This document shows positions 1 through 64,000 of a stretch of DNA of 64,000 nucleotides, in pieces (the first letter of the stretch is position 1; the number at the start of each line of letters is the position of its first letter). A program made the position numbers and the translations under genes. The notes beneath the pieces are model-generated. The model saw nothing but the letters and a program-made list of their open reading frames with translations. It was not told where the DNA came from and made no database searches. This DNA comes from Mobula hypostoma. Its lineage: Eukaryota. The DNA is taken from positions 102,736,001 through 102,800,000 of the forward strand of contig NC_086107.1 in NCBI RefSeq assembly GCF_963921235.1, written 5' to 3'.

Positions 1-231
1 ACTTCCAGAACCTCAACAGAAAATTCATAGGAAAAATGGTTGTTACTTTTACATTTTGTTTTAATGTATTGTTAAGGTATTGGCAATGGTGAGAATCACC
101 TCAGAATCAGAATTAGGTCTATCATCACTGACTTATGTCATGAACTTCGTTGTTTCATGTCAGTGCAAAACGTAAAAATTATGCTCACACCATTTAAAAA
201 GTATCAGATATTTGAATTGCCAAGACTGCTG

Positions 232-880
232 TGTACATACATCTATTGATGCCTCTGGACACATCTTCAGTGATGTTCCTGGAATCATCGGGTGTTTCGG
301 GTCTTTCAACATCATACAACCTCCTCCAGGTGACCCAGCCGGGGCTGATCAGACCCCAGCTTGTGTCCAGATGGCTAGCTACTTATGACTCCATGGCTCC
401 CCTCTATTGAGCCACAGCCATCTTGAGGCCCTCTCTGCCGCATCGGTGGTACTGCGGATGGCTCTCCTCTTCCTCTCTCCCTCGATGCCCAAAATGCTGA
501 AGGCTCTAACTAAGGAACGGGCTACGAATCCCCTACAACCAACCTCCGCTGGGAGACACCTCGCTCTCCATCCAGCCTGCTGACAGTTACTGACCAGTCC
601 TGTGTACTTGGAGAGCTTCCTTTCAAAGGCCTCTTCCAAGCTATCTTCCCATGGGACTGTCAGCTCCAGCAGCACCACTTGCTTAGTAGACTCAGACACT
701 AGGACAATGTCTGGTCACAGGGTGGTGGCTGCGATATGGTTGGGGAACTTCAGCTGCCCTTCGAGGTCCGCCAACAACTGCCAGTCCCTTGCAGTGGTCA
801 GAATGCCTGCAGATGTTCTTTTGGCAGGTATTGGCTGCTCCCCAGCTCTGACAAAGGCAATGGACTGCTTGGAGGGTGGG
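232..880 (-). mobile_element. 3' end of an RLE-endonuclease non-LTR retrotransposon (R2/HERO-like), inactivated
   Basis: Minus frame reads ATTL*PDIVLVSESTKQVVLLELTVPWE...KY...EVGCRGF, the PD-(D/E)xK restriction-like endonuclease end. The R of RPD is a TGA stop (likely CpG decay). A 3' UTR follows the stop at 379. Confidence 0.8.
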
Positions 881-954
881 GACCGCTTCACCCACTCGAC
901 TAAAATCTAGTGGGGTTAATGTGGGAGGACGGTGTGAGTAGAATGGAGGACTAC

Positions 955-1090
955 GTCAGGACTACGAAGGGTCTCGGCCCGAAACGTCGACTGTACCTCT
1001 TCCTATAGATGCCGCCTGGCCTGTTGCATTCACCAGCATTTTTTATGTGTGTTGCTTGAATTTCCAACACCTGCAGATTTCCTCATGTTT
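955..1090 (+). mobile_element. Penelope-derived short tail copy with partial hammerhead motif
   Basis: acgaagggtctcggcccgaaacgtcgactgt...ctgcagatttcc resembles the 3' end of the Penelope copies at 6523 and 30167. The first bases (cgtcaggact) are inverted. Confidence 0.75.
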
Positions 1091-1166
1091 ACTGTTTTTG
1101 CAATTCTGATTTGGTTCTAATGGAATCAAGTCTCCTGCAATCATTTGCTTGCACTTTCTGCAAGTT

Positions 1167-1303
1167 GGGCAAAACACCACTGTCTCACAACAGCCTAATC
1201 CCAGCCCAGGTTCCCTATCAGTGGGTGAAAAATCCAACGCTTGGTGAATTCTGCTGCACAATGATAGGAAGAGCCAACATCAAAGAATCAAAAAGTGATA
1301 TTG
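1167..1303 (-). pseudogene. 28S rRNA fragment (peptidyl-transferase region), decayed
   Basis: ctgtctcac...gttccctatcagtgggtgaaaaatccaacgcttggtgaattctgctgcacaatgataggaagagccaacatc matches the reverse complement of conserved eukaryotic LSU rRNA, with CpG-type substitutions. Confidence 0.9.
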
Positions 1304-1695
1304 GGGAGATCGTATAGAAACATATAGAAGTATTAAAGGAATAGGTAAGATAGAGGCAGGAAAGTTGTTTGCACTGGTAGGTGAGACTAGAACCAGGAGA
1401 CATAGGCTCAAGATTCGGGGGAGTAGATTTAGGATGGAGATGAGCAGGGAACTGCTTTTCCCAGAGAGTGGTGAATCTGTGGAATTCTCTGCCCAGTGAA
1501 GCAGTGGAGGTAAATATATTTAAGACAAGGTTGGATAGATCTTTGCATAATAGGGGAATTTAGGGTTATGGGGGAAAGGCAGGTAGGTGGAGATGAGTCC
1601 ATGGCCAGATCAGCCATGATCTACTGAATGGTGGAGAAGGCGCAATGGGCCAGATGGCCGACTCCTGCTCCCATTTCTTATGTTCTTATGTTATG
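1304..1695 (+). mobile_element. CR1 LINE 3' fragment
   Basis: Degenerate GDxIETY...QRVVNLWNSLP C-terminus, followed by a (ttcttatg)n tail. Confidence 0.8.
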
Positions 1696-2246
1696 CAAGT
1701 TCTCTTGTATGATTCTGCTATTCGGACTGCCCAGTAACCCTTGCCACTGATTATTACATTGTCACAAAAATAATAAATATTGCAAAAGAGCAATAATGAG
1801 ATAGTGAGGATGGTTCTAAACTTCTGAGGGTCTTCAGACTCTCGTACCTCCTCCCCGATGGTAATAATGCAAAGAGGGTATGTCCCAGATGGTGAGGGCC
1901 CTTTGATAATGGATGCCCCCTTCTTGAACAGCAGGCAAGGATTGTCCAGTTAACTACTGAAGGATTTCATTACTTTCAAATTAGTAGTGGAAGGTGAGTG
2001 ATTGCAGGTTGGAGGAGTGAGGGCACTTGGCAAGCAGGAGTGGGTGGGGTACAACGAGCCAATTCGTGTGATGAGACCAACCAGGGTTGGCAATCTACCT
2101 AGTGGCTGACTGGAGGCGCTGGGATGACGGCCATTGAAGGGATAACACTAAGGGAGTGAGCAGAAGAAGTGAGTGCCAACTCCCGCTGTCCAGAACAGAG
2201 ACATTTTAGAATCTGAGGCTCTGTAGCCTGCATCTTCACCATAGAG

Positions 2247-2297
2247 CAGGGGCTCCCAACCTTCTGAATGCTATGGACCCCAGTTTGGGAACTCCTG
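2247..2297. mobile_element. 51-bp hAT-type MITE
   Basis: TIRs caggggctcccaac / tttgggaactcctg; 8-bp TSD ccatagag/ccacagag. Confidence 0.7.
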
Positions 2298-2369
2298 CCA
2301 CAGAGGGACCATAAATGCAGCAGAAATCAAAGTTCAAAGTAAACTTAATATCAAAGTATTTTTATGTCA

Positions 2370-2785
2370 CAATCAACAAACTCATTCGTAAGGCCAGTGA
2401 AGTTGTGGGGATGGAACTGGACTCTCTGACGGTGGTGTCTGAAAAGAGGATGCTGTCCAAGTTGCATGCCATCTTGGACAATGTCTCCCATCCACTACAT
2501 AATGTATTGGGTGGGCACAGGAGTACATTCAGCCAGAGACTCATCCACTGAGATGCTACACAGAGCGTCATAGGAAGTCATTCCTGCCTGTGGCCATCAA
2601 ACTTTACAACTCCTCCCTTGCAGGGTCAGACACCCTGACCCAATAGGCTGGTCCTGAACTTATTTCCTGGCATAATTTACATATTACTATTTAATTATTT
2701 ATGGTTTTATTACCATTTAATTATTTATGGGCAATTGTCACGAAAACCAATTTCCCTCGGGATCAATAAAGTATGACTATACTAC
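2370..2785 (+). mobile_element. Rex1/Babar-like LINE 3' fragment (same family as 59765-60510)
   Basis: INKLIRKASEVVG...SHPLH; near-identical to the reverse complement of 59765-60150. Confidence 0.8.
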
Positions 2786-3229
2786 CCTGAGATTCATTTT
2801 CTTGCAGGCATTCGGAGTAGAACTAAGAATCAATGGAAAACTACACAGAAACACTGACAGACAACCAATGTGCAAAAGAAGACAATCTATGCAAGCACAA
2901 AGCAAACAGACAAATGAATAAATACTACTGAGAATATGAGTTGTCGAGTCCTTCAAAGTGAGTCCACAGGTTATGGAATCAATTCAGAGATGAGGTGGGT
3001 GAAGTTATCCACACTGGTTCAGGAGCCTGATGGCTGAAGAGTAGTAACTGTTCCTGAACCTGGTGGTGTGGGACCTAAGGCTCCTGATTCAGGATTTCCA
3101 AATAGTCAGTGATCAGCTTATGAAAGGAAAACTGGATTTGACAAAGTTTTGAGTAGACAATTTGTAATTTCCAGATAAGGGAACCAGAGCATGTAATATT
3201 TCTAGATTCTCAAAATGGCCAGTATCGTA

Positions 3230-4098
3230 TGTGACGAGAATACATATAGATTAAGATGTTAGCTGTCCTGTGCTGGCACCAGTGGGATCAGCAGTTGGTC
3301 TGCCACCTGTCTTCAGGAGAGAGAGAGATAAGGAAAACAACGGAGCAGCATTTGGAGAGGTTAATGAAGGGACGGGAGAGAGTAGCAGAAGGAGAGCTGT
3401 CAAGATCGGCTCCCCCTTTGAACCCTGAACTGTTTGAAGTGATGGACTGGCGATACCCCAGCAGGGGGATAAAAAGGGACAGGTTCGCTAAGGCAGGACA
3501 CACACGACACCTGAGGTAACGAGACCCTGGAAGCGGTGCGTCTCTCACAAGTCGGTGGGAAGTTTTGGAAGGCCAGTTGCGGGACCAGGCCATAGACGCA
3601 CAGGGTGGAAAGGCACGATCGGCGGGAACCTGGTGTGTGTCCACCCTTGCCTGGGTGCCGGGTTCACCGCAGAGAAACGATCGTATCTGGAAATGGAGGG
3701 GTCACGGTCGGTGACCTCAGATGACATCACAAAGGACTCGCCCGAAAGCTGACTGCGAAGGTCTGTGTGGAGGCCATTTTAAATATTCATTCGTTTTGCT
3801 CTCTCTCTCCTTCCCTCCACTGTCTGCGAACTGAACTGAACTAAATTGAACTGAACTTTGCGTCACTTGGAAACTGGTCATTTACCCCTAGACAACGATA
3901 GAGCTTGATTGATCCTGTTATCTTAATTCTGTGTACATGTGTGTTTATCATTGCTGAACTGTTGCATTTATTATCCTTTTGATTAGAGTACTGTGTTGCT
4001 TGTTTCTTTAATAAAACTTTCTTAGTTCTAGTAATCCAGACTCCAACTGAGTGATCCATTTCTGCTGGTTTGGCAACCCAGTTATGGGGTACGTAACA
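3230..4098 (+). mobile_element. Solo LTR, 869 bp
   Basis: TGTGAC...GTAACA termini; 4-bp TSD cgta (3226-3229, 4099-4102); TATA-like gataaaaag ~3468; AATAAA ~4010. Confidence 0.85.
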
Positions 4099-4203
4099 CG
4101 TAAGAGTTAATATTTTAGCATGGAAAGAGGATTTGTTAAAGGGCAGAATACAGAAAGTAGAAGTAAATCAAGGTGACAGATTGCTTCTTGGGGAGATACC
4201 ACA

Positions 4204-4706
4204 GATTTAGATTAGATTAGATTCAACTTTATTGTCATTGTGTCGAGTACAGATACAAAGCCAATGAAATGCAGTTAGCATCTAACCAGAAATGCAAAGA
4301 ATAGTGTTATTTACAAAATAACTGCCAATAAAAAGTAAGTGCTACAGCACACAAATAGAAAAGTCCTGAGACAGTACAATATGGGTGTGAGGTTCAGCAG
4401 GGTCACAGCCTCAGGGAAGAAGCTCTTTCTGTGCCTGCTGGTGCGGGAGCGGAGGCTCCTGTAGCACCTACTGGATGGGAGGAGAGTAAAATGTCCATGG
4501 TTAGGGTGAGATGCATCCTTGATAATGCTTTTCGCCCTGCCCAGGCAGCGTTTATGGTAGATGTTCTCAATGGTGGACAACTGGGTGCTGATAATCCGCT
4601 GGGCAGTTTTCACCACACGCTGGAGTGCTTTGCGGTCCGATACGGGACAATTGCCATGCCACACTGAGATGCAGTTGGTGAGTATGCTCTCAATGGTACA
4701 GCGATA
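4204..4706 (-). mobile_element. Rex1/Babar LINE 3' fragment
   Basis: YRCTIESILTNCISVW...SHPNH...LLPS (ORF 4311-4712); (tctaa)n tail; same family as 12649-13660. Confidence 0.85.
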
Positions 4707-4721
4707 TATCAATGACTTGAA

Positions 4722-5002
4722 AGGTTTACAGATTAGCTTTATCTGTTACATGCACATCGAAACATACAGTGAAATGCGTTGTCTGCGTTGAGGATGTGCC
4801 GGGTGCAGCCCGCAAGTGTCAGCGCCAATATGGCATGCCTGCCATTTACTAGCCCTGACTCGTACGTCTTTGGAATGTGGGAGGAAACCAGAGCACCCAG
4901 AGGAAACCCACGCTGTCGTACAGACAGTGGTGAGAATTGAACCCTAATCTTAGAGCCCACACTATAAAGCGTTATGCCCACCGCGGTGCTACTGTGCTAC
5001 CC
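4722..5002 (-). mobile_element. tRNA-derived V-SINE-like element (other copies ~11920-12190, 21435-21712, 34205-34460, 45120-45330, 45900-46170, 58880-59050)
   Basis: Conserved gggtttcctc.gggtgctctggtttcctcccaca core behind a tRNA-like head with a gttcaattc B-box. Confidence 0.7.
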
Positions 5003-5185
5003 TTCTTGGATAGATACATTACAACTTGCAGTAGACGCAAGTTTGTGGAGCTGTAGGTAGTGAGGAAGGAAATCAATTGTAGATCAGTTGGAAGCTTAGG
5101 TGGAGGAATGGCAGACGGAGTTTAATCCCAATAAGTGTGAGGCATTGCATTTTGGATGGTCAAATTGTAAAAGGAAAGTATACAG

Positions 5186-5265
5186 CAGGGGTTCTCAACC
5201 TTTTTTATGCCATGGACCAATACCATTAAGCAAGGGGTCCATGAACCCCAGGTTGGAAACCCCTG
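5186..5265. mobile_element. 80-bp hAT MITE inside a decayed CR1 (relatives at ~38036-38108 and ~50777)
   Basis: TIRs caggggttctcaacc / ggttggaaacccctg; imperfect 8-bp TSD. Confidence 0.7.
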
Positions 5266-6619
5266 GTCTACAATCAATGACAGGAGTATTGATGTTCAGA
5301 GGAATCTTGGGGTCAAGTCTATAGCTCCCTTTAAGCAGCAACATAAGTGGCTAGGATGGTGAAGGAGGCGTACGACATGCTGGCTGTCACTAGCCGTCAC
5401 ATTGATTGTAAAACTCAGGGAGTCACGTTACAGTTATGCAAATCATTGTCGGAGGATTGTGAGCACTTCTGGTCACCGAGCCACTGGGAGGTTTGTGATT
5501 AAGTGAGAAAGAGTGCAGAAAAGATTCGCAGCAATGATGCCTGGATTGAAGGCCTTAAGTTGCATGTAAGGAGAGACTGGATAGGCCAGTACTGATTTGT
5601 CTTCTGTTTCGAGCCCTTTGCTATGTCTTTGCTCACATACAATCTCACTTCCCGACTCCTTGAAGACAAACAACCTTGCCTTTTCCCTGCCATCCTTTTT
5701 AAGTCACCAGAATACCTCCCCTGACTTTCCTCTGCTGGGTGCCTTCAAAACTTTCACCTCTGCCATGTTATTTTCAGCCGGTCTTGCCACTCTCTAGCTT
5801 CAGCTCTGAGTGGGTGTCCCTGTCTTCTGACACTGTGCCCTCAGATTCTAGACTCTCCTACTAATGGAAACATCCTCTTTACGTTCACTCTCTCCAGGCC
5901 TTTCAATATTTGGTAGGTTTCAATGAGGTCCCCCGTCCCCTCCCCACCCCAATACCACTGCCTTCTGAACTCCACTGAGTACAGGCCCAGAGCCATCAAA
6001 TGCTCCTCATACATTAAGCCTTTCATTGGCTGTTGTCATGAAATTGGCTGTCTCATCCTGCTGAAACTCCTCCTTGCAACAGCTTGCCACTGTACTTTAT
6101 GAATAGTCGCACTGTTCTCAAATTGCTCAGTCACTGTACAAGCAGTTCTCTAACCTGGCTACACATATCGATGGTTCTTTACTAACGCTGGATTTGGAAC
6201 ACGGTTTCTCGTAACACTTCACGCTGGTGTGAACCTCTGGCCAGCTCACCTCTTTGCAGGTCTCAACCCACGGAGGCCCCTGCCAGCCCTTCTGTAATTC
6301 ACACCTCTCTGCTCTCGCATTTCCCATCCATCACAATGTTCACTTGTAGACCCACATTGCACACTCTCGGACCGTCCTGACCCACATTCAAATCCTTCAA
6401 TATTGCAAATCCACGACTCTCAAAGAACGCACTCTGTTCTCTTTGTGTCTATGAAGGTTTTGTTTTTAAGATTACACACTCACGTTGCAAACTCACTTCT
6501 GAAAGCATCATGTTTAGCTGCCAACAACAGGAATTCTGCAGATGCTGGAAATTCAAGCAACATACATCAAAGTTGCTGGTGAACGCAGCAGGCCAAGCAG
6601 CATCTATAGGAAGAGGCGC

Positions 6620-6655
6620 AGTCGACGTTTCAGGCCGAGACCCTTCGTCAGGACT
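6620..6655 (-). ncRNA. Minimal type I hammerhead ribozyme motif in the Penelope 3' region
   Basis: Sense AGUC-CUGACGA-AGG(gucucgg)CCU-GAAA-CGUC-GACU: complete core, helix I AGUC/GACU, palindromic ACGU helix III. Confidence 0.85.
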
Positions 6656-7286
6656 AACTGAAGGAAGAGTGAGTAAGGGATTTGAAAGCTGGAGGGGGAG
6701 GGGGAGATGCAAAATGATAGGAGAAGACAGGAGGGGGAGGGATAGAGCCGAGAGCTGGACAGGTGATAGGCAAAAGGGGATACGAGAGGATCATGGGACA
6801 GGAGGTCCGGGAAGAAAGACAAGGGGGGGGGTGACCCAGAGGATGGGCAAGAGGTATATTCAGAGGGACAGAGGGAGAAAAAGGAGAGTGAGAGAAAGAA
6901 TGTGTGCATAAAAATGAGTAACAGATGGGGTACGAGGGGGAGGTGGGGCCTTAGCGGAAGTTAGAGAAGTCGATGTTCATGCCATCAGGTTGGAGGCTAC
7001 CCAGACGGAATATAAGGTGTTGTTCCTCCAACCTGAGTGTGGCTTCATCTTTACAGTAGAGGAGGCCGTGGATAGACATGTCAGAATGGGAATGGGATGT
7101 GGAATTAAAATATGTGGCCACTGGGAGATCCTGCTTTCTCTGGCGGACAGAGCGTAGATGTTCAGCAAAGCGGTCTCCCAGTCTGCGTCCGGTCTCACCA
7201 ATATATAAAAGGCCACATCGGGAGCACCGGACGCAGTATATCACCCCAGTCAACTCACAGGTGAAGTGATGCCTCACCTGGAAGGA

Positions 7287-8312
7287 CTATTTGGGGCCCT
7301 GAATGGTGGTAAGGGAGGAAGTGTAAGGGCATGTGTAGCACTTGTTCCGCTTACACGGATAAGTGCCAGGAGGGAGATCAGTGGGGAGGGATGGGGGGGA
7401 CGAATGGACAAGGGAGTTGTGTAGGGAGCGATCCCTGCGGAATGCAGAGAGAAGGGGGGAGGGAAAGATGTGCTTAGTGGTGGGATCCCGTTGGAGGTGG
7501 CAGAAGTTACGGAGAATAATATGTTGGACCCGGAGGCTGGTGGGGTGGTAGGTGAGGACCAGGGGAACCCTATTCCTAGTGGGGTGGTGGGAGGATGGAG
7601 TGAGAGCAGATGTACGTGAAATGGGGGAGATGCGTTTAAGAGCAGAGTTGATAGTGGAGGAAGGGAAGCCCCTTTCTTTAAAAAATGAAGACATCTCCCT
7701 CGTCCTAGAAAGAAAAGCCTCATCCTGAGAGCAGATGCGGCGGAGACGGAGGAATTGCGAGAAGGGGATGGCGTTTTTGCAAGAGACAGGGTGAGAAGAG
7801 GAATAGTCCAGATAGCTGTGAGAGTCAGTAGGCTTATAGGAGACATCAGTGGATAAGCTGTCTCCAGAGACAGAGACAGAAAGATCTAGAAAGGGGAGGG
7901 AGGTGTCGGAAATGGACCAGGTAAACTTGAGGGCAGGGTGAAAGTTGGAGGCAAAGTTAATAAAGTCAACTAGTTCTGCATGCGTGCAGGAAGCAGCGCC
8001 AATGCAGTCGTCGATGTAGCGAAGGAAAAGTGGGGGACAGATACCAGAATAGGCACGGAACATAGATTGTTCCACAAACCCAACAAAAAGGCAGGCATAG
8101 CTAGGACCCATACGGGTGCCCATAGCTACACCTTTAGTTTGGAGGAAATGGGAGGAGCAAAAGGAGAAATTATTAAGAGTAAGGACTAATTCCGCTAGAT
8201 GGAGCAGAGTGGTGGTAGAGGGGAACTGATTAGGTCTGGAATCCAAAAAGAAGCGTAGAGCTTTGAGACCTTCCTGATGGGGGATGGAAGTATATAAGGA
8301 CTGGACATCCAT
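7287..8312 (-). pseudogene. Penelope-like reverse transcriptase core ORF fragment
   Basis: 341-aa ORF: MDVQSLYTSIP...QTKGVAMG...RYIDD...LPFLD...YKPT. Confidence 0.9.
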
Positions 8313-8762
8313 GGTGAAAATAAAGCGGTGGGGGCCAGGGAACTTAAAATCATCAAAAAGTTTAAGAGCGTGAGAAGTGTCACGAACATAGGTCGGAAGG
8401 GATTGAACAAGGGGTGATAAAACAGTGTCGAGGTATGCAGAAACGAGTTCGGTGGGGCAGGAGCAAGCTGAGACAATAGGTTGGCCAGGACAGGAAGGTT
8501 TGTGGATCTTGGGTAGGAGGTAGAAACGGGAAGTGCGGGGTGTGGGATCTATAAGGTTGGTAGCAGTGGATGGGAGATCCCCTGAGCGGATAAAGTCGGT
8601 GATAGTGTGGGAGACAATGGCCTGGTGCTCCTTAGTGTGGTCACGATCGAGGGGTAAATAAGAGGAGTATCCGCGAGTTGTCGCTGTGCCTCGGCAAGGT
8701 AGAGGTCAGTACGCCAGACGACAACAGCACCCCCCTTATCAGCGGGTTTAATAGTAAGGTTA

Positions 8763-9059
8763 GGATTAGTGCGGAGGGAGTGGAGAGCAGAGCGTGGATT
8801 AGTGCGGAGGGAGTGGAGAGCAGAGCGTGGATTAGTGCGGAGGGAGTGGAGAGCAGAGCGTGGATTAGTGCGGAGGGAGTGGAGAGCAGAGCCTGGATTA
8901 GTGCGGAGGGAGTGGAGAGCAGAGCGTGGATTAGTGCGGAGGGAGTGGAGAGCAGAGCGTGGATTAGTGCGGAGGGAGTGGAGAGCAGAGCGTGGATTAG
9001 TGCGGAGGGAGTGGAGAGCAGAGCGTGGATTAGTGCGGAGGGAGTGGAGAGCAGAGCGT
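8763..9059 (-). repeat. 33-bp tandem repeat, 9 copies, at the Penelope 5' truncation point
   Basis: (ggattagtgcggagggagtggagagcagagcgt)x9 with one substitution; reads RSALHSLRTNP in the element frame. Confidence 0.95.
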
Positions 9060-10129
9060 TTAGCTGCCATGTGATTTCCCCATAGTGCACGTGTGACCTT
9101 CCTTTGGCTTATCTCACATTTAACAGCTAGCTCTCCTGTCTGCCCAAGCTTCACACTCCTGATCAAGTTCCATCAGTGATGGTGGCAGTGCATCATAGCT
9201 CATCACTATACAGGAGCCTGAAGGTGCACACTTTCAATGTTATTGTCACTGTTTTTTTTTGTGTGTGGGAGGTCCTTGGGGGTAGGGGTTTGATGTTTTA
9301 GCTGGCACGTCCAGGTGGGCGATCTGTTAGTTTTTGTGGGAGGGGAGGGGTTGGAGGGTTTGGGGTTTGTGAGTTTTATTTCTTTTTCTTTTTCATTGGG
9401 GGGGTTGATGTCTTTTTCTTTCAACGACTACCATGGTTTTTCTGTATTTTACGGCTATCTGGAGAAGACGAATCTCTGAGTTGTATTTTGCATACATACT
9501 TTGATAATAAAATACATTTCTCTGACATTAAGTGTACCTTTGAAATCTTTGAAACCGTTGAACTGTTGAACACTCAATGTTTGAGGAACAGCTTCTTCCC
9601 CTCCACCAGCATATTTCTGAACAGACGACGAACCAACCCATGAAAAATATTTCACTATCATCGCTCTCCTTTTGCACTACTTAATTCAATTTTGATATCT
9701 GTTTCTTGTTGCACTTTACAGAATTGTTTACGTATTGTCCAGTACACTTGCTGCAAAACAACAAATTTTACAACATTTGTCAGTGATAATAAACTGGATT
9801 CTGAATTCACACCTGCCTTCATGGAGAAAACTGCCTGTATTTTCATCTCTCTCTCTCTCTCTCTCTCTCCCCTCTCTCCCTCCCCCTTCCTCTCTCTCTC
9901 TCCCCCCTCCCTCTCCACTCCCCCCCCAACTGTTCTTTCCTTTATTTCTTTATACAGGAGCCATTCATCTATGTCCTTCCATATATACTATACTTCATCA
10001 GAACTGCGGCTCATAACCCACAAACTGCTTGCCATCCCTCAAACCCATTTGTTTGGGCAGGGCTGACGCATCTTGAAGCAGATCCTGCATGGCTTCAGTA
10101 GTTAATCCTTTCAGTCTAAGTGACTCAAT

Positions 10130-11262
10130 CCAAGGTTCAAGGTACATTCATTATCAAACTGCGTGAGCAGTGTACAACTCTGAGATTCATCTTCTCCAGA
10201 TAGCCACAAAACAAACCATGGAAGCTGTTCCAAAAGAAAACATTAACACCCCCACATTAAAAAAAATCACGCAACCTGCAACATGAACATCAACCCCCTC
10301 CCCACCACGTGCAAAAAAAAACCCCCAAACAAATCACGCAAATGGCAACAAGAAAGAATGGGCGTGGGCCGGCTGGTGGCACAATGACAACGGCGCCGGA
10401 CCTGGGAGCAGAGGTTCTCGGGTTCGAAACTAGTTGGATCCACCCCCGAGCACGCTTTCCATCCGTGCCGGGTTGAAGTGTCGAGATCGCAACTCGACCT
10501 CATAAAATAAAGGGAAAAAATACTGTGAAAATGTCTGTGTGAGGAGTGGCGAGCCACATAGTCTCTCCCTCGCTCCACGCCTTGTAAAAAGCCATGGAAA
10601 AGACATCATCACGGACGCACGCATGGACACACAGACGCACACACACAGACTCGCACGCACGCAGGCACACGCCAAAAAAAGAAGAAAGAAAGAAAGAATG
10701 GGCAAAAACACAGAATATAAAAACATAGAACGGAAAGGGTCAAATTGAACTACAGTCCAATCCGTCTATAAATTGCAGGCCCAGAACTTTGGTATCATCC
10801 CCTGACAGCATCAAGAAAGAGACCATTTGAATGCAGGGGCCTTCCCTTGGGAGCAGCAAGCGAGAGACCGTCACAAGCAGACGCCTTCTACAGGCAGCAG
10901 CAAGCGGGAGGTTGGTAGACGGTGTTGAACACCCGCTCACCTCAATGTCTTCAATCTTCGATGCTTCAACCAGCGAGATCAGCGAGAAATGGAGTCGATT
11001 ACGGGCTTGCGCCCAGTCCCCAGGCTTTCTTAGCCGCTCGTCTCCAGGAGTCTTCTCAGAGACAGCCAAGTACCAGGTCCCTCAGTCGATCTACAGATTG
11101 TAGATCGCAGGCTCCAGCAGTACCAGAAACACATTTAAAATCTACAAGAAGGCGTTAAAGAAGTGAAAGGAACAGTTACGTGGAGTATCTGGAAGATGTC
11201 GCCTAAAATAGTGTTGTCCACTGGCGGCAGTATCCAATGCAGTGATCCGTTCAAACGGCCTC
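10130..11262 (-). mobile_element. Full-length non-autonomous non-LTR element with a Rex1-type tail
   Basis: 19-bp TSD tcagtctaagtga(c/t)tcaat at 10111-10129 and 11263-11281; no RT ORF; partial copy on + at ~9255-9560. Confidence 0.75.
10364..10689 (+). mobile_element. tRNA-derived SINE nested in the preceding element
   Basis: A-box tggcacaatg, B-box ggttcgaaac, CA-rich/A tail; 14-bp TSD aagaaagaatgggc (10350-10363, 10690-10703). Confidence 0.85.
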
Positions 11263-12648
11263 TCAGTCTAAGTGATTCAATATAATCTACGTCCATCATC
11301 ACTGGGACATACTCAAGGCCAAATATGACAATACTGGACCTCTCTCCCTCACTGGTCACCTAGCAGATTGCAAACCCCTCAACTTAAGAGTGTCCCTCCT
11401 GCATAAATGTCCAATATCCTTTTACTCCACTTAAGGGAAAATACCCAAGGTGTTTCAGACGCCCTCCCTAGTTTATAGGCCTGTTCTCTTGTGTGGATAG
11501 GTTAACTAGCCACTATAAATTGGCACTACTGTGCGGGTGAGTGGTAGAATTTGGGGAGAGTTGATGGGAATGCAGGGAGAATAAAAAAGGGATAACACAG
11601 AGTTAGTATAAAAAGGTGGTTGGAGCAAGTCAATGTTTCCATGCAATGGGATTCTACGACCATACTGAAACCTCCTGGTTTTCTTAGTTGTCGTAGTCAC
11701 AGAGTCATACAGCAATACAAGAAGGGTACAGGCTCTTCAGCCCAACCAGTTCATGCTAACAATGGTGACAATAACTAACTAGCCAGCTAGTCCCAATTTC
11801 CTGTGTGTGGCTACTATCTCTCCAAGCCGCATCTTCCAGTCCCTTGCGCTCAAGCATCCACTGGTACCCCACCATTTGTCGCGTCCATGCTACTTAACCA
11901 TGATGACAACCACAGCATTTTATGTATTTATTAATTTATTTATTGAGATACAGCGGGGAATAGCCCCTCCTGGCCCTTCCAGCCGCTGCCCAGCAACCCC
12001 CATTTTAACCCCATCCTAATCATGGGACAATTTACAATGACCAATTAACCTGTCCACCGGTACGTCTTTGGACTGTAGAAGGAAACCCACGCGGTCACGA
12101 GGAGAACGTATACGAACTCCTTACAGGCAGTGGCGGAAATTAAACCTGGGTCGCCTGCACTGTAAAGCGTTGTGCTAACCACTACACTCCCATTTCTGAG
12201 GACTTGGTCCCTCCTTGCTCCTCAAGCCCTGAGCAAAACTGCCACATGTGATTAACCCCAAACCCTATACTGTCAAAGGTATTCTTCAATTACCCTTCAA
12301 CTGTTTAGTCCAACACATGAAATAGTTTCAGCCAGTCCACATGCAAAACAATGCCTGATCCAAAAGGGTAGAGAAATTCGATCTTTCTGTGGTGTCTTCA
12401 GCCTGACTCCAAATACACCAACCATTTCTTTAGATCACATGCCAAACCTATCACTTCTGAAATTATGTGAGGTTTTAGATTAAAACATTCCTTCAAATGT
12501 TTCACTCCCTCCCATAAGGGCCTCATCTGTAGCTTATAGTACTGGAATCCTCATGGGCATCTTGTTTGTCTTGGACCGCCAGCACTCCTCTTCCTGTGTC
12601 TGCTCATGTTCCCCTGTTTTGTGTGGTCTGCATCCTGTTGAGCAGTTG

Positions 12649-13665
12649 TTAGATTTAGATTAGATTCAACTTTATTGTCATTGTGCCGAGTACAGATACA
12701 AAGCCAATGAAATGCAGTTAGCATCTGACCAGAAATGCAAAGAATAGTGTTATTTACAAAATAACTGTGAATAAGAAGTAAGTGCTACAGCACACAAATA
12801 TAAAAGTGCTGAGATGGTACAATATGGGTGCAATACGCTTAGCGCTGTGATGTGAGGTTCAGCAGGGTCACAGCCTCAGGGAAGAGGCTGCTGGTGCGGG
12901 AGCAGAGGCTCCTGTAGCACCTACCGGATGGGAGGAGAGTAAAAAGTCCATGGTTAGGGTGAGATGCGTCCTTGATAATGCTTTTTGCCCTGTCCAGGCA
13001 GCATTTATGGTAGATGTTCTCAATGGTGGGCAATTGGGTGCTGATAATCCTCTGGGCAGTTTCCACCACATGCTGGAGTGCTTTGCAGTCTGATACGGGA
13101 CAATTGCCATACCACACTGAGATGCAGTTGGTGAGTATGCTCTCAATGGTACAGCGGTAAAAGTCTGTCAGTATCCTGGGACAGAGGTGAGCTTTCTTTG
13201 TGCTCCACAGGAAATAAAGGTGCTGTTGCACCTTTTTGATCAGGATGGAGTTGTTCAGGGACCAGGTGAGGTCCTCGGAAATGTAGATACCAAGGAATTT
13301 GAAGCTTGATACACGCTCCACTATAGCTCCGTTGATGTTGATGGGGACGTGAGTGTGGCTCCTAGCAAGCCTGAAGTCCACAATGATCTCGTTGGTTTTC
13401 TGGGTGTTAAGGGCCAGGTTGTTGTCGGCACACCACACGGCCAGGTGCTGCACCTCGTCCCTGTAGGCTGTCTCGTCATCCCCTCTGATCAGGCCAACCA
13501 CTGTGGTGTCGTCTGCGAACTTGATTATGGAGTTAGAACCATGTACAGGAATGCAGTCATAGGTGAAAAGGGAGTACAGAAGAGGGCTCAGCACACAGCC
13601 TTGAGGCACGCCGGTGATCAGGGTGAGAGTGGAGGAGGAGAGGTTGTCTAACTTAACTGATTGGG
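12649..13665 (-). mobile_element. Rex1/Babar LINE, 5'-truncated, RT C-terminal half
   Basis: ORF 12839-13669: TGVPQGCVLSPLLYSL...KFADD...FKFLG. Confidence 0.92.
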
Positions 13666-14723
13666 CCACACAACGACATGTGTTCGATCCCGAACTAAAA
13701 TGTCGTCACTGTATATTCTTCCTTTAACCCTGTTAGTTTCCCCTAACTGTTTCAAGTCCAAAATTGGCTGGTAGGTTAAATACCCAAGTGTAGATGGGTG
13801 GTAGGAAATTAAGGCAAGAGTTGATGGGTGTGTGGGAGAATAGATTATAGGGAAATGGGACTGTTGGGATTACTCCTTGAGGTAGCATAGACGTGAAGAT
13901 CTGATCAGCCTCCTTCAATATAAATGTAAATAAATACACGAAAATAATCTTACTGGTTTCAAGGACACATAACGAAACTAGAGCCAACAATAAAATATTA
14001 CTAACCGAAGTAAATTCTTAATGAAGAACAATGTCTGGTGGAACAATTTATCAGAAGTTGCAACACATGGTAGTATCAGTCCTCAAAAGGTAGTCATATA
14101 AACAACACTTTCAAAGTTCTGCAGGTAAACGGGTGCAAATTGGAGCTGGTGCATTCAGATCTGGGACACACCAGGTAGCATATTGGCCTTGGTCAGGGGA
14201 GTGGGGATGACTGGAAGAACTGGATCAGCCCATGATTGAATGGCAGAGAAGACTCGATGGGCCGAATAGCCTACTTCTGCTCCTATATCTTATGGGATGG
14301 GTGTAGCACACTAATTAACTCTAAACGGACTCTTAAAAATAGCTTGGTAAGGCCCCTACCGAATGATATAAAGGATGGACAGTGCCCGATGCTGTGAGTC
14401 AGAGAACCATTAGTGGAGATATTCCACCTGCCTTCAACAATCTAACTCCAATAAATGCACAATTCCAGGATAACTTTCTAAGGAATAATCACATTAGCAC
14501 TTTGAAGCCCTGTGTTCACAGAGCCCCCTCCATCACATTGTAGAACACCCCCACCACCACTATGCTTTGCTCCAACATCTAAATTGTGAGTCACCAGCAG
14601 TAGAATTGCATTCCACTGTAATCTATAATCCTATAGCCAGATGTATCCCACAAACTGGAAAATAGACCAATCCCAGTTCACCAAGAGTATTGAAAAGCAT
14701 GTTTGTAGCAGTACCAGGCATAC

Positions 14724-14847
14724 CTAAACACATAAAGCCAACTTGCCGAAATACAAGACAAGACTGAGTGCCTGTTAAATATTTTATACAAAATGCTAAA
14801 GGAAGAGTTGAGCTGGATGACAGCTCCACATGTCCCAGCTTGTCTTC
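14724..14847 (-). other. Candidate exon of an unidentified minus-strand transcript
   Basis: ttttttcag acceptor, G|gtatgc donor; open frame EDKLGHVELSSSSTLPLAFCIKYLTGTQSCLVFRQVGFMCL; no homolog recognised. Confidence 0.35.
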
Positions 14848-15495
14848 CTGAAAAAAAGTCAATTAACTTATAATGGATGAAATCCCAGCTAAGCCTTCCC
14901 TGTTGCATAATTAAGCTAAAGGCACAGTAAGTGCAAAGAAAGGAAAGTTGAGGGTGTTGACTATTCATCAACTAATCTAGGTCAGGCAACTCAGTGTGCA
15001 ACTATTAATCAATCAAAGCTCGCACTTTATTGTCTCTACACAAACAAGAACATAACTAGGCTGGCCCCAGGCCAACAATTTACAACATGAATTCTACTGC
15101 TCCTTCTGTACCAATACTCACTCAGATCACTCCTCCAATTTATAACACCAATGTAGAGATCTCCTGTTGGCTTGGCGATCGATCCCTTTTCTCCCAGCCC
15201 CTGGCATGGGGCTCCTTCCTTGTGGTAGTCTCAGAGTTCTCACCACTTTTCATCTGAAGCCCTTCGCTCTTATAGTCTTTCCTTTATCAGTTCAAATGTT
15301 GTGTTTCAACCTTGTTGGCTCGAGGTCATCTGACTGACCTGTGTGAGGTTGCCATTGGATGTAGCCAAGGACTACCCAACTTTTGTGCCTAAGGTGACTT
15401 CTTTTGTTCTATTCAACTCTGGCTCAAACCAGTCAAACCAGGTCATCTGGACACTGGGCCGAGATAACAAGATTATTTCTTCAAATCTACCGTTG

Positions 15496-17473
15496 TGTCA
15501 TGGTCCGGTCCGTGAAGTCCACACTTCGGTTCATGGTCCGGTCCGTGGACTCAGGACTCCGGGTCTTCCAGCTGTCCCTTGTTTGAATTAATCATAGGCA
15601 CCTGATTCCCATCTTTGGGCTTGCAATATAAGTAGCCTTGGGGTTGAGTGGGGGCTGCTGGTTTGTCTTGTCAGTCCCCCTTGGAGCAACCTGCTGATGA
15701 AACCATTTGTGATCTCCAGGCCTGGTTGGAGGACCACTGCTTCATGGAGCCTTGTTGCCACTTGTTGGAGTGGTCTTTGCAGTATGGATTTGGCTGTTTT
15801 CCGGGCCAGCTGAGTGGCTGCCAGCCACTCCGAGCTAGGTAGGGATCCAGCTGTTTCTGCAGCCAGCTGAGGTTGCTGGCTGTAACTGCAATTTGGAGCT
15901 ACCCTGGAGCAGAGATGGAACTGTCTGTTGTTCTTTGGTGCTTGTCTCTTCTTGTCCTCGCCTCTGTAGGATAAGTCAGGCCGTCTTGCCGTTGCCCCGT
16001 GGGGGGGGGGGGAATGTCTTGTCTTGTCTTTGCCTCTGTTGGGTAAGTCTAGCTGTCCTGCCGTTACCCAACAGGTGGACCTGTCCCACCTTGGTGTGGA
16101 GAAGTTGAGTCCCGGCTTGTCTTAGGATAAGTCCCAGCTGTATGTCTATGTTCTGTCCTATCTCATGTTAGTGTCGTGTTAAAGATGAGTCCCGGCTTGT
16201 CGAAGGATAAGTCCTGGCTCTATGTTGATGTTTGGTTCCCGGTCTGTCTCTGAGCTCCAAGAACCCCAGCCTCAAGGATCCCGCAACCAAGCTCCAAGAA
16301 CCCAAGCCTCGAGGATCCCGCAGCCAAGCTCCAAGAACCCTAGGCTCGAGGATCCCGCAGCCAAGCTCCAAGAACCCTAGGCTCGAGGATCCCGCAGCCA
16401 AGCTCCAAGAACCCTAGGCTCGAGGATCCCGCAGCCAAGCTCCAAGAACCCTAGGCTCGAGGATCCCGCAGCCAAGCTCCAAGAACCCTAGGCTCGAGGA
16501 TCCCGCAGCCAAGCTCCAAGAACCCTAGGCTCGAGGATCCCGCAGCCAAGCTCCAAGAACCCTAGGCTCGAGGATCCCGCAGCCAAGCTCCAAGAACCCT
16601 AGGCTCGAGGATCCCGCAGCCAAGCTCCAAGAACCCTAGGCTCGAGGATCCCGCAGCCAAGCTCCAAGAACCCTAGGCTCGAGGATCCCGCAGCCAAGCT
16701 CCAAGAACCCTAGGCTCGAGGATCCCGCAGCCAAGCTCCAAGAACCCTAGGCTCGAGGATCCCGCAGCCAAGCTCCAAGAACCCTAGGCTCGAGGATCCC
16801 GCAGCCAAGCTCCAAGAACCCTAGGCTCGAGGATCCCGCAGCCAAGCTCCAAGAACCCTAGGCTCGAGGATCCCGCAGCCAAGCTCCAAGAACCCTAGGC
16901 TCGAGGATCCCGCAGCCAAGCCCCTAGAACCCTAGGCTCGAGGATCCCGCAGCCAAGCTCCAAGAATTCAAGCCCCCAAGCCTCGAGGGTCCCAAGCCAA
17001 GCTCAAGACCGAAGACTCCAAGCTTCGAGGACCCCAAGTCAAGCTCAAGACTCAAGACCCCAGCCTCAAGCCATGTCATGTCCTTGCCTGGTTCTGGGGT
17101 CCGAGCCCGAGGCAAGACCCAGGTTCTGGGTCCTTGTCCAGTCTCGGGCTTGGAGTCCGAGCCTTGTCTTGTCTCCAAGCTCAGGCCTCTGGACCCCAGC
17201 CACGTCCTGTCCTGAAGCCATGTCATGTCCTTGCCTTGTGCCGGGTTCCGAGCCCGAGGCTGGGTCCTTGTCCAGTCTCGGGCTTGGAGCCCAAGCCTTG
17301 TCTCCTAGTCCATGGTTCCTAGTCCTGGTCCCGCTTTCCCTAGCCCAAGTCTGCGTTCTTGTCCCTGTCCCTTGCCCGAATCCTGTCACGTCCCTACTCT
17401 AGTCAAGTCCTGTTCCTTGTACTTCAGTATCTGTGTCTTGCATTTGGGTCCATTCCAGCACCCCATTGTGACA
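15496..17473 (+). mobile_element. Solo LTR (Gypsy-like), 1978 bp, expanded by internal repeats
   Basis: TGTCA...TGACA termini; 5-bp TSD cgttg (15491-15495, 17474-17478); TATA-like aatataag ~15626. Confidence 0.85.
16254..16966. repeat. 37-bp minisatellite, about 19 copies
   Basis: (gctccaagaaccctaggctcgaggatcccgcagccaa)n; central copies are identical. Confidence 0.97.
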
Positions 17474-17802
17474 CGTTGTACATAATACAGAGCTTAGCTG
17501 AGAATGTTCTCAGGTTTAGCGGGTCAACAGCATAAATTCTTTGTGTCCATGGTCAACAATTGCTCTGATTAAGTTATCCCAGAGAAAGAATCAGTTCATC
17601 AAACAGTTCACAAAATGGAGGTTACAAAGCAGCTTCACAAAATGGCAGTATCCATTCTTTCAAGCACACAGCAAAAACAAAGACATCTGGTTTGTCTACC
17701 ACTGACCTTAACCCATTCAAGTTTGACGTTTTCTTCCATATTTTAGTTCCTTCATGGCGAACAGGTGTGTTGTGGAGAATGTAGAAGTTTGCCGTAGGTT
17801 TC

Positions 17803-18640
17803 AATGGGACATTAACAGGATGCAGAAATGGCTGAGAAGTGGCAGATGGGGCTCATTCTGGAAGTGATTCACTTTGGAAGGTTGAACTTGAAGGAAAAAT
17901 ACAAAGTTAATGGCAGGATTCTTCTCAGTGTGGAGGAACAGAATGATCTTGTGGACCATGTCCATAGATCCCTCAAAGTTACCGGGCAAGTTGACAGGGT
18001 TACTAAGAAGGCACTTAATGTGTTGGCTTTCATTAGTTGGGGAATTGTGTTTACAAGTTTCTTGGTAATGTTGCAACTCTATAAAACATTGGTTAGACAA
18101 CACTTGGAGTATTGTGTTCATTCCTGGTCGCCTCATTACAGGAAGGATGTGGAAGCTTTAGAGAAAGTGCAGAGGAGATTTACCAGGATGCTGCCTGGAT
18201 TAGAGAGCGTGTCTAATGAGAATAGGTTGAGCAAGCTAAGGCTTTTCTAATAGGAGCAAAGGTGGTTGAGAGGTGTAGAAATGGTAAGAGGCATAGATAG
18301 AGTGGACAGCCAGAGACTATTTCCCAGGATGGAACGTCTAATACAAGGGGGTATAACTTTAAGGTGTTTGGAGGAAAGTATGGTGGTGGCACGGGGGTGT
18401 TGGAGGGAGGTTTTTTACATAGAGAATAGTAGGTGCATGAATGCACTGCCAGGGCTGGAGGAAGAGGCAGATACATTAGGGCCTTTTAAGGGACTCTTAG
18501 TCAGGCACATGGGCAAAAGATAAATGGGGACTATGTGGGAGAAATGGGTTAGACTGATCTTAGAGTAGGTTAAGGGGTCAGCACAACATTGTGGGCCAAA
18601 GAACCTTTACTGTGCTGTAATATTCTAGGTTCTATATTCT
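17803..18640 (+). mobile_element. CR1 LINE 3' fragment
   Basis: AEKWQM...LYKTLVRQHLEYCVHSWSPHYRKDVEALEKVQRRFTRM. Confidence 0.9.
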
Positions 18641-19776
18641 ACCCATGCTTACTCTAGTTTTATATATTGTAGCTCCAGCATCACTGCTCAGCTTCCTTCA
18701 CCGCAGCCTATGCAATCCTTCTCCGTAACTAAAGTCATCCCATCCACCTGAAAGGCCCCCTTCCCCACTGTGTACCTCTATGACTCAAATGCCCTCGAAT
18801 TTTTTCATCACTTCAAAGACTTGTCTTCAGTGGTTGTTAATCAGATCGAGTAACTCTGGAGATGAAGAAAATCCTCAGTCAAGATGCAGCAACTTTCAGA
18901 TTCAAGCTCTAGTAAAGAGAAACTAGTAATAGTAACAACAGCAGAGAGGCCAGGCTTTTATCTTGATTAATTATTTGATAAGGTCTTTCATTTTATTCCA
19001 TGTAACCACAAACATGGAAAGAAATGACTTCTGTTTCAATTCCACTATGTTACTCTTCCAACCTTTCTTCTACCACCATCTTGCTACAGACCAATAGGTC
19101 CACAAAGAGGCCTAGATGAGTTTTTCGATAGCCGTGTGTGACATTCTTAAATCAAAGTGAATGAAAGCATAAACTCTGCATGGCTGATTGTGGTCATGGA
19201 GTTATACTGATGGCAAAAAACAATTTCCAAGGCACCCTTTGGGTTTTGTATTCAGTCAGCTCAAACGGAAAAACATACAGCCTCTGGGATTCCATGTTGG
19301 TGGGCATTCGCCATATCCCCGAAAACTTTTCTGTCCTGCATTATGCTCATGCGAAAGCTATAGGTAAAATGAAATGTGCTGTAAATGCAATAATTTGCAT
19401 TCACTTTATGGCATATATTAACTAACAATTTGAATGTATTTCCATACAAATTATATTCTACCTTCCTACCAGTCTTTCGAGCTGCAATGTGACACTGCAG
19501 CCGCTCCTCTCTGAAAGCTGCCAAGTCTCATTCACCCATGACACAAGAACATCAGAGCACAGGGAGGCCATCTGGTACCTCAAGGCTGCCTCACTGTTCA
19601 GTATCATCATGGCTGATCTACCCCAGACCTCCTTTCCTGGATACCCCAGTTGCCTGTAGCCCTCAATCCTCTGATCTTTCAAAACTGTATCTTCTGTTAA
19701 AAACCTCCAGTGATACAATTTGAATGACCCCACCCCCACCCCCGGGACAAAGAATTCATGAGATTTTCCATCCTCT

Positions 19777-20116
19777 GTCCTCCAAGAGGACCACAATCTT
19801 GCCGTGGGGTTTGGAGGCTTGCATGTCTCAATAACCCAGAGACCTATGTTGGCTGAAGTCAGGGCTTTGTCCTTTGGCTCCTGGTAGGGTCACCCATGCC
19901 AAACAGGTCAAAGGGTAGAGACCAGACTAAGGTTGCTCCACTGGTCCTCCAGGTTTGGTGGTTTAGCTCAGGGCCAACAACTCTGACTGGTCAAACAAAA
20001 CTGTTATGGAAGCAGCAATGAGGATTCCTCCTACGTGGCCAAGGACAGACAAAGATGGAGGATTTTCATTACTACTTCAAACACCATCGGTGTAACGGGC
20101 AATTAACAATAATTAA
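19777..20116 (+). mobile_element. Non-autonomous RTE-derived element (a related copy lies on - at ~47255-47590)
   Basis: RTE-like 5' UTR cttgccgtggggtttggaggcttg...gtagggtcacccatg; TSD ccatcctct/ccaccctct; interrupts a CR1 remnant. Confidence 0.7.
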
Positions 20117-20247
20117 CCACCCTCTATGAGAAGAAATTCCTTTTAAAAGACAATCATTCATCTTGTAACTTTGTTCTTTTAGTCTGAAGTTCACCCACTT
20201 CTGGAAACACCTTAACATCTACCCTATCAGGCACCTGTAAGATCTTA

Positions 20248-20671
20248 CCTTCTCCGTGGATTGTCACCTTGTCGCGGTGGAGAAGCTTGTGTGGTCCTGA
20301 GATACTAGAGCGATGCCGTCTGGAGCTATGCTCCCGGTAGGGTCACCCATGGCGGTAAGGTCGAGGGTGAGGTCCCTGACAAAGAACAATCCAACCAAGA
20401 CCTCAATAGTGGAACAGGCGGACGAAGTTACTTCGAACTCAACGGCTGTGAAGGCGGATGAAGGCTGCAACAAATCCATCAGCTCCAATCGTCGTGGTTT
20501 CCATGCCATTGGAATCAGTTGGTTGATTTGTGAAGTATCGTGTGCTTCTTGGAGTGCAACATCAAGTACACATTAAACAAATACATGCACAGGTGTCTTC
20601 GCTCTGTGGGCCACTTGACCAACAGAACGAAGACCATCATCCTCCACCCCGAGGGATAGCCACGATGACGC
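20248..20671 (+). mobile_element. Non-autonomous RTE-derived element, 424 bp
   Basis: RTE-like head ccttgtcgcggtggagaagcttg...gtagggtcacccatgg; cgatgacg tail; 8-bp TSD agatctta (20240-20247, 20672-20679). Confidence 0.8.
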
Positions 20672-20749
20672 AGATCTTATATGTTTCAATAACTTCATCC
20701 CATATCTTAAAAACTCCAAAGAATTGTTGAACTACATGTGCTGTGTTAA

Positions 20750-21192
20750 GTAATTGAGTTAATACTTAGGGTCCAATCCTATGATTTAAGTGGTTTATTC
20801 AGATGCATGAGAGGAAACAGCTCCCACGCTTTTCCACCAAGTTACAAATTGTTGTGAGTTTCACACAGAAACTAACTGCACATGCCCTATACACCACAGG
20901 AGTTCAAGATGACCGCCAAAGTCTGCAGAAGAACTGTGGCAAGTTCTCCAAGATGCTTGGAAGAACCTCCCAGCTGATTTTCTTATAAAACTGCTCATCA
21001 ATGTACCTAAAATAATTGATGCAGTTTTAAAGGCAAATGGGGGGTCACACCAAATATTGATTTGATTTAGTCTTATACTGTTTACTGTTTATTGTAATTT
21101 TTTGATACTTAGGAACTTTTCAATTCATTACTTTTGAAAGCATATTCGCTTTATAGAATTTTTTATGTGTGTATAAGACGTGCATGGTACTG
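20750..21192 (+). mobile_element. Tc1/mariner remnant
   Basis: gatgcagttttaaaggcaaatggggggtcacaccaaatattga resembles the Tc1 transposase C-terminus (AVLKAxGGHTKY*); ends tactgta. Confidence 0.65.
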
Positions 21193-24100
21193 TACGTGTG
21201 ATAAATAAGTCTCAATCTGAATCTATAGGTGGACATTAATACTGGTTATGCACATTTATTGTTAACTGAGAGGTTAAGAGATTCTCCAGCTTTGTCAGTT
21301 GTTACTTATTGCTTTGTAAACAGGTTTGGAAATCTAAAATAAAATCAGAAAATGTTGCAAATACTTAGGAGGTCAGTCTGCATCTGTGGAGACAGAAACA
21401 TCCTTCAGAATACATATCACCTCTCTGTTTATTGATTGATTCAGATACAGCATGGACTAGTCCTTCTGGCCCTTTCAGCCTCGCTGCCCAGCAATCCTCG
21501 ATTTAACCCTTGTCTAATCACAGGATGATTTACAATGACCAATTAACCTACCAACCGGTAGGTCTTTGGACTGTGGGAGGAAATCAGAGCTCCTGGAGGA
21601 AAGCCATGCAGTTTTGGGAAGAACGTACAAACTCCTTACAAGCAGTGGTGGGAATTGAACCTGGGTCGCTGGTACCATAAAGCGTGGTGCTAACCACTAC
21701 GCCACCGTGCCACACTGAGATACACTCACATTTGTGATTTGGTTCTCATCCCTGACTTCACCACTCATGATCCTTTCCCAATTTATTTGCTGCCCCCACC
21801 ATCAATGGTGAAACATATAAATTAGGATGGTGCTGGAGTGTTAGGGCGTATTCTTAAGTTAGGGTATATAGTAAATATTTACTTCACCAGCAACCAATCT
21901 TCAGACTTGAACACGGATTGTAGTTTAAATTTAAAATGCAGCCCCGAACAATAGTTTTCCTGGAGCTGTAGACTGGAGTTCATTGCAAAACAGACAATGC
22001 TGATTAACATACATTTTGGGTGTCTGGAGTGTGGGTGTGAAGAAGGAGGTGTGTGAAAACTATATGTAACTCAAAGGAAGCATTGTAGATACATTGTTAC
22101 TATAGAATTGTCCTGCTGTTATGTTGGATTTTTAGCATATAAAAATGTTATATAATATCAGTTCAAGAGGCCTCTTCCTCCAAAACCGTCCCATTTTGTT
22201 GAACAAAACACTTCAATATCCACTAGCTTCAGTGTCTCTCTGGTAACTTTGTTCATGTTACAACAGGTGAAACTGTACCTGCTTACAGTCTCTTTATTTA
22301 ATGAAGTTAATACCAACTTTGGGAGCGGTCCAGAAAAGATTTGCTATGCTAATTCCTGGGATGAGAGGGTTGGCTGACCACAAATGGCTGAGTAAAACTA
22401 GACCTGTATTCTGTGCAGGTTAGAAGACAAGGGGTGATTTTATTGAAACATATGTAGGTCCTAAGAGGCAGGGAAGGGTAGGTGCTAAGATAGTTCCAGA
22501 GGTAGAGGAGTCTACAAGATAAATACGCAGTTTTATGGAGACATCGGTAAGAGGTAGTACTTCAAGAAGGTGGCATGCATTATTATAGACTCTCTATGCA
22601 CTTCTACCATTGGGAAGGAGGTAGAAGAGTCTGAAGACCCACACTCAATAATTCAGGAACATCTTCTTCCCCTCTGCCTTCAGATTTCTGAACGGTCCAT
22701 GAACCCATGAATACTACCTCTTTCGTGCTATTTATTTATCTTTGTATTTATAGTCATTTTCATATCTTGCACCGCAAAACCACAAATTTCGTGACATATG
22801 TTTAGTAGTTCAATGGTTCCATTTAACATTAGAGAACATATACAGTATACAACCTGAAATTCTTACTCTCCTCAGACATCCACAAAAACAGAAGAGTGCC
22901 CCAAAGAATGAGTGACAGGAAAAAAGTTAGAACCCCAAAGCCCCCTTCACCCTCCCCCCAGTGATACACAAGCAGTAGCAAAGCGTCAACCCTCCCCCAC
23001 TTACTTCAGCAAAAAGCATCAGCACCCACCACCCACATATATCGGTGATAATAAACCTAATTCCAACTCTGATTTCAGGAATCCTCTAAGGAGATTGTGG
23101 AAACTAGATGTCTGGAACTATCTGAAGAGAAGCTAGGTGACTTTGAATGATCGGGAAATGAAGGGCTATGCGGCACAGAGATGAGCTGAGGTCTGTAGCA
23201 GATCAGCTATTGCATAGAAGGGCAGGCTTGACATACAAGCTTGTCTACTGCTCCCATTTTGTTATGTGTACTCAGCTCTGAATTGCCCTCTCTAAATCTT
23301 TCTGCCTCTTCTTCTTCCTTTCAGAACTCCCATAACACCTACTTTGAACGTGAGCCCTAATATCTCCTCACGTGATCTGAAGTTGTTTATTCTTGTTTGA
23401 AAATGGCAGAAAATGTTGGGAATACTCAGCAAGTCGGGGCAGTGTCAGTGAAGAGAGAAAAATAATGACTGTTTCCTTCACAGAATCCCACATTACGACC
23501 AGACTTGTTCATCATCATCCATGGGTCTATCCATGTTTGATCAGCAGGACACACCCACTAAACGTGGTGGCATTGTGATGTACACTCAGAATGGAGTGGC
23601 CCTGGGAGTCCTTTACCTTCAGCTTCGTGGACTTCTGACACATGTCAAACGTGTGCACGGAAACCTCCCCCCAATTTCTTCTGACCCCTCTCGCTCAGCT
23701 GATGAATCATCTGCCCTCCATGTTTGAAGAAAACTTCAGGATGGTAGGAACACAATGGGAGATCTATAATGTCTTTCACCAAGAAGAGTTTAGTAGCCCC
23801 GTTGCCTTGAAGAGCACAAATCCAAACGGTCTCGGGGCACAATACATTGGGACATCAGCAAATGTTTATATCAGTAATCCCTATGATCACCAGTATATAA
23901 TCAGCCAATTTCTGTTTTAGTAGATAAATTAGCTCTCTTGAGCACATCAAACAAATCAGACCCCTGCTGGCTTTCTGAGCTGCATCAAAACATGTTGTGT
24001 GTCAGAAACATGCCTCATTTGGGTCACGTGACCAAAACTGAGCGTGAGAAAAAAAGTTGTCCCTGCTGGACATTTCACAGAGCTGGAGTTGTATTTATAA

Positions 24101-24298
24101 CACCAGGACATACACTCAGTGGCCACTTTATTAGGTACACTCAGTGTATTGTGCAGATCAAGATATATGCTTCGATGTTCAAAAAGTTCAGAATTCGAAG
24201 TAAATTTTATTATCAGAGTACATTTATGTCACCACATACAACCCTGAGGTTCATTTTTCTGCGGGCATACTCAGCAAACCGAGAGAATAGTAACTGTA

Positions 24299-24427
24299 AA
24301 CAACAGGAATTCTGCAGATGCTGGAAACTCAAGCAACACACACCAAAGTTGCTGGTGAACGCAGCAGGCCAAGCAGCATCCACAGGAAGAGGCGCAGTCG
24401 ACGCCCCAGGCCGAGACCCCTCGTCAG
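24299..24427 (-). mobile_element. Short Penelope tail insertion carrying 9 A-to-G changes
   Basis: Aligns without gaps to 6523-6651; TSD agtaactgta (24289-24298, 24426-24435). Confidence 0.9.
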
Positions 24428-24589
24428 TAACTGTAAACAGGATCAATGAAAGATCAAGTAGAGCACAGAAGACAACAAGCTGTACAGATGAGGAAATAAT
24501 GGCTGGAAAAGACGTTAGAGCAGTTGGTTTGTTACGTTTGTTGAAGGTTGTATAACCAAGCCACGGTCTAAAATGTTGGTTGCACTTAC

Positions 24590-24694
24590 AGTTAAACATG
24601 GCATCATGATTTCTTGCTCATTGATTAAATCATAATCGCCACGGCTGTACTTCAGTAGTAATCTGTTTCTAGAATTTTCAGTTGATTGAACTTT
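24590..24694 (-). other. Candidate 105-bp exon, phase 0-0
   Basis: ttgcag acceptor after a pyrimidine-rich tract; gtaagt donor; open frame KVQSTENSRNRLLLKYSRGDYDLINEQEIMMPCLT. Confidence 0.35.
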
Positions 24695-25591
24695 CTGCAA
24701 ATTCTTAAAGAACAAAGTTCAAGTAAAAAGACTACAGCAACATCAGGATTTCAAAATGGCTTATGGCTAATGCAGTCATTTAAAAATGCTGTTACTGAGA
24801 GAAATATGGAAGCCAGGAGCAGAACAAATTTCCATAATATCAAAAAGAACTAAGTCTTAGTAATGCTGACTGGGATACAACCACTAACCTTGAGCTGTAC
24901 TACCAGTAATTCATGAAATCTAGAACATGGAACATAGAAGAGTATAGCACAGTACAGGCATTTTGTCCCACAAACATATCTTTGCAGAACTCCATGAGTC
25001 ACAGACCTCCAATCAGAATATGATCCATCTACTATCACCCTCTGCCTTGTGTGGGCAAGCCAGTTCCAAATCCACACAGTTTTCCCTGGATCTCATGCCT
25101 TCTGACTTTCAGATGAACTTACACCTTACTATCCACTGCTCTACCTTCATCAATTTGTTTTGTTACTTCCTCGAAAACATCAATCAGGCTCGTGAGCAAA
25201 GCCATGCTGACTATTCCTAATCAGACTCTGCTTCCCCAAATGCTCATAAATCCTGTCTCTAAGAATTCTCTCCAATAGTTTGCCTACCAGTAAAGTTTGC
25301 TGAACATGTACCAACTTGGCTTAAGTCAAATACAAAAGTATTCAGTCTATTATTAGCGGTGCTCTCAACTTCCTAAGCCCTAAACTCTACAAACCTTTCC
25401 AGCTCTCTGCTCTAAAATGATCATTGAAACCTCTGACCAAGCTTTCACTCATATTTCCTAGTGCAGTTCTGAATTGAACTCCACCTGCCATTTCTCAGCA
25501 CAGTTGTTCCCAACATGGTTCAGTACCAAATTTTGTTTGATACTGTTCACATGAAGCACCTGGGCCTTTATGTCAACCCTTTATCAACACA

Positions 25592-26073
25592 CCCTGGCCT
25601 TTATGTGTGGCTTAGCTGCTACGCCCGGCGGAACCATTTCTACTGACAGGAGAAGAGGCAAAGGTAGGGTGCCTTAAAACTCGTCACTTCGGGCAGATGG
25701 GGCTTGTCAGTCATAGTTGGCAGCTTGTCTAGCAGAAGGAAAACTCTGATCTCAAACCTCTGCTGCCTTGTGGCTATACCCACTCATCGGGAAAGTTTTG
25801 GGAGTAAACCCCGAGGGAAAATTCTGGAGCTGGAGTCCCTAAGGCAGTCCTACGTTGAGTTCAACGCTGACTGGCAACTCCTGCGACGCTGCTGGTACCA
25901 AACTGTATCGGTCTCTGCCGTTCCTTTGGGTTCGTCAGATGCATGGAGAGGAAGAGCTTGCTACTTGGGCAACAGCTTGCTCTCCATATCGTACTGCCCT
26001 GGCTTGCGTATCTAGACAGCTAGGACACAACATCTACGGTCCACTCTGACCGACGGAGGCCAGCACCAGTACA
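25592..26073 (+). mobile_element. Non-coding retroposed element, family uncertain
   Basis: 11-bp TSD ttatcaacaca (25581-25591, 26074-26084); CpG-rich compared with its flanks. Confidence 0.6.
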
Positions 26074-26779
26074 TTATCAACACAATGACTGTTTAGGTCA
26101 ACCTGAAAAGACCAAGAAGATTAATTATATAATTAGGTTCCTTCAGTTTGAGATGGTGAAGTTTAAAGAGTGCTGGAAATAAAGCAAGGTCAGTTAAATA
26201 ACAGTATGGAGTGCACAGGAGATATGTGTGGACTGATTGAATGACGTAGGAGTGAATCAAATCTGTAAAAGGTTGTACAGATTCTGAGAGGGGATTTGAC
26301 AATTTTAAATACAAGACATTAAGGAAAGCAGGTTTGCTAGTATAACTAGCAAGAAATATACTGATGGGCAAATAATGGATCGAATTTGAACTAATTGATG
26401 TTTATAGAGATGGAAGTGAAGATTAAGGGAGCCATTAGTCAAGGTGGCAAAGGTTCTCTTTCTGATTGGTACAGTTTAGATGTTGAAATTTTAGTTCACT
26501 CTGGAAAACAATCCCAAGAATTTAAGTAGTCTACCTCAACCTGAAGAATATAATAGCTATAGACTTTCCAACATTATAGGTTCATGGAACAGTTATCTGA
26601 AAAAGATAAACATTAATCTGACTTCAACTCTTTTAACCCAGAGTCCCTGTAAATATTTTCTTTTCATTTCCTGTTGAAAGTTACCATGAATCTGTTTCTT
26701 ATTACATTTCAAACTAGATCAAAGCAACTTGCTGAGGTTTTGTTTAAAAATCTGCTTCCCTTTGGCTTTTTTTCACAAT

Positions 26780-27500
26780 GTTGGGTTTAATATCACTGGC
26801 ATATGTTGTGAAATTTGTTGTTATGTGGCAGCAGTACATTCAATACGTAATCATATTAGAGTAATAGGTGTGTACGTATACTGTATATACACATATATAT
26901 AATGTTAAATTAGATAAGTAGTGCAAAAAGAGAAAAAAAAGTAGTGAGGTAGTGTTCATGGGTTCAATGTCCATTCAGAAATCTGGTGGGAGATGGGAAG
27001 AAGTTATTCCCAACTTGCTGAGTGTGTGCCTTCAGGCTTCTGCACCTCCTTCCTGATGGCAGTAATGAGAACAGGACATGGGCATCCTTAATGATGGATG
27101 ACTTTTTTTTGAGGCATTGTTCCTCGAAGATATTCTAAATGCTCCGGAGGCCCATGATGGAGCTGACTGAGTTTACAACTTTCTGCAGCTTATTTCGATC
27201 CTGTGCAGTGCCCAACAACCACCATCCCACCCCCAACACCAGATGATGCAGCCAGTTAGAATTCTGCATCTGTAGAGATCTGTGAGGGTCTCTGGTAACA
27301 TACCAATTCTCCTCAAACTCCTAATGAAATATAGCCACTGTCGTGCCTTCTTTGTAATCGTATTGATATGCCGGGCCCAGGGTAGATCCTCGGAGATCTT
27401 GACACCCAGGAACTAGAACTAGAAGTTTCCACTTCTGATCCCTCGATGAGGACTGGTTTGTGTTCCCTTGTCTTGCCCTTTCTGAAGTCCACAGTCAACT
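26780..27500 (-). mobile_element. Decayed Rex1/Babar 3' fragment (similar at 39815-40680 -, 41010-41690 +, 43810-45110 -)
   Basis: TVDFRKGK...EGSEVE remnants; shared tail aaatttcacaacatatgccagtgat. Confidence 0.75.
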
Positions 27501-30166
27501 GTAATAGCAGGGAGGAGCTCTGGATGTGAGATTCTGGATCTTCTTATGTTTGACATCTTTTAACATCTGAACTTCCATTGCACGTGGAAGCCACTGGCAA
27601 CACTGGGATGTACTATTGCTGATTGCATTTAAACAGGAGAGCCAATTAAAAGTAAGTCACATATTTGTTGTTTAATTATTATTAATTCATTTTCTCAGGA
27701 TGTGGGAGTTACCAACAAGATTAGCACTTATCACACGTTCTTAATTCTGCTGACTGGTGACTCACTCGGCTATTTCAGAGGATATTTAAGAAGTCAATTT
27801 CATATTGCAGTGAGTTAGAAGTCACACCCAGTAAGGTAAAGTGGAGGATTTAAGAACAGTGATTGAAAATCACAGTTCCTATTTCTGATGACCAAAGTTT
27901 ATTGTTATAAGCACAAGTACATCTATGCATAGGTGCAAAGAAAAAACATACTTGCAGGAGCATCACAGGCATATAGATTCAGACACACAAGAAAAACATG
28001 AATTAAGCATAAATTGTACACAATTTTTTACAAATATAATTAGAAGACAAGGAAGTCCTTTCAACACACACACACACACAAAATGCTGGTGGAACTCAGC
28101 AGGCCAGGCAGCATCTATGGAAAAAAGTACAGTCGACGTTTCAGGCTGAGACCCTTCAGCAGGACCGTTGTCGTGCAAGGTGGTCATGGTGTTGCCGAAC
28201 AGAAGTAATAATTAAGGTTGTGCAGGTTGGTTCAAGAGCTGAATGGTTGATGGGACTTGAACTGGAGTTGTGGGACTTCAGGCTTCTGTACTTCACGCCT
28301 GATGAATTTGGTATGGCCCGGACGTTGGGGGTCTCGATGATAGATGCTTCCTTCACGTAGTTATCGCCAGTGGCAGGGAAAGATGTGTCCGTGAGGTATT
28401 GGCTGAGTCCACAACTCTCTGCGGGCTTCATCATGTGTACCAAGATACAGGGAAAAAACTTTTGTTTTTGTGTACCATACCGATAGATCGTTCCATTAAC
28501 ACATCAGGGTAGAAAAGAAAACCGTTTCCCTTTCCCACAGATTTTGCCTGAGCTCCTGAGAGTTTACAGCATTCTCTGTTTCTGCCTCTGTTAAAAGGAG
28601 CACTTTTAGTAATAGACTAAGACGACTGCACTGCTCCAAAGAGCGCTATATGAGGCCATTCGTACCCTCGGCCATTAGGCTCTGTAATGAGTCAATCTAT
28701 AGCCAGGGAAGTGATGACTCCTCCCCCTCCTGTTAGACTGTTTGTGGTAACTTATTTTTTATTCTTTCTTATTTCTCTTGTAATATTCATATCTGTGCAC
28801 TTGTAATGCTACTGTGACACTGTAATTTGCTTTGGGATCGATAAAGTATCTATCTATCTTTTTATTCCTTGCCGGTGTCACCAACTGAAGCGTTGCAGGA
28901 CATCAGAAATTGAGACAGCGGTGTATGTTGCTGTCAAAATAAATGACGCCGCAGATTGTAACGTCGAAACAGCAAGCTGTTGGTCTCCCTCTGGCTGTGG
29001 CAGGAGCGATACCTCTCTCTCCCTCATTAGTGAGAGACAGAGCCTGTGAGATGTCCACGTGTTGAGATGGACAGTAGCTTTTTTTTTGATGGAATCATGG
29101 TCTCTGGGAGCTTTGCTATTGTGAATGGTGGGTGGTGGTGGGGGGGTCTGATGATTTTGCTGGAGAAAGTAGTGGAGGGGGAGAGGGTAGTGTTTATGAT
29201 TTTTCTGCTGCTTGGGCGTGGGAGGAGGGGTGACTTTGGGGTTCTAATGTTTTTTTCTGTCATTCATTCTTTGGGGTTTTCTTCTGTTTCAGGGATGTCT
29301 GTGAAAAGAAAGAATTTCAGGTACACCGTGAACATTCTCAGATATTAAATTGAACCACTGAAAAACTCTGCATTCACTAAAAAACAGTCCAGTAGCTCCA
29401 GGAATACTCTTACTCGGGCAAGCTTATTTTTTAAATTCCATTTTATATAACGAATGATGATAGGGACATTTAAGAGGCCTTTTGACAGGCTGGGGATGGA
29501 GAGATTTAGACTATATACAGGCAGCTGGGATTATTTATATTTAAATTAACACCGTGCTTGGCACAGATATTGTGGGCTAGAGGGCCTGATCTGTGTTGTA
29601 CTGTTTAATATTCTAATTTCCACGGTTTACAGCTTCTCCAGAGGGACTTGAACTCTGGACCAATAATCCAGCATCAGGCTGCTTTTCCAAGAATTTTTAT
29701 TGCCTCAAGCAATGTGAAAGTGTTTGTAAGAATACTAGAAATAGAAGCGGCGGGTTGGTCTAATAGCCAAGGAAAATGTTCCATTATTCAATAAGATCAT
29801 GGTTGGGCCTTACTTCTACTTTCCTGACTGAAGATGAAGGTGAGATAATATTAGGTATGTCACCGTCCAGGGAAGGCAAGCTGTATTTGGATTGGTTGGA
29901 GATGAACCAAGTGATTGACTGAAAGATCCAGACAGGGTAGATGTAAAGAGGTGTCTCCTCTTGAGGAGAATCTAGAAGGGGGATGGTGTTGTCACTATTT
30001 AAAGTAAGTGGTTGCCTACTTAAGGCAAAGATGATGCTCTTCCATTGTTATTAAAATATTCAAAGTTCAAAGTAAATTTATCAGAGTACATATATGACCC
30101 CATATACAACCCTGAGATTCATTTTCCTGTGGGCATACTCAGCAAAACTACAGAATAGTAACTATA

Positions 30167-32130
30167 AACAACAGGAATTCTGCAGATGCTGGAAATTCAA
30201 GCAACATACATCAAAGTTGCTGGTGAACGCAGCAGGCCAAGCAGCATCTATAGGAAGAGGCGCAGTCGACGTTTCAGGCCGAGACCCTTCGTCAGGACTA
30301 ACTGAAGGAAGAGTGAGTAAGGGATTTGAAAGCTGGAGGGGGAGGGGGAGATGCAAAATGATAGGAGAAGACAGGAGGGGGAGAGATGGAGCCGAGAGCT
30401 GGACAGGTGATAGGCAAAAGGGGATACGAGAGGATCATGGGACAGGAGGTCCGGGAAGAAAGACGGGGGGGGGGTGACCCAGAGGATGGGCAAGAGGTAT
30501 ATTCAGAGGGACAGAGGGAGAAAAAGGAGAGTGAGAGAAAGAATGTGTGCATAAAAATGAGTAACAGATGGGGTACGAGGGGGAGGCGGGGCCTTAGCGG
30601 AAGCTAGAGAAGTCAATGTTCATGCCATCAGGTTGGAGGCTACCCAGACGGAATATAAGGTGTTGTTCCTCCAACCTGAGTGTGGCTTCATCTTTACAGT
30701 AGAGGAGGCCGTGGATAGACATGTCAGAATGGGAATGGGATGTGGAATTAAAATGTGTGGCCACTGGGAGATCCTGCTTTCTCTGGCGGACAGAGCGTAG
30801 ATGTTCAGCAAAGCGGTCTCCCAGTCTGCGTCCGGTCTCACCAATATATAAAAGGCCACATCGGGAGCACCGGACGCAGTATATCACCCCAGTCGACTCA
30901 CAGGTGAAGTGATGCCTCACCTGGAAGGACTGTTTGGGGCCCTGAATGGTGGTAAGGGAGGAAGTGTAAGGGCATGTGTAGCACTTGTTCCGCTTACACG
31001 GATAAGTGCCAGGAGGGAGATCAGTGGGGAGGGATGGGGGGGACGAATGGACAAGGGAGTTGTGTAGGGAGCGATCCCTGCGGAATGCAGAGGGGGGGGG
31101 AGGGAAAGATGTGCTTAGTGGTGGGATCCCGTTGGAGGTGGCGGAAGTTACGGAGAATAATATGTTGGACCCGGAGGCTGGTGGGGTGGTAGGTGAGGAC
31201 CAGGGGAACCCTATTCCTAGTGGGGTGGTGGGAGGATGGAGTGAGAGCAGATGTATGTGAAATGGGGGAGATGCGTTTAAGAGCAGAGTTGATAGTGGAG
31301 GAAGGGAAGCCCCTTTCTTTAAAAAATGAAGACATCTCCCTCGTCCTAGAATGAAAAGCCTCATCCTGACAGCAGATGTGGCGGAGACGAAGGAATTGCG
31401 AGAAGGGAATGGCGTTTTTGCAAGAGACAGGGTGAGAAGAGGAATAGTCCAGATAGCTGTGAGAGTCAGTAGGCTTATAGGAGACATCAGTGGATAAGCT
31501 GTCTCCAGAGACAGAGACAGAAAGATCTAGAAAGGGGAGGGAGGTGTCGGAAATGGACCAGGTAAACTTGAGGGCAGGGTGAAAGTTGGAGGCAAAGTTA
31601 ATAAAGTCAACTAGTTCTGCATGCGTGCAGGAAGCAGCGCCAATGCAGTCGTCGATGTAGCGAAGGAAAAGTGGGGGACAGATACCAGAATAGGCACGGA
31701 ACATAGATTGTTCCACAAACCCAACAAAAAGGCAGGCATAGCTAGGACCTATACGGGTGCCCATAGCTACACCTTTAGTTTGGAGGAAATGGGAGGAGCA
31801 AAAGGAGAAATTATTAAGAGTAAGGACTAATTCCGCTAGACGGAGCAGAGTGGTGGTAGAGGGGAACTGATTAGGTCTGGAATCCAAAAAGAAGCGTAGA
31901 GCTTTGAGACCTTCCTGATGGGGGATGGAAGTATATAAGGATTGGACATCCATGGTGAAAATAAAGCGGTGGGGGCCACGGAACTTAAAATCATCGAAAA
32001 GTTTAAGAGCGTGAGAAGTGTCACGAACATAGGTCGGAAGGGATTGAACAAGGGGTGATAAAACAGTGTCGAGGTATGCAGAAACGAGTTCGGTGGGGCA
32101 GGAGCAAGCTGAGACAATAGGTCGGCCAGG
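30167..32130 (-). mobile_element. Second Penelope-like element, 5'-truncated, near-identical to 6523-8490
   Basis: RT RYIDD and GIY-YIG; frameshift in the G-run at ~31095; 17-bp TSD acagaatagtaactata (30150-30166, 32131-32147). Confidence 0.95.
30264..30299 (-). ncRNA. Minimal hammerhead ribozyme motif
   Basis: Identical to 6620-6655. Confidence 0.85.
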
Positions 32131-34997
32131 ACAGAATAGTAACTATAACAGGATCAATGAAAGATCAACCAGAGTGCAGAAGACAACAAACTGCGCAAAC
32201 ACAAATATAAATAAATAGCAATAAATAACGAGAACATGAGATAATGAGAGAAAGAGTCCTTACAGTTAGATCACTGGTTGTGGAAACATCTCAATGGATG
32301 GGCAGGTTAGTTATCCCCCTTTGTTCAGGTGCCTGATGGTTGAGGGGTAGAAACTGTTCTTGAACCTGGTGGTGTGAGTCCTGAGGCTCTTGCACCTTCT
32401 ACCTGATGGCAGCAGCGAGAGAAGAGCACGGCCTGGGTGGTGGGGAGCTCTGATGAGGGATGCTGCTTTCCTACGACAGCGTTTCATGTAGATGCGCTCA
32501 ATGGTTGGGAGAGCTTTACCCGTGATGTACTGGGCCAAATCCACTACTTTCTGAAGGATTTTCCGTACAAAGGCATTGGTGTTTCCGTACCAGGCCGTAA
32601 CGCAGCCAGTCAATACACCCTTCGCTACACATCTATAGAAGTTTGCCAAGGTTTCTGATGTCATGCTGAATCTCCACAGACCCAAAAGGAAGTAGCGGTG
32701 CTGTCATGCCTTCTTTGTAATTGCATTTACACGCTGGGTCCAGGAGAGATCCTCTGAAATAGTAACAACCAGAAATTTAAAGTTGCTGACCCTCTCCACC
32801 TCTGATGAGTACTGGCTCATGGACCACTGGTTTCCCTCTCCTGAAGTCAACTATCAGTTCCCTGGTCTTGCTGACATTGAGTGAGAGGAATCTCCCTCCT
32901 GTATGCTGATTCGTCACCACCTTTGATACGGCCCACAACAGTAGCGTCATCAGCAAACTTGCATATGGTGTTGGAGCTGTACTTAGCCACACAGTCACGG
33001 GTGTAAAGCGAGTAGAGCAGGGGGCTAAGTACATACCTCTGTGGTGCTCCTGTGCTGATGGAGATCATGGAGGAGATAATTTTGCCAAGCTGAACTGACT
33101 GGGGTCTACAAGTGAAGATATCCAGGATCCAATTGCACAAGGAGGTATTGGGGCCAACGTCTTGGAGCTTATCGATAAGTTTTGAGGGGATGATTGTATT
33201 AAATGTTGAGCTGTAATCGATGATGTGCATCCTGATGCATGCACCTTTGATGTCCAGGTGTTCCAGGGTTGTGTGAAGAGCCATGAGATAGCATCTGCTG
33301 TAGACCAGTTGCTCCGGTGGGCAAATTGGAGCGGATCCAAGTCGACTCTCAGGCAGGAGCTGATATATTTCATCACCAACCTCTCAAAGACCTTCATCAC
33401 TGCGGATGTAAGTGCAACTGGGCAATGGTTATTGAGGCAGATCACCACTGTTTGCTTGGATACCGATATGACGGAAGCCTGCTCGAAGCAGGTGTGTACC
33501 TCACACTGCCGAAACGAGAGGTTAAAGATCTCACTGAACACACCAGCCAGTTGGTCAGCACAAGTCTTAGTACATGGCCAGGTACCCAATCTGACCCGAA
33601 TGCTTTTCTTTGATTCCTTGCAATATGTCAAAAGGGAAAAAAAGTTGTGAAAGAAAATACTGGAAAAACTTACAGTTTATAACTTATAATAAGCTTCAAC
33701 TCCCACAATCCGCTATTTTCTGTCCATATAATGCCTTGGCAACCCTATTAGTGTGATCATAAAAAATACAAGCAGAACTATGCTCCAGAAGCACGTACTA
33801 CCATTCAGTAAGATCACAGTCCTCCTGATTCTTGGCTTCAGGTCTACTTCCCTTCCTGCTGTCCATAACCTACAACTCCTCTGTAGACCAAACATGTGCC
33901 AATCTTGGCCTTAACTTAGGTCAGCTGTCTGACCTGACACCTCCCTCCCCCACCATAGAGTAGCTCCAGTCAATTGGGGTCTTTTTCCCACCCTAAATTC
34001 CAGCATCTGCGGTCTTGTTACTCCAGTTTAAAAATAAAAGTCAAAGTCGAGTTTGTCATATGAACAAGTACATACTGTATATCCACGGCTGCAATGAGAA
34101 CTTACTTGCAACAGAATCATATTATAATTGCATCAAATATGCAATATTCATAAGAAAGTCATAAATTATGCACAATTTTTACCAGAAAGAACAGAATTAC
34201 TGTGGGGTGGTAGGATACTGTAGTGGTTAGCGCAATGCTTTGTAGTACTAGCGAATTCCCGCCGCTGCCAGTAGGAACTTGAACGTTCTTCCTGCGACCG
34301 CAGGTTTCCTCCAGGTGCTCTGGTTTCCTCCCACAGTCCTACCGGTCGGTAGGTTAATTGGTCATTGTAAATTGTCCTGTGGTTTGGCTGGGATTAAATC
34401 AGGGTGTTTCTGGGTGGCGCAGAATGGCTCTTCAGTCCGTGCTCTATCTCAATAAATTTTTAAAAAACGAACAAAAAAATCTACTGTGGTGCAAGTGGCT
34501 GTAGTGTTGCTGTAATAGCTTTGCTGGTTTGTTCAAGAAAGGAAGTAGCTGGTTGTGCGGGAGACTTCAGGCCACTGCACTTCCTGCCCCAAGAGAGTTA
34601 CTACAAGATGGCAAGTCCCATAAGACAGAAATCTTCAAGTCAAGTCAAGTTACTTTTTATTGTCATTTTGACCATAACTGCTGGTACAGAACACAGTAAA
34701 AATGAGACAACGTTTTTCAGGACCATGGTGCTACATGAAACAATACAAAAACTACACTGAACTATGTAAAACAACACAAAAACTAGACCACAGACCTACC
34801 CAGGACTGCATAAAGTACACAGAACAGTGCAGGCATTACAATAAATAATAAACAAGACAATAGGCACAGCAGAGAGCAGTAGGTTGGTAGTCCCATGGCT
34901 TGGGGGAAAAACTGTTACATAAATAAACAGCCGAATGGCAGTGAACTGATGTCGCCTATCCTCATTGCAGCTACTGATACTGATTATATATATTTGT

Positions 34998-35125
34998 GTC
35001 CTGACGAAGGGTCTCGGCCTGAAATGTCGACTGTACCTCTTCCTAGAGATGCTGCCTGGCCTGCTGCATTCACCAGCAACTTTGATGTGTGTTGCTTGAA
35101 TTTCCAGCATCTGCAGAATTCCTTG
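34998..35125 (+). mobile_element. Short Penelope tail copy starting at the hammerhead
   Basis: gtcctgacgaagggtctcggcctgaaatgtcgac...ctgcagaattcct. Confidence 0.85.
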
Positions 35126-35669
35126 TATATGTATCTAGAGTCAGGAAGCGAGCAAGCAGCATCATTGTGGACCCATCACACCCTGGACATCACCTGTTCC
35201 AACTCCTTCCTTCTTTCTGGTAGGCGCTTTAGATCACTGTATGCCAGGACAAATAGGTACAAGAACAGTTTCTTTCCCTAGGCCATCAGTCTTATGAACA
35301 CTTGAATTTTAGTCTATTATAAACCAAGTCCACCTGTGCATACACAGGTACAGCTCATTGCATATAGTTCACGATTGTTTGCACTATTGTTTGCTTTTTG
35401 ATTCGGTACAGCGAGAGCTCAGGGAAACCGGCATCATATTCCCTGTATGTGTCCACATACTTGGCGATAACAAAGGATTCTGATCCTGATACTTTTAGTG
35501 GTGGGGAAGGGAATTGCCATGCCGTATAGAGCTGCTCTAGCTGCAAATGGCGCAGTTTTGGTTTTATATAACAACCAGGACTTCTCCCTGCACAACTCCT
35601 GCACTGTCCCCTGGTTTTGCACACGCCGCTGTCAATCACCCAATCTGGGTTAAGTTACAACAGGCACAT

Positions 35670-37100
35670 GCTGTGCGAACACGTGCACTGGCGCCTGACC
35701 CAGAACCCCGGCGCGGCTCGCCATTGGTCCGCCTCCCCCCACGTGACCTCCGCCCCGCCCACGGCTGTCAGTTGAATGGCCTATGCAAATTAAGTGTTAT
35801 ATAACGCTTGTGAGAGAACCGCTCTATCAATCGCCGACCACTGAGAAGAAAATACCTCAGAAATAAAAGTATACTCAAACCGACCGGCCAGAATAAAATA
35901 AAGCCACCTGAACGCGCTCGCCTTTCACTTCAATCAACACCGACACCCGGTGTTAAGGAAATGCACGTCAGACGCTCACTCACCGTGTCCGACGTCGGAA
36001 TATATTATGATAATCTATACTAATAACGGAGAACGCGACCACGTTGACGTAATGAATTATGTTAATATATCCCAAAGGACCAATGACATTCAGTGTTTTG
36101 CTGCGTTCTGATGAATATGAAGAGTCGTGCCTTGACACTGATGCGAAATATTGGCGATCTGTGGTGACAGTTTCCAATCCCCCACAGAGATAATTAAATT
36201 TTAATTTTAAAACAAAATGCACCGAAAGTGTCCACAGGTCACGGAACCGCGTTGTGACTCGGCAGTTTTATCCTCGTGGCCGGTGGTTTTAAAGACTCTG
36301 ATCGCCAACCCGCCACAGCAACTGCTGGATAATGAGGGTAAGGAGCACGCTTCAAAACAAGGCCCGATGTGCCGACCTCCGCCGGGTCCTCCTCTCTTGT
36401 TTCGTACCTTTGCCCCTCTGGAACACCCGAAACCCCGCCGGGTGCTGGCGCCGCCCGCGTCCCACTGTCACCCTTCCCTGGAGAGGGATAAACAGCCGAC
36501 GTTTCGTGGCGAGAACCTTCTCTGGGCCCGAATCGTCGACTGTTTGTTTTTCTCCATAGATGCTGCCTGACTTGCTGAGGTCCTCCAGCACTGTATGTGT
36601 GTGTGTTACTCTGGATCCCCGGAATCTGCAGAATCTCTTGGTTTTTAAAAAAAATATAATCATCATGCCTTCACCCGGTCCTAGTGCCGCCCGCAGGCGC
36701 CCGCACCACCCATTCCGGCGGGTCCTAGCGCCGCCCGCACCCCACGCTCAGCCACCCTCCCACCCTCCCCTGCCGCCTGGTCCTAGTGCCTCCGGCACCC
36801 ACGATCCTAGTTGCATCTGCACCAACCCCCCCCCCACCGGGTTCTCTTGCCACATGCAACCCAAGATCATCCATTCCTCACTGGGTTCTCTTGCCACTCG
36901 CACCCCAGTTCACCCGCCCCCGGGTTCTGTTGCCACTCGTACCCCAAGATCAGCCGCACTCCTCCCCCCCCCCACCACTACTGTGTCCTAGTACCACCCG
37001 CAACCCAAGAACAATCGTTGTCCGTCCGGTCTTAGCGCTACTGGCATATTCCACCCACACCCCCACACCTCCCTTTCCGGGTCTTAGCCCTGCCATGTAT
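35670..37100. promoter_or_regulatory. CpG-island-like promoter region
   Basis: Largely non-TE sequence rich in CpG. Reverse CCAAT 35723, E-box CACGTGAC 35740, GC boxes 35748-35760, octamer ATGCAAAT 35783, TATATAA 35798, CRE-like sites ~35963 and ~36045. Confidence 0.7.
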
Positions 37101-38789
37101 GCCTTCCACTAACCCAGCACCGTCTTCCGATCTCCTGTGCCCAGCTGGTTCTAAGCCTAATGGTCCCCGCCCTGGCCTCTAAGCCTCCTGCTGTCTCACA
37201 TTTACACGGGAGAGGGGACGGGTGTTGGAGATCACAAGGATTTCGGGATGCCTGTGGCGTTGCGAATGTAGTGTAGGAGACAACCAATTAACTGGCCAGT
37301 GAAGTACGTGGCCCAGAGGGAAAAAAAAAGACCATCACTGGCCGAAAAGAACGATCAGGACCCTCTTTTCAGTTTCAGTCCCGCAACCTTGTAGGATTTT
37401 AAATCCAAAGGGGTTAAGTATTTTATTATGGGGTGTAAAATGAAGCCTTGTATTCAAGACTAAGGTGGACTTTTGACGGAAGTCATGGGTTATTGAGGTT
37501 ATAGGAGAGAGACGAGCTGAATCAGAAATGTGATATGAATGAAACTTCTGATTAGTACGTTTGCAGATGACAACGAAAATTGATGGTGTTGAATGTGGCA
37601 ATATTGATGAATTAGCATCATGGGCAGAGCAATGGCAGGTGCAGTTTAATGCTGCAAAAATATGAGGTGCTGCACAATTTGTGCTTTTTTTCCCCGTGCG
37701 TTGGGTGTTTCATATTTTCTTAAACGGATTCCGTGGTGTTTCTTTTTTTTTGTTTTGTGGGAAGACAAATCTCAGCGTTGCATTCTGTAAACATACTTTG
37801 ACAATAAATCTGCTTTGAACTTTTGGACACACGCACACATTGGTGTAGAATACAAACAGGATCAGAGGACATACGGGGAACAGAAGTACTTTGGTGTTAC
37901 ATGCACAAAGATCCCTGACAACAGTAGCTAATGTAAATACTGTACAGTGAAAAATAGAAACAGTGGGAAAGGGTGTATGGGGTTTAAAATAGAGAGGCAG
38001 GGAGTTATGGGATACAATACAATTCATTCATTAATGGAGAGGTTTCCAACCTTTTTTTATGCCATGGACCCCCACTATTAATCATGGACCCCAGGTTGTG
38101 ACCCCCTGCATTAAGCCATGGTTACAGTGCTGTCTGCCAGACTAAAGGAAAGTTACGATGGTGCTAGTGGCTGTGTGCAGGAGATTCAGCAGAATGTCTC
38201 CTGCATTGGAGCTATGAAGAGTGATCAGATGATCTGTGTTTAGACTTTGCTTGTGAATCCTGTGCAGTTTTGCTTTCTAACTACCTCGATGTAATAATGT
38301 ATGGCAGGATCGAAGCTGTTTCTGAGACGCTGAGTTTGTGTTTCCTGGTTCCTGTACCTCCTCCCTGATGGCAGCAGTGAGAACACGGGCGTGTCCTGGG
38401 TGGCGGGGTCCTTAATAATGGCTTTAGGAGGCGCCACCTTTTGAAGATGCCCTCGATGGTGGGGAGGCTAATGCCCGTGAAACTAAAACTTAACTTAAAC
38501 TTCTTTTGTATTTGCACCTTGTCTCCTTTTGCACGTTGGTTGCTTGTCAGTCTTTGTGTGTAGTTTTTAAAATTATTCTACTGTATTACTTTGTTCCATT
38601 GTGAACGCCTGCGAGAAAGTGAACCTCAGGGTAGTAGACGGTGATATATACATACTTTGATCATAAAGTTAATTCAAACTTTGAACTTGTTGGAGCTGGC
38701 TGACTCTACAACCCTCTGCAGCTTTTTCCGATCCTGTGCATTGGCCCTTTCCTGCCAGATGGTGATGCAGCCAGTTGAGAAATGGGATT

Positions 38790-39232
38790 ATGGCCAGCAG
38801 AGACACGCTGGGCTGAAAGGTCTGCGTGGCTTCATGGCCAGCATAGATACGCTGGGCTGAAGGGTCTGTGTGACTTCATGGCCAGCAGAGACACACTGAG
38901 CTGAAGGGTTTGCATGGCTTCATGCCTAGCATAGACATGCTGGGCTGAAGGGTCTGCGTGGCTTTGTGGCTAGCATAGATACGCTAGGCTGAAGGGTCTG
39001 TGTGACTTCATGGCCAGCAGAGACACACTGAGCTGAAGGGTTTGCATGGCTTCATGCCTAGCATAGACATGCTGGGCTGAAGGGTCTGCGTGGCTTTGTG
39101 GCTAGCATAGATACGCTAGGCTGAAGGGTCTGTGTGGCTTCATGGCTAGCAGAGACACGCTGGGCTGAAGGGTCTGCGTGGCTTTGTGGCCAGCATAGAT
39201 ACACTGGGCTGAAGGGCCTGATGACTCTATGA
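38790..39232 (+). repeat. 44-bp tandem array (10 units) derived from a CR1-type 3' tail
   Basis: Units like atggccagcagagacacgctgggctgaagggtctgcgtggcttc; the last unit runs into tgactctatgac. Confidence 0.85.
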
Positions 39233-42071
39233 CAATCAGGACACAGGAGAATGCGGATGATGGAGCATCAAATGATCTGCTGAAGGAACTTAGTAGATCA
39301 AGCAGCTTCTGTGCAAGGAAACAAATTTGTGTCCTGATTCAGAGTTTTGACCCCAAATGTCCACAATCCCTTTCCTCCCACAAATGCTGCTCGACCTACT
39401 GAGTTTCATCGGTAGATTGTTTATTGCTGTTTAACAAGATTGGCTGTTATTGTATTGAATGATAAAGCAATCTCGGGGGACTTAATGGCCTATTAAACTA
39501 TGATTTCTATACATCCTAAGACAATTACTAGTAAATGATAAGCTAGCACAATAATACCAAGATAATTTCCTCCACATTTCTGATATTGGGTGGTAATCTG
39601 TGTGTAATGCTCAGTCCCAGATAACATTTACAGACTTTTGATCGATAAAAGATTTTGTAGCTGAATGGGGAAGACAGTTGAGTGCATGAAGGGCCTAATC
39701 ATATCCCCATATCCCTTTAATTCTTTTAAAATCTGGGAGCCTGGAATAGAATAGGGAATTGGTTGCAGAGGAAATGCTCGCACTGTTAACCAGACTTCTG
39801 TTTCAAAAGCAGAATCGGAATTAGGTTTAATATCACCAGCATATATCGTGAAATTTGTTAACTTTAAGGCAGCAGTTCAATGAAATACATGATAAATTAC
39901 ATTAAGTATCTATATGTATATCAAATAATTAAGTTAAAACAAGTAATGCAAAAAAAAATAAAAAAGTAGTGAGTTAGTGTTGGTGGATTCAGTGTCCATT
40001 CAGAAATCAGTTGGCAGAGGGGAAGAAGCTGTTCTTGCATCACTGAGTGTGTGTCTTCAGGCTTCTGTACCTCCTTCCCGACGGTAACATTAAGAAGAGG
40101 GCATGTCCTGAGTGATGGGGTCTTTAATGATGGATGCCGCCTTCCTAACTCACAGCTCCTTGAAGATGTCTTTGGATACCACGGGGTCCAGTACCCATGA
40201 CTGTTGTCGTTCCTTTTCCCGCCTTGTGGCGGATTGGACGGCACTTTTTGCTGTTTCTGTAGCACTTGACTGTTTTTTATGAGGCTGAGTTGCTAGCTTA
40301 ATGCACAACCCTACACAGACAGAAAGCGTGAAAGGAGCCAGCCGGATTCGAACCGGGGACCATTCGCCTCGGAGTCTGGTGGTGATGACACTACACAATT
40401 GGCTGGCTAAAGCACCTGTGATGGAGCTGACTAATCTTACAACTTTTTTGCAACTTACTACGATTTTGTGCAGTAGCCCCCCTCGCCCCCAGGTGATGTA
40501 CCTAGCCAGAATACACTCCACGGTACGTCTGTAGAAGTTTTCAAGTATTTTAGTTGACAAACCAAATCTCTTCAAACTCCTAATGAAATATAGCCGCTGT
40601 CTTGCCTTCTTTATAGCTGCATCGATATGTTATGTCCTCAGAGATACTGACACCCAGAAACTTCAAATTGCTCACTCAACTTCAGCCAATGTTGAATGGC
40701 CAGGTTTGTTCTGTGATTTTGCCAATAGAATTTCCTTGATCCCCCAGTATTAGTCATACGGTGTACTGGCTTATCCTGTGATTATTTGCTAACTTGAAGT
40801 AATTTAAGTACAGGCTGTACCTCTTTTAAAAAAAGAAGAGGGAGCTGTATCCGAGGTGAAACTAGTGGGCTCTGGCAGCTGCAAAAGGAAATGAACAAAC
40901 CAAGGGCAAGAGCAGACATTGCTATTCACAATATGGTTCTGCAGGCTGTGGTGATTTCCCCACTACCTTACCACGACACACTGTGATAGAGAGCTTAGTG
41001 ACATGGTGTCCCTCACAAAACAGAAGAGTTGGCCAGTAACTTCAGAAAGGAGGCAGGGCACATCCACCTGTCTAAATCAACTGTGTCGAGGTTGAGGAGG
41101 TCCCAGGTGTGAGCATCGCCAACAGCCTCTCCTGGTCCATTCATGTTGATGTCACGGTCAAAAAACCCCACCGAAGAAATTCGGCACGTCTCTGTCGACA
41201 TTTAACAATCTTTACAACTGCACCACAGTAAACAGTTTTTTTGGATGTCTAACAGCTTGGTATGGCAGCCGCCCTGCATGTGAGCACAAGAAACTTCGAA
41301 GAGTTGTGGTTACAGTTCAGCACGCCACAGGAACCAGCCTCCCCTCCACGGACTCTGTCTGCAGTTGTAACTGCCTCAGTAAAGCAGCCAGCATAATCAA
41401 AGGCCTGAAAGCAAGCTCGAGGAAAGCTTCTAACCCACTATTATCAAACCCTTAAGTGGACCTCTTGTTCAATAAGATGGACTCTCAGGCTCACAATCTA
41501 CACTGATACGGTCTTGCACTTTATCATTAACCAGCACTGCACTTTTTCGGTAGCTTTTACACTTCATTCTGAATTGTTATCATCTTACCATATTCTAGCT
41601 CAATGCACTGTGTAATGATTTGATTTGTATAACAGTATGCAAGACGAGCTTTTCGCTGTATCTGGGTACATGTGACAATAGTAAACCAAAATTGAATTGA
41701 ATTGACTTTATTTCTTACATCCCTCACATACATGAGGAATAAAAATCTTTACATTACATCTCCATCTAAATGTGCAATGTGCAATCATAGTAGCTTATAA
41801 TAATTTATAATAAATAGAACAGTCAGTGTAATATAGTGTACACTCGAATCAGTGTGAGTTCATCAGTCTGATGGCCTGGTGGAAGAAGGTTGGTCCTGGC
41901 TTTTATGCTGCAGTAGTGCTTCCAAAACCAATAAACCAGTAGCAACAACAATAAGACAGGAGCTGAGGTCGATGGAAGGAGCGACATCCCACAAAGTGGA
42001 AGCAGTGCCACAATGTCATAGTCAGTGGAGACATAACCCCAGGCATCTCCCACACTGCTCCATGCAACACA

Positions 42072-42316
42072 CACTCAGTGGCCACTTTATTAGGTACAGC
42101 CGCACGTCGCTCATTAATGCAAATATCTAATCAGCCAATCATCTGCATAGAAGCATGCAGACATGGTCAAAAGGCTCAGTTGTTGTTCAGACCAAACATC
42201 AGAATAGGGAAGAAGTGGCTTTGACCTTGGAATGTTTGTTGGTGCCAGACGGGGTGGATTGAGTATCTTAGAAACTGCTGATCTCCTGGGATTTTCAGGC
42301 AAAACAGTCTCTAGAG
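42072..42316. mobile_element. Tc1-type MITE fragment (family also at ~57511-58032 and ~24112)
   Basis: TIR cactcagtggccactttattaggtaca; reverse copy ends ggccactgagtg|ta at 58032. Confidence 0.75.
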
Positions 42317-44346
42317 CAGGGTTTCTCACCGGGGTTCCGCGAGAGATCGTGATTTTAAAAAAAACGTTATTTCTTGAACTTCACGCAATGCGCGATGCTA
42401 GTGCTCGCAGTGGTGGGCACTGACTGAGCAGCCCTGTTAGCAATCTCGGTAGAGGTCTCACAGTCCAGTTTGGCTGTGCGCAGTAGGACCGTGTTTATTT
42501 AGCTGAGTGCGTTCTCAGTTTTGATGCGAGATGGGGGAGGCCCTTGATAACTGGTGAAAACTGTATTCCACGGAGGGGAGAATGGTAGGCTGATGGTGAG
42601 CACGGAGGGGAGGACGCTTGGCTGATGAGGAGCGTGAAGTACATTTTTCGAGCATCAAATGGAGTTGCCCTACTTGGGCTGTGACGTCTGCCTCTCCCTC
42701 CCGGATTACCTCCCCCAACTTCCCCTTACGGGCCAACAACTGACTTATGTAAGCGAACGAACTCTACTGATGTAGTAGAAAATTGGAAGGAAATTTTCAT
42801 TCTAAAGAAGGAAATTTTATGTGCTGTGACTCAGCTGCTGGCCTGCCACTTCGCTGTTGTTGTAAACGTTACAAAAGGTGGATGGTGTAGGGTAGAAATG
42901 AATTGTTTGTGAAGTTTTCGTATTCTTTCCAGTTCTTTTTATATTTTATTAATCCCTGTGTTAGGACAAGATGCAGTACGAGAAATTGAAAAGGTTTCAC
43001 TCTCAAACTGTACGATAAGTTTGCTCTGCCATTTCCTCAACCCTATTCTCCCATGTTCCCCAGTAACCCTTAATCTCCTTACAAATCAAGGACCAATCAT
43101 TCTCCGTCTTAAATACAGTCAATGACTTGACATCCACAGCCTTCCGTGGCAATGGGTCCCACACATTCACTGCCCCTTTGCTGAAGAAAGTTCTGCTCAT
43201 CTTCTGTTCACTGTCCCTTCTATTCTGAGGCTGTGATCTCTGATTCTAGTCTCTCCTAATGGAAACATCCTCTCCACATCCACTCCATTTGGGCCTTACA
43301 GTATCGAGTAGGTTTCAATATCCTCGCCCTCTCCCCATCCTTCTGAACTCCCATCGAGTATTGATCCAGCGACATCGAATGCTGCTCATATGTTAAGCCT
43401 TTCATTCCCAAGGATTGTTCTTGTGCTCCTTTCCAGGGCCAGCCAATTCTTCCATAGGTACAGGGTCCAGAAATTCTCGCAATATTTCAAAGGCGGTCTG
43501 ACCAACACCTTATAAAGCCTCAGCAGTACATTCTGGCTTTATATTCTAATCCCCTTGGAAAGAATGCCAGTATTGCTTTCATCTTATCCTCATACGCTGG
43601 ATACTCGGCCAAACCTTTTGCCATCTGCTTGCACGGACTGCTGTTTATCAACTGTACCAGGTCCTTGTTAATACAAGACACTCATGACAAAAAGAAACCT
43701 TCCTCTCTTGCAGGGCAGGGTGGCACACATTGGGAGCCACCAGCAGAGGCAAACTGGTGGGGACACGATGGAGAAGGAGGGAGCTCTGGCGCTGTGGAGT
43801 GGCTCAGAATCTGGTGTATTATCACCGACATATGTTGTGAAATTTGTTGTTTTGTGGCAGCAGAACAGCGCAAGACATAAAAATTACTACAAATTACAAT
43901 AAGAGACACTAAAGATGTAATGGGTTCACGGGCCATTCAGAAATGTGATGGTGGAAAGGAAGAGGCTGTTGCTAAAACATTTGTGTGGGTCTTCAGGCTC
44001 CTGTACCTCCTTCCCAATGGTAGTAATGAGAAGGGATGGTGATCCTTAATGATGCATGTCGCCTTCTTGAGGTGCGGTTTTTGAAGATGTCCTCGATGGT
44101 GGGGAGGGTTGTGTCTGTAATGGAGCTGTTCAAGTCCTTGCAGCCTCTTTCAATCTTATACATTACAACTTCCAACCGGTCATAGTGCTCTCCTCTGTAC
44201 ATTTGTAGAAAATCGCTAGAAACCTCAGTGAATATCTAATCTCCTTAAACTCTGAATGAAGTAAAGCTGATGGCTTGTCTTTGTGATGGCGTCAACTTGT
44301 TCCGCTCAGGGTAGATCTTCTGTGATATTGACACCCAGGGATTTGA

Positions 44347-44720
44347 CAATAGACAATAGGTGCAGGAGTAGGCCATTCAGCCCTTCGAGCCGGCACCACC
44401 ATTCACTGTGATCATGGCTGATCATCCACAATCAGTACCCTTTTCCTGCTTTCTCCCTATATCCCTTCACTCCGCTATCTTTAAGAGCTCTATCTAACTC
44501 TTTCTTGAAAGAATCCAGAGAATTGGCCTCCACTGCCTTCTGAGTCGGAGCATTCCACAGAACCACAACCCTCTGAAGAAATTTTTCCTCAACTCCGTTC
44601 TAAATTGTCTACCCCTTATTCCTAAACTGTGGCCTCCGGTTCTGGACTCCCCCAACATCGGGAACATGTTTCCTGCCTCTAGCGTGTCCAATCCCTTAAT
44701 AATCTTATATGTTTCAACCA
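44347..44720 (-). mobile_element. CR1 3' fragment nested in Rex1 (same subfamily as 55481-56438)
   Basis: LEAGNMFPMLGESRT; tail caatagacaatagg; TSD gatttga. Confidence 0.85.
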
Positions 44721-47700
44721 GATTTGAAGCCGCTCACGCTTTCCACCGCTAACCCCTCAACAATGATTGGTGTGCGTTCCCCTTTCCGAAGTCCACAGTC
44801 AGTTCCTCAGCCCTACTGACAGTCAAGTGCAAGGTTGTTGTAGCAACACCACTCAACCAGCTGATCTGTCTCACTCCTGTACGTCTCTGAGAATCTGCTG
44901 CCATCAGCAAATTTATGGCTGACGTTTGCGCTGTCCCCAGCCACACAAGCATGAGTGTAGAGAGAGTAGAGCAGTGGGCCAAGCTCATATCCTTGAGGCA
45001 TGCCTGTGTTGATTGTCAATGAGGGGGGAAATGTTGTTACCATTCTGCACCAATTGTGATCTCCCAATGAGGCTGTCACGAGGTCTATAGCCAGTAGCAA
45101 TCTGGATGCAGTTGGAGAAAGATATTTTTATTTTGAAATACAGCACGGTAACAGGCCCTACCGGCCCAGCGAGCCCGTTCTGCCCAGTTACACCCAACCT
45201 GTACGTCTTTGGACTGTGGGAGGAAACAAGAGCACCCAGAGGGAACCCAACACAGTCAAGGGGAGAGTGTGCAGACACCTTACAGGCAGCAGCAGAATTT
45301 AACAGCCAATGCTTAATAGTGCTACCCCTACCCTACCATGAGCCCTTTTCAGGCATAATCCTCCTTCTCAGACCCTCCCTCAACTTCATCCCATGTTTAC
45401 CAGCTACCTCTCATAGGACCCAAAGCTGCTCCTCCTCTTAGGCTCGCAGTCCCTCAGCCTAGCTCTACGCCTGCGCCTTTCTCCAATAAGTTAGTGAAGA
45501 CACTGCACTTGCTCAAGCAGGAGGGCAGCATGTGTGAGGGCTCTTTGTCAAGTGATTGTCGAAGCAGCCATCAGTTCAAAGCTGACATTGGGCACCGTGG
45601 CGGTAAGAGCAATATAACGGTGAGTCACAAACACAAGAAAATCTGCAGGTAACAGTGAACTACTGGTACAAGTGACCTGCATCACGGATCGGGGATATGT
45701 GGTGCCTGCTTCCCGACGGACGAGCTCGCACCTGGGATCTGTTCCAGGGGCACACGGGCAAGCAGCTGCAACACAGGGCATTGGCGGGTTCTGTGTGAGG
45801 CGCCAGGCGGCGAGAAGGAGTCCAGCTCCAAACCGGAACACGGGTTTGGCAGAGAACCCGGGACATCATTTTCTCGTAGAGTCCCGCCGGCAGTCATCAA
45901 TCAGGGCTCGATTCCCGCCGGTGTCTATAAGGAGTTTGTACATTCTCCCTGTAACCGTTCGGATTTCCTCCAGGTGCTCTGGTTTCCTCCCACAGCCCAA
46001 AGGCATACAGGTTAAGGTTAGTAAGTGTGGGCGTGAAATGTTGGCACTGGAAATGAAATGACTCTTGCGGGTTTCCCCCATCGCATTACTTGGACAGCGT
46101 TTGTCGTTGACACAGAACTTTTCGATATACATGTGCCAAGTAATGCTAATCGTTAGATCTTTAATCTTTCTTAGTGTGGAAGTGGCAGCCACTTCCATTT
46201 GAACGCTTGCAAGCCCCACCATCATCGGATCATTGTCTCAGCTTCCACTGATGCAGAAGCTACTGGAGTTCAATGCCTGCTAGGGGACTTGCATCCTCAG
46301 TCCTCCCAGCAAATCTGAACAGTTGCTAAGACACCACCCCAGGTAGGAGCGAATGACATCTGTCCTCCCCTCAGGACATCGGCACTTGTGCCTGTTCCCG
46401 CATGGTTGGTCGTACAGTACACTTGTCATCCAGACCAACTTTCAGTTGCACATTGTTTTGTTTGTAAATCTTTGTTTATGTCTATCTTTTTCATAAATTC
46501 TATTGCACTTCATTAAATGCCTGCAAGAAAATGAATCTCAAGATAATTTCTGGTGATATATTTATACTTTAATAATAAATTTACTTTGACTGACTTTGAT
46601 TGTCAACAGCACAGTCTGAATTTTGGCCTGCTAAGCCCAGGGTGTTGTGAAGTCAGCACCCTCCTCCACCTCAAGCCTGCACCTCAGGTTCTGTCAAGGA
46701 GATGGACTAGTGGCACTGTGTGGGATCTATAGGGCAGACAAGATCTATAATGAATTGCACCAATATAGTTTGCTTTATCAGTTTTCTTGCAGTTGCAAGT
46801 ACAGTATAAACCGAATTTCGAATGTTCATTCAGTGTGCTCTCTGGTGTGATAGGTGCTGTAATATAGGAAATGTGGTTTTGTACAAGATTCTTCCAGTAG
46901 AACGTAGAACAGTACAGCACAGGAACAGGCCCTTCAGCCCACAGTGTTGTGCCAAACCAGCTAAAAGATAAATCAAAACTCCTCCAAAAACCAATCCCTC
47001 CTACGTACACATTGTCCATATCCCTCCATCTTGCTCACATCCACCCATCTAAATGTTTCTTAAAAGCCTTTACCACCATACCAGGCAGCACATTCCAGGC
47101 ACCCACGACCCTCTGAGTAAGAAAACTTAACCCCTCATATCTACCCCCTCTTACCTTCAGTGCATGCCCTCTGATATTAGACATTTGCAACATTGACATA
47201 AATGACCCCTTTAGTATTTTATAGTCATCTTAACCAAGGAATATGTTTTTCTTCATAGCAGTCCACTTAGGGCAGCAATGAAGGTCCTCCGTCTCTGATG
47301 GTGTTCAGGGCTTTCTTCATTGTGTCAGTAGCTCATGCTTTCAGTCATGCAAGTTCCGGGTGGAGACTCAAGGATACCATCACACTCTGATGTGGAAGGA
47401 CTCTTCATTGCTGTTTCTGTAATGATTTTGTTTTACCAGTCAGGGTTGTTAGCTATGAGCTATACCCCCAAACCTGGAGGACCGGTGGACCACTCTCAGT
47501 CTGGCCTCTACCCTTTGACCTGTTTGGCATGGGTGACCCTACCAAGAAGTGTAAAGCCCTGACTCCAGCCAACATACAGTAGCAGTGCCACGGATTTTGT
47601 TTTATGGCCACTCGAGGCTTGTTCTGTTCTATGTTGGTGCCAGAATGTGTGCCAACTCTTGCGGGCTGCCCCTGGCACATCCTTGGAGTGCATTGGCTGT

Positions 47701-48861
47701 CAACGCAGGCGATGCATTTCGCGATGTGTTTTAATGTACACGTGATAAATAAATCCAAATCTGAATCTGAAAGCGGAATATCCAAGCCTCAATTTATCAT
47801 CTATCTCTGATTGCAAAGCACTCCCTCAACTCCACACCGGGAATGTCGTCATGGATTTGGATTCACATCCCTGGACTCCGAACCCACAGCCTCAGTGTCT
47901 GAGATGGGTGAACTGCAGCTGACACAACAGAAGTGAGAGAGATGTAATCTTACACGGTGTACACCCATTCATCTAAGATACATGGTAAGATTGGCAGCTG
48001 TTATTATAAGAATATTAAGCACGCAGATTCAGCAAGTAATTAAAATACCAAGTGGCATATTGGCCCTTAACACCAGGAGCAGATAAAATATATTGTGTTA
48101 TTTCTATTGTACTGGGTACTGATGCCACAACCCTCCCTTCCGTTCCACCAGTGAAAGAACACACTTGCTTCGGTGGTAGTCTAGGAGAGAAGAGCTGTGC
48201 CCCCACAAATCCACTCATTAGTTAAGACCATAAAACACAAGAGTAGAATTAGGCCATTGGGCCCATCGAGTCTGGTCCGCCAACTCAATCATGGCTGATT
48301 TATTATCCCTCTCAACCCTGCCTTCTCCCCAAAACCTTTGATGCCCTAACTAATCAAGAATCGATCAACCACCACTTTGAATATGCAAAATGGCTTGGCC
48401 TCCACAGGCATCTGTGGCAGTGAATTCCACATTCGCCACCCTCTAGCTAAAGAAATTCCAACTCATCTCTGTTCTACAGGGATGACTCACTGTGACCTCT
48501 GGTCCTTGACTCTCCCACGATTGGAAACATTCTCGCCACGTCTTTCAATATTCAATAGGTTTCAGTAAGATCCCCCCCTTATTCTTCTAAACTTTAGTGA
48601 GTACAGGCCCAGAGTCAGAGCTCCTCATACGTTAACCCTTGCATTCCTGGAATCATTCTCAGGTATCTCCTGGCCCTCTCCAATGCCAGCATATTTTTTT
48701 AAGGTAAAGAGTTCAGAACCGTTCACAATACTCAAAGTACAGTCTGACCAATGACTGATAAAGCCTCAGCATTACATTCTCGCTTTTATATTCTAATCCT
48801 CTTGAAATGAATGCCAACATTGCGTTTGCCTTCCTCACCACCAGCTCAACATGTAAGTTAT

Positions 48862-49948
48862 CTCCCTCAGCACAGGTGCACCACAAGGCCGTGTGCTTAA
48901 CCCCTGCTCTACTTATTTTATATTTATGACTGTGAGGCTAAGCTCAACTCCAATGCCATATTCAAGTTTACTACGGTCATTGGCTGAATTAAAGGTGGTG
49001 AGGAGTCAGCATACAGGAGAGAGATTGCAAATCTGGCTGAGTGATGCCACAACAACAACCTCTCACTCAAAGTCAGCAAGACCAAGGAACTGATTACTGA
49101 CTTCAGGAGGAGGAAATCTGAGGTCCATGAGCCAGTCCTCATCAGGGGATCAGAGGTGGAGAGGGTCAGCAACTTTAAAATCCTTGGTGTTATCATTTCA
49201 GAGAATCTGTCCTGGGCCCAGCACAAGAGTGTCAGTGTGAAGAAAACATGGCAGCAACTCTACTTTCTTAGGAGTTTGTGAAGATTGACCATGTCAAATA
49301 AAACTTTGACAGACTTCTATAGATGTGAGGTGGAGAGTATATTGGTTGGTTGCTTCACGGCCTGGTATGGGAACACCAATGCCCTTGAACGGAAAATCCT
49401 ACAAAAAGCGGTGGATACTGTCCAGTCCATCATGGGCAAAGCCCTCCTCACCATTGAGCCCATCAACACGGAGCAGTGTCTCAGGAAAGCAGCATCCATC
49501 ATCAAGGACCCCCACTATCCAAGCCATGCTCTCTTCTCACTGCTGCCATTGGGAGGAAGGTACAAGAGCTTCACGACCCACTCTACCAGGTTCAGGAACA
49601 GATATTACCCTCTCAACCATCAGGCTCATCACTCAACTTCACTCACCCCCATCACCGAATTTTTGCCACAGCTTATGGACTCACTTTCAAGGACTCTTCA
49701 TCTCATGTTCTCAATATTTATTGTTTATTTATTTGTTATTATTATTATTACTTCTTCTTTCTTTTTATATTTGCATAGTTTGTTGTCTTACGCACATTAA
49801 TTGCAATTGTTTTTCTGTTTTTTGGGTGCAGTCTTTCATTAATTTTATTCTGTTTCTTGTATTACCATGAATGCCAGCAAGAAAATGAATCTCAGATGAC
49901 ATATCTGTACTTGGATAGTAAATTTACCTTGAACTTTGAACTTTTGAA
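48862..49948 (+). mobile_element. Rex1/Babar fragment inserted in a minus-strand CR1 (48225-50226)
   Basis: STGAPQG remnant; FYRCEVESIL...LLPLGGR; (tgaactt)n tail; the CR1 resumes on both sides. Confidence 0.85.
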
Positions 49949-51310
49949 CCTTTAGGAAATCCTGCACGAGGATTCCCAAGTCCCTTTTTATTTCTCATTT
50001 CCAAATTTTCCCCCATTTAAAAGACAGTCTATGCCTCTACTCCTTCTACCAAAGTGCATGACCGTAAACCTCCTTACATTATATTCCATCTGCTACCTCT
50101 TTGCCCATTTTCCTAGTCTCTCTAATTCCTTCTGCAGACTCCCTGTTTCCTCAACACTACCTGCCCCTCTGCCTGTCTTTGTATCGTCAGCAGACTTGGC
50201 GACAAAGTCATTCGTTCCTTCATCCAAGTCAAAGAATCAAGAGTCTCAAAGTGCATTTAATAACGAAGAATGTATGAGTTATACAACCTTGAGGTTTGTT
50301 TGCTTAACGGGCAGATGCAAAGCAAGGAACCCGAAAGAACCCAATTAAAAGACACAGAGAAAGAGAAAAAAAAACAAATCATGTAAACAATAAAAGTGAG
50401 AAAACAATAAAAGTAACAACAACAGCCTTCCGAACCAAATTGAGTCCTTAGATCCAAGTCCCTGGAATAGGCCCAGTGGCTCGGTATTCAGTTCGTCATA
50501 TTAGCAGGGCAAATCGGCACAAAGTTCGCGGGGCTCAGTTCAGGGTCTGAAGTTGAGGATTGTGTCTGGGACAAGGCTTGGGGTAGTGTTATAAATTGAG
50601 GTATAAGTCAGGATTTAGTGTTAAGGATGAGTTAGTTCCAGAAGTCAACTATGTCTCAGGCAAAGTATTTAGAGTTAGAGTTAACAAGTTACGGCTCTGA
50701 TCAGAGACAAGGTTACTGCTCAGGGATCAGGGTAATAGTTACAGGTTTATGCTTTGGTGAAGAACAGGGTTTAATGCAGGGGTTCCCAACCTTTGTTATG
50801 CCACGGAGCCTTACCATTAACTGAAGGGTGGTGAGAGGCATTGTCAAGAGTCGGATAACAGTGAACTAGAAGCAGTCCAGAGTCTGGTCTTTCATTGATT
50901 TTGTTAAAGTTATTATTCTATCAATTTATTGAGTATGCCCTCAAAAAAGTGAGTATCAGGATTGTTTATGGTGACATATACAGCATGTAGCTTGATAATA
51001 AATTTACTTTGAAATTTTATTCCATCCTCACGGATGCTGCCTGAACCACTGAGTTCCTCCAGTGTCTTTTGTCTGTTGCTCCAGATCCAGCATGTGCAGC
51101 CTCTCGTGTCTCTAAAAGACCGCCCGCATTCTGATTGAGTGTATGGCAGGCATGGAGGTGCTGAACGGCCGACTCCTGCTTCTGTTTATTTTCTAGTGAG
51201 AAACTGGATGCTGACTTTAGCAGAAACAATTCCTGGTTGAAGGCACTCGATGTCTAGGCTGAGTTCTGCTCATCTAAGTGACAGTTTTGGTAAATGCTAG
51301 CTAATTATTC

Positions 51311-53841
51311 TATAGGCCCCCTAGTAGCAGCAGAGATACCGAGGAGCAGATTGGGAGGCAGGTTTTGGAAAGGTGCAAAAATAACAGGGTTGTTATCATG
51401 GGTGACTTTAACTTCCCTAATATTGATTGGCACCTGATTAGTTCCAAGGGTTTACTAACGTTTGTAGATGGGGCAGAGTTTGTTAAGTGTGTCCAGGACG
51501 GATTCCTGTAACAGTATGTTTACAGGCCGACTAGGGGGAATGCCATACTAGATCTAGTATTAGGTAACGAACCGGGTCAGGTCACAGATGTCTCAGTGGA
51601 TGAGCATCTGGGGGACAGTGACCACTGCTCCCTGGCCTTTAGCATTATCATGGAAAGGGATAGAATCAGAGAGGACAGGAAATTTTTTAATTGGGGAAGG
51701 GCAAATTATGAGGCTATAAGGCTAGAACTTGCAGGTGTGAATTGGGATGATGTTTTTGCAGGGAAATGTACTATGGACATGTGGTCGATGTTTAGGTATC
51801 TCTTGCAGGATGTAAGGGATAAATTTGTCCCGGTGAGGAAGATAAAGAATGGTAGGGTGAAGGAACCATGGGTGACAAGTGAAGTGGAAAATCTAGTCAG
51901 GTGGAAGAAGGCAGCATACATGAGGTTTAGAAAGCAAGGATCAGATGGGTCTATTGAGGAATATAGGGTAGCAAGAAAGGAACTTAAGAAGGGGCTGAGG
52001 AGAGCAAGAAGGGGGCATGAGAAGGCCTTGGTGAGTAGGGTAAAGGAAAACCCCAAGGCATTCTTCAATTATGTGAAGAACAAAAGGATGACAGGAGTGA
52101 AGGTAGGACCGATTAGAGATAAGGGTGGGAAGATGTGCTTGGAGGCTGTGGAAGTGAGCGAGGTCCTCAATGAATACTTCTTTTCGGTATTCACCAATGA
52201 GAGGGAACTTGATGATGGTGAGGACAATATGAGTAAGGTTGATGTCCTGGAGCATGTTGATATTAAGGGAGAGGAGGTGTTGGAGTTGTTAAAATACATT
52301 AGGACAGATAAGTTCTCAGGGCCTGACAGAATATTCCCCAGGCTGCTGCACGAGGCGAGGGAAGAGATTGCTGAGCCTCTGGCTAGGATCTTTATGTCCT
52401 CGTTGTCCACGGGAATGGTACCAGAGGATTGGAGGGAGGCGAATGTTGTCCCCTTGTTCAAAAAAGGTAGTAGGGATAGTCCGGTTAATTATAGACTAAT
52501 GAGCTTTATGTCTGTGGTGGGAAAGCTGTTGGAAAAGATTCTTAGAGATAGGATCTATGGGCATTTAGAGAATCATGGTCTGATCAGGAACAGTCAGCAT
52601 GGCTTTGTGAAGGGCAGATCGTGTCCAACAAGCCTGATAGAGTCCTTTGAGGAGGTGACCAGGCATATAGATGTGGGTAGTGCAATGGATGTGATCGACA
52701 TGGATTTTAGTAAGGCATTTGACAAGGTTCCACACGGTAGGCTTATTCAGAAAGTCAGAAGGCATGGGATCCAGGGAAGTTTGGCCAGGTGGATTCAGAT
52801 TGGCTTGCCTGCAGAAGGCAGAGAGTTGTGGTGGAGGGAGTACTTTCAAATTGGGGGGTTGTGACTAGTGGTGTCCCACAAGGATCGGTTCTGGGGCCTC
52901 TACTTTTCGTGATTTTTATTAACGACCTGGATGTGGGGGTAGAGGGTGGGTTGGCAAGTTTGCAGACGGTTGGTGGTGTTGTAGATAATGTAGAGGATTG
53001 TCAAAGATCGCAGAGAGACATTGATAGGATGCAGAAGTGGGCTGAGAAGTGGCAGATGGAGTTCAACCCAGAGAAGTGTGAGGTAGTACACTTTGGAAGG
53101 ACAAACTCCAAGGCAGAGTACAAAGTAAATGGCAGGATACTTGGTATTGTGGAGGAGCAGAGGGATCTGGGGGTACATGTCCACAGATCCCTGAAAGTTG
53201 CCTGACAAGTAGATAGGATAGTTAAGAAAGCTTATGAGGTGTTAGCTTTCATAAGTCGAGGGATAGAGTTTAAGAGTCGCGAGGTAATGATGCAGCTCTA
53301 TTAAATTCTGGTTAGGCCACACTTGGAGTACTGTGTCCAGTTCTGGTCACCTCACTATAGGAAGGATGTGGAAGCATTGGAAAGGGTACAGAAGAGATTT
53401 ACCAGGATGCTGCCTGGTTTAGAGAGTATGGATTATGATCAGAGATTAAGGGAGCTAGGGCTTTACTCTGGAGAGAAGGAGGATGAGAGGAGACATGATA
53501 GAGGTATACAAGATATTAAGAGGAATAGATAGAGTGGATAGCCAGTGCCTCTTCCCCAGGGCACCACTGCTCAATACAAGAGGACATGGCTTTAAGGTAA
53601 AGGGTGGGAAGTTAAAGGGGGATAGTAGAGGAAGGTTTTTAACTCAGAGAGTGGTTGGTGCGTGGAATGCACTGCCTGAGTCAATGGTAGAGGCAGATAC
53701 ACTAGTGAAATTTAAGAGACTACTAGACAGGTACATGGAGGAATTTAAGGTGGGGGGTTATATGGGAGGCAGGGTTTAAGGGTCGGCACAACATTGTGGG
53801 TCAAAGGGCCTGTACTGTGCTGTACTATGCTATGTTCTATG
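51311..53841 (+). mobile_element. CR1 LINE ORF2 (APE endonuclease end + RT), 5'-truncated and disrupted
   Basis: YRPP, GDFN, SDH; PEDWREANVVPLFKKG, QHGF, DFSKAFDKV, GVPQGSVLGP (ORFs 51596-53779); ctatgttctatg tail. Confidence 0.95.
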
Positions 53842-54220
53842 TATGTTAATCAACAAAATAGTTGTAAGGCAAAAATCATACTTTAGAATCAGCTGGTGGT
53901 CAGTCAGAGCGTGAGCCTCTGTGAGTCAGTATTATTTGATGATGCATTTCAGAGTTTTGTGATTAAATATGGGTGACTGGTTCTGCATAGGTGGCTAAGT
54001 TGCAGCTCTTTGTTTGTAATCAAATACATGGATATTATCCACCCTCTTTTGGCTTGGAAAGGTAACAAAGGAAAGAATTATAAAGCTATAATTTTAAATA
54101 GAGATTCTGATCACCACTAGGAACTAAGTAGATCATGTTCTGGCTGGCTCACTGTTTCCTGCATATTCCCATCTCTTTCCTTAGATCTTCCATTTTGTCA
54201 GGGGTAGTAATCCTCATTAT

Positions 54221-54444
54221 CAGGGGTTCCCAACCTTTTTTGCATAGCGGACCAGTTTAATATTGACAATATTCTTGCGGAATGGCTGGGGGGTGGGGGG
54301 GTGTTCCAGTTCAACAGTGCGTGACAGGGAATGAGAAAAGATGAAGCTGACTCATATCGCCAAATCATATCGTTTTCTCGTGGCCCAGTAGCACATGCTT
54401 TGCAGCCCGGTACCAGTCCGCGGCCTGGTAGTTGGGGACCGCTG
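54221..54444. mobile_element. hAT (Charlie-like) MITE, 224 bp
   Basis: TIRs caggggttcccaac / gttggggaccgctg; perfect 8-bp TSD ctcattat. Confidence 0.9.
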
Positions 54445-55480
54445 CTCATTATCATCATCATCATGTACTGTGTTGTATGACATAGGCAATAATGGTCATG
54501 GTCATGGTCCTGGCAAATTTTTCTCCAGAAGTGGTTTGCCATTGTCTTCTTCTGGGCAGTGTCTTCACAAGACAGGTGACGCCATCCATTATCAACACTC
54601 TTCAGAGATTGTCTGCTTGGCATCAGTGGTCACGTAATCAGGACTTGTGATTATGCACCTAATGCTCAAATGACCATCCACTACCTGCTCTCATGGCTTC
54701 ACATGACCCTGATTGGGGTGGTGGAGGTGGCTTTGCAGGTGTTACACCTTGCCAAAAGGTGTCCTGCAGGCTTGCAGTGGGAAGGAGTACCTTACACCTC
54801 CTTCAGTAGAAATGTATCTCCACCCCAACACCGAATAATTCTACTCTGATGAATGTCTTTACCCACGGTGTCGATCTTCAAGCCTAATCTATTGATATTA
54901 AGTCATTGCTGAGTTATGGTTTTGTAGAATGCAGGATTTTATAGCTAGTCATTATTTCTATCTAAAGTTATCATGTGCACATAGATGTTCTTCATTCCTG
55001 AAACGTCGACTGTTTACTCTTTTCCATAGATGCTGCCTGGCCTGCTGAGTTCCTCCAGCATTTTATGTGTGTTGCTTGAATTTCTTCAGTTTTCCGTTTC
55101 CTAGCCCTGAATTGTGAAGTGGTAGTTTTTTTTTTAGTTACATTTGAACAAACTGGCGTAGAGTAAAGATCACCTGATCTTCTAGATTTTGCTCAGTTGG
55201 CATTTGGGTCATCAGAGAGAAATCAACTTTTGGACTGATGTTTATTGTGTTTTGTCCTTAATGATGTTATACTCAATCATAAATGGCCTGCTTGCTCTTT
55301 CATTTAGTTGCTTCTAGCCCACAACCTTTTTGACAATGTGAGACTCCTTCTATAAGATTAATTGTTGGGATGAATAACTATAAAATCTCGTGTGTAAGTA
55401 ACATCTCACACTTATTTAATGTTCAATTAAGTGTCTAGTATATGTTCTTAATTAAACCTCTACCTGATCCTAGTTGGATC

Positions 55481-56438
55481 AATAGACAATAGGTGTAGGA
55501 GCAGGCCATTCGGCCCTTCGAGCCAGCACCGTCATTCACTGTGATCAAGGCTGATCATCCACAATCAGTATCCCATTCCTGCCTTCTCCCCATATCCCTT
55601 GACTTCACTATCTTTAAGAGCTCTATCTAACTCTTTCTTGAAAGCTTCCAGAGAATTAGCCTCCACTGCCTTCTGAGGCAGAGCATTCCACAGATCCACA
55701 ACTCTCTGGATGAAAAAGTTTTTGCTCAACTCCGTTCTAAATGGCTTGCCCCTAATTCTTAAACTGTGGACTCTGGTTCTGGACTCCCCCAACATGGGAA
55801 ACATGTTTCCTGCCTCTGGCGTGTCCAATCCCTTAATAATCTTATATGTTTCAATCAGATCCCCTCTCATCCTTCTAAATTCCAGTGTATACAAGCCCAG
55901 TCACTCCAGTCTTTCAACATATGACAGTCCCGCCATCCCAGGAATTAACCTCATGAGCCTGTGCTGCACTCCCTCAATAGCAAGAATGTCCTTCCTCAAA
56001 TTTGGAGACCAAAACTGCACACAATACTCCAGGTGTGGTCTCACCAGGGCCCTGTACAATTGCAGAAGGACCTCTTTGCTCCTATACTCAATTCCCCTTG
56101 TTATGAAGGCCAACATGCCATTAGCTTTCTTCACTGCCTGCTGTACCTGCATGCTTACTTTCAGAGACTGATGAACAAGGACACTTAGATCTCATTGTAC
56201 TTCCTCTTTTCCTAGCTTGACACCATTCAGATAATAAACTGCCTTCCTGTTCTTGCCACCAAAAGTGGATAACCTTACAGTTATCCACATTAGACTGCAT
56301 CTGCCATACATCTGCCCACTCACCCAACCTGTCCAAATCACCCTGCAGTCTCATGATATCCTCCTCACATTTCACACTGCCACCCAGCTTTGTGTCATCT
56401 GCAAATTTGCTAATGTTACTTTTAATCCCTTCATCTAA
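55481..56438 (-). mobile_element. CR1 LINE 3' fragment
   Basis: SKFADDTKLGG; LYRALVRPHLEYCVQFWSP; RGDLIETYKI. Confidence 0.93.
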
Positions 56439-59329
56439 ATGGTCCAACCCATTCAAGGTCACATCTTTGCCTGTATGCTCCTACCTAGTTTCCTTCTGAC
56501 ATCTGCAAAGAGCGCTACCACAAGAAAGCAGCATCCATCATCAGAGACCCCCCCCCCTCAACCCCCACCATCCAGGTCATGCTCCCTTCTCACTACGACT
56601 ATTGGGCAGGAGGTACCAGAGGATTAGGTCCCACATCACCAAGTTCAGGTACAGTTATTGCCCTACACTCCTGAACCAATGTGGATAACTTCACTCACCT
56701 CAACTCTGAACTGATTCCACAACCTGCAGACCCACTTTCAGACTCTACAATTCATGTTCTCAGTATTTTTTATTGCACAATTTGTTTTCTTTTGCATGTT
56801 GGTTGTTTGTCAATCTTTGTTTATATATAGTTTTTTTCCCATAAATTCTATTGTATTTCTTTATTTTCCTGTAAATGCCTGCAAGAAAATGGATCTTGCA
56901 TGGGTGGTAAATGGTGACATATAGGTACTTTGATAATAACATCACTCTGACTTGACTTTGAACTCTGGCATCACTGTTCACTGCCTCCTCGGTGATTGTC
57001 CTGTTCTAAGTCTATAATCTGGTTCCCCACCACGCTCTTTCTCATTCTATTTTACCTCTTGAACTTTTGAAAGTTTCCTCAAAGTTCTCTTCCAACCCTG
57101 ACCCCAGACTCACTCTGTTTGTTGTCTTTCACCATCCCCTCTTGCTTCGTCTACTGACACGACTTGCTACCATTCTCGGGATTTTGAATCTGCTTCTTTA
57201 CATAGTGGCTGATGATATCGAGGCTGTATTTGTACCTCGTGCATATTCAGTAATTTGCACTGGATCGCTGTGAGGCTTTTTCAAATTGTCAGTTGGTGAT
57301 AGTGAACCAAAAATTCACAGGGTGGATTATTTTTAGCTGACAGGAAGGCGACAGTAACTCAACTGTGTGTCTGAAGCCTAAGCTGTCTGATTCTTGTTTC
57401 AAACTGATTATTTCTGGACAGGACTTCATCTGGACAAAGAACTGAATGTCCAAACTTTGTCAGCTGAAGTTTCTAGACAGGGAACAAAAGTAAGAAATAA
57501 AGAGATACGTACAATGGCCTTTATTAGGCACCTCCAGCATCTAATAATGTGGCCAGTGAGTGTGTGTTTGTGATCTTCTCTTCCATAGCCCATCCACTTC
57601 AGGTTCGATGTGTTGTGTATTCAGATATGCTCTTCTGCACACCACTGTTGTGCGGTTGGGCAGTCGCCTTCCTGTCAGCCTGAACCAGTCGTCATTCTCC
57701 TTTTGACCTCTCTCATTAACAAGGCATTTTTGCTCGATGGCTTTTGTTTCTCGCGCTGTTCTCTGTAAACTGTAGAGACTGTTGTGTACGGAAATCACAG
57801 GAGGTCAGCAGTTTCTAGGATACTCAAACCACCCCGTCTGGCACCAACAATCATTCCACACTAGAAGTCACTTAGATCACATCTCTTCCCCACTCTGATG
57901 TTAGGTCTGAACAACAACTGAACCTCTTGACCATGTCTGCATGCTTTTATTCATTGAGTTGCTGCCACCGGATTTGCTGATTAAACATTTGTATTAACGA
58001 GCAAGTGCACCTAATACAGTGGCCACTGAGTGTATGTCCTGCATTTAACACTATCTTTTTATAATGAATTTATGAAGACTCCCAACCTCAGGTTATTCAA
58101 TAAATAAAGGGGGAAAAGGCTCGATTGTAGCATCGTCTGCGTAAAGGTGAGTTGTTGAGCTTTCTTGTCCTCTCCTTGCTTTGATTGTTTTCAGTGCCGA
58201 GCATGTGGGGGGGGGGTGGTATGAGAAGGAGGGCGTGACTTCAAACCACAAAATCCTGCAGAGAGTTAACCCAAAGGAAATTAAATTATAACATGGCAAA
58301 GACTCGTGATTGTTTGTCTCATCATCTCTGCAGGCTCCACCTTGTAATTTTTGAAAGCATGCACAATGAAAACCTCAACCTCTTTTATTCCTGCCTCCCT
58401 CCACAATAGATCTCCACCACTGACATTCGATCTCTTTGTCAATGCTCGTTTGAAAATTAAAATCACACACTGAAGGGAGACGGGGATGATGGCAACAGGA
58501 GAATTGTTGAGAATTGCAGTTCTATTCTTTCTGTGGTGCCCTTTTTTTTAAAGAGTATTTGCATTTAGCTTCTTTTTCCATTCAGTAAAATTACTATGGA
58601 TTCATAAAACACAGAAATATTCAAAGCAAAAAAATGCTGGAGGAGGAACATCTATGGAAATGAGTAGGTAGTCGATGTTTCAGGCCTAGGCCCTTCTTCA
58701 AGACTGAAAAGGAAGGGGGGAAGATGCTGGAGTGAAAAGGTGTGGGGGAGGGGAAGGTGCAGAAATATTCCTTCAGCCCGCTGACTCTGTGTCAACCCCA
58801 TCAAGAACTCATTTTATATCCCTACCATCTTACTCTCCCCACCCTTCTTTCCTTCAACCCCCTCAGATACGAAACAGGGTCAGTTTTACAGCGGCCAGTT
58901 AACCTACCAGCCTTCAGGTCTTTGGGATGTGGGAGGAAACAGGAACACTTGGGAAATCCGTGCAGTCACAGGGAGAACGTGCCAACTCCACAGCACCGGA
59001 GGTCAGGATCGAACTTGCATTACTAAAGCCCTACCAGTTCTGCCACAGTGCCTGATGACTCCATGAATTAGCAGCAGCATTTAGTTAGCCATGTAGATCT
59101 GGGTGTGAAAGAGCACTAATGTTCCTGGCAGCCTTTGAAGCTGTTCCCACTATTGCATATGAACCCCAATCCTGCATCTTAACTCCACTTTCCTGTCTAA
59201 TCTCTTAAGTGTTTCCCAACTGGACTCGGTGACTGAGCATTGAATAGTGAATTCCATCTATCTTGTCCCAGGCGTAGATTTAAATCTCAGGCCGTGGTAG
59301 GAATAGTTCTGGGTCTGTTTTCCTCTAAG

Positions 59330-61770
59330 ATTAGTAAACAGTTCCAGTACCTTCAAGTCTGGTGATAGAACAGCTCTGAGAGCAGCTAGGAGAAAGCTCA
59401 TCTTAGGCATCAAGAGGGCAAAGGCCGCCTACACACAAAAAAATGTTTACGAACACCTGTCTGATAACAATCCCAGCATACGTGGCTGGGTTTCTAGGGC
59501 GTACTGACTGCAAGGGAAAACAGTATCGACTACCAGTGACGCCTCCTTCCCTGATGCTCTAAGCAATTCTTATGCACGCTTCAAGGCATGCAACACGACG
59601 CCAGCTATGAAAGCTACCCCCTCCCAGGTGAGCAGCCACTGTCTGTAACACAGAACTAAATTACTACTGCCCGGGGGCACTGACACCAAGTATCATGAAA
59701 TGCTTTGAAAGGCTGATAATGGCACAAATCAAAAATTCTATTCCTGCCACACTGGACACTCAGAGTCAGAATCATACTTTATTGATCCCGGGGGAAATTG
59801 GTTTTTGTTACAGTTGCACCATAAATAGTTAAATAGTAATATGTAAATTATGCCAGGAAATAAGTCCAGGACCAGCCTATTGGCTCAGGGTGTCTGACCC
59901 CCCAAGGGAGGAGTTGTAAAGTTTGATGGCCACAGGCAGGAATGACTTCCTATGACGCTCTGTGTTACATCTCGGTGGAATGAGTCTCTGGCTGAATGTA
60001 CTCCTGTGCCCACCCAGTACATTATGTAGTTGATGGGAGACATTGTCCAAGATGGCATGCAACTTGGACAGCATCCTCTTTTCAGACACCACTGTCAGAG
60101 AGTTCAGTTCCATCCCCACAACATCACTGGCCTTACGAATGAGTTTGTTGATTCTGTTGGTGTCTGCTACCCTCAGCCTGCTGCCCCAGCACACAACAGC
60201 AAACATGATAGCACTGGCCACCACAGACTCGTAAAACATCCTCAGCATCATCTGGCAGATGTTAAAGGACCTCAGTCTCCTCAGGAAATAGAGATGGCTC
60301 TGACCTTCCTTGTAGACAGCCTCAGTGTTCTTTGACCAGTCCAGTTTATTGACAATTCGTATCCCCAGGTATTTGTAATCCTCCACCATGTCCACACTGA
60401 CCCCCTGGATGGAAACAGGGGTCACCGGTACCTTAGCTCTCTTCAGGTCTACCACCAGCTCCTTAGACTTTTTCACATTAAGCTGTAGATAATTCTGCTC
60501 ACACCATGTGACAAAGTACCAATGTATTTACCAACAGAACCGCTCTACGACAGATTCCACAGCACTTGTCATGCACCTGGCCCTGACACACAGTGGAAAC
60601 AAGGGCACTCATGTCAGAATGCTGTTTCTGGATTTCAGTTCGGCATTCAGCACTATTGTCCCACACAATAGTGAATAAACTCCTACTCCTCAGTCTAAAT
60701 ACACCGCTGTGCAACTGGACTTGCTAACAAACAGACGCCTGATAGACGGATACAAAACCACTCCTCCCTCCCCATCATCCTCGACATGGGTCCCCCCCCC
60801 AGGACTGGGTGCTGAGCCCACTGCTGTACACTCTGCTCACATATAACTGTACAGCCAAACACCTGAGTTATCTTATCGTCAAGTTCACTGATGACATGAC
60901 AGTGGTGGGGCTCATCGCCATCAACGATGGGATGGCCTACAGAGAGGAGGTGGAAAAGCTCAAGGCCTGGGGTCAGGCAAATAATCTCTGACAAGACGAA
61001 GGAGATGATCATTGAGTTGAGGAGAACTCGTACCACTCACACACCCCCAATTTACATCGGTGGCAGAGCAGTGGAAACTGCAAGCAGTTTCAGACTCCCG
61101 GGAGTGCAGATCATACACAACCTCTCATGGTCCCAGAACGCATCCTGCACTGTCAAGAAGCTCATCAGTGCTTCTACTGCTTTCTGAAGAGAGCTGGACT
61201 TTGCACATCCATACTCACATCATTGTACAGACACCCAACAGCGAACATCCTGACAAGCTGCCTCACTGCCTGGTGGGGAAGTTGCGCTGCAGCGGACAGG
61301 AAGTTCTCTACAACGGGTAATCATCACTGGCACCCCCTTACCTTCCATCAAGGACACTTATACGGGAAGGTGCCCGAAAAGGGCTAGTAACATCATGAGG
61401 GATCCCACCCACCCTCCCACTCTCATCAGGGAGGAGGCTACATAGCATCCACACCAGGACCACCAGACTCAAAACCAGTTACTTCCTCTAAAACAGTAAG
61501 GCTGATCAACACCTCCACCCTCTAACTTCACCGCTACTTTATTATTTCCCATCAGCCACCTTATGTACATTCTAGCATCACTTTATGGACGTATAATCAA
61601 TCAATTTATATATCTTATTATATACTCTAAGATAGCTTATAGTGTATAGGCTAGCTTATGTATTTATATTTATTGTGTTTTTTTTGTGCTTCATCTGATC
61701 TGGAGTAAGTTATTTCCTTCTCTTTACATTTGTGTGCAGGAAATGACATTAAACAATCTTGATTAATCTG
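59330..61770 (+). mobile_element. Old Rex1/Babar LINE, interrupted
   Basis: MLFLDFSSAFST, LSPLLYTL, KFTDD remnants. Confidence 0.8.
59765..60510 (-). mobile_element. Younger Rex1/Babar-like 3' fragment nested in the above
   Basis: ORF 59877-60476: KELVVD...YKYLG...LYFLRRLRSF. Confidence 0.9.
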
Positions 61771-62541
61771 ACCCTGATGATCTGCATAGTATATGCCCAG
61801 GTGGGTGGGAAAGGTAAAGGGCTGGAGAGGAAGGAATCTGATTGACACCTGGCCTCACCTATCACCTTCTAGCTATCCTCCTTCCCCTCACCCCACCTTG
61901 TTTTCCTGGCGTCCTCCCCCTTCCTTTCCAGTCCTGATGAAGCGTCTTGGCCCGAAACAGTGACTGTTTATTCATTTCCAAAGATGCTGCCTGATCTGCT
62001 GAGCTCCTCCAGCATTTTGTGTGTGCTGCTCTGGGGCTTCAGCGTGGGCAAGGCTGCACGGTGTTAAGCAGTCACTTCTGTGGGGTCTGCTTACTTTCAA
62101 GAGAAGTTGATTAGATCGCTGAGATTACCTTTCTAAAAGGAATTAATTATTGATTTTAAGTCTGAAAATTGAGGTTTTCAATCTTGTGCTTGCATGTGAC
62201 CAGGAGCCAGTGTTGTCACTTTGATCGCCTCGCTGGGCCGCTCAGCCTTGCGGCTTTCAGCTTACACAACACACGGAAAGCTGGAAGAACTCAGTGGGTC
62301 AGGCAGCATCTACGGAGGGAAAAGAACAGTCAGCGTTTCGAGTCCATGACCCAAAAGGTTGACCGTCCATTTCTCCCAGTAGATGCTGTCTGACTTGCTG
62401 AGTAGCTCCAGTGCTTTGTGTGTAGCTCAAGATTCCTACATCTTGTGCCTCTGGCTTACGGCTTCAATTTTGGGCAGCAGAGGAGAAGATGGTGGCGCGA
62501 TGGCAGCGCGCGGCCTCTCTGGTGAATGATATTTGTAATCT

Positions 62542-63454
62542 CACATCAAAGTTGCTGGTGAAAGCAGCAGGCCAGGCAGCATCTACAAGAAGAGTTTCAG
62601 TCGACATTTTGGGCCGAGACCCTTCGTCAGGACTAACTGAAGGAAGAGTTAGTAAGAGATTTGAAAGTGGGAGGGGGAGGGGGAGATCCAAAATGATAGG
62701 AGAAGACAGGAGGGGGAGGGATGGAGCCAAGAGTTGGACAGGTGATTGCCAAAGGGGGTATGAGAGGATCATGGGACAGGAGATCCAGGGAGAAAGACGG
62801 GGGGGGGCGGGGGAAACAGAGGATGGGCAAGGGGTATAGTCAGAGGGACAGAGGGAGAAAAAGGAGAGTGAGAGAAAGAATGTATGTATAAAAATAAATA
62901 ATGGATGGGGTACTAGCGGGAGATGGGGCATTAGCGGAAGTTAGAGAAGTCGATGTTCATGCCATCAGGTTGGAGGCTACCCAGACGGCATATAAGATGT
63001 TGTTCCTCCAACCTGAGTGTGGCTTCATCTTTACAGTAGAGGAGGCCATGGATGGACATATCAGAATGGGAATGGGTCGTGGAATTAAAACGTGTGACCA
63101 CTGGGAGATTCTGCTTTCTTTGGCGGACAGAGCGTAGGTGTTCAGCAAAGCGGTCTCCCAGTCTACGTCGGGACTCGCCAATATATAGAAGGCCACATCC
63201 CCTTTGCCAATCATCTGTCCAACTCTTGGCTCCATCCCTCCCCCTCCTGTCTTCTCCTATCATTTTGGATCTCCCCCTCCCCCTCTCACTTTCAAATCTC
63301 TTACTAACTCTTCCTTCAGTTAGTCCTGACGAAGGGTCTCGGCCTGAAACGTCGACTGAAACTCTTCCAATAGATGTTGCCTGGCCTGCTGCATTTACCA
63401 GCAACTTTGATGTGTGTTGCTTGAATTTCCAGCATCTGCAGAATTCCTGTTGTT
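62542..63454. mobile_element. Penelope-like insertion with inverted structure
   Basis: Minus arm 62542-63198 (GIY-YIG end + 3' region) joined to plus arm 63199-63454; 14-bp TSD gatatttgtaatct (62528-62541, 63457-63470). Confidence 0.92.
63322..63357 (+). ncRNA. Minimal hammerhead ribozyme motif, intact
   Basis: agtc CTGACGA agggtctcggcct GAAA cgtc gact. Confidence 0.85.
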
Positions 63455-64000
63455 ACGATATTTGTAATCTGTCAAGTAGGGGACCGTGCACAATTCTGAT
63501 TTGATGGAGACAGATGTGAGAGTACAGAGGAACATCTGGAAAACTTATGAAATGCCCGTTTTGCTGCCGCTGCTACTGGGTGGTGACCAGAATCTCCGGA
63601 GCAGGGGGCCCCGAATCCTCGGCTTTGCTTGTTTCAGCGGCCGGAGCTAGGTCGAAGGTGCTCGGCAGAGAATCGCGCTCGGGAGGCTGTATTGGAGAGG
63701 CTGGTCGGAAGCTCGAAGTTTTCGGACGGATGGACTCAGTGTTGGCTGTGGTCGGCTGCTTCCAAGGCATCGGCAAGTTGACAGTGCCTGGAGGCTTATG
63801 GCAGGGAGTTTCTCCCTTTTGCCGCCTGCTATTAGGGACTTGGGAGTTGATCGACTCAGGGACTTTGAGACTTTTTTTTACCGTGCCCATGGTTTGTTCT
63901 TCATCAAATTATTGTATTGCTTTGCACTGCTGTAACTATATGTTATAATTATGTGGTTCTGTCAGTGTTAGTCTTTGGTTTGTCCTGTTTTCTGTGATAT

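Follow-up and report, generated by a model that had tools for sequence, protein, structure and literature searches.

The sequence studied here lies in a window of 64,000 nucleotides, the whole stretch of DNA that was analyzed, and consists of the short 3′ tail of a Penelope-like element (PLE) residing within a SINE-like repeat (Table 1). Other copies of this SINE lack the insert and join the base corresponding to 24297 directly to that corresponding to 24436. Since the SINE paralogues are continuous across the site and a 13-bp target-site duplication borders the element, the tail represents a true insertion. The window also harbors two long copies of the element without the alterations described below. 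The second of them occupies the same insertion position in another copy of the same SINE, where it is flanked by a duplication of its own (30152-30170 and 32133-32150). In the first, the longer ORF matches RVT_1 with an E-value of 3.1e-5 and a score of 24.2 bits, which falls short of the curated cut-off (29.6 bits), and the ORF located directly 3′ of it on the same strand matches the GIY-YIG domain (PF01541) with 24.7 bits (cut-off 22.6). Because a reverse transcriptase (RT)-like region and a GIY-YIG domain occur together in the element, we assign it to the Penelope-like elements. Sites are numbered below on a sense reference of 878 nt, the reverse complement of window positions 6523-7400, in which the 129-nt tail corresponds to positions 750-878.

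Table 1. Features of the focal insertion and of related element copies in the window
Feature	Position	Strand	Remarks
Focal 5′-truncated PLE tail	24299..24427	-	BLAST to long copy; nine A>G changes only
Region with all nine A>G sites	24328..24420	-	9 of the 16 A's within the span altered
Hammerhead core GAAA, GGGG in the focal copy	24404..24407	-	Reference 770-773; direct reading and description of minimal hammerheads in the available part of PMC4209133
CUGACGA box	24421..24427	-	Extreme 5′ end of the focal copy
Left target-site duplication, 13 bp, GTAACTGTAAACA	24290..24302	.	End overlaps the 3′ end of the element via TGTT microhomology
Right target-site duplication	24427..24439	.	Base 24427 assignable to element or duplication
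SINE-like host repeat, left part	24160..24302	.	Right part 24440-24482
Unaltered long PLE copy, reference	6523..8493	-	RT-like ORF 7287-8705(-), GIY-YIG ORF 6951-7286(-)
Second unaltered long PLE copy	30167..32134	-	98.7% identical to 6523-8493
Head-to-head inverted pair, older PLE copies	62543..63454	.	62543-63199 (-), 63197-63454 (+)

Pairwise comparison within the window aligns 24299-24427 to 6523-6651 and 30167-30295 without any gap over 129 nt. The latter two stretches do not differ from each other at a single position, and the focal copy deviates from both at exactly nine, each of which is a T-to-C change on the plus strand and hence an A-to-G change on the sense (minus) strand of the element. 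These sites are located at 24420, 24406, 24405, 24404, 24383, 24381, 24343, 24339 and 24328 (757, 771, 772, 773, 794, 796, 834, 838 and 849 in the reference). At all positions outside of these sites the focal copy equals the youngest copies. An initial annotation of the locus had described the ungapped match of 129 bp with nine T-to-C differences only and the conversion of a GAAA motif to GGGG. Both are reproduced by our alignment, the latter at reference positions 770-773. It had further argued that neutral decay would leave mixed changes. A>G makes up 9.7% of the 1,512 substitutions in 57 control copies, so that nine A>G changes out of nine correspond to a p-value of about 7e-10, and none of the 57 possesses six or more changes of one transition type that account for at least 80% of its changes. 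Chance is excluded as the cause of the cluster. The adjoining SINE sequence, when compared to other copies of the SINE, shows a mixed set of differences (two A>G, two T>C and one C>T in 79 scorable positions). The changed adenosines also share a sequence context: among the 23 A's of the tail, a 5′ A or U precedes seven of the nine changed ones compared to two of the 14 unchanged ones (Fisher p=0.0066), and the ADAR-like preference ascribed to the sites in the initial annotation is thus supported.

Since the read contigs end at repeats and none of them spans 24132-24449, an assembly or sequencing artefact at the focal locus might be considered. Such an artefact would, however, need nine errors of the same type confined to the insert, although the unique flanks on either side (23008-24132 and 24449-24950) are covered by contigs identical to the window, and the same pattern would have to recur at the other loci, at least 11 in number, that are described below. 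We therefore regard its probability as practically negligible.

According to the initial annotation, one of the nine sites also varies in older copies. This is correct for 838, and it has to be extended to 834, as 834G and 838G are both standing states of older subfamilies. In addition, 849G is present in otherwise unaltered copies, some of which carry 838G together with 849G or 834G together with 838G. Hence, only six to seven of the nine can be regarded as securely new. These six or seven probably represent new edits, and the source of the copy may already have carried 834G, 838G and perhaps 849G. One could go further and regard all nine G's as the diagnostic bases by which a minor PLE subfamily, produced by normal mutation and then amplified, would be recognized. 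Many PLE subfamilies indeed differ at 793-796, 805, 833, 834 and 838; for instance, 50 of the 78 matches in which 794 and 796 are both non-A do not read G..G, and 1,729 matches, mostly from older subfamilies, are non-T at both 793 and 795. Yet these subfamilies display mixed substitutions including CpG transitions and transversions, in contrast to the otherwise youngest-type sequence of the focal copy. Its nine-site haplotype, moreover, occurs in a single copy in the assembly, the next match being 97% identical (among 40 scored of 2,939 candidates). The way in which runs of A's are replaced likewise argues against normal mutation. Where the A-run of the GAAA motif carries three non-A bases, these are GGG in all eight matches from six loci, and the same holds for the three full replacements of a second A-run (718-720), which amounts to GGG in 11 of 11 cases for both runs pooled. 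An ordinary subfamily origin is highly improbable in light of this evidence.

The same kind of A>G-only cluster is found at at least 11 further loci, with 8-18 A>G changes next to 0-3 other changes in the tail, in copy sets which, like all those used here, were assembled from anchor matches or from copies similar to the focal one and hence are biased samples. All copies with GGG in the hammerhead motif bear additional A>G changes with hardly any change of another type (e.g. ten A>G and one other change, eight and two, or 15 and three). The 22-mer around GAAA has 18,573 matches in the genome, the first 100 of which read AAA in 98 and AAG in two cases. A genome-wide class with a strand-specific excess of A>G, by which the initial annotation had proposed to check its reading, is thus present, and it occurs on both strands, since inverted arms carry its mirror image, T>C. 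The recurring sites appear in non-nested combinations, with all four A/G states being found for 35 of 45 site pairs in 33 young copies picked by similarity to the focal copy.

The recurrence of sites bears on the possibility that the changes were largely inherited, i.e. that later copies stem from transcripts of a single edited copy, or of a few, and that the G's of the focal copy derive mostly from a small lineage in which the editing took place earlier. The focal copy shares eight of its nine sites with the C12 pair, and its 33-mer with 834G, 838G and 849G occurs at four loci, so that these copies may form a small lineage descending from a single edited source. Furthermore, copies that carry one to four of these G's but are otherwise unaltered are common among the best BLAST matches. 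Descent from such a source is nevertheless difficult to reconcile with the non-nested combinations, and the differences private to individual hyperedited copies are once more A>G in almost every case. Short 5′-truncated copies are also improbable as sources, and a second copy with all nine variants was not found among the 40 scored of 2,939 candidates, and the nine variants thus do not define the amplified subfamily that the initial annotation had considered as an alternative. We thus consider inheritance unlikely as the main origin of the changes.

Several side tests were carried out on the same matches. Patterns with two sites being non-A or non-T at 793-796 were rejected as clean controls because older subfamilies dominate them, and a test on T-runs was set aside since T's in the flanks bias it against T>C hyperedited copies. 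A test for the direction of change that would distinguish an APOBEC footprint gave A>G, as A is present in 98 of the first 100 of the 18,573 matches and in older subfamilies. An APOBEC-type G>A footprint with reversed direction was rejected on the grounds of this prevalence of A and of the G-run, for which none of three full replacements reads AAA.

The GAAA motif affected by the changes belongs to a putative hammerhead ribozyme, the core boxes of which are located within the last 130 nt of the element. Unaltered copies read CUGACGA-N13-GAAAC-GUC, which matches the hammerhead core (CUGANGA ... GAAA ... UH cleavage site). By direct reading, helix I would be formed by UUAGUC and GACUG (4-5 bp) and helix II by AGG and CCU (about 3 bp). 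Helix III would be very short and palindromic (ACGU), which suggests that the motif might act as a dimer. When compared to the minimal PLE hammerheads described in the available part of PMC4209133, the element has the CUGANGA and GAAA boxes, the GUC site, the short helix I and the very short palindromic helix III (ACGU) in common with them, and also the arrangement of motifs on opposite strands, often 100-700 bp apart in that description; minus/plus pairs 50-100 bp apart are numerous here among the first 100 of the genome matches and in the examined loci. It differs by its helix II of about 3 bp from the Schistosoma families, in which this helix comprises 7-8 bp (PMC4209133, available part). 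The same text states that PLE hammerheads often occur as inverted or tandem pairs, that the copies are often 5′-truncated and that minimal hammerhead forms are missed by the usual descriptors. The Rfam hammerhead models gave no match at the gathering score in the whole window and none at E<=10 in 6480-6760, and free-energy folding of monomer and dimer did not return a hammerhead fold. For the focal copy, the initial annotation had concluded that editing destroys the hammerhead. The core motif does read GGGG instead of GAAA, but the copy starts at the CUGACGA box and thus is devoid of the 5′ strand of helix I (UUAGUC, reference 744-749), for which reason it would not possess a working hammerhead in any case.

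Pairs of inverted copies allowed a closer look at the strand on which the changes reside. At one such locus (L031), three A>G changes on one arm and 13 T>C changes on the other all fall on one DNA strand. The same is true for two neighboring convergent copies on contig C80, of which L011b carries T>C at 42 of its 65 T's and L011a carries 18 A>G changes. Although the alignment of L011a extends over 1,630 nt, all of its 18 changes are located in the last 245 nt, within reference 634-838, the region facing L011b. The unique DNA adjoining L011b has one paralogue, found on contig C36. Identity between the two reaches 100% over a stretch of 163 nt and amounts to 93% over 679 colinear nt, in which a repeat of 229 nt is included; the adjoining unique sequence is essentially identical between C80 and C36 over about 450 nt. 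Ordinary copies share only 78-80% identity with the 229-nt repeat of L011b, and hence essentially all of the approximately 47 differences between C80 and C36 lie within the repeat. At C36, the first 23 nt of this repeat are unedited. The two loci come close to a parent and daughter pair, but could also be read as a change in place.

The latter reading, applied to the focal copy, would imply that the changes arose after the insertion of an unedited element, either by ADAR acting on the DNA strand of hybrids with the abundant transcripts of the family or by gene conversion with cDNA of an edited read-through transcript. In vitro, the DNA of DNA:RNA hybrids is open to editing by ADAR, and the roughly 47 changes that separate L011b from C36 amid nearly identical unique DNA would be expected under such a scenario, as would the alteration of the convergent L011a in the complementary region only and on the same DNA strand. 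A bold but possible account of the C80 locus is that edited RNA was copied back into the element already residing there. However, the homology to C36 starts 9 nt past the 3′ end of L011a, which fits a retrocopy made by template switching and is better explained by an RNA-mediated chimeric copy than by a duplication combined with an insertion at its very edge. Moreover, the L010 and L014 pairs carry identical A>G sets, each on the sense strand of its own arm and therefore on opposite DNA strands, which places the editing before the formation of the pairs. The SINE flank of the focal copy likewise shows no T>C cluster, with T>C accounting for two of its five differences in 79 positions. Hence, we judge a change in place at the focal locus to be decidedly unlikely.

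The inverted pairs also help to assess whether errors of the reverse transcriptase could have produced the pattern without any deaminase, e.g. through an imbalance of the nucleotide pool leading to rA:dC mispairs. The strand pattern would be identical in both cases, as A>G on the sense arm and T>C on the antisense arm of a hairpin template are expected either way. However, the C80/C36 pair shows over 600 nt of unique, A-rich DNA beside the repeat that are essentially unchanged, compared to 42 of 65 positions changed in the repeat. The confinement of the L011a changes to the end of its 1,630-nt copy points in the same direction, and the 5′ A/U preference together with the recurring sites fits ADAR. 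We accordingly grant this explanation a very slim chance.

In dsRNA formed by inverted repeats, about half of the adenosines become edited and a 5′ G is depleted among the edited sites. Counted by event over 11 copies, a 5′ A or U precedes 76 of 108 edited compared to 26 of 104 unedited A's, and on the antisense arms a 5′ G precedes 13 of 55 edited and 14 of 29 unedited ones (p=0.028). When each distinct site is counted once, no clear and no significant difference in the 5′ neighbor is seen between edited sites (T 9, C 8, A 6, G 6) and never-edited sites (C 16, T 10, G 7, A 6). The tail alone lacks a strong intrinsic fold (z = -0.10), which speaks for an antisense partner. That the changes stay within the repeat in the C80/C36 pair, and in L011a within the stretch opposite L011b, also fits a dependence on dsRNA. 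ADAR-family deaminase genes are present in the genome, as the A_deamin domain (PF02137) has matches at at least seven loci.

The focal copy is best explained by ADAR-type editing of dsRNA ahead of reverse transcription, and we assign this explanation a probability of roughly 0.7. The proposal of the initial annotation that an edited RNA was reverse-transcribed into the germline is supported by the genome-wide A>G set, by the neighbor preference and by the confinement of the changes to the repeat. The focal sequence would then be the retroposed, 5′-truncated 3′ tail of a young Penelope-like element. An ADAR-type enzyme would have deaminated adenosines of its RNA template during the pairing of this template with antisense RNA of the same family. 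The reverse transcriptase of the element would have read inosine as G, and target-primed integration into the SINE, accompanied by the 13-bp duplication, would have fixed the edits in heritable DNA. The type of change and its neighbor preference point to an ADAR as the enzyme, and we infer that the editing preceded the integration at the focal locus. The dsRNA partner was most likely provided by the head-to-head inverted pairs of the PLE family, which are very common, or else by sense and antisense transcripts pairing in trans. A more far-reaching idea starts from the recurrence of editing at favored sites that include the three catalytic adenosines (GAAA to GIII): the ADAR of the host might thereby switch off the putative self-cleavage in part of the element RNAs and influence which RNAs persist long enough to become reverse-transcribed. 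The initial annotation had likewise suggested that editing could serve as a defence or could block self-cleavage. We consider the far-reaching idea unlikely; if it were true, the genome would constitute a readable record of the interplay between a ribozyme and its editor.

To our knowledge, heritable ADAR footprints are hardly documented, and the fossil record of APOBEC in vertebrate retroelements is rich. Chimeric retrocopies that result from template switching of the reverse transcriptase have been described for L1. The C80 locus resembles them in that it joins, within 9 nt, the 3′ end of an element to the copy of a segment from another chromosome, and differs from them in that the putative reverse transcriptase is that of a PLE and that each of the two RNAs joined is hyperedited, in regions complementary to each other. 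Hyper-edits of Alu and other SINEs also arise from long dsRNA formed by inverted copies of an abundant repeat; we know of them from RNA only, whereas in our case the edited state has been written into new DNA copies. Such hyper-editing of inverted repeat pairs at the RNA level is described for Alu and other SINEs across Metazoa in the available parts of PMC4365171 and PMC5625713. Closer to the present findings are retroviruses with ADAR-linked A-to-G hyperediting, namely RAV-1, an avian leukosis virus, and HTLV-2/STLV-3 in culture (PMC8586724, available part). These likewise show deamination in dsRNA regions of an RNA that is later reverse-transcribed and clustered A>G changes in the DNA copy. 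Unlike these viruses, the element described here is a non-viral Penelope-like retrotransposon, the changes are fixed in a vertebrate germline assembly, and many loci share preferred sites and display the T>C mirror on inverted arms. The G-to-A footprints of APOBEC3 in endogenous retroviruses (ERVs) and retroelements (PMC4866542 and PMC2873906, available parts) resemble our clusters as strand-specific genomic records of a single type of change, but stem from C>U deamination on minus-strand cDNA rather than from A>G editing on RNA. A survey covering vertebrate ERVs reports that clusters of any type besides G>A/C>T were negligible, being 1,680-fold lower (PMC4866542, available part). The literature searched did not yield any account of Penelope-like copies with A>G hyperediting fixed in a germline, and the accessible portions of PMC3197674 and PMC5974252 contain nothing on the re-integration of edited RNA.

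If the findings are confirmed, the element, with its more than 18,000 copies and its abundance of inverted pairs, would serve as a natural system. The rate at which edited RNA is retroposed and the site preference of ADAR on a ribozyme-bearing RNA would become measurable, and one could examine if editing restrains the element, is a by-product or gives rise to new subfamilies. The C80/C36 pair provides a rare comparison between a source and a derived copy.

Sequencing runs of the species gave an additional observation on the focal sites. At 24328 and 24343, no excess of non-T bases was seen in two runs which we guess to be RNA, as none of the runs with matching sequence is registered as such. 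At 24381 and 24383 (reference 796 and 794), the non-T share of the summed contig depth reached 34-46% in these two probable RNA runs, whereas a run of DNA from this species gave 3-4%. These figures are a hint of live RNA editing at both sites, which a few highly expressed variant copies could explain as well. Within the window itself, the head-to-head pair of older PLE copies would give rise to a hairpin RNA if transcribed through.

The tail copy of a Penelope-like element (PLE) at 24299–24427 (129 bp, minus strand) aligns without gaps to 6523–6651 and to 30167–30295, which do not differ from one another, and deviates from both at nine positions, all of them T>C on the plus strand. As the sense strand of the element is the minus strand, these differences represent A>G changes. 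Direct comparison with both reference copies hence bears out the alignment and the nine same-type differences described in the initial annotation. In the numbering used here (ref; reverse complement of window 6523–7400, an 878-nt natural copy in which the tail is 750–878), the changed sites are 757, 771, 772, 773, 794, 796, 834, 838 and 849. The GAAA at 770–773 reads GGGG and seven of the nine sites are preceded by a 5′ A or U, again as annotated. Contigs assembled from reads match the window exactly on either flank, while none spans 24132–24449. The focal copy is a true insertion with target-site duplication (see table); it was inserted within a SINE-like repeat, and contigs of SINE paralogues connect 24297 with 24436, omitting 138 nt. 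We consider it likely (probability roughly 0.7) that editing took place before retroposition of this copy, and improbable that the changes arose in place after insertion. The annotated inference that an edited RNA was reverse-transcribed is supported, with corrections regarding the number of edits and the completeness of the hammerhead; a functional role of the editing is hypothetical.

The long copies 6523–8493 and 30167–32134 are 98.7% identical and possess two minus-strand ORFs, the first with a weak reverse transcriptase match under the curated cut-off (RVT_1, E=3e-5) and the second, following it, with a GIY-YIG endonuclease match over the cut-off. Since Penelope-like elements are characterised by this order of domains, the naming of the copy as a Penelope tail is correct. 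The tail of unchanged copies reads CUGACGA-N13-GAAAC-GUC, with an ACGU palindrome occupying the helix III position, a short helix II and a possible helix I of 4–5 bp formed by UUAGUC (744–749) and GACUG. This arrangement fits the "minimal" hammerheads of PLE terminal repeats, which, according to Cervera and de la Pena (PMC4209133), work as dimers and are often located 100–700 bp apart on opposite strands. The Rfam hammerhead models gave no match to the tail even at E≤10. The motif is best regarded as a probable minimal hammerhead. The CUGACGA box forms the start of the focal copy, in which the 5′ helix I strand is missing; this copy therefore could not encode a complete hammerhead whatever the edits did. 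Thus, of the proposal that editing destroyed the hammerhead, the change of GAAA to GGGG stands, but the structure was already incomplete; the change is relevant to the copied RNA and not to the dead DNA copy. Most short tail copies (many loci, L010–L038, and window 34998–35123 and 964–1089) start within ref 745–749, which coincides with the 5′ helix I strand. This narrow range, rather than a random spread of truncations, indicates that the ~130-nt tail acts as a discrete unit. Head-to-head inverted pairs of such 5′-truncated units are very common.

As controls we used 57 older copies from the window and from loci L069–L098. A>G accounts for only 9.7% of their 1,512 substitutions, which include many CpG transitions and transversions, and in none of the 57 does a single transition type account for at least six and at least 80% of the changes. 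Under the control rate, nine A>G out of nine has a p of about 7e-10; neutral decay, which yields mixed and CpG-type changes, does not account for the focal copy. Among the 23 A's of the focal tail, a 5′ A/U precedes 7/9 changed versus 2/14 unchanged residues (Fisher p=0.0066), and seven of the nine A's with a favourable neighbour are changed. Counted per event, a 5′ A/U precedes 76/108 edited versus 26/104 unedited A's; with each distinct site counted once, no clear difference was seen. A 22-mer spanning the GAAA, each of its three A's being written as R, has 18,573 matches in the genome, the first 100 listed comprising 98 AAA and two AAG, and older subfamilies likewise keep A at these positions. 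A is the ancestral state, which excludes an APOBEC-type G>A change read in the reverse direction.

Where all three A's of the GAAA are replaced, the sequence reads GGG in 8/8 matches, representing six loci of which two are inverted pairs. Were the sites independent, we calculate that about 0.006 triple hits would be expected among the 18,573 copies, taking ~0.7% A>G per site from 2/100 copies. Full replacement of the A-run 718–720 likewise gives GGG in 3/3 cases, and that of a G-run gives AAA in 0/3. All GGG copies carry additional A>G and next to no other changes, a pattern shared by three loci found by other routes outside the 22-mer matches (L033, L068 and L022). A strand-specific A>G class with few other changes is thus present genome-wide, with at least 11 sequence-verified loci besides the focal copy and several further ones inferred solely from identity values or pattern matches; it makes up about 0.1% of copies as a lower bound.

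Location and properties of features and A>G-clustered loci. For single positions, entries give the fraction of summed contig depth made up by letters other than the family's T, for two same-species runs of guessed RNA type and one DNA run.
Feature	Location	A>G	Other changes	Details
Direct repeat, 13 bp	24290–24302 and 24427–24439			GTAACTGTAAACA; flanks focal copy
Target-site duplications of two PLE inserts	24290–24302; 30152–30170 with 32133–32150			13 bp; ~19 bp; independent
L010	C12 (pair)	10	1	
L013	C1	8	2	
L014	C40	10	2	
L015	C96	15	3	
L011a	C80	18		all in ref 634–838 of 1,630-nt alignment
L033	C18	15		
L068	C18	9	1	
L022	C22	6	4	
Ref 796	24381			probable RNA 45%, 34%; DNA 3.2%
Ref 794	24383			probable RNA 46%, 41%; DNA 3.6%
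Ref 849	24328			probable RNA 0.7%, 0.6%; DNA 1.8%
Ref 834	24343			probable RNA 3.8%, 3.3%; DNA 8.9%

The PLE family contains real subfamilies. Positions 794 and 796 are both non-A in 78 matches, 28 with G..G and 50 with other letters, the latter being older copies whose changes are of mixed type (769C, 783T/784A at a CpG, 805C, 833T, 834G, 838G); 793 and 795 are both non-T in 1,729 matches, nearly all from older subfamilies. As 834G and 838G are standing states, and 838G+849G as well as 834G+838G are present in otherwise unchanged young copies, only about 6–7 of the nine annotated edits are securely new. The hot sites of young copies form non-nested sets, such as {757,773,794,796}, {772,773,796}, {771,794,796}, {796,838,849} and, without 794 or 796, {771,772,773,779 + upstream sites}. 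All four A/G combinations occur in 35/45 site pairs among 33 young copies, which were picked for their resemblance to the focal copy, so that frequencies are not readable, and of which two rows represent one locus. For a stepwise tree, the same non-CpG sites would have to undergo A>G many times over; such sets are exactly what recurrent editing at preferred sites predicts. Together with the nine-site haplotype, found nowhere else among the 40 of 2,939 candidates scored (best other match 97% identical), this speaks against an amplified subfamily. Inheritance from an edited source copy within a small lineage would agree with the C12 pair, which has eight of the focal sites, and with the occurrence of the focal 33-mer carrying 834G, 838G and 849G at four loci, but we regard it as unlikely.

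Mirror-image clusters are also present. In an inverted pair on contig C21 (L031), one arm carries three A>G and the other 13 T>C, all being A>G when read on one DNA strand, as would be expected if both arms of a hairpin transcript had been edited. By contrast, the two arms of the C12 pair, and likewise those of the C40 pair, carry identical A>G sets on their own sense strands; therefore, editing preceded pair formation. On contig C80, L011b lies 1.3 kb from L011a in convergent orientation and shows T>C at 42/65 T's. The 1.3-kb spacer is unique DNA except for a SINE fragment; its single paralogue, on contig C36, shows 97% identity over 951 nt, corresponding to 975 nt on the C36 side and hence indicative of an indel. 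The first 163 nt of the paralogue are 100% identical, and the two loci are colinear over 679 nt (93% identical), the final 229 nt being L011b. Since L011b is 78–80% identical to ordinary copies, the repeat holds roughly all 47 differences between C80 and C36, with hardly any in about 450 nt of the spacer. At C36, the initial 23 nt of the repeat are unedited where C80 has four G's, the C36 homology starts 9 nt past the 3′ end of the hyperedited L011a, and a counterpart of L011a was not seen at the C36 paralogue. By inference, C80 represents a chimeric retrocopy: a C36-locus transcript with the antisense repeat would have paired with element RNA through ~220 nt, both strands of the duplex would have been edited, and template switching would have copied them one after the other to give C80. 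Whatever the route, the comparison shows that hypermutation is limited to the part able to form dsRNA, which argues against reverse-transcriptase error or any process acting along the whole template.

Four further copies of the genome (C68:36717257, C21:176648233, C91:23275030 and C5:161599700) are 84–90% identical to L011b versus 78–80% for ordinary copies, and are probably more antisense-edited members with common preferred sites. A sister PLE subfamily is represented on C80 (L011:2903–3129; sense end ...GAATTCCTCGTGTTTGCATAG), and a 35-place pattern intended as a unique anchor has 1,969 genome matches at ≤2 mismatches.

The genome encodes ADAR-family deaminase domains at no fewer than seven loci. 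The tail has no intrinsic fold (z = −0.10), which points to antisense RNA as the dsRNA partner. Contig depths, combined with the guessed library type, hint that 794 and 796 (the latter in a UAG context) are edited today, although expression of a few variant copies could be misleading in this family.

Avian retroviruses, as well as HTLV-2/STLV-3 in culture, are described as showing A>G hyperediting that is linked to ADAR and preserved by reverse transcription (reviewed in PMC8586724). The freely accessible literature searched contained no account of Penelope-like copies with A>G hyperediting fixed in the germline. G>A footprints left by APOBEC enzymes in genomic retroelement copies are well established. 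Clusters other than G>A and the complementary C>T were negligible in a vertebrate ERV survey (PMC4866542), G>A/C>T clusters dominated over A>G/T>C in IAP and human retroelements (PMC2873906), and no L1 RNA editing was found in cell culture (PMC5224506).

Regarding the surroundings, PLE insertions of 129 bp and 1,971 bp occupy the same position in two copies (~84% alike) of one SINE family and share the identical 3′ junction AACA|ACAGG, which points to either a preferred target or priming through TGTT microhomology. A 111-nt eukaryotic LSU rRNA fragment at 1176–1286 (minus strand; Rfam 94.8 bits, model positions 2875–2984) lies ~90 bp from the older tail copy at 964–1089 (plus strand) and may be part of a chimeric retrocopy. 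The segment 24299–24347, at the very end of the tail (~50 nt), is common to a much more abundant family; there, summed contig depth reaches 4–7 million versus ~1.4 million further in, and loose contig ends at 24347 run on with a different consensus. Immediately upstream of the long PLE copy lies a tandem array (8763–9059, period 66 bp, copies 99–100% alike). A 793-nt contig of a related species matches 24483–24950 and continues for 328 letters beyond the match; as 24483 is the 3′ edge of the SINE hosting the focal insert, the SINE, and hence the PLE insert, may be absent from the orthologous site.
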